Shown piece by piece: positions 1-64,000 of a DNA stretch of 64,000 bases. Below the pieces are notes generated by a model. It was given only the letters and a program-made list of their open reading frames with translations. It was not told the origin of the DNA and ran no database searches. Position 1 is the stretch's first letter, and every line of letters starts with the position of its first letter. Source of the DNA: Octopus vulgaris (Eukaryota). The stretch lies in NCBI GenBank assembly GCA_951406725.2, contig OX597814.1, forward strand, positions 118,916,001-118,980,000. The letters are read 5' to 3'. Position numbers and translations under genes: made by a program.

Positions 1-552
1 GCACATTTCTTTTCGTTAAAAAATTTGCTGAAACTGAGAGATATTTTCTCTGGTAGTGAATTTTCATGTACAGAACTAGCCTTGATGGCTGCTATATGCT
101 AAAAAATACCATACAAAAGATAAAATGCAGCCACGTGAGAACTTATTGGACATAGGCTTCTGGACACTGTGTGTATTATGTATAGCATGATAAATGTATC
201 ACAAATAGATGTCTAGCTGGCAAAACGGCCTTCAATATATTTCTGCTGTGATTGAAACAATTTCTAAAACACTATCTGCTGTGTGGATAAATGTTTTTCG
301 TCTGGATTTCCCTATTGAATGCTTATCAACAAAACTTCCCGTACATGTATTTTCAAAGACGGTAGAGTTTTCACACAAGAAACCAGCTTCGAGCAACGAG
401 ACATCCACTCATTGTTCAAATACCACCATGTTTTCTGAGAATTAAGATGTATCAATTACGCAATGTTTATATAATTAAATTCCTGTATGTGATATATGAC
501 ACACACACATGCACAAACAAAATCGCGTATATATGCGCATAAGTGTATACCG

Positions 553-728
<176 letters not shown>

Positions 729-1849
729 TTTCAACAACATTGAGGAACGGCCCCGATAGGCCATTCGACCCACTAGAAAGAGCAGCCAAGACTCAAACCG
801 CTAAATAGTAGTAATTCAGAAATTAAAGGAAAATTAAAAAACATTTACCCTATTTATATTTTGACAATGCATTGTTTCGACGTTCTTTATGGCAAACCAG
901 CCTAATTAAATTAAATTAAATTTAATCAAGTCAATCTACCAAATCGGAAAAGAAGCCAGGAGGAATAGATATACACGAGGCAGCAGCATTTGTGCCTCGG
1001 GAATATATACCCTAAATTTTCAAAACCACCGTAATCGCGCCAACTTATCAGCAGCAAATATAAACTGCTGTTTAACAATTATATATCCGCTGCATCGGAA
1101 ATCTCCAATGGCTCCATAACTACCGTCTCGGCTATGACCTTGGAGCCCCAGTAATCCGTTACATCACTTACCTGACATGCCTAATGGTTTAGACCACCTG
1201 TGAACTAAACCCCCATATTTTGTATAAATAGATAGATAGATACATACATACATACATACATACATACATACATACATACATACATACATACATACATACA
1301 TACATACATGCATACATATTTGCAGATAATTTAAATGCATTTAAAATAACGTGTTTCATTTTAAAGCTGATATTTGTGATCCTGAAAGCAATAGCTACTG
1401 TCTTGCTATTAATTGATATTACTTTCTTTGACGATAACCTATGTATTTCAATTGATTTTATATTTATTCTCTTGTGTAAATTAGTATTGTGAACGGTTTT
1501 GTCTTATGTACAACTAAAAATATAAACATATTCAATCTCCTATTAAAATCCTATTTGCGAAACCTTATTAATTTCGTGATCGTAATCAACATATTACTTC
1601 TGTTCAATGTACTTTGCAGTCATCATTGACGTTTTACATACGTACATATATATGTATGCGTGTGTGTGTGTGTGTGTGTGTATGTGTGTAAGTACCATTA
1701 TTTATACCACGTTGTATACACACATGACCACACACATATATACATGTAATATATAACCTTCTAAATTATCTTCTAACTTATAAATGCTCATACACATACG
1801 CAGATGTAAACAGATATAAGCGCTAACATAATTGTGTGTGTAAAGAGAG

Positions 1850-1890
<41 letters not shown>

Positions 1891-2890
1891 AAGAGATTAA
1901 TTCTTATTTCAATCACCATATTATTTTATCTAATAGTAGATCTTAATAATTGGATATTCTCTACATTTCTGGCAAATGTATTCCATCATTCGTATGCTTG
2001 TTATGAGAGGATACTTAGCCTCACAAATATTTTGCAGTCTGACTGCAAAATGTTTTTGAATCTAAGTAGATGATAACCTTACATATTTCAGATAATTATG
2101 GCAAAAAACATCCTAATGTATGCAATTCAAAATTGTAAACGTTTATTAGAAAATTCGTATAAAAGTTCGAGAGAAGAAATAATTATTTAGGTTACAATGT
2201 ATTTGTAAGACCACGTTCTCTTTCACTCATGGTGCTGACTCTGTTGTTCATATGGAGTGTCCCAGATTTACCGATGTTTGTGAATGTAGCAGTAAGGTAT
2301 TCTCAGAGAGGAGAGATACATATTCATGTGTTGTCCATTCAGAAGCCATCAGCTAAGCAGAAATGGATTTTTTTCTGGGGCTGATATCATTAAAAATTGC
2401 TGGTTGTTCAGTCGTTCGTAGCAACTAAGAATCTCACATTTCGTTTGAACGTTTGACAGTGAGAGTCCTCCAGAGAATAGCGTATAAAATACACGTTCAT
2501 TATAATGTTCTCCTTGTATTTTAACCTATACCAGTAGAACACACCCAGCAAGTATGATTTGATATCATGCATTTATAAGAATTTCAATGTGAAATAGTTA
2601 AAAAATAAATATCTCTTCGATGTAATTGGAAACAACATACTACGTTTTAGATTATATGACTTTTCAATGAGGAATTATAATAACGAATTTCAATATCAGA
2701 GAAGCTTTCGCATTGCCGCACTTCAAAGCATTAGCTTGATATGACAGACTACCACGGGTGAAAGTCCGCAGGGAAGTTAACTTTTAACATATTGCGCAAA
2801 TTTGATCAATGATCTGGAAGAGAATGTGACCTTGGCAAATAAGATCAGAATCCTCCTTGCAATGATTCTCAGTGTCTGTTGATATCCTTA

Positions 2891-3306
2891 TTCTCTTATT
2901 CTTTTACTCGTTTCAGTCATTTTCACTGCGGCCATGCTGGAGCACCGCATTTAATCGAGCAAATCGACCCCAGGACTTATACTTTATAAGACTAATACTT
3001 ATTCTATCAGTCTCTTATGACGAACCGCTAAGTTACGTGGACATCGATGGCAAGCGATGTTGGAACACACGCAAACACAAGCACAAACAAACAAACACAC
3101 ACACACACACACACAAACACACACATATATATATATATATATACGACGGGCTTCTTTTGGTTTCCGTCTGCCACATCCACTCACAAGCCTTTGGTCGACC
3201 CGAGGTTATAGTAAAAGATACTTGCCCAAGGTACCGCGCAGTGGGACTGAACCTAGAACCATGTGGTTGGATAGCAAGCTAATCACCACACAGCCACTCC
3301 TGCACC
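2891..3306 (-). mobile_element. tRNA-derived SINE family B (CORE-like body, internal microsatellite, LINE-like 3' tail)
   Basis: Minus strand GGTGCAGGAGTGGCTGTGTGGT head, CCTTGGGCAAG body, GCGGTGCTCCAGCATGGCCGCAG tail; matches copies at 8.1, 12.8, 29.3, 38.6 and 61.9 kb. Confidence 0.9.
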
Positions 3307-4122
3307 TATGGTCAGATAGCATGCTGGAAATATCAGAAAACTTTATATCGTTAACCTTAATGTTTTCTACGTCGGAGCAGGTCTCCAATACAAAGAGACA
3401 AATATAGCAAAATATAGCAAAATTGATTTATGGTAATTTTGCTAATAACAAAAAAAAGAAAACGAGTTTGAAAGTACATCAATAAACATGTTATATATGT
3501 TTCCTACACTATAGAAACATGGAGACATATGTTCCCGTTACACAATAAAAATATATGCAAGCGTAAGTCTATACAAATGTATTGCTTAAAAGTTACTGTA
3601 ACTTCTTAAAATTTTACAAAGACAGCCTTTAAGAATGTGGTCGGTGGAAAACACCGGATGCTGCTATTCTATACCTGAGCATTGATACTTCCATTTTAAG
3701 GTTATAAAGAAGGCTTTCAGTTGGCTAATCGTTCCCCATTGGATGTTCACTCTACTCTTTAAAGATTACTTTCTAAAGAGAGACAAAGAAGACAAAGGTT
3801 CTCCACCTTTCTACAGATTACACCCTTCTCAATATGAATCAGCAATAACTACGTTACTTTTCGTGATTTGAAATATCAAGTGAAAGTAAGCCTTAAAGAG
3901 AAATCAATGAAAATCAATTTTTAATTTTTTTTTTACTTATTTTAATAACCGTGAAGGCACATCAGCACATAGATTTATAGTTGCAAGATGTCACACAGTT
4001 TGTTTTTTTTTATTTTGTGGGTGAGAAATTTCAAATAATGCATTTACTATTACAAACTCTTCATAGCTGCTACTCATGTAGGCAAAATTACAACACCACT
4101 CACTCACAATCATGTTTGTGCA

Positions 4123-4128
<6 letters not shown>

Positions 4129-4220
<92 letters not shown>

Positions 4221-4396
4221 TGATCACTAAATCCTCACCTTTTATTCTCTGTCTGTTTATTTTATCTTATTCCTTTCTGTTGAAGCGATTACGATCGAAA
4301 CGTAAAAGACTTGTTTTACTTTAATATACAAACTAATATACATTCTAGTTGTTCATACACCAGTCTTCGTCTTTCGTGTTTCTATAAATTTCCACC

Positions 4397-4453
<57 letters not shown>

Positions 4454-4463
4454 ATATATATAC

Positions 4464-4547
<84 letters not shown>

Positions 4548-4569
4548 TAAGATGAATAAATAGATAGAC

Positions 4570-4618
<49 letters not shown>

Positions 4619-4645
4619 CATACATACATACATACATACATAGAT
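4129..4645. repeat. (TG)n, (TA)n, (GA)n, (GATA)n microsatellite cluster
   Basis: Direct reading of the sequence. Confidence 0.9.
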
Positions 4646-5244
4646 ATATACATAAGAACGCGTTTTTCGTTGCAAACATTGGCAAAACATACCTTTGGTT
4701 CCTATAAATAATTTCTACCAATCTATAAAATGTGACCTTTAAATGTCTCCTTGCATTTAATTTACCCTAAATATATCTATTTCCACACCTTTAAGCTTCA
4801 TCCCCATCCATCTATCGCACTACACTTCTCAACTCTTGTTTCTTCTGCTATTTTCTTTCTTTCTCCTTCTATTTCTCTGAATTGCATTTGACGTTAAATC
4901 TATTATTAACGGTTTATTTTTTTTTTCAAATAACTTACCAGCTTTCCGTTCATCGTATACGCAGTCATCACATTCGGTTAAAATGGCTTATTTATGTGTT
5001 TTGTTTCTCTTTTTTCCCCAGACGGGAAGATATGTCGGAAGTATAAAGATTTGAATAACACCTGCGTTTAACTCCATTTCTTTCTTTATCTGTTATACAA
5101 AAACATTTCACTAAACACTGGGATTTCTTCCTTTATAAATAAGCTATAACATCCTTGGCACTCATGAGAATTTTTTGCTACCTCAGTAACTATTTATTTA
5201 TTTATTCGTGTTACTTGTACACATTGATAAAATACACATACATT

Positions 5245-5330
<86 letters not shown>

Positions 5331-5639
5331 CATGTAAGCAATGATATGGGAGCATTTAGTATCCGGGAGACCCAAAATGGAAGTAAGGCTATGTAAGTGC
5401 AACGGAAGGACCGTAGTTACATTTCCGCTTCAATAATAGTATGAGTGAAGAGTATAATACTGGTCGTGTGTGAGCAGAATTTTCACGCTGCCTTGCATTT
5501 GTTGTCTAATTTTATTTAACATATATATGCATGTATATATATATATGTATGTATGTATGGAGGTATGTATGTATATATATGCATATATGTGTATATGTAT
5601 ATATACACACACACATATATATCAATATATATACATATG

Positions 5640-5671
<32 letters not shown>

Positions 5672-5756
5672 CAAATATATATATATACATATACACACAC
5701 ACACATATATATATATAGATATATATGTATACATATATATGTGCAAACGCAAATAC

Positions 5757-5816
5757 AGGCGAAATTCCGCTAAGCATTTCACCTGGCGTGCTCACGATTC
5801 TAGCAGCTCGCCGCCT
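5757..5816 (-). mobile_element. SINE family A, 5' head fragment
   Basis: Reverse complement of GGCGGCGAGCTG.TAGAATCGTGAGCACGCC, as in full copies. Confidence 0.75.
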
Positions 5817-6384
5817 GACAAACGTTTCAAAATATTGCCAAACTGCTCTTATATGGTCGCAGCAGTGTAAGTCACCTACTAGGCGAGGAAAGGACGTTGT
5901 CAGTGGAAACTGAAGAGACTGGGAGTTTGAGAGAGGATAGAGAGAGAAAAGCAAAAAGTAAAAGGTTATAAAGAGATTGGTAGCATAGGTATGAGAATAG
6001 AGAAAACATGAGAGATAAGAAACGATGTGGGAGGAAGAGAAGGGAAAAGTGCTAGTTAAATAAACAAATAATATATTCAAATAAGTCCTCTCCTAAATCT
6101 ATCCAGACAGTGTGGAATCTGCAAAACCTTGAAATAAATACTACGAGACATCTACACCGATGTTATTCATTTTCGTCCAACCATCGCCCAGAAATATCAT
6201 TCTGTTTTTATCCATATAGAAATTATAAAATCAGATTTGACCTGGTCACGATATGAATTCAGATCGCCGATTGTCGGATCAAATTTTGCCTGAAACTCTA
6301 AACCCTCTACCAAATCCTCTCCTGTTTGGAAACAATGGATGAGTGTAAAATATTCAAAGCTCAAGTAATTATACTAGTTTTGAT

Positions 6385-6592
6385 ATTTTGACACAAGGCC
6401 AGTAATTTTGAGTTATTAATAAAAGTCTATCCCATCGAACACAGTGTTCCGACTGGCACTGATTTGCTCGGCCCTAAAAGGATAAGAAACAAAGTAAACC
6501 ACAGAGCCATTTAAGATTAGAGCGTAAATATTGACAAAATGCCGCAGAGCATTTTGCTCATCACACTAACGATTCTGTCCGCTCACTACCTT
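6385..6592 (-). mobile_element. SINE family A, old diverged copy
   Basis: Degenerate match to family A body and TTTTGACACAAGGCCAG 3' end. Confidence 0.6.
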
Positions 6593-6746
6593 AATTCAGG
6601 GAATAACAATACATTTTAGTTATCGGGATAGAAAGACAAATTTACGTGTAACGACTGCGAATGTGCGTGTGTGTGTGTTTGAATGTGTGTATATATATAT
6701 AAATATGCGGGTGTTTTTGTTCAATCATGCATCTATATATATATGT

Positions 6747-6800
<54 letters not shown>

Positions 6801-6836
6801 AGGTATGTATGCCTAAATTAAGTACGTTTATACAAG

Positions 6837-6929
6837 TGTGTATATGTGGTTAAGAGCGCGGACTACTAACCCCAAGTTTCCGAGTTCGTTTCCAGGCTGT
6901 GACCTGAATAATAATAATAATAGTAATAC

Positions 6930-7017
<88 letters not shown>

Positions 7018-7024
7018 GTTGTTG

Positions 7025-7064
<40 letters not shown>

Positions 7065-7200
7065 CATCATCATTATAACATTGAAAAAATACATTAGAAA
7101 TGAGAACACAGGTTTGAAACGTCCCCAAAACACCTGATGAAAGTTGAAGGGTATATCAGCCGAAACATTGTTAACAACAAACAAGAAGAGGACAAATGTA
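6837..7200 (+). mobile_element. tRNA-like-headed repeat with internal (AAT)n/(ATT)n and a hammerhead-like 3' part
   Basis: A-box-like GTGGTTAAGAGCG, B-box-like GAGTTCGTTTCC; CTGATGA...CGAAAC at 7134-7166. Confidence 0.55.
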
Positions 7201-7372
7201 AATAATATAAAAGTGTGTGCATACACGTATAAATGTGTATGTTTATAGATATATATCTATGTCCATGTATGTATGTATATATATTTATGCACATGTATAT
7301 ATGTATATATATATATGTGTGTGTGTGTGCGTGTAAATATATATGACTGTGTTCACGTATGTGTGTGTGTGT

Positions 7373-7688
7373 GGTGAAGTCTCATAGCTCATTGGTTACA
7401 GCGTCGGGCTCGCAATCATGTGGTAGTGAGTTCGACTTCTGGTATTGAATGTATTTTGTGTTCTTGAGCAAGACACTTTATTTCACGTTGCTCCTGTTCC
7501 CTCAATTGTAGAATTGAGTTGCTACGTCACTAGTTCCAAGCTGCAATGGCCTTTGCCTTTCCCGTGGATAAGATTAGTGATGTGGAGAGGGAAGTCTAGT
7601 AGGCACTTGCACCTGCTGGTCACCATTAAACGACCTTACACGGGGATAACTTTCTAGGTGCAATCTCCTGGACATTCATGGCCGAAGG
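7373..7688 (+). mobile_element. tRNA-derived SINE family D (CORE-like body)
   Basis: TAGCTCATTGGTTA A box, GAGTTCGACT B box, TTGTGTTCTTGAGCAAGACACTT body shared with the 24.8 kb copy. Confidence 0.7.
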
Positions 7689-7761
7689 AAAAAAGAGAAA
7701 CGAACACACAATTCAGAGAGAGTAGTATTAAAAATAGCCGTTACCAAATATGGATGTATAT

Positions 7762-7993
7762 GTTTCTTTACTACACACAAGGGGCTAAACATAAAGGGGA
7801 CAAACAAGAACAGACAAACGAATTTAAGTCGATTATATCGACCCCAGTGCGTAAATGGTACTTAATTTATCGACCCCGAAAGGATGAAAGGCAAAGTCGA
7901 CCTCGGCGGAATTTGAACTCGGAACCTAACGGTAGACGAAATACGGCTACGCATTTCGCCAGGCGTGCTAACGGTTCTGCCAGCTCGCCGCCT
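7762..7993 (-). mobile_element. SINE family A, full length
   Basis: GGCGGCGAGCTGGCAGAA head, GAGTTCAAATTCC B box, GCCTTTCATCCTTTCGGGGTCGATAAATTAAGTACC central domain (Meta-SINE-like). Confidence 0.9.
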
Positions 7994-8148
7994 TAATATA
8001 GATGTATAAACGCCCTCGCGCAAGCTGCACGGCGCGTGTACACTCGCACATACAAGCATCTGCGAAAATGTAAGGATACGCACACGTGTGACTTGGTGCA
8101 CTCACGACCACAAAGCGAATTAAACAGCTCCTTGGTGTTTATAAGTAT

Positions 8149-9012
8149 ACTCTTTACTTTTTTACTTCTTTCAGTCATTTGACTGCAGCCATGCGGGAGC
8201 ACAGCATTTAGTCGAGCAAATGGACCCCAGGACTTATATTTTGTAAGCCTAGTACTTATTCGATCGGTCACTTTTGCCGAACCGCTAAGTTATAGGTACA
8301 GAAACACACCAGCATCGGTTGTCAAGCGATGTTGGGGGGACAAACACACACACACACATATAATACATATATGGAGCGTAGGCGGGAAAGATATGCCATA
8401 ATATACATCTGGAAGATCCTGGAGGGAAGTGTCCTGAACTTTGGCATCGAGAGTTACGCAAATGCCAGAACTGGGCGCCACTGCGTGGTGCCTAGGACTC
8501 CAAACCTGCCATCAAGATGTAGGACAAGATTCTGTGATAGCCTGGGCTTCCGAGGCCCACAGCTCTTCAATATCCTCCCGAAGAACCTGAGGGACCTGCA
8601 TGGGCTGGATACAGATGTCTATAAAATGAAGCTGGATCTCTTCCTGTCAGGTGTCCCAGATGAACCAACTTCACGGCAGGAGGGGCAGATGAGGGCAGCT
8701 GCATCGAACTCTCTCATGCACCAAATAGCAGTTGCTAGAAAGCCTCCATGAAGTGAAACCAAGTAGCAACACCAAATGGCGGTGCCCCAGCATGGCCACA
8801 GCTCATAAGCTGAAACTAGAATCAATCAATCAATCAATCAATCATATACGGCTGCCTTCTTTTCAGTTTCCGTCTACCAAATCCACTCACAAGGCTTTGT
8901 TTGGCCCGAGACTTTAGTAGAAAACACCTGCCCAAGGTGCCACGCAGTGGGACTGAACCAGGAGCCATGTGGTTGGTAAGCAAGCTACTTACCACACAGC
9001 CACTCCTGCGCC
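8149..9012 (-). mobile_element. SINE family B interrupted by a LINE 3' fragment
   Basis: 3' half at 8149-8370, 5' half at 8845-9012; colinear with intact copies. Confidence 0.9.
8372..8844 (+). mobile_element. 5'-truncated CR1/L2-group LINE: ORF2 C-terminus, 3' UTR, (ATCA)n tail
   Basis: ERRRERYAIIYIWKIL...GPQLFNILP...KMKLDLFL, typical of CR1-group ORF2 C-termini; short tandem-repeat tail. Confidence 0.85.
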
Positions 9013-9207
9013 TATGGGAGGTTAAAACTAAACTTAATTCATCCATGCTTTAAAGTAAATTATGTTAACAATTACTCAGATTCATTCCCACTGCATTGTG
9101 CGAAACGAGTGTGTGATTGTAGATGGCGAGTACGTGAGTACGTATGCAGGTGTGCGTGTGTCTGAGTGAGTATATGTATGTACATGTGTGTGTGTATATA
9201 TATATAC

Positions 9208-9255
<48 letters not shown>

Positions 9256-9301
9256 TAGTATACTAGTCCACTAGTAATAATAATTTATTATTTAATTATT
9301 A

Positions 9302-9351
<50 letters not shown>

Positions 9352-9355
<4 letters not shown>

Positions 9356-9543
9356 GGAAAGTTTACGAAAATAAACAAAAGACAAAGGCAGGTGGAGTAC
9401 AAACAAAGAAATGTATTAGTATAGCGCTCAGGAATAGAAATAGAAAAAGTCTTTTACGTTTCAAGCCTACGCTCTTCGACAGAAAGATACACAGAAAAAA
9501 ACAAGGAGAGAAACAAGGAGAGAAAAAAAATGTGTAGGAGCTA

Positions 9544-9545
<2 letters not shown>
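9352..9545 (-). mobile_element. (TA)n-embedded short repeat, Penelope-like terminal-repeat derivative with hammerhead-like motif
   Basis: Same family at 45192-45381 and 46186-46378; motif at 9450-9487. Confidence 0.65.
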
Positions 9546-9631
<86 letters not shown>

Positions 9632-10316
9632 ATATATCAACAATCATCATAAATTTCCTCACGCCCATCAAACTAATTTTTGGAATCTATTTCACTACTT
9701 GAAATAAGTATGCGGTGAATCAGAATGATTGGCTGTTGTTATATTCACATTTTATATAACAACAACGTTTCATTTCTGTCTGTTAAGAGACTTTAATCTA
9801 ATGACAGTACGACGCTTATCAGCTGCGAGTTCTAAATATTTCATCAATAGAAATCGTTATCGTACATCTCGAATACACAATGACATATTGTGTAGCGTTT
9901 TTACCTGCTTTCCAGTCTGTTGAAATGAAATACACAGTTTATGTAAAAATATACGTAATCTTTTTTTCTTTTTTTTTTTTTCTTAATTTGTCGAATATAT
10001 GTGTTTAATGTATAATTAATAGTACTCGAAATTTTTCCAAAGTTTTGTTGTTTTTTTTAGATATATCAACTATTTTCGTTTGTTTTTTTTTTAGATATAT
10101 CAACAATGTGTTAAAGCTTCGAATTATAAGTAATTATTCGCACCTCACAAGTATATGAGGATGTTTCACTATACGTACAAACATACATAGAAATATACGT
10201 ACAAGCATGTTTGTGCATTTGTGTATGTATATATATATATATATATATGCATTTATAAATGTTTGCTTATATACATAGTTGATAACACTAAGTTAGGAGA
10301 AGTTGGATTTGGTATT

Positions 10317-10533
10317 CGGCGAGCTGGCAGAATCGTTAGCACGCCGGACGAAATGCCTAGCGGTATTTCGTCTGCCGCTACGTTCTGAGTTCAAATTCCG
10401 CCGAGGTCGACTTTGCCTTTCATCCTTTCGGGGTCGATAAATTAAGTAATAGTTACGCACTGGGGGGTCAATGTAATCGATTTAATCCGTTTGTCCCCTC
10501 TGTGTTTAGCCCCTTGTGGGTAGTAAAGAAATA
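10317..10533 (+). mobile_element. SINE family A
   Basis: Near-identical to other family A copies. Confidence 0.9.
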
Positions 10534-10655
10534 TGTATTAATCTTCAAATTGTACGACGATCGTTTCGATCCAAACTGCTTCTTCTGTACCTTACATTAA
10601 CACATTAATCAAAATATATCCATAAGTACAAAATATTACATACATGTATACATGA

Positions 10656-10716
<61 letters not shown>

Positions 10717-11537
10717 TGTGTATGTATACACATATGTGTGTATATATATGTATATATGTATGTATTTGTGTGTGTGTGTGTATAGACATATGTGTGTGTA
10801 TATATATGTATATATGTATGTATTTGTGTGTGTGTGTGATTATGTTTATATGTAGGCTAGATATTTGGTTCTATTCATGTATTAACTAAAACCTCTCATC
10901 TATATCTTAATACGAAAATGTCGTACTTTAAATAAAAAACAGATCCTTGGAACTGAGACAAATACACACTCAGTATATATCATAAACCCATTTTCTCTTA
11001 CACAAAGACCAGTAGATTCAAGATTTACAACTATTCCCCTTTCACAATAAATTATTTACCTAATCGTGACATACAAACTGGAATCTTGTTGAGTCCTGTA
11101 TCGAGTGAAGAAAACAGTAACACTAAACACAGAGTTTATGAATTATTACTGTATAAACTGGGAAGAAAGCGAAACACCTTTTTAAATAAGATACTCGGCA
11201 CAATATACAGTGCAGTCATTGTTGCTAGGTTAAAGTAAGTTCCATTACCTCTAACTTTATGAAAGACAAACAGAGAGCTTTGAACAGAGAACGTATGTGA
11301 TGCAAAAGAATGCTTCCATTATCTTTGAAATGTCGGAAGTCAGAGCGATGGCTGAATATTTCGCAGATTAGATGGCAGGCGTTTCATAGCAATGGGATAT
11401 ATTCTACCGTTTCAAAAATCGAAAGGTATGCCTGTATGAAGGAATAATCAGGGATAGTTTCTGGGATCATTGCTTAAAAGTAACGTACAGACATTTGTGA
11501 CGTCTGTGACAGCTTGTAGGCTGATACTTAGATAATA

Positions 11538-11749
11538 CTAGCTGTATAACCCGGGCTTGCCCAGGATTAACTTAGGATTATTAAGCTAATCAAGTTCTTT
11601 ATTTCAAACCAAACTACGTAACATCGACGTAAAATTTAGGCGAAATCCGTTGAAATTCGTTTATATATATAGATGGGCAACACACACACACATACACACA
11701 CGTGCGTGTGTACACCTATTGCATACATGCTTTTTGTACGCATACATGT

Positions 11750-11804
<55 letters not shown>

Positions 11805-12128
11805 CTGTATGTCAACAAAACACTTTTTTCTGGATGGAAAAAAAAACAACAAAAGTCTTGACAAAAATACAAGTCTCTAGAAGGGGACTTCATTCCTGTT
11901 TGCAGACAATGGTTATTTCTCCGACTTCAAAATTGTTAAAAGTTTTGGTTGAAAATTTATTTTTACTGCTATTCGCTGGTGCCTCTGGTAAAAATAAGTT
12001 GACGAAAACAGTTAGGCTCATGAGGAATGTCCTCCTGAAACTGGAGAGACATGCGTGCTAATTTGTGGACGGGCATAAATTACATTCAGGTACACACACA
12101 CATACATCCTGACTTTTATATACACTGA
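11538..12128 (-). mobile_element. Non-autonomous Helitron, possibly composite
   Basis: Minus strand A|TC...GC-rich hairpin...CTAG|T termini (CTAG at 11538-11541); architecture like 32039-32407. Confidence 0.65.
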
Positions 12129-12754
12129 TATGTAGGTGGTGGCGCAGTTAATGGAATGAAGCTGGGGAAGTTGGAGACGTATTAATAGTAAATGTTGTGT
12201 AGACTTTTCTGCAAAATAGTCAGCTAACGTAGAGTATTTCTTCGAAGGCTATCGTATACTGAGTAACCATAACTGAGATGTAGAGTTGAGGAAAATTCTC
12301 CAACAATTATATAGTTCCTTTATGTAAGGAGCTACTTTTGGAGGTGCGAGAGATGCTTACAACAAATGTGGATAAGACTGTTCGTTTTGATAAGACTGTT
12401 CGTTTCTTCCGAGCATTCTATGCCGCAATATTACCCTGTAGGCCGGTAGCTTACATTCACACCATTTTGACAAATCGAATGTTTTGTGGAGGGAACACAT
12501 TTTGTCACTTGTTTACTTTACTCTGGTGGATTACAGAAGGAACTATTGCGACCAAATAGACTTAGCATAAAAAGGAGGAAGTACCATATTTGGGTGTGTC
12601 TTTGTTCGTGACATTTTAGTAACAGTCAGATGATTTAATAAGTCTAGACACATTTCCGACGTAAGAAAGATACCAAATGAATTCAGAGTGTTTTTATACA
12701 CCAACTTCTTATTTGTAACTTACTCACGTTACAAAATTGCTCCTATAATCCTAA

Positions 12755-13108
12755 TTGGTTCCGGGTTCTGGCCCACTGCATGGCACTTTGGGCAGATGTA
12801 TTGTACTATAGCCTCGAGCCGACCAAATCCTTGTGAGTGGATTTGGTAGACGGAAACTGAAAGAAGCGCGTCGTATATATGTATGTATATATATGTGTGT
12901 ATATGTTTGCGTGTCTGTGTTTGTACCCCCTATATCGCTTGACAACCGATGCTGGTGTGATTATGTCCCCGTAACTTAGCGGTTCGGCCAAAGAGAACGA
13001 TAGAATAAGTACTAGGCTTACAAAGAGTAAGTCCTGACGTCCATTTGCTCGACTAAAAGTGTTGCTCCAGCATGGCCACAGTCAAATGACTGAAACAAGT
13101 AAAAGAGT
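12755..13108 (+). mobile_element. SINE family B, 5'-truncated
   Basis: Colinear with family B body and tail. Confidence 0.85.
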
Positions 13109-13852
13109 ATACATTCAAATAAATATTTTCTGAATTTCTCAATAAAACTTCCATAATTAGAAGCAGATTCAGGCTCATTGTTTGAAATTGGTTTTAATAC
13201 TGATCCACAAAGAACCTTTCCATACAACGGTTTAAATGTTTGAATTTGTCCAAGACAGTTACTGTACATTGATTTACTAGTTGGAAATTACGCAAAATAC
13301 GGGAACGCAAATGTTGGGAAGCATGATGTTTTTATTCGACATCAGTTGGTAGAGAGTTATGAGTGTTTGTGGTTTGTGAGACTATGTGGTTTGTTGTTTT
13401 GCAGATAGAATTTTGTTAATTTTTGTGACAGCAGTATTTTTAGTATCGTATATTCAGAAACCAGGGGATTGTTAATTTAAAATTAAAATATAGCCATTTC
13501 AAACCTTGGGGATCTAGAATTCTCTGAGCGATAAATTTAAACTTTCGAATTAGAATACTTATTTTTGAATTACCATTTATGCCATTTCTGATGTTAATTT
13601 CGAATAGACAAAGAAAAACTACTGCCACAAGGACGATTCCCAGCTTATACATTTCTATAGATTTATACATACCCTATTGTGTCTCTTAAATTCAGTTCAT
13701 CACAGGCTGATGTGATCTGCTACTTGCACTATGAAAACCAGAATCAGGATCACTGATCTCCAGTGGTCGGTGACTAAACCGGCTCCACAACCTGAGTATT
13801 TTTCTAGACTTAAGATGAGGGTGTCTGGATACTCATCAGAATTAAAACCAAA

Positions 13853-14248
13853 GGCGGCGAGCTGGCAGAAACGTTGGCACGCCGGGCGAAATGCTTAGCG
13901 GTATTTCGTCTGCCGTTACGTTCTGAGTTCAAATTACGCCGAGGTCGACTTTGCATTTCATCCTTTCGGGGTCGATAAATTAAGTACCAGTTACGCACTC
14001 GGGTCTATGTAATCAACTAAATCCGTGCGTCTGTCCGTGTTTGTCCTCTCTGTGTTTAGCCCCTTGTGGGTAGTAAAGAAATAGGTATTTGTCTGCCGAT
14101 ACATTCTGAGTTCAAATTCCGCTGAGGTCGACTTTGCCTTTCATCCTTTCGGAATCGATTAAATAAGTACCAGTTACGCACTGGGGTAGATATAACCGAT
14201 TTAATCCTTTTGTCTGTCCTTGTTTTTTTCCCCTCTGTGTTTAGCCCC
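13853..14248 (+). mobile_element. SINE family A, head-to-tail dimer
   Basis: Full unit, then AAAGAAATA|GGTATTT junction and a second headless unit. Confidence 0.9.
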
Positions 14249-14924
14249 TTTTGTAGATCAAAGCCGTAACAGAAGTTGATTGTGTTGGGAGTTATAACCT
14301 CGTAATAACTGGGATTCCATTCTTTTCCACATGTAAATATTTCGTTAAGGCGTTCCCTTGTATTAACAACATTAAACTTCACCAATTATTACAATTATAT
14401 AACAACTGGAAAATGTTACAAAACGGACCACTCAATAACCATCAAATATAGGTCCATAGCAGTTTTGAAGTGCATGAGGAAGTGGAAATTTCGTAGTAGA
14501 AATGTGCCATTAGGGGATACGTTGAAATCCAATAGGGGATGTCGAAATAGGGTAATGTAAGTTTTGAAAACTTTAGTCTAAATCATATAGACGCATACAC
14601 TCATGCATTTATGTTCTTTGTATGTAGGTGTGTATTGTATAAACGTATAAGCTTATGATAAACATATGCTTATCCAGTTGTCACCAAATGTGACTGAGGG
14701 GTCCGCGTAGCAACTATATTGCTAGAAAGAACAGTTAAAACAACCTAGAGTCGCAAGAGGCCGCATTTTTATATATTGACAGGCGAGATAACCGGCTCCC
14801 AGCAATGTTAGATCAGTACACTTGACTCATTTTGCTTGAAAATTATAATCTTATCAGTAGTGACTTCTCTATCGCTGAATGTATTGGCTAACCCCTTCCT
14901 GCCAATATATATATTTATCACATG

Positions 14925-15852
14925 AAGATCCCATTTCTTTTAGCAACACTTTAATAGCTGTGGGCCCACGAATTGCAAGCTACTGGAGTACATGATCCTC
15001 AATCGAGACGGGACGCCTGTGCCCTTTAAAACAGTGTAGTGACGTCCAGTCTGGGGTTGGTATAACTTTCGATACCAAAGTTGGGTGCCATCCACTTCAG
15101 AATCTTCCATACATATATAACTGCATACCGCTCCAGTCTTCGCTCCAGGGTGTAGAGTCATAGCCATTTCAGTCTCTCCCAGTAGCTAAGCTGTTACATT
15201 TATGCAATCTTCCTAATGTAACACCGCTGAACTGTCTCACGTTCCGCGAGTAATTTGACACTAAATCGTGACGACAGATGAGAGCAGTAGTCCAAAAAAA
15301 TGAGTAGAAATATCATCTATAGATCCAGTATAGTTTCCTGGTCCATCGTTCTAAAGGTTTGAGAATCAATCTGGCCATTCTTCTGCACACTACCACTACC
15401 TTGATCACATCAACACCCGGACCAAATACTGTATGTGACTCTGGGATTACCACTCATTTCGTTGTTGCGACTTCTGAGCACAAATTTGCTGGTAGGAGGT
15501 GGTTTCGAATTTACTTGCATAAAAGTGCATGTTGTTATTTCAGCCGTTTTATGTCCTTCTGTAGAAGATTAGCATCCGATGGTCCCTTGACTGCTTGTAC
15601 CACCTTTGTGTCGTCCGTATAGCTAGTAAGTGTGACTGCCTGTGTAACTGATGGCATATCAAAAAGAGGCCCCATGAACAATGGCATTCCCAATAGAGCT
15701 CCCTGAGGCGCCCCATTCTCTATTACTGTTTCCTTGGAGAGGAATACATTGGCTGCCACAGCCTGCTTTCTGTCTTTTAAGAAGTCATGTAACCACTCTC
15801 CCAGTTTTCCGACTATGCCAAGATCTCGTAGTTTGTGACATATCATCCCATG
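14925..15852 (-). pseudogene. Degraded CR1/L2-group LINE reverse transcriptase fragment
   Basis: GAPQGALLG (GVPQG motif), YTDDTK (YADD motif), WLHDFLKDRKQ; TGRH...GPQL C-terminus matches the 8372 fragment. Confidence 0.85.
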
Positions 15853-15927
15853 ACCGACCGTCTCAACGGTCTAGATATACATACATACATACATGCATAT
15901 AGATGTATATGTTTATATGTCTATATG

Positions 15928-15982
<55 letters not shown>

Positions 15983-18088
15983 CTATATATATATATATAT
16001 ATATATATCTGTGTGTGTATGTACGTAAGTATGTATGTATATATGAATGTAAATATGTATAATTTATATGTTCTTATGCATATGTACATGTGTGTGATGG
16101 TTTCTGTGCATTTATGTCTGTTCACATATAAGCACGTAGATATGGTCTGTCTGTTTATAAATCGTGCTAATACGACTTCATTTTAGAAAGTAGTTAGGAT
16201 TGGTTAAAATGGCTCTTAAAAGAAAATCGATCTTGTTCTTTTCGTTACTTTTCGTATAAATGCATTTGACGTGTTCTTCATTTTTTTTATATTACGTTTT
16301 AAAGCGATGATTTAATTTTCTTTTCATTTCAAAAGTATAAAATTCCTAACTAATTTAATGATTTCATGTCTATAAAACAATTTTAACATCATTGTTTTAT
16401 CTAATTGAATTTCTTTCACGCACATCAAATGAAGAAAATGCATAAAAATACAATGTAAGATGGCATTTTTCGTCCATTTCTTTTATATTTGTTTGATCTA
16501 ATTCCTAAAGTAATTACCTCTAGAGCTTTTACGTTAATGGGCTACCTGAACGATTCACTCAAATATTTTTGTCTGAAGGCTAACACAGAAAGGTCGAACA
16601 GAGAATAACGTCAGTAAATTCTTATATATTACATTATTTCAAATTCTCAGTCAATTTTAGGTAAGAATTATTATACGTACGAGATTTTCCATCTTATAGT
16701 TTCTACCGATACTTTTTGTAATAGCTATTTATCTATATAAAATAATATCATTTCTTTTTCTATTTATGAATATTCTCGTATCCTGTAATGTGTTTATGGA
16801 AAATGCTTTCACTTAATGCAATATTAAAAATAAATTGAGAAATATTCTCTGGGAAATATTCTTACTCTAAAAGTTTTGATATTTGTTAAAATGTAATTAC
16901 GCAATGATGAGATAATTTGGAATTTATAATTTTACTTGTTCTTAGCATAAAATAAGTTTTAAACGTACCTGTAAAACGTTCACAGTAATAGATTATACAT
17001 TTTCAAATATCTAAAAACATTTGCTCTCATCACTGTGAACTGCTGCAGAAAATTGATGTTACTTAATGGAAATATCTAATTTAGTAAAGGAATGCATGGC
17101 GATCAGGATCGATCTTTTGTAAAAGTAGACATGACATGTACATTTGGATGTTAGATTTTCTACATTGAGTTACTTTCTTACAATAGTAAAAGAGCAGATC
17201 AGATTTCTTTTTACCATTCTGTCATTTATGACAGAGAGAATACATATGGGAAATAAATCTGGAAAGAGGCTACATCTAAGTATTTTTCAAGTAAGATTTT
17301 TTTTCCTGCTATAATGCAGAAGTATTAATTCCGAAATACTCATAACAGTTTTAGCAATTTAGTGTTTTCGTGGTCGCTTCAACTTGATCGAGGCATATAC
17401 TTTATACTCATATTATTGTTATTAGAATGAACGTAAAAGCGTCCAACACCCATCAAATTTGAGCTTTGATTCAGAGGTTCATATAACAACACAAAGAACT
17501 CAAATCTCTTTATGATTTTAAGTTTTTAGTCTTTCTTTAATCTGTCAATTTTTTCTAGTCGATAATCATCTCCAAAATAAATGATGAAGTAAAAGTTCCA
17601 ATAATATTTGATGCGAGACGTTGCAGGTTGGGTCACCTGAAACATGCTGATCAAAAACATAGTTTTCGCATTTGAGAGTAGATATAGGTTGCATGTTTTG
17701 AAATAAGCAGTAAGATTTCAATAGACAATAAATCTGTAATTCATAAAACCTAATATATTCCCTGTAGATGAGAGAAACTGGATAATATTTTATATATGCA
17801 AGCTTGGGGTTCCGCAAGTTTTAGAAATTTACCTATGAGTTTCTACACGTAAAACGTGCGCAACATTTTACTTTAGATAAATCGATTTTGCCACGTATAA
17901 AACACAAGAAACTTCTAAGAAAGAGATAGAATCTACGCATCTTCATCTCATTAAAAATCTTCACATTGTCCCGGAAACAAAAGGAAATTTGACTCCAAAA
18001 TTAAACTAGCTATTCATTTTGCAATTCCACAAAACATACACACACCACACACGCACAAATATATACATATATATATAGTATATATATA

Positions 18089-18152
<64 letters not shown>

Positions 18153-18954
18153 CACCATTGTGTATAATTTCTTACGATGTTCTATTGTCTTATTACTTCA
18201 ATTCTTTTCGGATTATTCACGTGCTTCATCTTTAATCAGAATTTGGCTTTTATTTACCGAGAACTAAAGACAAAGACGCCAAAATTATTTATTATACCTG
18301 ATAGTCGCTGAAAGATTAACGTTATTAAAGAGTGAAACTGGAGGTTTTCTTATTCAGAAGAGATTCCATTCAAATTATCATCTCTTATAGTTCAATGGAA
18401 ATAAGTTAGTTTTTTGTTTTCTTTTCGAAAATCTTCATTACCTTTGATTAGAGATCAAGTTATAATAATGTTAATGAAAAGGAGCTAAAAAACTTCGAGA
18501 AACTAATTTCAAACTGTGTAGGAACTGATAAATTATATACTCTTCAGTAGTTTAATTCAGCAAGCAGTCTATTAAATGGTTATTTCAAATAAAATAAATC
18601 GATTAGAAGGACTCAAGCTATATAATTACATTTAAAGGTAGAAATGAGAAACGATAATTATATTTTCAAATACTTGTGTAACAGGTTCTTCGAAGTGTAG
18701 ATTCGAATGTATTCTCTTTTTATCAGCGTATGCATTTTATTCTGCACGTTTTGAATTCCCCAGAAAATATTAGTCTTCTAAGGTGTACTCATAAAATTGA
18801 GGACTTTCTAAAGAATTTCTCTAACTCAGATATCAAAAGTGTTTCGTAGGAACATCTAATTTAACCGTTTTTTCTTCTTTTCTTTGTGTTATTTGATAGC
18901 ATTGAGATAACGGTAAATTGTATCATTCAGGACAATGATTACATCAAAATATTG

Positions 18955-19100
18955 GTTTTCCATTTTGGCACAAAGCCTGCAATTTCTGGGGGAAGGGTAG
19001 GTCGATTAGAATAATCTCAGAACTGAGCTGTTACTTATTTTATCGATCCCCAAAATAATGAAAGTCAAAGTCGACCTCGGCAGAATTTGAACCCAGAACA
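18955..19100 (-). mobile_element. SINE family A, diverged partial copy
   Basis: ATGAAAGTCAAAGTCGACCTCGGCAGAATTTGAAC. Confidence 0.65.
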
Positions 19101-19349
19101 TCTGACTATTGTAGAGGTTCAACATGTTTCCTCTATTAGAATTGATTTGGGACTAAACTGCAAGAAGATTCAGTGTCTGACGAGCAAGCACACTGGAAAC
19201 GTTTCAGTTTCCAGCATCTCAGTTACTCTCTTAATATATAACGATAACCCTGTAGGCTCGTTCATTAGCCCTTATTTTATGATCAGAATAAATAATCATC
19301 TACTGTATGGGAAAATAGAGCATATTTTTTCACTCATTGGACTTTGAAG

Positions 19350-19770
19350 AGTTTTATCTATTTTTGTAAGTCTGGTACTTATTCTATAAGTTTGTTTTGC
19401 CGAACCGCAAGTTAAAAGGACAAAACCAAACTAAAGGCATAAAAAAAAATTTAAGTCTGTTGTCAAGCGATGTCGGTGGGAGGGGACAGTCGGAGATACA
19501 ATAAAATGCACACAGTTGCGCACATGTAACACATATATGTGTGTGTGAAAGTGTGTGTGTGTGGTGAGCGAGGTTTTGTTTTGTGTGTGTGTGTGTGTGT
19601 GTGTGTGTTTATATATACAGTGGGTTTCTATGTATACTCCATCCAAATTTTCTCACAAGACATTGTTCGAAGCGGGATTATAGTCAAAGACACTTGCACA
19701 GACAAAGTGTTGCGCAGTAGAAGTGAACCTGAATCCACGAGGTAATTTCAAAGTAAGCTGTTTAGCCACA
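19350..19770 (-). mobile_element. SINE family B, diverged copy
   Basis: TTTTGCCGAACCGC, GTTGTCAAGCGATG and GACACTTGC motifs in family order. Confidence 0.65.
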
Positions 19771-19975
19771 ATTTCTACAGAAATTAAAAATGAAAGATTA
19801 AATCTTTATATTCTGACATAGGACATTCTAAACATCTCTTAGAACACAGTTACTATATTAGGGAAATGTTGTTCCAGCCCTGTTGATATAAATAATGAAG
19901 TTCATAAATGGACCCATGTGTCTTACGTCCCCTGATGCTGTAGCTCCCATGTCATTTATCTTAATTTAACATTTT

Positions 19976-20206
19976 TATTTATTTATTGCCCACAGGGGGC
20001 TAAACATAGAGGGGACAACCAAGGACAGACAAGGGGATTAAATCGATTATATCTACCCCAGTGAGTGACTGGTACTTATTTAATTGACCCCGAAAGGATG
20101 AAAGGCAAAGTCGACCTCGATGGATTTTGAACTCAGAACGTAACGGCAGACGAAATACCGCTAAGCATTTCGCCCGTCGTGCTAACATTTCTGCCAGCTC
20201 GCCGCC
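19976..20206 (-). mobile_element. SINE family A, full length
   Basis: Match to family A. Confidence 0.9.
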
Positions 20207-20429
20207 ATTGATAATGTGTTACATCGTACCTTGAGATTCAAACATGGCCCATCTCTTCGGGTCGAAACACAGCAGATTTTTTTCAGCAAAAAAAAAGTAA
20301 AGAAACGGTTGTGCGTTTATTTAATGCATCCTCAAAAGGAACACAAAGTCAAATTCAGGTATGATTTGAACTCAGTATTCAGAGGCCAGGGACCAGAAGT
20401 GTAAGAGATTTTAACCGGCACTCAAAATA

Positions 20430-21042
20430 TTGGTTTCATACTTTGGCTGAATACAAGAAATTTCGGGAGAGGAGGTAAGTTGATTACATCGATTCCAGTA
20501 ATCTACTGGTCCTTATTTTATCAACCCCCGTAAAGATGAAGGGCAAATCGACTTCGGCGGAATTTGAATTCAGAAGGTAAAGGCAGAGTAAATGTCACTC
20601 AGCATTTTCTCCGTCGTGCTAACGATTCTTATTTCTCTATTGCCCACAAGGGGCTAAACATAGAGGGGACAAACAAGGAGAGACAAATAGATTAAGTCGA
20701 TTACATCGACTCTAATGCGTAACTGGTATTTAATTTATCGACTCCGAAAGGATAAAAGGCAATGTCGACCTCGGCGGAATTTGAACTCAGAACGTAGCAG
20801 GAGACGAAATACCTATTTCTTTACTACCCACAAGGGGCTAAACACAGAGCGGACAAACAAGGACAGACACACGGATTTAGTTGATTACATCGACCCGAGT
20901 GCGTAACTGGTACTTATTTAATCGACCCCGAAAGGATGAAAGGCAAAGTCAACTTCGGCGGAATTTGAACTTAGAACGTAGCGGCAGATGAAATACTACT
21001 AAGCATTTCGCTCGGCGTACTAACGTTTCTGCCAGCTCGTCA
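20430..21042 (-). mobile_element. SINE family A cluster: old copy plus dimer
   Basis: Three successive body units. Confidence 0.85.
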
Positions 21043-22544
21043 CTTTCAACGCTCTCAATATTAAATTACGTGGAATATGTATTGTATGAGTTGTTATAGC
21101 ATTGGTAGCTGATTGTGTAGAATGCGTGATGTGTCTCTTCTAATATCACCATGACGAAATAGTTGGATGGGATTAATATCGGCCTTCTGTGTCACTGAAA
21201 TCCTTTTGGGATTGACATTTTTGATCTCGTAAACAGCTTTGGTGAATAAATTTATCCAACTCTCTGGATATCAATGTCTTATGGTATTTATTGTTATATT
21301 TAGCGGTTATACGATTCTTTTCTATCGGTTTAATAAAAGAAGCTGAAATTTGGAAATTAATCTTCGTCTTAGTTACTTCTTTTGACGGTGCAAACTAAAG
21401 ATTGCTATCTATACGTGGATATTGCATATATGAAAAAAAGTCACCTTGCGATATAATTATTGTCTGAAATTTACATGAAACACTCCAGTTTCTTGGGAGA
21501 AAACTTACGGTTTTCTAACTTGAGCACGATGCTTTAAATGTGAGGAAGTGTATAGATTAAATAACCATACAAGAAGATTTCTGAAGTTAAATTACTGATT
21601 TTAGAGTGACTGAAACAGAAAACTCGCGATCGACGAAGTCTGAACGCAGAGCTCAAATAAATGCAACGAAATATAACAGAGCATTTGTTCCGCTACTCTC
21701 AACAAGATACCAATACATTGCTATTTTTTGTGGATTATCTAATAGCGATCTCTCGAGGGTGGTGGATTAGCATAGTCAGAGATTTAGCAGTCAAAATACT
21801 TGCGTTATATAAACCTAAGACTCGATTATCTGACGTCGGAGCTCACTGTGGTTACTATATCAATTTAATGCTCTTCCGCCAGATATTACTTATTATTTGG
21901 AACCAGTCAAAATAAGGTCCTTATTTTAAGCAGCTATAAACTTCCCCGAATTCCTACAGTTTCGTGGCCAAAGCTTTGTGCTAAAAATTATTTTAATACC
22001 ATTTTCACATTGACAATTTCAAAACCTTCCAATACGCTTATGACATTAACATGACTTCAATCCTTACTAACATAAATTTTGTTTGTTTCCTTATTTTATT
22101 ATTATAATTAAAGAAATAGTAATTAAGGACCAAGAAATCGACAGATAGTCTCAGTCAGCAAAATGTATGAAATTTGGTACGATATATTCTGTGTATTTTT
22201 GTTAAGAATATATGTTTAAAGTTTACCTGTAAATTATTTACTGCAATACACGCAATCTGACATAGAAATAAAGCTCTCAAGAAGCTGTATTACATTTTCT
22301 TCTCCGCATTATTCGGCTATTAAGTATTTCTCTTTAGCTGACACGTCTTCTTTCTTTAATTACACCAGAAATATTGTCAATACAATACTTGGAATAGCAC
22401 CCGCTTGAAAATAATCTACAGTTCACGGAACTAGGACAGAACCATATATGAAATCCGCCATTCGACTTGCTGGGTATAGAAGTCAAATTTTCCTCCAATC
22501 ATATCGCATCATAAGAAAGATAAATATGACACATAGTAATAAAC

Positions 22545-22700
22545 TGATTTCAAATTTTGAGACAAGGCTACCAAGTTCGGGGGAAGGTATAAGTCAAATG
22601 CAACAAGTACTCACCTAGTACTTATTCTATTGATTTCGAAACAAAGAAAGGCAAAATCGACCTTGGCGGCATTTGACTGCAGAACGTAAAGACGGACGGC
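22545..22700 (-). mobile_element. SINE family A, diverged partial copy
   Basis: GAAAGGCAAAATCGACCTTGGCGGCATTTGA. Confidence 0.6.
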
Positions 22701-22872
22701 TGCTGTATTTTCTTATCATTGTGTGTGATTGGGCATTATTCAGTTCTCATTCCACAGTCACATACAAGAGAAAACCAAGCAACTGAGAATAATTAGGTTA
22801 AGAACCCTGAAAACTTGCATTAATTATGGAAATATTTAACATCTGGTAAGACGCGTAGTTGTTGTTGGATGT

Positions 22873-23248
22873 GTTGTTGGCATTCCGTCGCTTACGACGA
22901 CGAGGGTTCCAGTTGATCCGATTCAACGGAACAGCCTGCTCGTGAAATTAACGTGCAAGTGACTGAGCATTCCACAGACACTTGAACTCGTAACGTACTT
23001 CTGGGCCATATTCAGCGTGACACAGAGCGTCACAAGGCTGGCCCTTTGAATTACAGACACAACAGAAACAGGAAATAAGAGTGAGAGAAAGTTTTGGTGA
23101 AAGAGTACAGCAGGGTTCGTCACCATCCCCTGCCGGAACCTCGTGGAGCTTTTAGGTGCTTTCGCTCAATAAACACTCACAACGCCCGGTCTGGGAATCG
23201 AAGCCATGATCCTATGACCGCCAGTCCGCTGCCCTAACCAATGGGCCA
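22873..23248 (-). mobile_element. tRNA-derived SINE family C with ~14-bp TSD
   Basis: TGGCCCATTGGTTAGGGCAGCGGACT head, CTTCGATTCCC B box, CAACAAC tail; flanks TTGTTGTTGGATGT (22859-22872) and TTGTTGTTTGATGT (23249-23262). Confidence 0.85.
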
Positions 23249-23805
23249 TTGTTGTTTGATGTAATGCATCAGAAAGTATTAAATTCATTAAGAAAAATCT
23301 TGTTGACGATGATCGTAAAGTATATTCTTCTTGACTGTTCCAAGGTTGGATATTCTACCCGTTCCGTTAGCTTTACTTATGAATATTTATGTTCGGTAAA
23401 CGACTCCTACCAAAAGGGCTTCCTTTTCAGGTTTTATAAGAATTTAATGCGCAATGTGATACAAATATGCATTCATGTTAAAATATCAATATGCATCTCT
23501 CTGAATGATGCTGTATCATAATTTAAACCAAGGGATTAAATCAAATAGATATTTTAATCCGAGCATATACCATGCAAATATAGATGCGAATGTAATATCT
23601 TCTCAGATGAATATGAGTTCGGAAAGCAGACGGACACCAATTGTATGCCTTATAAAACAAGCATAAAATATGGCGCCAAAGTTAATACATTTCTAGAAAA
23701 AAATGTACTAAAACAAAAGCAAGTGTAATATTAAGAAATGCTCAGAGACAAAGTCATCAGAATTAATTTGTTTTCTTTTTCTTTCTATGCAATAACCCAC
23801 CATAT

Positions 23806-23913
<108 letters not shown>

Positions 23914-24724
23914 AAGGAGAAAAAGAAGAAAAGAAAAAGTAGAAGAAGAATTTTACTTATTTACCGTTTATTATTACTATCATTCTCACATCGTCAGCGT
24001 CATTATCATCATCATCATCAACATCATCATCATCACGATTTCATAGTATTTTGCTTGCCTTGAGTGTGCTGCCGAACACAGAATATTATGAAATAGGTAT
24101 GAGAATTGTGCTTTTGTAGATAAAAAAAGCTGTAAGTAAATTGCTCTGCCTGATACGTGTTCACTGAGCATCAGTTTTATATTTTGTATCGTAAACATTT
24201 GCCTGCTTGTCTTTCTACCATCAGACAAGTACTTATAATTTTAAAGATATTTCCTATACGTTCAATCCTCGAGTATGGCTTTAAAATTAAAGAGCATGAA
24301 ACTGATAGATTAGTTAATACTACGTCAACAGTGCCCGGAAGTCTAAGTTACTCTGCGACAATTACATATGAATAAGTCTCTTTCAACAATACCGTAGATT
24401 CGTAAGTAGCATTTTATGTAGTCAAAGCAGAAGGAAGGACGCACAAAATATCTCAGCCTGCGTTAGTCTACACCAAGAAAATAAAATCTGCATCGTGAGT
24501 TGCATTCAAGCGTCAGTGATTAGAAACCACATTCGCTAGTGAATATAAATCACAATGAGTAGAACCCACTGTAGTAAAAGAGTCGTAGTTCGTACGTAGT
24601 TCCAGTTATTACCCTAAATTAGCGGCTGCAAATAATATAAAATATATATTTAGATGCGGAAATCTATTGATAACCTATAAAAGATAATAGCATCAATTCA
24701 TAAAAGCTGTAGAGGTAAGATAGC

Positions 24725-24990
24725 ATCTGTAAAGCTATACTGATTAACGTTTATGTCAGCATCATGATCGTAAGATTGTGGTTTCGATTCCTGGAACGAG
24801 AGACGCGTTGTGTTCTTGAGCAAAACGACTTCATATCACGTTGCCCCAGTCCACTCAGCTGGCAAAAATGTGTAACGCTGCGATAGACTGGCGTCCCGTC
24901 GAGCTGGGGAACACATACGCCATTGAAACCAGGAAACTGGGCCCATGAGTCTGGCTATGCTTTAAAAAGGCGCATTTATTATTATTATTA
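24725..24990 (+). mobile_element. tRNA-derived SINE with family D body and a tail shared with the 33031 copy
   Basis: GGTTTCGATTCC B box; TTGTGTTCTTGAGCAA body; CTGCGATAGACTGGCGTCCCGTC...GAAACCAGGAAACTGG tail. Confidence 0.7.
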
Positions 24991-25266
24991 ATAATATTAA
25001 GCATGTTTTCGGCTATACCTGGAAGCTAATAAATGTTATATTTCAGAAGTTTTTAAATTAAGTTAAACTTGGTCGGAAGATAATCAGAATAATATGGTGT
25101 GTCATAACGCCCCATATTTGATTCCAATACGATATTTGTTCATGGTTAATGATAGTATGCCAGATTGATTTGCATCAATTTATACCGCCACAAATATACA
25201 CTCAAACACATACATACATACATACATACATACATACATACATACATACATACATACATACATACA

Positions 25267-25358
25267 GCCGTCCAAGAATTTGGACCTGAAGATCTCCATT
25301 TCCAGCGACTTCGGGGGCCACCTTCCAGTGGTGTCGGGTGGCAACAAAGAGCCCTCGA
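25267..25358 (+). ncRNA. Predicted HDV-like self-cleaving ribozyme (split P1, no P4)
   Basis: P1 GCC+CGAC/GTCGGGT, P2 TCGGGGGC/GCCCTCGA, P3 ACC/GGT, L3 TTCCAGT, GG, catalytic-C position 25345; manual fold only. Confidence 0.55.
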
Positions 25359-25467
25359 CTACAACAAAACGACTAAGTTTTTTTTCCAAGGTCTGGGATC
25401 TCCCCTCCCTAAGCCCTAGACCATCACCTAATTACTCTTACCCGGCTTGTTGCTTAACAACAACAAC
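25267..25467 (+). mobile_element. Short non-autonomous retroposon without tRNA head, (AAC)n tail, copy 1
   Basis: Colinear with 33597-33822 from the same first base. Confidence 0.8.
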
Positions 25468-26526
25468 TATATGTACACACATGCACAAACACACACATAT
25501 ATGTATATGTGAATATGTGTATATGTGTGCTTGTGCGCGTGAATATATGCATACGTGCGCGTACACAAAATAAACACCTATGCACAAAAATCGAACTTGG
25601 AATTTCTACAACAAATAAATGTTTAGAGGGAAAGTTTCTTCCAGATCTTAATGCTATCAAGAGATTTTAAAATGTATTTAAAAAGCAAAGATCACGTTTA
25701 CTTCGTCTTTATTCCTTCAAATACACTCCTGTTCTGGGAAATTTAATTTAATTTAATTTATCTTAATGCACACAGGTGGTGATGAAGATTAACAGTATAA
25801 AAATTAATAATCATATTATTCGGTTCTTTATTAACCAGAAATCATTCTCTTTCTAGATTTACTTCGATTTTTACGTGTTATTGATTTGTTTCATAGATTA
25901 TAATGCATTAATAATATACATGATCTTACTTAAAAATAAAAACGTTATGAAATATTTCCTCAGATAGAATCAAATTTCTATTATAGAACTATATTTATAA
26001 CTTTTCGCAACTGGATGGAAAATTTCCAGTATATACAAGAAGTAGAAATTATCAAATTGAATGACAATGTATGTGGATTATCCTTTTAATTTATGAATAG
26101 CTTTTGTTAATTTTGTCATAACTATATATTATTTTGCTTTTGATATTTTATACGTTTCCATTTAATCAAAGCTTATATGCACTTAGGAAGGCGTTTCCAT
26201 TAGCTAATTAGCTGTTCCAGAGATTACAAAATATATTTCAAAGTACAGTTCATCTCAGATGTCTGGGTCTTGGTTCAAACCAACACTAAGGATACTTTTG
26301 TCAGTTTTATTTCATCGAGTTTAATAAAGTAAGACTAATCTAAATTATTTGACAGCATGAATAATGAATTAGCTGCACATACTTTAGAAATGGTGAACAT
26401 AGGTGTGTTGGTTTTGTTAGAGATTTCGATTGTTAATTGATACAAGATCATAACTATCTGAAAGATTCCGGTGCACTTTTTTTATAAGTCACAGGTTTAT
26501 ATCTTGCGCCAAAATAGAATATTCTA

Positions 26527-27020
26527 AGGCGGCGAGCCGGCAGAAACGTTTGCACGCCGGGCGAAATGCCTAGCGGTATTTTGTCTGCCGTTGAGTTCTT
26601 AGTTCATATTCCGCCGAGGTCGACTTTGCCTTTCATCCTTTCGGGGTCGATAAATTAAGTACCAGTGACGCACTGGGGTCGATATAATAGACTTAATCCG
26701 TCTGTCTGTCCTTGTTTGTTTCCGCTGTGTTTAGCCCCTTGTGGGTAGTAAAGAAATAGGTATTTTATCTGACGGCGAGTTTGCAGAAAGGTTAGTACGC
26801 CAGGCAAAATGCTTAGCGGTATTTCGTCTGCCGTTACGTTCTGAGTTCAAAATCCGCCGAGGTCGTCTTTGCCTTTCATCATTTCGGGGTCGATTAAATA
26901 AGTACCAGTTACGCACTGGCGTCGATATAATCGACGTAATCCGCTTGTCTGTCCTTGTTTGTCCTCTCTGTGTTTAGCCCCTTGTGGGTAGTAAAGAAAT
27001 AGGTATAATCGACTTAATCC
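26527..27020 (+). mobile_element. SINE family A, tandem multimer
   Basis: Two near-full units plus a third stub, joined at AAAGAAATAGGTAT. Confidence 0.9.
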
Positions 27021-27386
27021 GTGTGGTGGGAAAATTACATATATCTTGGTTTCACATTCAAACTTAATATTGTGGGGTTTCAGTGATTAAGAAAGGTATT
27101 AATTGGAAATTGCATGTTTAGAAACGAGCTTCAAACAGATAATTACAAATATCCAAAAGGCAATCTTGACTTCCATCTTAATGTGGAGGTTGTCCTAGAA
27201 CACAGAATACTGCGTTACTTATCACGAGAGCATCTCTCATATGGACCCGTTGTATATAGAGGCACAACTACGTATAACGTCGACGGACAAAAGCCCTCAG
27301 CTACAGCTGCCTGAATTGCCAGATCATGTGACTTCAGACTGCTATGGGCTACTTAGTGACATATGTCCAGCAGAGACACAACAGCC

Positions 27387-27669
27387 CAGCGCCGTCGCAT
27401 AACTTTTAGAGTCCCCCTGCAACTTTTTGTTTCGAGGTCCCCGTCTCTTCTATCTAAATTCATAGTCTACGCACCTTTATTATCTACAAAAATTCAAGCA
27501 TAGTCCCTTACATATTGTATTAAAAATGAAAAAAAAAAAAAACTAACGGTATATCCTTTTTTCTACTCCTTTGTCAACAGCCTTTGTTGCCTTAGGAGGT
27601 CAAAGGCCACTGTTCTGGGTACAAGGTCTCTAGCTTTTTAACAACGTCAAATAAAAACACCAAATATAT

Positions 27670-27763
<94 letters not shown>

Positions 27764-27899
27764 ATATACATATGTATATACATATACATATATATATACA
27801 TATACATATATATATATACATATATATATATACACATATATATATACATATACATATATACATATACATATATATACATATATACATATACATATATAC

Positions 27900-27991
<92 letters not shown>

Positions 27992-28420
27992 CTCTGTTGG
28001 ACTTTTTGACTTTGCTGAAAGGATATCTGAATATTACATGTATACCATTATGCCTATAAAACGGATTTACGAATTCACGACCTATACATATCTTACATCT
28101 ATTTTCCTTTCTCCACCTCACTCTCTATTTGTATCACATCGAAACTGATTATGACTTAATTTTTTCTCTCACACCGTCTCCGATGAAGAGATATAATTAA
28201 TAAATATCCTAGAAACAGCTGTAAGACATTCTATCTATAAATGCACTAATATCTATACAGCCTTGATATTTTATCCCATTATGCAAAAAATTCTTATATA
28301 TATATATACTGAGAGAGAGAGAGAGAGAGATAGAAATGAATAGAGAAAGATGGAAAAACAGAGAGACTAAGAGACGTGTCTGTGTTTGGTATACATCTAT
28401 CTCACCCTCCCTCCCCCCCC

Positions 28421-28452
<32 letters not shown>

Positions 28453-28917
28453 TTCTGACCTATGCAAAGCCTTACCAATGGACTTGGTTCACAGAAACAG
28501 ATAAAAGCTAGAGATATACATGTGTGTGTAAGTATGTATGAATGTGTGTACATATGCCTGTGCATGTATACTTGTATGTATGTATAAGTATACATCTCCA
28601 CATTTCTTCACCATTGCTTCTTTTTTCCGTTGAAGTTGTTCTTATTTTCATTGTTTTGGATTTCTTTCGATTTTTCTTTTATCTTCCTAGGGAATTTGTA
28701 GAAAAGTTTTCTTTCATTTAGATTCTTCGTTTCTTTTAAATTTATTTACGGTACACCCTGGTATTCTTTTCCTCGTCTGACTTGAAATTTTCAGTTAAAA
28801 TATTAAAGAAAGTAAATGGATGGCTCATCTATGTAGTTTGATCTTAAAATGGGCCCCCCCTCAACCTCGGAGGCCCCCTGCGTCCGTAATGGTTGCAGGG
28901 ACTTAGCAACAGCCCAG
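27387..28917. mobile_element. Non-autonomous hAT-like DNA transposon with nested repeats
   Basis: Decayed TIRs CAGCGCCGTCGC / GCAACAGCCCAG, subterminal GGCCCC motifs, imperfect 8-bp TSD CAACAGCC / TCACAGCC. Confidence 0.5.
28176..28227 (+). ncRNA. Minimal type I hammerhead-like motif (Penelope-type), U4C variant
   Basis: GTCT-CCGATGA-A-GAGATAT..ATATCCT-AGAAA-CAGCTG-TA-AGAC; palindromic ACAGCTGT helix III. Confidence 0.55.
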
Positions 28918-29329
28918 TCACAGCCAAATCTCCCGTCAACGATATAAAGATTATCAGTGTCTGTTCAGATATCGGTGTGGCAAATAGCCAGCGGGCTAAT
29001 TAAAAATAATTAATAACGATAGACGCAGTATTACCTAATGTCCATGCTTGACGTCTGTCAGTGATGAGTCTATGTCAGGGCAAAATCACATAACATACAC
29101 ACAAACATGTAGATATACATATATGTGCGTGTGTGTGCATGTGTGTGTGTGTGTGCATGTGTGTGTATGCATGTGTCTCTCTGTGTGTACAGGTGTGACT
29201 GTCTGTCTGTCTGTCTGTCTGTCTGTATGTATGTATGTATGTATACATACATCAAGCTCTACACGACTCTTATGGGAGTCAACAAGGATAAAAAAACCTG
29301 TTAAATTTACTCATCGTTTTTTTTTTTAT

Positions 29330-30309
<980 letters not shown>

Positions 30310-30989
30310 ATACGGAGAATAAGTAAATTTGACATGTTCGTATGTAATTCTATTTGGTTTACACACGCATATACACACACATACACACACATGCAGACAC
30401 GAGCACAATCAAACACACGTTTGATTTCAATGAGTTCTTACAAGCATTGAGGACGCACACGAAGTGACCTACATATAACTCTGAGCTATCGGAACACAGC
30501 AAACATTTATCAATATATTTTGACGACTCTCCGGGACAGTCAGTCACAGTTTCCTTCCCCTTTCAACACCTTAATCGATAACCAATTCACACTCCCACTA
30601 CTAAATAGTATAAGGATAATGATGAACTTCACAACATCTCAAGACCCGTTCCAATAACTCCCTTCATAATTCCACCTCCTACAATATTAAACCTCTCCTG
30701 CTTAGAACTTACGTATTCCTCTGGGATCGAAAAAAACCCAATCAATATATCGACTTTGATTCGATCGATTATAATCCTTCTTTCAAATTATCGCCTCGTG
30801 GTTAATACAAGAAATCGTTAGTATTGGAAATAAACAACGGTGTTTCTGTAGTTACCATTCACAATATTTTCCATTGATTCCACTACAAGTGCCAACAATA
30901 ACCAACCATACTATTTCTACTGCTACTGCGGTTTATATGGCGATACGCAGCGCTATTTATACTCCTGCAGCATTAAACATTATTGATCA

Positions 30990-31250
30990 CGGCGGTGATG
31001 GTAGTGGTGGTGGTGGTGGTGGTGGTGGTGGTGGCGGTGGCGGTGGTGGTGATTGCGGTGGTTGTGCTGGTTGTAGTGGTGGTGGTGGTCGTCGTGGTGA
31101 TAACGGTGACGACGATGATGTCGACGGCGGCAATGAAGATCATGATCACGGGGATCGTGATAAACTCAGATGACGAAGTTGACATCGAAGATGATAATGT
31201 TCGTAATGATGATGATGATGATGATGTAGTAGTAGTAGTAGTAATAGTAA

Positions 31251-31291
<41 letters not shown>

Positions 31292-31298
31292 ATAGTAA

Positions 31299-31333
<35 letters not shown>

Positions 31334-31570
31334 ATTGTAGTAGTAATAGTTGTAGTGGTAGTAGCAGCAGCAGCAATATTTGTAGTAGTAGTAGTAGTAG
31401 TAGTAGTAGCAGCAGCAGCAGTAGTAGTAGTAGTGGCGGCGGAGGTGGAGGCGGAGGCGGCAGCAGTGGTGATTGTGGTGGTGCTAGTGGTAGTAGTGGT
31501 GGTGGTGGAGGTGGTAGTGGTGATGGTAGTGGTAGTGGTGGTGGTTGTGGTGGTGGTGGTGGTGGTGGCT
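30990..31570. repeat. Compound trinucleotide microsatellite (GGT/GAT/GTA/GCA)
   Basis: Direct reading; source of the poly-V ORF. Confidence 0.9.
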
Positions 31571-32038
31571 GAAGAAGATTTGATAGAAGAAATTGATGAA
31601 GAAGTACGTGTCGGATTTTCTTTTTTTTTTTTCTTTTTTAAAGAATTTTCCGACCACAGAAAATGAATAAGGTTCTCTCACGGTTCTAATGTATTTAGCT
31701 GAAAAACATCGATTCACTGAGATTAACCTTGCAGACAGCTTTCTGTAAAATCTATGAAGATTTAAAGTCTCAAATCGACAGGCAAGACAAAGCAATTCCA
31801 GTAAATGTAAATTAATTGAAATTTCAGAACGAGACAGAAGTACCAAAAATGTATCGGACTTAAGAAACCTCTTCGGCAAGATATAATCTGCTGTTTTGTT
31901 AAGATTAAGGGAATCGATATCGGTAAACAGAGGGAATGCAGTGTCATTCATATGTATGTAAAAAATATGTTGCTGGGATAATAACTCAAGAGTGCGCAGT
32001 GCATACCAATTGATATGCTCATCTCACTATATTAGTTA

Positions 32039-32407
32039 CTAGCAGTATCGCCGGGTGTTGCTCGGGTTTGTTTCGACCTTTTAAAATTGGAATTTTAAAA
32101 AAATAAAAATTTTGCATTATGTAGTTTGTTATTCTCCTTAAGTTGGACATTTTTCTGGTTGAAATTCACCGAAAAATCGCAAAAGATACGGGTTTTCATA
32201 GAAAAAAAGCACCTTTTTGATGTAAATAATTTTTGGACTTAACATGGTCCGATTTGAATTTTATTTTCTACGGAATGAAGAGCAAGCCTTTCTCTATCAT
32301 ACTTACAATTTTGGTCTACCTGCGCAGCAGGGTCTCGGAAGAGATAGTGTTAGTTGATGACTACCAAATCTGCCACACACAAACAACTTCAGCTTTATAT
32401 ATATAGA
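32039..32407 (-). mobile_element. Non-autonomous Helitron, 369 bp
   Basis: Minus strand TC...CTAG with subterminal hairpin; inserted at A|T with no TSD; empty site ATTAGTTA|TTTGAGATG in the next repeat unit (33332-33348). Confidence 0.85.
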
Positions 32408-33030
32408 TTTGAGATGTAGTGAACGCGATAAAACGCATTTCATTAATCTCGAGCAAAAACACAGGTTTCATAGAAAATTCTGATCAAGTGATAATTGATC
32501 AAAAGCATTTATTAATGTTTTCATCAAATACAGTTCGTCCCATTTGGACGTTAAACAGAAAATTCTTATAACAGGTACTATAAACCCCTTTTGGAAAAAA
32601 ACAAACGTTGATTAAAATGCGATAAAGAAATCTGTAAATAAAAGGTATCGAACAGGTGATCGAGTACTACAGCTGCTACAAAGCACATGCGACGCAGTTT
32701 ACATTGATTCACTGAGATTAACCTTGCAGACAGCTTTCTGTAAAATCTATGAAGATTTAAAGTCTCAAATCGACAGGCAAGACAAAGCAATTCCAGTAAA
32801 TGTAAATTAATTGAAATTTCGGAACGAGACAGAAGTACAAAAAATGTATTGGACTAAAGAAACCTCTTCGGCAAGATATAATCTGCTATTTTGTTAAGAT
32901 TAGGAAAATCAATATCGATAAACAGAGGGAATGTAGTGTCATTTATATGTATGTAAAAATATGTTGCTGGGATAATAACCCAAGAGTACGCAGTGCATAC
33001 CAATTGAAATGTTCATCTCACAATAATATT

Positions 33031-33322
33031 GTGGAGGCACATGGCCTATTGGTTAGAGCAGCGGACTCGCGGGTTCGAAACTCAGACCGGGGGATGTGTG
33101 TGTTTATGAACGAAACACCTAAGCTCCACGCGGCTCCTGCAGAAGGTAATGCCGAACTTCTGCTGACTCTTTCGCCACAACTTTCTCTCACTTTTTCCTC
33201 CTGCATCTTGCAGCTCACCTGCGACGGACCGGTGTCCTGTCCAGGTGCAGAACCTATACGCCAAGGTAACCGGGAAACCGACCCTTATGAGTCAGGCATG
33301 GCTCGAAAAGGAACAAACAATG
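33031..33322 (+). mobile_element. tRNA-derived SINE (family C head, different tail), 12-bp TSD
   Basis: TSD CACAATAATATT at 33019-33030 and 33323-33334; TGGCCTATTGGTTAGAGCAGCGGACTCGCGG head. Confidence 0.9.
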
Positions 33323-33596
33323 CACAATAATATTAGTTATTTGAGATGTAGGGAACGCGATAAAACGCAGTCCGTTAATCTCTAGCAGACACACGGGTTG
33401 CATAGAAAACACTGATCACATGATAATTGATCAAAAACATTCATTAACCTTTTCCTCAAAAGGCTTCGACATTAAACAGAAAATTCTTATAACAGACGGT
33501 ATAAACCTCTTTTGGAAAACAACAATCGTTGCTTAAAATGCGATAAACAAATCCATAAATAAAACAGATGGAACAGGTAATCGAGTGCTACAGCTG

Positions 33597-33822
33597 GCCG
33601 TTCAATAATTTGGACCTGGAGATCTCCATTTCCAGCGACTTCGAAGGCCACCTCCAGTGGTGTGGTGTCGGGCGTCAACGAAGAGCCCTCGACTACAAAA
33701 CGACCAAAGTTTTTCTTTTTTTTTCCGAGGTCTGGGGTCCCCCACCCCTAAGCCCTAGACAATCACCTAATCACCCTTACCCGTCTTGCTGCTTAACAAC
33801 AACAACAACAACAGCAACAACA
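33597..33822 (+). mobile_element. Short non-autonomous retroposon with HDV-like 5' end, copy 2, 13-bp TSD
   Basis: TSD AGTGCTACAGCTG at 33584-33596 and 33823-33835; (AAC)n tail; absent from the preceding repeat unit. Confidence 0.9.
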
Positions 33823-34334
33823 AGTGCTACAGCTGCTGCAAAGAACATGCGACGCAGTTTACATCGATTCACTAAGATTAACCTAGCAGAGAGCTTTCTG
33901 TAAAATCTATGAAGATTTAAAGTCTCAAATCGACAGGCAAGAGAAAACAATTCCAGGAAATGTAAGTTAATTGAAATTTCGGAACGAGATAGAAGTAACA
34001 AAAATGTATCGGACTTAAGAGACCTCTTCGGCAAGATTGCGAGAGTCGTGTAGCCCTTCGAAATACTTTTACACCAGGTACCTGCGACTGTTCAGTTGAA
34101 AATAATCCGCTTTAATGGAGACTGCAAATGAAGGCTTCATGTCAAAAATGTCTATAGTAGTTGATATTGTAGAGATTCTATATAATGCTACTTTTTTGAC
34201 AATCTTCTGAGGAGGGAACGAGGCTAACTGGATTGGGTTATCAGAAGTTATGCCAGTTTTTTATGTTTATTACTTCTGTAGGCGCTTTCCTAACATGGAT
34301 TTTGGAAGTCTAATCATGATTTATAAGCTTTCAA

Positions 34335-34387
<53 letters not shown>

Positions 34388-35732
34388 TACCCGGACACAT
34401 GTACACACACATACACGGATAAACACACACACACACATGCATATATACACAGATATGACAGAAATAATTAGACAACCTTATAATCATTATAATTTATTCA
34501 AATCTGAAATTTATTTAAATCTGATATCCGTTTCAACATCCTGATCATCCACACACTTGCCGGGGGAACTGAATATAATTCACTGCGCGGGTATAATAAA
34601 GCTGAAACATACACTGTGCATACACCATTTCACTTAAGAAAGCTTTATCTCCATCTCTCACCGTCTTTCTCTTTCTCCCCTCCTCTCTCTTCCTCTCTCG
34701 TGTGCATTTTCTAAATTTTGCATAACTTCATTTTATAAACTTCAGTTTATTTGTTGTAGTTGCTTCCCCACCCCTTCTTGCTTTTGTATTGTAAACATTC
34801 CTAGAGGGAGACGCTTGTTCTAATTGCTTAAATAATTTCAGTAGTCGAACTTTTTCAACTCGCAGCATTGATTATGTGGGCCTCTACCCCTGAGGTAACT
34901 TTTCCTTTTATAACATGATGGTTATATCAGACGAAATCAATCATTGTTTGTGAAGCATTTGTAATTTATACTTCGTAGCAAATATTAAAAGAAAAAAATT
35001 GGTTGCTGTTAATTCAACGTGTCCCTTGCAGTGAACTAAATGAGAACTTTAGTAATTCAAAATCTAATAAATCAAAACACGATTTCCACACCAAGGAGTA
35101 TTTGTAGTTTGATTTGGAGAAATGGTTCCTCCCAAGCGAGCTACTTTGTTTACATCGTTTCCAAAAACAAAAACAAAAAAACTGTTCACATACAGACTTT
35201 TGTAGTCAAATGTAATTTAGTGGCTCTACCGCATTTCTGATGTTTATGATGGGAATTTAACGTCATAGCTTTGACACAGATTTCTTCACGGAAGCAATTA
35301 AAAGCAACATAGTTTCGATTCCATTTTACAGAAAAATTCTTCCTAGCTCCCAATATTTCTGCTATTTCTTTCAGTTTCTGCCACTTACTTTAGGGGTTTC
35401 TGTGTCAATATCAAATTTCACCTTCATTGTATCTTTCAGTGAAATGTATTTATATTACGCGAAATACATTCACACACCACTACGTTTCCTCCTCCCTTCT
35501 TCCTGACTGTGCTCATTACCAACGAACTGCATTTCCGACCGGCAGATGACACCCAATGTTCTCGGTCGTCTGTTTTTCCTCTATAATTCTTTCGCTTCCA
35601 TCTTTCGTCTGATGAAAGTCCGAAACGCCATGTCTCTTTCTCTTTGTTTTAAACGTTAAACTAATGGAAAATCTTTTTACAATTTATCCTTCCCCGTCCT
35701 TCATTGTCTACTACTTGAGGCCATTTCTTAAT

Positions 35733-35821
<89 letters not shown>

Positions 35822-36648
35822 CAAATATAAAAAAAGAGGTAATATGGGAGGAGAGAAAGACAAGACAGAAACAAGGACAGAAAATAAAAAAGAAAATATA
35901 TAGAGAAACATACATACATACATACATACATACATACATACATACATACATACATACATACAAACATACATATATACCTGTAATTATTTGGGCCTTGGGA
36001 TATGTAACACACCGCTAAATACCAATCTTGTGAAATTAAGCTTCTAAAAAACAGAAAGGAGAAAGCTAATTTAAACACTACAGATCCAATCCATCACTGG
36101 GACTGTTAACATCAGTAAAACTTTCCAGAAGTTTCTCATTTCAATATATATCAGAATGTCTAGATATATATGAGCATGAACACGCTTTATTATTTGCAAT
36201 TTTTAAACTTTACAATATTGAAATGAAATAGTACTTTCGTGTGTTGTGCGATCATCGTGTTTATGAAGTGACAGTCATGTTCCAAAATTGACTGCTGTTA
36301 TTCTGGAACATGGCTGACATGATTTGGTTCTCCTCTGATGAGAAAATCATTACCCGACACCAAATGTCTAACAGAAGAAATGATACAAAGGAACTTGCAG
36401 ATCCTAGTGTTGTCCACAGAGTGTGCCACAGTAGGTTTGTTGTATCAGTAATAGTTTGAGCAGTGGTAAGTATTTATCTATATGGGTATATGCATGTATG
36501 TACACATATACATTCATACATACATACACACATACATACATACATACATACATACATACATACATACGTACATACGTACATACATACGTACATACATACA
36601 TACATACATACATACATACATGCATACATACATACATACATACATACA

Positions 36649-36682
<34 letters not shown>

Positions 36683-36698
36683 CATACATACATGTGAA

Positions 36699-36925
36699 GG
36701 CGGCGAGATGGCAGAATCGTTAGCACGCAGGGCGAAATTCTTAGCGGTATTTCATCTGCTGTTACGTTCTGAATTCAAATTCCGCCGACGTCTACTTTAC
36801 CTTTCATCCTTTCGGGGTCGATTAAATAAGTACCAGTCACGCACTGGCGTCGATGTAATCGACTTAATCCCTTTGTCCTTGTTTGCCCCCTCTGTGTTTA
36901 GCCCCTTGTGGGCAATAAAGAAATA
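36699..36925 (+). mobile_element. SINE family A within (CATA)n
   Basis: Match to family A. Confidence 0.9.
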
Positions 36926-37453
36926 AGATACATACATACATGCATATGTACATACATACATACACACATACATATACATATCCACACACAATAATATTTC
37001 TGCTTGTCATTATGTTACTTAGCGGTCGATAACGCTTTCACGTAATTGAGGAAAAAGAGGGAGAAAGAAAAGTGTAAGAGAAAAAGGAGATATAGAAGCA
37101 TCCATGATGTGAGGAAGAGGGAAAGTAATTGTAACGCTTTCATGTGATTCATTCAAGAGAAGAGAAGAGAAAGGAAAAGAGTGAGAAAAGAGGAGAAGAG
37201 GGAATGTAATATTTCTTAAGAAAATTAGTTGAAGGTTGTGATGGTATAAAGCAGGAAAGTTAACGATATAATCTTATCAGAGGGGTGATGTTCTGATGGT
37301 GAGGTTAAAGAAAGGGTGACGGAGGGGGAGGGAGAGATCAGAGAAAGAGATGGGGAGAAAAGTGTTATTGTTGGTGATGCTGGTGGTGATTGCATAGTGA
37401 AGATATATGTTTTATTTTATATCACCTATCACATACCACATGCGCATAAGTGC

Positions 37454-37702
37454 AATTCCGTGAAATATTCACGCCAATTTACGTGGCAGATATATGCAAT
37501 TTAACTAAAAGTCGTATCACATACACGGGATATCTTTTTTTTAATGGCACAAATGGGAAAATAAGAGTGAATAGCTATTTTATGTGCATAAAGTATATAA
37601 AGTATATATATAAAGTGCATTAAATAATCATCGTATTCCGATTTCTTTCACTTTTCAATAGGTTTACCATTAATTCCGTGAAATATTCACGGGTCCCGCT
37701 AA
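37454..37702 (+). mobile_element. Candidate Helitron 3' end
   Basis: Hairpin CCGTGAA-ATA-TTCACGG (37676-37692) then CTAA|T; the 20-mer AATTCCGTGAAATATTCACG also occurs at 37454. Confidence 0.35.
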
Positions 37703-38548
37703 TATGCATAAACGTTTGAAAATATAATAGGATGCAAATGCTCGCCTTAATAACGGTAGATGGATAATCGCATTTCTACATAACACGGAATGCGCAGGGC
37801 GGGTGGGGAGCCTTGCAACCAATACTAAACAGGGCACAATTACAATTAATATACATATATGATTAGAATATTTAGAAGTTTTCCAGCTACTTGAAATCCT
37901 CCTGCATTATACTGATAATAGATGCCTATTAAAAGTGTAGTCTACCCTAACAAAAGTGATAGTATACATAGAAAACTCTTTAAATAATTGGTTACACCAA
38001 CAAAATGTGTCGGGACAATTCCTCAAAAATATCAAAGGAATAATTTTGAAGATATTTGTTGATAAAAGTGTAAAGAACAAAGTAAATTCCGACTAAGGGA
38101 AATGCTAGATACGCAACACTGTCTAACAATAGATAATCTATGTCTTATAGAGGGACGTTATAGGGGAATCTATGTCTTATAGAGGAACGTTATATAATTT
38201 TCCACGTTGCTTTAATTCTCAACGAACGCAGGTAACATATTTCTGCATAAATTGGACATTATGGATTTCGAAATAAACCTTCCAAATGCATGAAGAACAC
38301 AAATTCAATTAGATAAACCGTTGCCAACCTTCTATCCACTTTGCCCTTCCATCTCGGAACACATCGAAAACTAATTAGTTATTAATAATTTATTTCTCAT
38401 TAATCTGCTAAGGCGAACATTCGAGTAAAATGTCGACTCAGTAAAAGCTTATTTCGCATAATCCGCTTTAGCTTCTAAGTGCCACATTGCATATTATTTG
38501 TACTCTCACACACATTGACACACGTAAGTATAACTATATGTAAAATAT

Positions 38549-38584
<36 letters not shown>

Positions 38585-38585
<1 letters not shown>

Positions 38586-38996
38586 CTCTTTACTCTTTTT
38601 CTCTTTTACTTGTTTCAGTCATTTGAGTGCGGCCATGCTGGAGCACCGCCTTTGGTCGAAGGAATCGACCCCAGGACTTATTCTTTGTAAGCCTAGTACT
38701 TATTCTATCGGTCTCTTTTGTCGAACCGCTAGGTTACGGAGACGTAAACACACCGGCATCGGTTGTCAAGCGATGTTGGGAGGGGGACAAACACAGACAC
38801 ACAAACATATACATAAACATACATATACACATATACATATATACGACGGGCTTCTTTCAGCTTCCGTCTACCAAATCCACAAGGCTTTGGTCGGCCCGAG
38901 GCTACAGTAGAAGACACTTGCCCAAGGTGCCACGCAGTAGGCTTGAACCGGGAACCATGTAGTTGATAAACAGGCTACTTACCACACAGCCACTCC

Positions 38997-38998
<2 letters not shown>
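38585..38998 (-). mobile_element. SINE family B, near full length
   Basis: Match to family B. Confidence 0.9.
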
Positions 38999-39033
<35 letters not shown>

Positions 39034-40344
39034 ATTATATGTATATATATGTATATATGCATATAAATTTCTTTGTGCATCTAAGTTTACCTGCCTTAGA
39101 GTGCTTGTGTGCATTTTACATTACTGGTGGGTGGTGGTATAAATATACGTACAAGCATATGTGCATTGCTGTACCCATATATCTTAAGTCCTTACATACA
39201 CGGACACACATACATAGATAATTATATACTTCGATATGTGCGAGCGTATATATGTGTGTGTATATATGTGTGTGTGTGTGTATGCATTATTCCACAAGCA
39301 GATTTCATTTACGAACCAATTGATGTCACAACGCAATGCATAATCAATCTACTTGAAGCCGCTTTTAAAATGAAATTCTTGTTTGGCAGTTTCCAAAGCA
39401 GAAGTTGCATCAGCTCCTAGGATTAGCGGCAGCGCTAAAAACAGTTTAACTTCGTCAGCTGTGATTGAAATGTTCTTTGAAAATCACATTTAGATTTCAC
39501 ATGAGTCTCTTATATCTTAATTGAAGACATTGATTGCTGATTCCACTTGTTAAGATAAAACTAGCTATGATAATAAGAATAACTATAATACCTCATATTA
39601 TAACAAACGTATGAACAAATGCTCAATATGACAGAAAGTGCAGCTAATCTCAAATTATCTTCTGTCCTAATTTAAAATAACTTGAATAAACGTATACATA
39701 TACATATATTTGTTAAATCGTCAATCCCAACTCCATTTTTTGTCTCTCTCCATTTTCTCCACTTATCCCTGTCTATCGAACACCGGAGGTGCGAAAAGTC
39801 GAAGATCTTCAAATTAATACACCTGCTTGTTTTTCCCTCCCCTGTATTTGTCCATTCTTTCTTGTACATTTCAACCATATATACATACATGCACACACAC
39901 ACACTCATATATATTTATATCATCCTTTCTTTTCCCCTCCACTTCGCCGTTCTCTATCTGTACCTCTCTCTCTATCTCTCAATATTCCGCCTTTGCTCTT
40001 TCGTTGCACGTACTTGACCGTCGGCCATCTTCCTTTTTCTAACTTGAATTTCATTCTTTCTCTCTTGTCAGCCATAGGGATTGGACATATTCTTACCGGT
40101 CTCCTGTCAGAGTTTTTCTCCGCGTTCACCAACTCAGCTCGACTAGGCTTAGCAGCCCTTCCTGTTTGTTTTCACTGTCTTGTTTTTGTTACCAAATTTG
40201 ACCCTCTGCAAAATCAAAAATTTTATTTAATTTGCTTTGCAGGAGCAACTGTTATGTCCAAAACGTATCTTGTTGTGAAATGTTTGAAGTACGAAGTATA
40301 AAAAGAGCTGTGGTGTTGCTCCTGTTGTTAATGATGAGGGATCC

Positions 40345-40760
40345 GGAGAGTTGGCAGAATCGTTAGCACGCTGGGCAAAATGCTTAGCGGTATTTCGTCC
40401 CTCTTTATGTTCTGAGTAAATTCCGGTGTGGTCCACTTTGCCTTTCTTCCTTTCAGAATGAATAAAATAGGTACCAGTTGGACACTGGGGTTGATGTAAT
40501 CAGCTTACGCCGCCCTCTAAATTACTAGCCTTGTACCAAAATATCAAATCATTATATTTAATGTTGATGTCTGCCAGAATCATGTCCACACCAGATAAAA
40601 TGCTTAGTAGTTTCCCTTCAAGCTGTGGGTTCTGATTTCAAATTCCACCGCAGTCGACTTTGCCTTTCGACTTTACGGGGTTGATAAGACAAGTACTAGA
40701 AGAGCAGCGGAGCCATTTTTATTGATTTACCCCACCCATAAAATAGTTGGGTTTGTGAAT
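40345..40760 (+). mobile_element. Two diverged SINE family A copies
   Basis: TGGCAGAATCGTTAGCACGC head; GTCGACTTTGCCTTTC body. Confidence 0.7.
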
Positions 40761-41389
40761 ATATAATTATTATTAGTCTTATTAAAGGATTTCTGAAGTT
40801 ATTAGTGGAATTTCAAAATGCAGTTAGTGTACATGAAACACTATCATTCTCAAGAGTCCATTTTCAAAATCCTTTATAAAAGCTGGGAACCCCAAAACGG
40901 AGCAATCAGTGATGACAGCAAGAATTATATGTTGATGGGCATTGGTTTGAAGATTAAATTCAAATATTAAATTTCAAAATTATCTCGTAATCGTCATTTA
41001 TTTAAAAGTAATCACGTTTATCTCATATTTTCCTTTTATCTGAATAATTACACAGACCAACAAATCAAAATCTTTCTCTGCTTTCATAAAATTCTCGAAA
41101 GATATGGACCTGAACAAGAGGGTTTTCATACACAGAAACTAAAAATGATATCCATTTACAACCATCACGTCGATGTTTTAAGAGGCGGGAACCAAAGATT
41201 TAATTAATTTTTTTCTCTCATTAAAACAGAGCTTATGAGAAACAAGGCGTAGCATATAAGCATACATAGGAATTGGTTTTCTTCAAAACCAGCATGTTTT
41301 CTAAAAGTTCTACTGAAAACCTGGAAAAGTTTTAAATTTCTACAAACAACTTACTCTATTGTTTATGGCTAATTTCCCATGAATTTGCA

Positions 41390-42030
41390 CTTGGATGACT
41401 TTTCATCCCTTTCCTGGTTTTCTCAGGAAGTTTTCGAGCAAAGTTCGAGCAATACTCCGCCATTGGATCCAAGTTCCAATTGCCTTGATACAATTGTTCA
41501 ATTATTTTGATTTTATATTTTGACGGGTATATTCTCACTGCTCGGCATTTGTGTCCATAAGATTTTCAAATAATTTATCAAAGTACCATTGGAGAAAATG
41601 TAGCTTTATGCCCATATTTGCTCCAACATTTTGAAAGTTCTCATGCATGCTGTCGACTATTTCGGCAAAGTCGCTCGCTTTCTTGTTGCCTAGAAAGTCA
41701 TTTACAACTATCACGAATTAATTCTGCTGCTTCAATGAAATTAATTGAATTTATAAAGCTCCCATCGTTCATTGATTTCTGTTTTAAGTGCCATCAAATA
41801 TTCCAGCTTTTATCTTTTCCCTACTCACACCAGGAAATGTGCCGCATATAGAGTGAATGGACGGTCCACCTCTAATCAGATCTTTAACAAATGCTTCATA
41901 ATGGCAAGATCCATATGAAGTGGAGATAGAGTGATTTTCCCCGGTTGAACTAAAGGCTCTTCAACCTTATTAAGAGACTCTGGAGATAATGTTTGCTGAG
42001 GCTATTCTTTGATCTCCCAATATTTTTCCC
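41390..42030 (-). pseudogene. Degraded Chapaev3-like (CMC) transposase fragment
   Basis: Minus-strand peptides PLHMDLAIMK, AGIFDG, NMGIKLHFLQWYFDKLFENL, EQLYQGNWNLDPMAEYC resemble PPLHIKLGLMK, AGIFDGP, MSxKxHFLHSHLDxFPENL, RYQGxWxxxMMADYC; family assignment from memory. Confidence 0.6.
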
Positions 42031-42505
42031 TGATTTATTTTTTAAAAATTATAAATAAATCGTAATTAAAACTCGACCTCATTTTCACATGTAAACCAAT
42101 GCAATGAGTGAAATTGTGAAAATTATGGGCGGTGAGGAATCTTGAAATCTAGACGTTATAATAAGGCATATTCCATTTTTGTATACAGCATATTTAAAAG
42201 CATGTTAGGAACAGGTAAAAACAACGAAATGCCAATTGGATTGTACTATTTCTAGGATTAAGAAATTCAGGTGAGAAACTGAGCGACTGTTCAGACCCTG
42301 CATTCACTGCTTGTTTTACGAACATACAGGCTTGCAGTTAGTTTTATTTGTTGATTTCTATATTTTTACTGATGACACTATGTATTTTCGAGCTTTTGCT
42401 GGCGATACATATATGCAAGTAACCGTAAAAATACGACCAAGTTTAGATGTGGTGATTTACATTAATGAAATGTCATATTCCGTTAGGAGAACTATTTAAT
42501 TACTT

Positions 42506-42739
<234 letters not shown>

Positions 42740-43720
42740 ATGGTTCTCTGTGATCTGAGATTTCACCAGCCAAAATGCAAAACAAATGTCATCCCTCCTG
42801 TTCATCCATTTGACACTATGGATTTCCACAACGCAAACTGGGAAGCGATCAGTAATGATCTTGCACAAGTCGATTGGTCCTTCACGCACACATACACACC
42901 CACCAACATCAAAAACATCAAAAAGTCCTGGCAGTCATTTGTAGACACCATTACGAACATATGTGCAAAACACACCCCATTAAGATCTGCAAACATATCT
43001 AAGTGCAGAATCCCTAGAAATAGAAAAACTCTCATCAGGAAAATTAAAAGAATTAACAAAAAAATCAACAAGCTGAAATACTGTCAACAGCAACACACCA
43101 GCCTGACTGCCACCTCGTCGCTAGAGATTAAAAAACATAAACTCCAAAACAACATGATGTCTATCATCAATAGTCAGCGAAGAGCTGAAGAGGCCTGGGC
43201 TATTGAGAAGATCAAACTCAATCCCAAAGTGTTCTTTTCATTTGCAAAAAAACACAGAGTCACTGGTTCTACTGTTGTCCCACTGATTGATGAAAATGGT
43301 ACTCTTCAAGACAATGCCAAAACCATGGCAGAGATATTGCAGAAACAATACTGTTTTCATCAATCCTGATATGACTGATCTGGGCTGTATCAGTGATGTT
43401 ACTCCCCAATACACTTTATCGGACATAACCTTTGGCGCTCCTGATGTCTTAGCAGCAATAAAGGAAATGAAGCATAATTCAGCGGTAGGTCCCGATAGGT
43501 TCCCTGCTTGTGTCTTGAAGATGTGTCAACACCAACTTGCACTCCCTCTAGCCAATCTGTGGCGGAACTCACTGGATACTGGATATATACCAGAAGACCT
43601 TCTATCCCAGTCTGTTGTCCCTGTTTTCAAAAAGGAAACAAATCCCTTGCCGTGAATTACCGTACAATCTCACTCACTTCTCATATCATTAGGGTATTTG
43701 AGAGAGTGCTGAGATCGCGT
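42740..43720 (+). pseudogene. CR1/L2-group LINE ORF2 fragment (endonuclease-RT linker and RT start), frameshifted
   Basis: DFHNANWEAI, KLNPKVFFSFAK, SAVGPDRFPACVLK, VVPVFKK, NYRTISLTSHIIRVFERVL. Confidence 0.9.
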
Positions 43721-43733
43721 GACCGACCAGGCC

Positions 43734-43923
43734 AACAGAAGAAAGAGTGAGAGAAAGTTGCGGCGAAAGAGTACAGCAGGGATCGCCGCCATCCCCTGCC
43801 GGGCCTCGTGGTGCTATAGGTGTTTTCGCTCAATAAACACTCACAACGACCAGTGTGGGAATCGAAACAGCGATGCTACGACCGCGAGTCCGCTGCCCTA
43901 ATCACTCGGCCATTGCGCCTCCA
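43734..43923 (-). mobile_element. SINE family C, 5' half
   Basis: TGGAGGCGCAATGGCCGAGTGATTAGGGCAGCGGACTCGCGG head, colinear with 22873-23248. Confidence 0.85.
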
Positions 43924-43963
<40 letters not shown>

Positions 43964-44139
43964 TGTGTGTATTATATACATACATATATATATATATAGA
44001 TAGATAGATAAAGTATATATAATATATAGGTATATGTAATATGTATGTATGTGTGCGTGTGCGTGTGTGTATGTTGAATAAAATGAGACCACAAAGCCAA
44101 GACTGTGAAATTTCTAGGACATTTATAAAGAGAAAGGTA

Positions 44140-44187
44140 GTCTTACATCTGTTTCAGGGATATAAAGCACATCTCATCATCAAAGAC
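44140..44187 (-). ncRNA. Degenerate minimal hammerhead-like motif, same family as 28176
   Basis: GTCT-TTGATGA-T-GAGAT..ATCCCT-GAAA-CAGATG-TA-AGAC. Confidence 0.45.
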
Positions 44188-44861
44188 GATATAAGAGAGT
44201 TAAATAGAAGGAAATAGTAGAGTTCAATATAAGAAGTTATTTAGGAATGGGAAAGATATAAGAAGAATAAAGAGAAATATGAGAATAAAAATAAAAAATA
44301 TGGTGGAAGTTACAGTTGGAGTTCCATTATCCAAGGAATGTGCTGTGTATATGTAAATTCCGATAGGAGTTCATATTTTGTTATTGTAAATAGATAGTGT
44401 GTAGATATTAATTCCATGCGCTGTTCATTCAAAGGGATCTAGTAGTGTAAATGAAATTTTGAGAATATTAACTCCTATCGGAATTTACATACCATGGACA
44501 AGAAAACTCTTTACCCATTCTGCTCAGCACATCCCGGGGATAACGGAACATCAGCTGTAACATCTAACATCTGTTTTTTTTTTTTTTCCAAAATTTGTTT
44601 TCCACAGTGGAAAAAGTCTCAATGACTGAAACTGGTACTAAAATGTATTTTATAAAATTATTTTAGCATTTTCTACTTTGTCTTCTTTTCCCTATACATA
44701 TTGACTCGTGTGTTCCTTTACAACCTTCTACATATATATGTATGTATATATATATATATATATATATAATTTCAACAATTGAGGGTAAAATTAATTAATT
44801 ATTAATCAATTTCACCAAGTGTTCAGTATGCAAAGGGACCATTTAAGGCGAATTCAAATTA

Positions 44862-45164
44862 TTACAATATATAAAAGGGCTTAGTAAAATAAATTACTTT
44901 GCCGCATACTGAACTCATTAGAAATAGCAGCTAAAAAACTTTTTTAAAAAACCATTTCTAATACTTAAAGAAAATCTCTCTCATATAGTGCTTGCTTAAC
45001 TCAACTCACAGCTCTGGTACCGTGAGTTGAGTTAAGCAAGCATATTGAGAGAGATTTTCTTTAAGTATTAGAAATGGTTTTTAAAAAGTTTTTTAGCTGC
45101 TATTTCTAATGAGTTCATTATGCGGCAAAGTAATTTATTTTACTAAGCCCTTTATATATTGTAA
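44862..45164. repeat. ~300-bp near-perfect foldback palindrome (arms ~145 bp, 12-nt loop)
   Basis: 44862-45009 is the reverse complement of 45022-45164 with few differences. Confidence 0.95.
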
Positions 45165-45191
45165 AAATATATATATATATATATATATATA

Positions 45192-45381
45192 ACGGGAAGC
45201 TTTATGAAAATAAACAAAAGACGAAGGCAGGTGGAATACAAACAATCAATTGTATTAGTATGGCGCTCAGGAATATAAATAAACCAAGTCTTTTACAAGT
45301 CTTTTACATTTCGAGCCTACGCTCTTCAACAGAAAGATACACAGAAAAGAAACACGGAGGGAAACAAGGGGAGAAAAAAAA
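45192..45381 (-). mobile_element. Penelope-like short repeat (9352 family)
   Basis: High similarity to 9352-9545; flanked by (TA)n. Confidence 0.7.
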
Positions 45382-45479
45382 TATATATATATATATTTAT
45401 ATATATGTATATATAAATTTTATGACGCATAACACTGGTTATAAATATTAATATAATGGCACCACACAGATGTAATTTT

Positions 45480-46043
45480 AATGTAACATTTAATGTAAAA
45501 TTCATTTATCACAAAATATGGCTGCCCGTTTGGACAATTACTACCTTTGTGCACCTCTCGGCTCTGATTGCTTTGGCCTTAGCTGCTAGGAGGTGACAGC
45601 GTCGTCGAACATAACTAGTTATGCCAAGGTTCTTGTTCCTACTCACAGCTCTGGTACCGTGGAAAGGGACGCATTGCATTTCTTTGCTAGAGTTGTCATG
45701 GATACGGATAGGTTGACTTCGATCGAGCGTTTGAGGCCAGCAAGAAACTTTAGATTGCGCTTGGAATCACTTCGAGTCTTGGGTATTTTTTTATCAATCT
45801 TTCCCTCGTCTTTAAAATGTTTATACACACGGTTAACTCTTGCTTTTGGAATTTTAGTGGCAGTGTCTTGGCGTGCGCCAAAGCAACAATATGGAACGAT
45901 TCTGTTGTTCCATGACCTTTTGTTGTCGAATTATTTCATTATTTACTTGAAAAATAAATAGGAAGATTAGGTTTTCAAGAAAGGTTTTGTCAAAAAATGT
46001 AATGTTAAACACACAAAGTCAACTGCTTATCTGCAAGACATTG
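45480..46043 (-). mobile_element. Tc1/mariner-superfamily 5' fragment (N-terminal DNA-binding region)
   Basis: RVYKHFKDEGKIDKK..RSDSKR..LKRSIE..SMTTLAKKCNASLSTV..LGITSYVRRRCHLL; TA|CAATGT TIR-like end at 46043. Confidence 0.65.
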
Positions 46044-46079
46044 TATGAATGTATGTATGTATGTAGTTATCTATCTCCT

Positions 46080-46137
<58 letters not shown>

Positions 46138-46185
46138 TGTGTGTGTGTGTGTGTGTGTGTATGTATATATATATAGATATAGATC

Positions 46186-46373
46186 GCTAGTCACTACACA
46201 CATTTTTCTCCCCTTGTTTCTCTCCTTGTTTCTTTCCGTGTTCCTTTCTGTGGAACAGCGTATGCTCAAAACATTAAGCACTCTTTCATTTCCCGAGCGT
46301 TATACTAATACATCTGTTTGTTTTCTACACGACCTGTGTCTTCGTCTTTTGTTGTTTTGTGAATTCTCCTGCC

Positions 46374-46378
<5 letters not shown>
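46186..46378 (+). mobile_element. Penelope-like short repeat (9352 family), inverted relative to 45192
   Basis: TTTTTCTCCCCTTGTTTCTCTCCTTGTTTC...GAGCG.TATACTAATACA...GTCTTTTGTT. Confidence 0.7.
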
Positions 46379-46453
<75 letters not shown>

Positions 46454-47628
46454 TCAGTTACGTATTTGCATTTGTTGATATGAACGTACATTTTACCTAG
46501 CTTACTTTAAACGTGTGTGTGCATGTATGTTTGTAAGCTTGTATGTATTTATGTATACGTAGGTATGTATGGAAATACATATATGCCTTTATACATATGT
46601 GTGACAGTGTAGGCGTCATCGTGATAAAGTTTCAAAGAGCATGTGTGTTAGAGTGTCTGAATTTGTGAGAGAGAATATATATGTATCTGTGTATATTGAG
46701 AAAGAGAGGGAGAAAGAGATTGTAAAAGTTAACTTAATCTCAGACGCAGCGAAAAAAAATTCTTATTCAGATAATATGGTAAACTATTGACATTCAGGAT
46801 CTACTACAACAGATTTTCGATCCGTATTGTCTTTAAATAGTTATTCTTCATAACTTTTGGACGTTATTATATGATACGATATAAAATTTACACAGACGTA
46901 TAAAAAAATATTCTATCTTACATATAACAAACATTTACAGAAAGTTCATTCTTGCTTTCGAATATAGTGCAAATTATTCATCCTTCTCTATCTCTTTCAC
47001 CATTCTTTATAACATGTCTCAATAAACAATTTTGACAGTGAGAGATCATGCATTATTGCAACGTAAATCGTGTTTTTGTAGTAAAATAGGTTTATTGTTT
47101 TTCGTTTTTATTCCTTTAGGCATAACTGTTATTATAACTTTTCTAATATATTCTCTTATCTATTTGTAATATTTTCCAAACAGTAAGGGCGGAGTTATAA
47201 TGAACCACACATCAATACTGAGGCAATGAATCATCATTAGCTATTCCTTATTACAATACCTATTTTTTCCCCTTAGATGTAAATAAGTAATTTTATTTAG
47301 TTCTATTCTGCACGTGTATGAAAATACAAATGTATAGACATATACATACCTATAATACAGATTTGCATGCATATGTAAATATATATAATGCATGTATATA
47401 TCGTAGGTACCTACATATGCAAACATGCGTGTATATACACGCAATTGTACATAAATATATATGTTCGCGCGCATGTGTGTGTATGCACCTTTGTATCTAC
47501 GTATACATGTATGCATATACATATATATGTATGCATGTATAGTACATGCATATATATATATATATATATACATGCATACATACATACATATATATATATT
47601 TATGTATATATGTATGTATATATGTATG

Positions 47629-47677
<49 letters not shown>

Positions 47678-48249
47678 GCATATATATATATATATACATA
47701 CATATATATATATGGTTTTGTGAAATATTCTAAAGAATATTCCATATTTTGATATATGCTTGTTTTCGGAAAAGAGTGATGCATTAGCAAGGTGTAAAAA
47801 TGTATTGTTATATGCGCCAAATAAATGTGATAAATGATTTACTAAAGACGTAATATCTTAATATTTAACGCCCAGCATTCAGGAACATATATGATATTTA
47901 AAAATGAAACAGAAGTTTTTCATTATACGTATCTCTTCGAAAATCTCTGTGCAAAATCTGGAAATAAGAATTTTTCTTGCAGTCATTAAATAATGTACAG
48001 AGACGGACGAGAGCCATGGCTGGGCCACCACCGTCAAGGGTTTCGTCGAAGAAATCCATCAAAACCCCGCTAGAACTTACTAACTAGAGGCACAGTAGAA
48101 AACTGGTTCTCTAGACATGGTGTAAGGAAGAGAAACACAATGACCCTCACCTGCCTATACACACACACACACAAACACAAACACACACACATACGCACAC
48201 ACATACACACACACAAAAACAAACAAACACACGCATAGACATATTGATA

Positions 48250-49515
48250 CGAGGGGCGTTCAATAAGTAATGCCCCTGACCCACTTACAATACCAGTAGA
48301 GCAACGAAACTTGGAACAGTTATTAGTCTTTTTCTACATAGGAAGCACCCAGAGTTACGCATTTCTCCCATCGTTTGATGCAGCTCTGAAGACCGTTTTT
48401 GTAGAAGAACCCAGCTTGGTTCTCCAACCACGACGTGACTTCAGAAATCAAGGCTGCATCATCTGGGAAACGCTTTCCTTTCAAAAACAACTTCATGGCT
48501 GGGAAGAGGTGAAAATAAGAGGGTGCAAGGTCAGGAGATGGGGGATGAGTTCATAGCCGCACGCCTGTGCTTCTGATCTGGCGACACGCGAGTTGTGGAT
48601 CGGAGCGTTGTCCTGCAGGAGGAGGATTCCTTTGCTGATCTTGCCCCGCCTCTTGATTTTGATAACTTCTCTTAATTTCCTCAAAAGTGAAGCATAATAG
48701 ACTCCTGTAATTGTGGCTCCCTTTGCCAAGAAATCTGTCATCGCTACTTCGTCCTGGTCCCAGAAGACTGAGCATGACCTTGCCAGCGGAGGGCTGCACC
48801 CTTGCCTTCTTTGGAGGAGGTGAGTCACGGTGCTTCCACTGCATTGACTGGGCTTTGGTATCTGGATCATAGTGATGGACCCAGGTTTCATCCTGTGTAA
48901 TCAGTCTTTTGAAAAATTTTGACTCATCTTCTTGGCACATCTTCAAATTCATCCTCGCGCAATTTACGCGTTCTTGCTTCTGGAAAGGTGTGAGCAACCT
49001 GGGAATCCATCTGGCAGACACCTTTTGCATATGCAAATGGTCATGAATGATAGTTTCCACAGACCCGGTACTAATCTTGACCTCATGGGCTATTTGGCGA
49101 ATAGTTATGTGTCGATCTTCCAAAATGGCAGCCTCAACTTGACGGACAGATGCCTCATCAATGGCAGAAGGGGCGACCAGATCTGGGAGCTGTTTCCACA
49201 AAGTTCCGACCATGTTTGAATTCACGATGCCAGCGTTTTACAAGGTCATATGATGGGGCATCATCACCATAAGTTACTTTTATTTCATCAAAATCTCCCG
49301 TGGTGTGCGTCCTTTCAAATACAAAAACCGCATCACTGCTCGACACTCAACAGGCTCCGTTTCACACTTGACTCAGTTTAAACACCTGTAAATCAGAAAC
49401 CACAATTAGTTCAGAGCTGTAATTTGCCATTTAATCTATAGAGATAGAGGTAATTGCACATGCAAATCAAACAACTGCAAGTGAGTCAGGGGCAGTACTT
49501 ATTGAACGCCCCTCG
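48250..49515 (-). mobile_element. Full-length mariner transposon (irritans-like), inactive transposase
   Basis: 31-bp TIRs CGAGGGGCGTTCAATAAGTA(A/C)TGCCCCTGAC with 1 mismatch, TA on both sides; WIPRLL, DETWV, LLQDNAPIH, SPDLAPS motifs across frameshifts. Confidence 0.95.
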
Positions 49516-49608
49516 TAGGTAAATAGACAGACAAACAAATATGTAGAGAGATAGAGAGATAGTTAGACAGAAAGAAAAACAGACAGACAGACAGACAGAC
49601 AGATAGAC

Positions 49609-49722
<114 letters not shown>

Positions 49723-49859
49723 ATATTATATATATATATAATATATTAAAAAATCGTTGGTGATTTTTCCTCCCCCTTCCATTCCTTGGATCTTTCCTTT
49801 TATTCTTTGTAAAAGAGTGCGGAGATGGTAGATGTGGGATCTTCAGTAAACCCACCTAC

Positions 49860-50198
49860 AAATACTTAGAGGGAGACAAAGAAAGGAAATTTAAACGTGG
49901 TCACATATTCAAAGTAAATGCAGATATGAACCTAATATACTGCATAACCTGCCCCACATGGAAGGAGGATTATATAGGTGAAACTGGAAATTCTTTATGC
50001 CAACGAGTCAGAATTCACCGACAACATGTTCGACAGGAGGAACTGTGCAAGATGCCACCGAGTAAACACCTAGATAGATGTGGAGAAGGAAATTTTAAGA
50101 TCTTTCCCTTCTACAAATGTCCAAAGAATGACACCTCCTTCAGGAGGAATATGAGAAAATACTTCATAACTAAGTTCTCACCCAAATTGAATGGCTGA
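49860..50198 (+). pseudogene. Penelope-like element GIY-YIG endonuclease C-terminus
   Basis: NLIYCITCPTWKEDYIGETGNSLCQRVRIHRQH..SKHLDRC..FKIFPFYK. Confidence 0.85.
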
Positions 50199-50257
50199 AA
50201 ATATTTCTATCATAAGTTGTACTAGATGAAGGATCAAATATGTAAAGTAAATTTATT

Positions 50258-50292
<35 letters not shown>

Positions 50293-51262
50293 GTTCTACA
50301 CATGTACATATACATAAATAAAAACAATCTCTAATCCAGGCTCTCCAACTCATGTAAGCACAGGAATCAAACATTGGATTGAAAGTACAGAATAGTGGTA
50401 TAAATATCAACATAATTATTTCTTCTTTTAACACTCCATTCAGGTATGCAAACACCCACGCACATACATACATGCACACTCTCTCACAAGACAATGATAA
50501 AAGTGACGTTTTGGCCCCCAGCTGGTTTGACCATTGCTAAAAGCCAATGACTGGTTATTTTTAACAACTTGACGATTCCTACTTAACACTCTTTTCAGAT
50601 ACAAAAACACAAACAGACACACGTACACACATACGCGCGCACATAAACACACGCGCACCCACTCTCTCACAAGACAATGATAAAAATGGAAATACAAACA
50701 GCTGGATTTACAATCACTGTAAGCCAAGAATTATTTTTGACAAACAACTGCAAGGATATCAACAAAATTTCTCCTCTTCTTCCTCCTTTCTTTCTTTTTC
50801 TTTAATACCCCTTTCAGTCACAAATACACACACACACACATGCTCTCTCTCACTTTCTTCCCATTCATCACCCTCTTGTACCATCTAATATCCCTCCCCA
50901 CCACTACACACTCAATAACACTATGAAAAGGGTCAAATTTTCCCCAAGAACTAAGTTCAGTTTGAAAACTCCACTAGAATGGACGAAAGCGGTAATATAT
51001 GATATATGATGTATGATGTATAATAACATGTAATATACAAATAAATATCTGTAATTATAAAACCATCCGAATTTCTGAGTACCTCATTTCTTCTAATATA
51101 AAATACCTGTACATCATCTCCAGGCATTCTAATATATATATATATAGTTTAGCTGAGTTAGCGGTTATAATAATGTGCAAACAAATTATGTTCATAAGTT
51201 ACAAATGAATTATAAAGCTCTAACAGAAATGGCAAATGCCAAAATTATATATATATATATAT

Positions 51263-51455
51263 AGTTAATCCAAACATGAAAACACAAAGGGAAAACACCA
51301 CAACGCGAGGACGTGGAACAAGTATAGTATTATTGGACGCTCAGGAAAGGAGAGCTTAACGTTCCGAGCGGAGCTCTTCGTCAGAAACATAGGAAAAGGA
51401 AAGATTCAAAGAAGGGAAGACGGAGGAAAAAAATCGCCAACGGTACACACGCAGT
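51263..51455 (-). mobile_element. Penelope-like short repeat with hammerhead-like motif
   Basis: Inverted homolog of 51843-52030; motif at 51354-51388. Confidence 0.65.
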
Positions 51456-51667
51456 TCATGTCCGTAGGTGATTCGTAATTCTAAATATTTGGGTACGGTC
51501 ATATGCTAATAATTGATCATCATTTTCAAATATATGGGGCAGAATCTCATCAGAGCTTAATGAGCTTATGCAAGAAATTATAGTTGTAAGTAAAAATAAA
51601 ACAGAAATAGCATAAAGATAAAGGAAAATAAAGATAAAAGATATGTGAAGAAAAGTATAAATGTATG

Positions 51668-51727
<60 letters not shown>

Positions 51728-51842
51728 CATACATACATACATACATACATATACATACATACATACATACATACATACAACATACATACATACATACATA
51801 CATACATACATACATACATACATACATACATACATGCATGCA

Positions 51843-52030
51843 TGTGAATCGTTGGCGATTTTCTTACTCCGGCTTCCCTTCTATTGGTCTTTCCTCTGAT
51901 TCTGAAGAAGTGCATCTGCTCGAAACGTTAAACCAACCATCTTTCTTTCCTTTCCTGAGCGTCTGCTATTACATTATATGCACCACGGCCTCGCGTGGTT
52001 GTTTTTTGTGCTTGTTCATTTGGTATTTAT
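51843..52030 (+). mobile_element. Penelope-like short repeat with hammerhead-like motif
   Basis: CTGAAGA-A-GTGC-ATCT-GCTC-GAAA-CG-TT-AAAC at 51902-51933. Confidence 0.65.
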
Positions 52031-52037
52031 ATATGTT

Positions 52038-52084
<47 letters not shown>

Positions 52085-53089
52085 ATTATATATATATATA
52101 TAGAGAGAGAGAGAAAGAGAGGGAGAGACGACAGGTTTTCGACAGTTTCCGTCTACCAATTTAACTTATAAGGTATTGGTTAGCCCATGGTTGTATTAGA
52201 ACACAGAATATCTTGGTTGCAAAGCGAGCCTCTTCCACTCAATAGTTGTACAAGAGCAGAACAAAGTTGCATTAACCTCCTCCTGGAATAATCTAATCAT
52301 ATCCGACATCAATCGGCTTGTTTCCCATTCGATGTTATCCATTCATGACTGTTTGCTTGTTTTAGCGGGTTATAATGTATTATAACGAAACCAATCTTTA
52401 TTCACATTTTGATAACTTACTTAGCAATTTTGTGGATTCAATGTTTTTCACACGATTGTCAGTAAAATTTTCGTAAATTTAATCTTCCGTTTATGATATG
52501 CGAAGAAATTTTCTAAATTTCATTTCAAATTTTACTACATTTTTATTAATTTTAGTAATTAATCTCAATGATTCGCAACCATGAAATACAGTATTATTAC
52601 TACGTTCACAGTTTTTTCTTTTTGTGATTGTAATTCTTTTAAAATAAGAGCAACACGAAGAATGTAACTTTTGCTACACACGGAACATCACTTTTTATTT
52701 TACATTGAATATTTATACAGGTGACATGCGAAAATGTATCACTTCCATGAATACAATAGACAATATCAAATAGTGATGAATCATGGAACCATAAATAATT
52801 ACATCTGCCCAGAGAAAAAGTTAGAGGAAAGACAAAATGTCGTGTTACAAGAAAGCATGTATACAAAAAAGCATTTTTACTGGAAAGCATATATACTCAG
52901 GATAAATTAGATTAAAACTCATTCTGAATCAGGAATTTAAAGGTTTTATCTATTGACTTCAGAATGTGGACCTGACTACATATTTATATTAATGTTCGAA
53001 TGACTGATAATGATACGCAATGCCTTTGCTTGCAATCGTAACGTGTATTTCATAACAGTTTAACTATATTCTGTATTTTGCATTCCTTA

Positions 53090-53900
53090 CGTCCGCATCG
53101 TCAGATGTGAGGAGCAAGAATACAGTTTCTAGCAGTGAGCATTCCGATTCCCACTGGTCAGGTCGGGAGATGTGTTACTTTTGAGGGTCATTGAAGCATC
53201 TCTTATTTCATTAGTAGCAAACAGGGTCTGAAGAACGTATTGATGGAGTCAATTTGTCATAATTCTACAGGATATATTTTAGTGTCTTTACAGCTTGTAG
53301 ATACTTAGTATGGAAGGGTCCACAAGATGTTCACTTAGACGTCATTCTGATGGGTGTGACATTTCAGCGACATCAGTTATCACGTGGGGAAATAACCCAT
53401 TCGATGTGTTACATATGCCTTTGCTGAGCAGGACTTAATCTTTAAGATATGTTGGAATTGTATAACCTTCCACTTTACGTAGGCTAACTGGCGTATAAAG
53501 ATATATTTGAGTTATCAGCGACCAATCGCTTGAAGTTATTTAAGAGGGGGTACTTCGTTTAGCGATAAATATATTTTCCCTTTATGGAGATTAGGTTTAA
53601 GTGAAGCGTGTGCAGTTCCCCAATGGAAGCATTGTTAGCAGTAAGAAGAATAAGGAGGGACAATCAGGAATGACCTACGGGATTATAGAAATCAGTTCGC
53701 TGATTCCGGAAATACCACATGAAGTGGGGCAGCGTTCTACAGCTTACAAGATCCCTTCACATCAAGGAGAGTGTGTGCTTTGTGTATCTTCTCTTAAAGA
53801 TATTGGTGGCCATCATACATTTCTAGTGAGTTATGATTCCACTCGACGATATGAGGGTGACTGTGTATTCGGCAGCTTTTGAGAAGCGCTATCTAATCCA
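53090..53900 (-). pseudogene. Very old LINE (RTE-like) ORF remnant
   Basis: Only FATNEIRDASMTLKSNTSPD is recognisable, resembling the pre-RT EIxxAIxxLKNNKSPG motif; extent is a guess. Confidence 0.3.
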
Positions 53901-53991
53901 TATCTAGCAGGTTAAAACTTACGTCTCACACACGCTTAATCGCGCGCGGGCACGCACGCACACACACAGACACACACACACACTCACGCAT

Positions 53992-54025
<34 letters not shown>

Positions 54026-54552
54026 ATATACATTAAGATCAAGTGGAGCGTGAAGCTAGGATATTTTTATGAGCACTCGACCCGAATACTGGGCTATCGG
54101 CACTTCAGGTGTAGAAAATCTAAGTTTCATGATAATTATACCGTAAAATGGTTTTCGCGAAGAGTAGAGAATCAAATGACAAAAAAGAAGACAAGGAAAA
54201 TTCTTTAACACATATTTAATTATTTATAAGTTACAGTTGTATCCGTACCATCTTTATTTGCATCGTCAGTTTACGCAAAAATTCTAAGTGAAAATTCACG
54301 TAATGTTTGCGGTCTTCGACATTAGAGACGCAATTCTCATCCCATATCCACACTCTTAATCTTTTTCTTCTTTTATTTGCTCCCGATATCTTCCAAACAA
54401 CAAGGTCAGAAGGATACACAATGTGACAAGACACATGTGATGCAGGTCTGATGAAGTACATCTTTATTGTCTAAAACAGCAAATATTATCTGAATTTTCA
54501 TTTTAATTTTTTCTTTGTTTTCTTTACGTTGCTTGGTATACACACTCATACA

Positions 54553-54662
<110 letters not shown>

Positions 54663-54803
54663 CGTGTGTATTTTGTGAGGGGAAGGGCGCTTAAATATAT
54701 ATATAAACGTACACAGATACAGGGATACGCTTGCACTTTAATCAATATTATCTAAAAATTGTTTTATATATACACTAATATAGAGCTGATAGAAAATATC
54801 AAC

Positions 54804-55690
54804 CTTCGATGGTCGACTGAAAATCTCGTATGCTGACCAAAATACTCGCATAGAGTGTGACCAAATGAGGCTTATTTTTCAACATAGGCCCCCTTGCGAT
54901 TCACACACTTCTTCCATAGTGCTTGAATCCCATTTGTAAAGAAGCTTTCACCCTGTTCGTCTTAGAAAATACATCAACAGTAGATGTGACTTCATCATCG
55001 CTGCGATACTGATTCCCAGCCAAGACGTTTTTTCTTGTTGGGTAACAAATGATAGTTAGATAGGACTATATTGGGAAAATAGGGACTGTGATCAACCAGT
55101 TCAAAACCACAGTCACACACAACAGCCATTGAAATCAAGGACACATTTACTGGAGTATTAATCAGATAAAACAAGAGATCTTACATCAGTTTTCCTAGGC
55201 ATTTCTTCAGGAAGTCGGCATAATACTTTGCATTGATCGTGAGGCCCTTTCGAAGATCGTCAGTAAACACAATGCCTTTTGCATCCCCAAACACTGAGGC
55301 CATTACCTTTCCTGCAAATCAAACGAACTTCAACTTCTTTGGAGCAGATGAGGATGTTTCTTTTTCCACTGAATGGATAGTCTTTTTCTCTGGCTCATAC
55401 CTAGCTTGGTGTGAGAAACGTTCAAGGAAGACAGCTGGATCTCCCTAAATATTTAAGATTTTCCTGTGAGGTAATTAGCCTCGTGCGCTTTTGATCACGT
55501 ATTGGAAGACGTGACACCAACCGTGGGGAAACCTTCGCCATTCTAATTGCATTGTGCAGAATATTCTCAGCTCTCTCACGGGATACGCTAATAGCATTAG
55601 CTATTTGATTTGCAGTTAACTGCTTGTCATCCATCGCCATGTTGTGAAAACAATCAATGTTTTCTTCGGTAATAGTAGCTGTAGGACGTC
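54804..55690 (-). mobile_element. Degraded mariner element
   Basis: QLTANQIANAISVSRERAENILHNAIRMAKVSPRLVSRL; TIR-like CGA.GGTCGACTGAAAA end. Confidence 0.8.
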
Positions 55691-55695
55691 CTGAA

Positions 55696-56162
<467 letters not shown>

Positions 56163-56222
56163 TAAGTTAATATTTTCTATCAGCTTTATATTAGTGTATA
56201 TATAAAGCAATATATATATATT

Positions 56223-56307
<85 letters not shown>

Positions 56308-56479
56308 ATAAGAGAGAGTAACGAAATTTAAGGACGCCGTCTATATTACGCAGGTCTCAACTGCTAGTAGCTGAGAAGACAACCTTCTACATTAATAACT
56401 CTCCAGCCCATGCCAGCATGGAACATAGACGTTAAGTGAAATTTTAAAAGTAAGTTTTCATTTCATATATGTATATAAA

Positions 56480-57156
56480 TACACGTAATTCAAAAACACG
56501 TTTTGTGTAGCTCATGTGGTAACCAAAAACCAGGTACAGATTATAAATAATGCAAGGCCGATTTTGGTGCTCCATTCGAGAGAGGCAGTTGACAGACAAT
56601 CCGATGATAAATCTGATCTTGGATCTTGAAAGTTTGCATGAATTCCGGCTCAGTTAAATCTCTTGTAGCTGCAGTGCAGCGTTTTATTGTCTAATTTTGT
56701 TTTGGAAGTACTTGGAATATTGGTCTGTTGATGACAACAGTTTCTTCAATGACTCTGGAGGTTGGATTATTTCAGGGAGTCTAACCTTTCCACCATTGCA
56801 GCACAGTGCAAGTGTCCCACCAGGCCACGTTCTTGCTTTACAATGTATGCACTCAGTTGTCATTGCACCAATGGAAACACTAATGTCATCTGCATAATAA
56901 ACTGCTGTATCATAATTCAAAGCTTCTTCATAGAAGTTGCTTCTCTGAGCTGTTGCAAGTGCTCTTCAATCTGCAGTGTTGATCCTATACCTTGTCAGCT
57001 GCGCATACCTCTATTCAACACTTTGGGATGTTCTGGCTTTTGTAATGCAGTCTGTTCGTTTCCTAGCATGCTTCCCTTTCCAAAAAGATAGATATATAAG
57101 ACATAGACAGATAGATACAGAGAGATAGATATAGAGATAGAGATGGGCAGAGAGAT

Positions 57157-57238
<82 letters not shown>

Positions 57239-57700
57239 GGATGGATGGATGGATGGATGGATGGATGGATGGATGGATGGATGGATGGATAAGGAGATGT
57301 ACATGCAGAGATAAAGGTAGAGAGATATAGATGTGAGTGACGCTAAAAACCGGAAGTAAATATTTTTAAAAACTTTGAAAGAATCTAATATAAAAATCTA
57401 TAATTTTTATTTATTTCTATAACCAATGCATGTAAGGGAAACAATCAATTTCTGAAAGTTACTTCGCAAAGAGTTACCTCCCATATCCACGTAACCCAGG
57501 AACGGGGGTTTCCTACACCCAGGTGGACCGTTACTCATTATGCTAAACATATTAAGTCTGAAACCATCCCTGGCACATAAGTAATGTATATTCCCAGTTT
57601 GGAGAAAATCAGTTGAAAAATACGGCCGTTATAATATTTTACGCACATACACACACACAAAGGGATTTATATTATATTATATTATATTTTATATATATAT
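56480..57700 (-). mobile_element. Helitron relic with RepHel N-terminal fragment
   Basis: IGAMTTECIHCKARTWPGGTLALCCNGGKVRLP and FMQTFKIQDQIYHRI; Helitron-like 5' region near 57460-57700; (GATA)n inserted. Confidence 0.8.
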
Positions 57701-60569
57701 ATATACACATTTACAGACATCACAAACTCTCTCTCTCTCTCCCACACACAACACACACATCACCGGAAATTGCCCTCCTATCCTTTCGGCGTATAGGAGG
57801 GCAATTTAGATTATATATTAAACTATCATCTAAACATCGTTTCTTGTGATTTCAAGACACTCGAGCATAACGTCCTCAAAAAAAAAAAATTGCGGTCATA
57901 GGTGTTGGCTAAAATTCAATTTTATTCGTAAATTTCGATCATTGGCACACGATAACCTTTTTTTAATATGCTTGTTCAAACATTGTAATTAGATATATCC
58001 GTAACATGATAGCCGTGAAGTGAGTCTATTTCTAGGTGTTCGTTAGTATTTGCTACTTGAATTTTGCATTGACATTTAATATGATTGCAAGGACAAAATA
58101 AATAAAACACTTGCGTTGTTTGCAGACAGAAGAGTCTGAGAGAATTCTTGTTTGCAGTGTCAATACTACATAATTTTATTCAGTTATTCACCAATTGTGG
58201 TCCTTCGAAAAATAACTTGTAGTTAATCAGTTTTATTCCATCGATTTTCTAATCCATACATCTATATGTTTGAGTTACACGTTTATTTTTAGATGCCAAA
58301 ATGTATCTTTGGTATTATTTACTTGTACTTGAACAAACTGTTTTATGAAACAGAATTTACATTATAATCAACTTCTTTTCTGTATATTTCACTATCCAAT
58401 TCTTAATTTGCTATATAACTAGGGAAATCGTTTTATGAAAATTATATTCTAGAACACTGCTCACGGTTGCAAAACTATACATAATAATATTCTGTACAGG
58501 AATAAAAACCAAACAGCTAATTAAGAAACCTAAACGAACCAGCAATCACAATTTTTTAAATCTAGAATAAAGAATTTCTTTTCCTGATTCTATTTCTGTA
58601 AACATATTAGATGATTGTATACCATCACAAAGCGCAGTGTCTACTTGGTTCTGGGCATTTCAATAATGTATCATTGATTCTTATATTCCTCACTATATTA
58701 AACAAATTACTTAAATCATCTGAAAAAGAATTTTCATTTTTACTGCATAATATAACCGTTCAGATATCTATTTGCTATGGTCTTATATTAAAAGAAAAAT
58801 GCTGCAGATATATTTACAATACTCAGATATAGTTATCTCATCTTTATTATAGAACCATGTATTTTAAATTATTATAACCTAGTGTTACTGCGCTCTTTCA
58901 AGGTCTTTTTGCTGGGCTCCGAGGCTGATGAAGGAAATTCGAGAATACTGTATGGCCCAAAATGTTTCGTATATTATAAAATCTTGGAGCATCAAACCGG
59001 ATGCCTGGTAAAAGAAATGACTCAATCAGTATGATATTAATATTAATGAACGAATTGTAGTTGTTGCTGAGCGACAGACTAGCTTACAATGCTACCACAA
59101 TTTTTGTTTAGAAATTTCAAAACACTTTTGCATTCACATGTATTACCAGTTATTAAGCTGTATCGCAGCAAACTTAAATATCAAGCACTTACCTTACGCT
59201 TCATATTGCGTCATTCAAACTAGGTTTCTGTACGCTCACCAAATATACTTCGATGTATAACATCAACGAAATATTCAATTCCATGTCACTATCCCTAAGG
59301 ATTCTATTACATTTGGGATGATGGCAACTTCTCAACATTTTGTATTTTATGTTTGGTATTTTAATTCAACTCCCCATTCTTTTCCCCGCCAACCAAATAT
59401 TAAATGTGTAGGCAACATCACTTTAGCAGCGGACTCATCTTTCTTGAGTACGACGTTATTTGGGTGCGAATGTTCCCTGTGTCTGTCTATTTCAATATTC
59501 ATGTCACGTAGTACCCGAGCAATCATTGGTCTTCGAATATGTAGTCATTGTTACGTCAATAGTTTTATGCCATAGTCAATTAGCGTTGGACAAGATCAGT
59601 GTTCTGAGGGAAATTCTGGGCACGGAGATTCATCACCGAAACAGCCTATAATAGGACACTTTTGCCCTGGGAAAATGAATATCAAGAAATTTTAGTTGTA
59701 GAATTATTAGGGAGCAATTGCGATGTAGAATAGAATAAAGATAAATGCTTGTGTCGCGTGGCTAGGCCTCTCCGTTAGACACATGGAGCAGCAATCCAAC
59801 ACTATTCTAGATGCAATTATTGGGTGTTCGAGTATTTGTGACTTTTTGATGCATGTCGAACAGCTTTTGTAAATATAACAAATCAAGCTCTTAGCTGAGC
59901 CCACAAAGAAGATCATCCCAACATGTTTCTTTGACTTTGAAGAGAACAGATTTCTTCGCTGTCTTGGTGTTTATTGAGAATGACATTTTCTGGTGAAATA
60001 AATTAAAAGGAGTGGAAACACATATGTTTCGTTTCAGCTAAATCGTTGTCAGCCTTTTCAAGTTTTACTGAGTAGAGAAGCATGTCGGTTAGGAAAATGA
60101 GGTGTTTTCGTTCATAAATTTGTTTAAAAAGTTGGTGAGAGCGGTGAGAGGTGCCCGGGCTCTGCTCTTATTGTAGGTTCTACTCCAGAGATCATAGAAA
60201 GGAGAGGATATATTGCAATTGTTTTCCGCATAAAACATATATCTATGGTTCTTGGCTGTCTTTGTATTAGAATGTCATCTGATATATTTTTGTGATATTG
60301 TATTCCACAGCTAATTTAGTTTTGTATATAATAGATTTTCTATTAAACCAATTGTTTCGGTATTGTCTTCTTATCTTTGTTATAGGAAATAGAGAAAATT
60401 CGAAGAACAGAATGACACTAGATATCAGAAAAGAATTGCATAAAAAGAGGAGGAAAAAAACGTCAATAACGAATGAAAGCAAAAACTGTAATAGCAGAAA
60501 AAGAAAAGAATAAACAAAGAAATCAGAAAGAATGAATGTGTGAATGAATGAATTAATGAATGAACGAAG

Positions 60570-60829
60570 GAGAAGAAGAAGAAGAAGAAGAAGAAGAAGA
60601 AGAAGAAGAAGAAGAAGAAGAAGAAGAAGAAGAAGAAGAAGAAGAAGAAGAAGAAGAAGAAGAAACGAAAAGGTAGAAGTGGAAGGAAAATATTAAATGT
60701 GTCTGGAGAATAAGAAATAAACAAATATATAAATATAAAAATAAAGTAGCGTAAAACTGAAATAAGTTAAATCAACATTATGATTGTTGCTATAGCATCA
60801 AGGATGATATCAATAAATATAATCGATGC

Positions 60830-60924
<95 letters not shown>
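60570..60924. repeat. (AGA)n and (TTA)n(TAG)n microsatellites
   Basis: Direct reading of the sequence. Confidence 0.9.
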
Positions 60925-60925
<1 letters not shown>

Positions 60926-61933
60926 TATTGCTGTTGTTTTGTTATATTATCGTTCGTTGTTAATACCACCCTCTTTTCATCCCCTTTCATCCCCTTTCAT
61001 CAGCAGTCATTAATATCATACATCAGTAATATTTTCAAAGGCAAACCTATTTATTGATCCTTATACCAAAGTCAAGATGTCGTTTATAGAAATCCAATAG
61101 CAGCCATATGCTTCTATAATTATTCGCAGTTGCCTCAATATCCAATCCATTTGATATCTACAACGGGAATCGAATGCAGAAACTAATGCCTACATTGTTT
61201 GTTAATCAATGTAAAATATGGCTGCTTAACTGTCTTTGTGAAGGCTGGAACAAATATGACAATTATTGTACAATTGTATTACGGATCATGGTTCGTCAGG
61301 TTCTGCATATTTCCTGTGAATGATAGAGATGGCAGAGTGATAGGAAATAAGTTCTTCACAGTACATGACAATATAGAAACAAACACAATTATATCATATG
61401 TAACTGATAAGCATTGGAACATAGATACACACACACGTAGTGATAAACATGGCGTTTCTTTTTCTGCTACCACGCTAAGATAAATAGAGTAGAAGTTATA
61501 AGAATATAAAGTAGCAGGGGTGGTGTAATGTCAGGCGTGAGATGAACTTCACTGATTGTAAAAGATGTTTATCATGCAGTCCTGACTGGCAAACAGGAAA
61601 AGAGTGAACGAATAAATAAGTGAATGCAAATGAGTAGACTGGTGTAAGATGTGAGCCTTATGTCGTTTTAATATTCTGATAAAATTATTGTGTGAAAAAT
61701 AATTCTGCGATAATGATAATTATATGTAAATATTTCAGTGTTTGTAACTGTTACTTTTATATTTTTATAGATATAGTATCAACATTTTTGATCTAAATTT
61801 TATAAGCATAATTAAAGCGATTCTATTGATTTACACTTAACAGCCTTTCTTAGGAAAGAAGACGACTCAATTATTTCCGTGCTTTAAATACATTAGTCAA
61901 TGTTTAAATTAAGTTCAAAAGGCATCTGCGAAA

Positions 61934-62325
61934 GGCGCAGGCGTGTCTGTGTGGTACGAAGTTAGCTTCCCGACGACATATTACCGAATTAATCCCCATA
62001 GCGTCGTCTCAGGCCGACCAAAGCCTTGTGAGTATATTTGGTAGACGGAAACCGAAAGAAACCCGTCGTGTGTATGTGTGTGTGGTTGTGTGTGCGTATT
62101 GTGTGTGTGTTCATGTCTATGTTTGTCACCACCACCGCTTGACAAACGGTGTTTGTGTGTTTACGTCCCCGTAAAATAGCGCTTCGGCAAAAAGAGACCG
62201 ATAGAATAAGTACCGAGCTTAGAACGAAAATAAGTAATGGGATCGATTCCTTCGACTAAAATTCCTGAAGGAAGCGCCCCAGCACTGCTGCAGTTTAATG
62301 CACGAAACAAGTAAACGCTGAAAGA
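61934..62325 (+). mobile_element. SINE family B, diverged, with internal deletion
   Basis: GGCGCAGGCGTGTCTGTGTGGTA head; GCCGACCAAAGCCTTGTGAGT body; tail. Confidence 0.85.
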
Positions 62326-63680
62326 TAGTGGGAATTGGCAATGTGTAAATAGAGATCACATTAATTCCTACCCATTTAATTTAACCATTAAGATCTTTGG
62401 TAATGTAATGTATTTGATATGCTGGTCACCATTGCTCCAAATACTCTAACTTCACCGAACTATAAATAGTAGGTGAATCACGTGTCTGGAAAGTTAAATG
62501 TCAACAATCCTTAATTTTCTACCTTGTGGGTCACCAGTATAGTAGGGAGCAGTCGTGTGTCTCCAGTTGCTTAATCATATTTCCTTCTAAAACGGTTTCA
62601 TAATTTTAATTCCATATATATATTTTGTTTTTATTTTAGTGTTCAATCGTCTTCAAAAAATCAAATTCTAAAGTTTTTAAATCCAGCAAAATATTGCCAA
62701 AAGTTGGTGAATTTTTGGTTAAAAACACGAAAGCGAATATAACGCTTTCAAATATTTTGTTTGGAGTTCAAACGCAGTTCACAAGTATCTAGATATATAT
62801 TAAAGAATCGTTTACCTGAAGGTGATCGGTAAACATTCAGATCAAATAAATATTGAAAACAGATATATGAAAGATGTGAAATTTAGATAGAAAATATACA
62901 ACTACAATCAAATTCCCCGTGTGCTTTCTCCTACCATCTGATATAGAAACTTTAATGTGAATAACTTGCTTCATATTTCCCCATTCACTTGATATATTTT
63001 CCTGCGTTTAATATTTCCTTGCTGTTAACGGTACTTTCTCTATATAAAGAGTATTTTGAAATTCTAGACTTATACTAATATATTCACCAATGCTAACAAA
63101 ATGAGTGAAAGCTGATGAAAGCTGATAATATTCGAAACAGAGAATCTACAGAGAACATCATGCTAACGATCTATAGTGAACTAGAATATTTCTTTTAATA
63201 CACTTACATAATAAGGTAAAATGTATGATACCGCATAAGAATATTCCTGTACAAACTAGTATTTAACTTCCTGATAAATCTTTCCATGTATTTATGATCT
63301 TCCTATATTCTAATCATACTTTCATTTTTCTTAGAAAATTATATTATTTAGCGTTGTATAACCAACTTGTTTCTAAATTCGGCAACATATTAATATTTCT
63401 GAACAACTTAAATATGTATTCCATATAGTAATATGCAATTTTTCATAACAAATTTTAATGATGTCTCTCAGTAACAGTTTTCCATATCATTTCATGATAT
63501 GGAAATGAAAGATAATTTTCTGTGTAACGTATTTATTTCTGAATATCTTTACCTTCCCATTGTATCATATTACGTGTATATAATATATTATTTGGGAATA
63601 ATGTGTTCAAAGTTATAATTAAATATCCAATGACACAGTATATATATTTATAATATTCCTTGATACATCAATGTACATAC

Positions 63681-63720
<40 letters not shown>

Positions 63721-64000
63721 TATTTAGTATCAGTATTTGATATATAAGTATTTTACATATTTCTATGTAAGTTTATTATGTGTGCATTTGACAGGCTGGG
63801 AGATTATAAATATGTATTTTTACTATTGAGTTCTGTACAGTATCAGCTTTATTTCAATGTAATTTCGATGGCTTCACTAAAATTGCTGAAAACGTCTTCA
63901 ACATCACATGGTGATTTCTTTCTGACAGTTGCCAGTCTGTGGGGATTATTTTTATTAAAGAAAGAATAACTTTGTCAAATAAGTATTTTACGTTTTGAGA

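What the first reader, a model, noticed from the sequence alone, without database searches (positions are those of the whole stretch)
25267..25467. Short retroposon that begins at G1 of an HDV-like ribozyme whose P1 is split by a two-hairpin four-way junction
Seen: this ~200-bp (AAC)n-tailed repeat has no tRNA A/B boxes, and both copies (25267, 33597) start at the same G. The first 92 nt map onto the HDV/CPEB3 nested pseudoknot: P2 TCGGGGGC(C)/(G)A-GCCCTCGA, P3 ACC/GGT, 7-nt L3 TTCCAGT, P1' GTCGGGT, GG for P1.1, P4 reduced to CAA, then C-A/G-A-A with the candidate catalytic C at 25345. The partner of P1' is GCC (25267-69) plus CGAC (25306-09), giving a 7-bp P1 with the G1-U wobble. These two halves are separated by two abutting hairpins, GTCCAA-GAAT-TTGGAC and CTG(G/A)AGAT-CTCC-ATTTCCAG. 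Established: HDV-like ribozymes define the 5' ends of R2 and RTE LINEs and cleave 5' of G1. Inference: this is a promoter-independent element that excises itself from host transcripts, with a P1-interrupting junction I do not recognise from described HDV-like ribozymes.
Basis: partly seen in the sequence, partly recalled or inferred. Interest (0 to 1): 0.85.

Follow-up and report, generated by a model that had tools for sequence, protein, structure and literature searches.

The report
Ribozyme-headed mini-retroposon with split substrate helix
This is a roughly 200-base jumping element, estimated at about 3,000 copies in this animal genome, that shares both ends with an Ingi-type LINE and starts at the first base of a predicted self-cutting (HDV-like) RNA whose substrate helix is predicted to be interrupted by two hairpins, a layout that searches requiring an unbroken helix would likely miss.

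Summary
Real. The repeat has 1,061 exact 3'-anchor matches, about 3,000 copies. In a sample picked by 3' end alone, 63 of 71 start at the same G. An empty paralogous site in the window fixes copy 2's boundary at that G.

The HDV-like fold holds up: 0 of 200,000 shuffles fit the descriptor, and the nascent RNA folds into the four-way junction. A sister LINE family keeps the core, has a 1-nt bulge where the hairpins sit, and shows four compensatory pair changes.

The partner is not RTE. It is an Ingi-type LINE (RNase H, CCHC knuckle) sharing the last 31 nt and the ribozyme head. That makes this an animal counterpart of trypanosome NARTc/RIME.

Corrections: G1-U, GG and TTCCAGT are window-copy or minority variants; the majority has G1-C, GT and TCCCAGT. 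'Promoter-independent' is unproven, because L1Tc's ribozyme region is also a promoter.

Cleavage is untested, and the hairpins show no covariation. New variant of a known kind.

The parts
25267..25467 (+). Copy 1 of the short element (decayed), next to a (TACA)n microsatellite; no clear target-site duplication
25267..25269 (+). P1a 5' strand GCC; G1 is the predicted cleavage site and the element's first base
25270..25285 (+). Inserted hairpin H1 (6 bp, GAAU loop), predicted
   Evidence: pair probabilities 0.7-0.99 in the majority sequence; position 6 is U or C against G17
25286..25305 (+). Inserted hairpin H2 (8 bp, CUCC loop), predicted; G23A mismatch in this copy
25306..25309 (+). P1b 5' strand CGAC
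   Evidence: G-C versus A-U compensatory change in the sister family
25311..25319 (+). P2 5' strand; pairs with 25349-25358, with a bulged A at 25350
   Evidence: 3 of 7 core pairs change on both sides between families
25320..25339 (+). P3 (ACC/GGT), 7-nt L3 and P1 3' strand
   Evidence: same P3 in the sister family and in metagenomic element L361
25340..25348 (+). G for P1.1, 4-nt linker in place of P4, predicted catalytic C at 25345, J4/2
   Evidence: C79 in 152 of 167 copies; the sister LINE has a short P4 hairpin here
25359..25429 (+). CAA-rich spacer, T run (25378-25385) and C-rich hairpin; LINE-linked pieces cover it up to element position 146, positions 147-163 are unassigned
25430..25467 (+). 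Last 31 nt shared with the 3' end of the Ingi-type LINE, then the (AAC)n tail
33597..33823 (+). Copy 2, core damaged; flanked by a 12-bp target-site duplication at 33585-33596 and 33824-33835
32664..32675 (+). Empty paralogous target site (single copy of the 12-bp target) in a tandem duplicate of copy 2's flanks

Best explanation
This is a non-coding retroposon of about 200 bp that shares its head and its last 31 nt with an Ingi-type LINE, likely arose from it by internal deletion, and starts at G1 of a predicted HDV-like self-cleaving ribozyme. Likely cycle: (1) RNA polymerase II transcribes a copy by read-through or from an internal promoter (inferred; the internal T run argues against polymerase III). 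(2) While the RNA is being made, the two hairpins fold and bring GCC and CGAC together, so both pair with the P1 3' strand in a four-way junction and act as one 7-bp P1 (predicted by folding, supported by the sister family). (3) C79 promotes cleavage 5' of G1, giving a unit-length RNA with a protected 5'-OH end (inferred from known HDV-like chemistry, untested). (4) The LINE protein binds the shared 3' end, nicks the target and primes reverse transcription, helped by pairing of the (AAC)n tail with CAA/CAG-rich targets (inferred). Shown directly: uniform 5' ends, target-site duplications of mostly 9-17 bp, both ends shared with the LINE.
For: 5' ends: 63 of 71 anchors chosen by 3' end and genome position start within 3 nt of G1 (one of these, L210's first copy, aligned only from base 7 under another scoring); 27 of 30 in a 3'-half search. 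An empty site fixes copy 2's boundary at G1. Duplications found in 37 of 38 full-length copies with non-repetitive flanks, 25 ending directly at G1. Partner: 42 matches to a LINE 3' part; 28 of 30 loci carry the shared 3' end (27 nearly whole, one cut short); RNase H at E 1e-11 plus a CCHC knuckle; nearest full proteins are single-ORF APE+RT+RNase H. The head is on the LINE too: 8 of 30 LINE loci carry it inverted against the LINE body, 5 of the 8 ending exactly at G1; one more inverted and two same-sense fusions were found. Variant C30A is in 5 of 11 LINE-linked pieces and 0 of 167 short copies, so these pieces likely come from a separate master. Fold: 0 of 200,000 shuffles; the 74-nt nascent minimum-energy structure contains the junction (P1a 0.99, P1b 0.65). 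Sister LINE L285 (46% identical protein; full length, 11-bp duplication, starts at G) has GCC-T-CAAC/GTTGGGC, the same P3 and L3, the same bulged A, and four double-sided changes, one in P1 and three in P2. A distant Vingi-type element has an unbroken 7-bp P1 with the same P3 and GT.
Against: No cleavage data and no usable RNA data. No compensatory changes among 167 copies beyond scattered decay, so the two hairpins rest on folding prediction only; the insert's fold is modest (z -2.0; 38 of 1,000 shuffles as stable). In the full 93-nt nested fold P1 disappears in favour of P2 and P3 (pseudoknots are not modelled), and P3 is absent from the 74-nt fold. J1/2 is 1 nt unless two P2 pairs fray, and 1-nt spacers gave little activity in another HDV-like ribozyme (PMC4908430). 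P1 mismatches are reported to impair these ribozymes (PMC3774820). Covariation comes from one family-to-family comparison: four events, and 104 of 500 shuffles reached the count of three double-sided pairs. No full-length copy of the partner family was found (8 matches). In all 3 short derivatives of the sister family the predicted catalytic C is replaced by A, so some such elements may move without it. Only 1 of 48 upstream regions of metagenomic relatives gave a convincing ribozyme.
Confidence: 0.72

Rival explanations
1. The head is a vestigial ribozyme. The hairpin insertion killed or nearly killed cleavage, and the uniform 5' end comes from an internal polymerase II promoter that starts at +1, as Pr77 does in L1Tc.
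For: Pr77 is an internal promoter initiating at +1 (PMC3383444 passages; PMC3185411 passages). The sister family's short derivatives lack the catalytic C. P1 defects impair HDV-like ribozymes.
Against: The master kept every core base and all 7 P1 pairs around a 36-nt insert whose ends abut the P1 halves exactly. Nine of the 11 LINE-linked pieces keep C79; the other two show a CpG-type C-to-T change. The two functions coexist in L1Tc, so a promoter would not exclude cleavage.
Confidence: 0.17
2. It cleaves, but with a different P1: only the 3-bp P1a or only the 4-bp P1b forms in the active state, and the hairpins act as a J1/2-like domain or refold, so there is no true four-way junction.
For: P1b probability is only 0.65 at 74 nt and 0.42 at 79 nt, and competing pairings exist. 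Structured J1/2 domains are well known (PMC4908430).
Against: The P1b pair 41-69 changes on both sides between families while P1a is kept, and both families start at the G that pairs with base 73.
Confidence: 0.08
3. The short element is a chimera: an independent ribozyme-headed RNA that picked up a 31-nt Ingi tail. The LINE-linked heads would then be template switches onto short-element RNA.
For: No intact full-length partner found; positions 147-163 are not seen on any LINE-linked piece; other tail-swap chimeras exist (L156, L160, L166).
Against: The C30A variant is confined to LINE-linked pieces. The sister LINE carries the homologous head at its own 5' end and has made the same kind of two-ended derivative.
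Confidence: 0.03

Closest known systems
NARTc/L1Tc and RIME/ingi (trypanosomatid Ingi clade; Pr77 hallmark, L1TcRz)
   Same: Non-coding derivative sharing a ribozyme head and about 30 terminal nt with its LINE (NARTc: first 77 and last 30 nt; PMC3383444 passages). Element starts at the ribozyme's +1. Single-pair P1.1 (PMC3185411 passage). A primer printed in that paper implies the same GGT-G..GGG stretch after L3. The sister LINE has a 2A-like motif and RNase H.
   Different: Animal host; about 3,000 copies; (AAC)n tail instead of poly-A; G1-C instead of C1-G; P4 absent; P1 interrupted by two hairpins. No promoter or cleavage test here.
R2 SIDEs and R2 ribozymes (Eickbush)
   Same: Short internally deleted elements that keep a 5' HDV-like ribozyme (PMC3414825, start of abstract in search listing). 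P4-less ribozymes occur in silkmoth R2 and abalone (PMC3774820 passages).
   Different: R2 is rDNA-specific with a restriction-like endonuclease, and its large inserts lie in J1/2. Here insertion is dispersed and the insert lies inside the P1 5' strand.
Bipartite non-autonomous RTE, Ingi and Vingi LINE derivatives (Kojima 2018, PMC5786205)
   Same: 5' plus 3' LINE ends, no tRNA head, thought to be polymerase II transcribed (passages).
   Different: That paper's main text does not contain the word octopus, and the passages seen describe no ribozyme structure for such elements in animals.
HDV-like ribozymes with peripheral domains (drz-Agam-2 P1.2; fungal variants; CPEB3)
   Same: Nested double pseudoknot, 3-bp P3, 7-nt L3 with U..G, C-G-A-A in J4/2; a peripheral helix could speed folding (PMC4908430).
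   Different: In the texts read, extra domains sit in J1/2 or P4, or one base lies between P2 and P3 (PMC5640933 passages). None sits within P1.

Membership tests
HDV-like ribozymes | P3 (3 bp) closing L3 with U first and G second-last | tested here: met
   ACC-TCCCAGT-GGT in the majority of 167 copies and in the sister LINE
HDV-like ribozymes | P2 crossing P1, supported by covariation | tested here: met
   3 of 7 pairs change on both sides between the two families; one comparison only
HDV-like ribozymes | About 7-bp P1 starting at the cleavage-site base | tested here: met
   7 pairs are possible only as 3+4 around a 36-nt insert; base 1 is the element boundary
HDV-like ribozymes | Unbroken P1 helix (published consensus) | tested here: not met
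   36-nt insert here, 1-nt bulge in the sister LINE; this is the variant feature
HDV-like ribozymes | P1.1 of 1-2 bp and catalytic C in J4/2 (C-N-R-A) | tested here: met
   C59-G74 in 146 of 167; C79 in 152 of 167
HDV-like ribozymes | P4 helix (dispensable in some natural members) | tested here: not met
   4-nt linker; the sister LINE has a short P4; P4-less natural members exist
HDV-like ribozymes | Match to an Rfam HDV-type model | tested here: not met
   no such hit at E<=10
HDV-like ribozymes | Mg2+-dependent self-cleavage 5' of position 1 | not testable with these tools
   needs a bench assay
Bipartite non-autonomous LINE derivative (NARTc/RIME/SIDE type) | 3' end shared with a LINE | tested here: met
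   last 31 nt plus (AAC)n, in 28 of 30 LINE loci
Bipartite non-autonomous LINE derivative (NARTc/RIME/SIDE type) | 5' end shared with the same LINE | tested here: met
   11 LINE-linked head pieces, 5 with a variant absent from 167 short copies; shown on rearranged copies, no full-length copy found
Bipartite non-autonomous LINE derivative (NARTc/RIME/SIDE type) | Dispersed copies with target-site duplications | tested here: met
   37 of 38 copies with non-repetitive flanks; empty site
Ingi clade (partner LINE) | APE + RT + RNase H + C-terminal CCHC, no ORF1, 2A-like motif | tested here: met
   partner: RNase H and CCHC only; sister L285: 2A-like GDIETNPGP, PHD, APE, RT, RNase H (APE and RNase H just under Pfam's cut-offs in these broken frames); motif and clade description from PMC3708506 passages
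Ingi clade (partner LINE) | Groups with L1Tc/ingi in an RT phylogeny | not tested
   no named reference sequences were available; the clade call rests on domain layout
RTE-derived element | Ends shared with an RTE LINE | tested here: not met
   no shared end in the 30 best RT loci, which include three RTE-like families; the partner has RNase H, which RTE lacks (recalled)
tRNA-derived SINE | A and B boxes or a tRNA-like head | tested here: not met
   internal T run

The most novel reading that the evidence does not exclude
An active HDV-like ribozyme whose substrate helix P1 is built across a perfect four-way junction. The natural series (unbroken P1 in a Vingi-type element, 1-nt bulge in the sister Ingi LINE, two hairpins here) would define position 3/4 of P1 as an insertion site. 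The junction's two stacking forms could switch cleavage on and off, and about 1,400 copies with an intact core (46% of about 3,000, from a sample that favours well-preserved copies) could cut host pre-mRNAs. A hidden class of split-P1 ribozymes would have escaped all searches that demand an unbroken P1.
Probability: 0.55. Interest if true: 0.7.

Novelty: new variant of a known kind. Interest (0 to 1): 0.55.

Why it matters
HDV-like ribozymes are found with descriptors that assume an unbroken P1, and P1 defects are thought to cost activity. A successful mobile element that carries two hairpins inside P1 would widen the fold's known tolerance, explain why Rfam misses it, and give a new search pattern. 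It would also extend the trypanosome NARTc/L1Tc design (ribozyme head plus about 30-nt tail) to a large animal family. At about 200 nt it is a compact natural template with mostly full-length insertions, of interest for RNA-only gene insertion, where HDV-like 5' modules raise efficiency (PMC11331408 passages). The claim is cheap to test with a 95-nt transcript and a few mutants.

Tried and rejected
RTE partner: the RVT_1 search returned mostly one CR1-like family and three RTE-like ones (family labels are my reading of the translations); none shared an end. Patterns asking for a different sequence right after the head or 4 nt before the last 28 nt gave 2 hits each, and those inspected were deleted short copies; the second pattern missed the LINE because the shared part is 31 nt. 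Full-length partner: not found. A third ribozyme family in the genome: one search used a pattern one base too long and its 4 hits were unrelated; the corrected pattern gave 73 hits, and of the 30 read 27 were this family, 2 the sister family and 1 unrelated. Within-family covariation: uninformative, copies lie 3.9% from the majority with CpG decay. Metagenome relatives: 1 convincing ribozyme in 48 upstream regions; a looser scan gave 12 forward and 16 reverse hits, which is background. Rfam: nothing relevant. Expression: no RNA holder listed. The single read-laying run used the sister family's head on contigs only and says nothing on RNA ends. Alternative P1 (GCCGUCC with GGGUGGC) fits only window copy 1's private changes and leaves no G for P1.1; rejected on the majority sequence. 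Unbroken P1 from CAGCGAC has three mismatches and would put the cut at base 37, against the 5'-end data. No earlier scan findings. Ruminski 2011 and Webb 2011, the most likely places for a precedent, were not held.

Full report
Observation. The host genome G000 has 2.8 Gb in 227 contigs. It is microsatellite-rich and looks like an octopus to me; that label is a guess from recall, not a tool result. An exact 24-nt 3' anchor occurs 1,061 times, the reversed control 0 times. Of 57 loci found by their 5' half, 19 carry that anchor exactly, which gives roughly 3,000 copies. The 167 non-redundant near-full copies in hand lie 3.9% from their majority sequence; part of this set was selected for similarity, so the figure is a lower bound.

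It is a retroposon with a fixed 5' end. I took 70 of the first 78 listed anchor matches on contig C1 (71 anchors; the sample is blind to the 5' end). Of these 63 begin within 3 nt of G1 and 8 do not; two of the 8 are LINE pieces, and one of those (L148) itself begins at G1 further upstream. Of 38 full-length copies with non-repetitive flanks, 37 have a target-site duplication, mostly 9-17 bp, and 25 end directly at G1. The window holds its own control. Copy 2's flanks are duplicated about 0.9 kb upstream without the insert; the 12-bp target is single there and is followed by C, so the insert starts exactly at G33597. Many targets are CAA/CAG-rich (20 of 63 end in GCA). There is no A box, no tRNA, and an internal T run.

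The partner. One sampled locus, L148, ran from the head through the T run into a coding stretch with a CCHC knuckle and then the element's last 31 nt. Searching with it gave 42 matches; 28 of the 30 loci fetched carry the same 3' end, one of them cut short. The longest fragment encodes RNase H (E 1e-11), and its nearest full relatives are single-ORF APE+RT+RNase H proteins. In 8 of those 30 loci the head lies inverted against the truncated LINE body, and 5 of the 8 end exactly at G1; the others stop at 3, 5 and 27. This is the pattern of twin-primed 5' inversion (mechanism recalled), in which the second cDNA runs to the RNA's 5' end, so it points to a LINE RNA that starts at G1. A ninth inverted case and a second same-sense fusion came from the protein search. 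Five of these 11 pieces have C30A, in the loop of hairpin 2, against 0 of 167 short copies. They therefore likely come from the LINE's own head and not from short-element RNA. No full-length copy of this family was found. The RTE-like families examined share no end.

The sister family as a test of the fold. A second LINE family, 42-53% identical in the RNase H and C-terminal region, has a full-length but broken copy, L285, with an 11-bp duplication and a first base G. It carries a 2A-like motif, PHD fingers, APE, RT and RNase H, the layout described for the Ingi clade (PMC3708506 passages; Vingi lacks RNase H, PMC13708176 passage). Its head reads GCC-T-CAAC, P2, ACC-TCCCAGT-GGT, GTTGGGC, GT, a short P4, C-G-A-A, P2'. 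MAFFT opens the 36-nt gap right after GCC without guidance. P1 pair 41-69 is G-C here and A-U there (read by hand, since MAFFT shifts that strand by one column). Three P2 pairs change on both sides around the same bulged A, and one outer P2 pair is broken in the sister family. The bulge could also sit one base later with a U-G pair. A metagenomic element without RNase H, L361, starts with an unbroken 7-bp P1, the same P3 and GT. It was the only convincing case in 48 upstream regions, many of which probably lack the element's 5' end.

Folding. My HDV-like descriptor matches the majority sequence and 0 of 200,000 shuffles. For the RNA as it stands when P1' has just been made (74 nt), the minimum-energy structure contains the four-way junction (P1a 0.99, hairpins 0.7-1.0, P1b 0.65), though not P3. 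A natural copy, L003, folds the same way (z -2.1); window copy 1 loses P1b. Of 167 copies, 77 keep all core features. The hairpins have no covariation support: the copies show only scattered decay and the sister family lacks them.

Results against the reading. Nothing here shows cleavage. A 1-nt J1/2 gave little activity in another ribozyme (PMC4908430, first of four parts read); here two P2 pairs may fray to give 3 nt, close to the sister family's 2 nt. P1 mismatches impair R2 ribozymes (PMC3774820 passages). The sister family's three short derivatives have A at the catalytic position. In L1Tc and NARTc the ribozyme's 77 nt are also an internal promoter starting at +1 (PMC3383444 passages), so uniform 5' ends do not prove cleavage or promoter independence.

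Comparison and novelty. It works like NARTc/RIME: a two-ended derivative of an Ingi-type LINE with a ribozyme head and about 30 shared terminal bases. That kind is known (PMC4035085, parts 1-2 of 7 and passages; PMC5786205 passages; PMC6765202 passages). Ingi membership rests on domain layout, not on a tree. I found no report of this family or of an insert inside P1 in ten searches, most hits being seen only as listings. A 2026 octopus repeat annotation has no mention of ribozyme, Ingi or Vingi in its main text or in the one small supplement held; its repeat library was not among the files. Ruminski 2011 and Webb 2011 were not held, and Repbase and Dfam could not be checked, so a precedent is not excluded.

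Verdict. New variant of a known kind; interest 0.55. Probability that the split-P1 junction is the active form: about 0.55.

Noticed in passing
L156, L160, L166 (about 1440-1590, minus strand): The last 57-67 nt of the element sit directly behind the end of another abundant repeat at three independent loci; possibly a tail-swap chimera family or insertion by microhomology.
   Followed up: no
L309, L310, L311 (from 1501): Short two-ended derivatives of the sister LINE (first about 160 nt plus last about 70 nt). All three have A at the predicted catalytic C and an altered L3; L309 has an unbulged C1-G P1.
   Followed up: partly
L217, L221, L224, L234, L235, L239, L272 and L227: The inverted 5' pieces begin at element positions 108-112, next to CAG/CAA-ending flanks: an apparent hotspot for second-strand priming just behind the ribozyme. 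L227 has only 9 nt of it. The sister family shows similar inversions (L287, L288).
   Followed up: partly
L285:2308-7000: Full-length but broken Ingi-type LINE with 2A-like motif, several PHD fingers, APE, RT, RNase H and a (AAC)n tail.
   Followed up: partly
L361:12-3181: Vingi-type element from a metagenome contig with an intact 1,034-aa frame and a canonical HDV-like head.
   Followed up: partly
positional sample L145-L214: The base before G1 was A 45, T 13, C 5 and G 0 times, though G does occur in other samples.
   Followed up: no
window 31706-31882, 32465-32877, 33397-34100: A local tandem duplication of about 0.9 kb period; one unit carries copy 2, so the insertion may postdate the duplication.
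   Followed up: partly
window 48551-49237, 42734-43655, 15535-15870, 49764-50198: Fragments that read like a mariner-type transposase, CR1-like LINEs and a GIY-YIG nuclease; labels recalled from the translations, not tested.
   Followed up: no
L027, L210: Head-to-tail arrays of two or three copies separated only by microsatellite.
   Followed up: no
G000, RVT_1 search: A very young CR1-like LINE family with many intact 949-aa frames dominates the best reverse-transcriptase hits.
   Followed up: no
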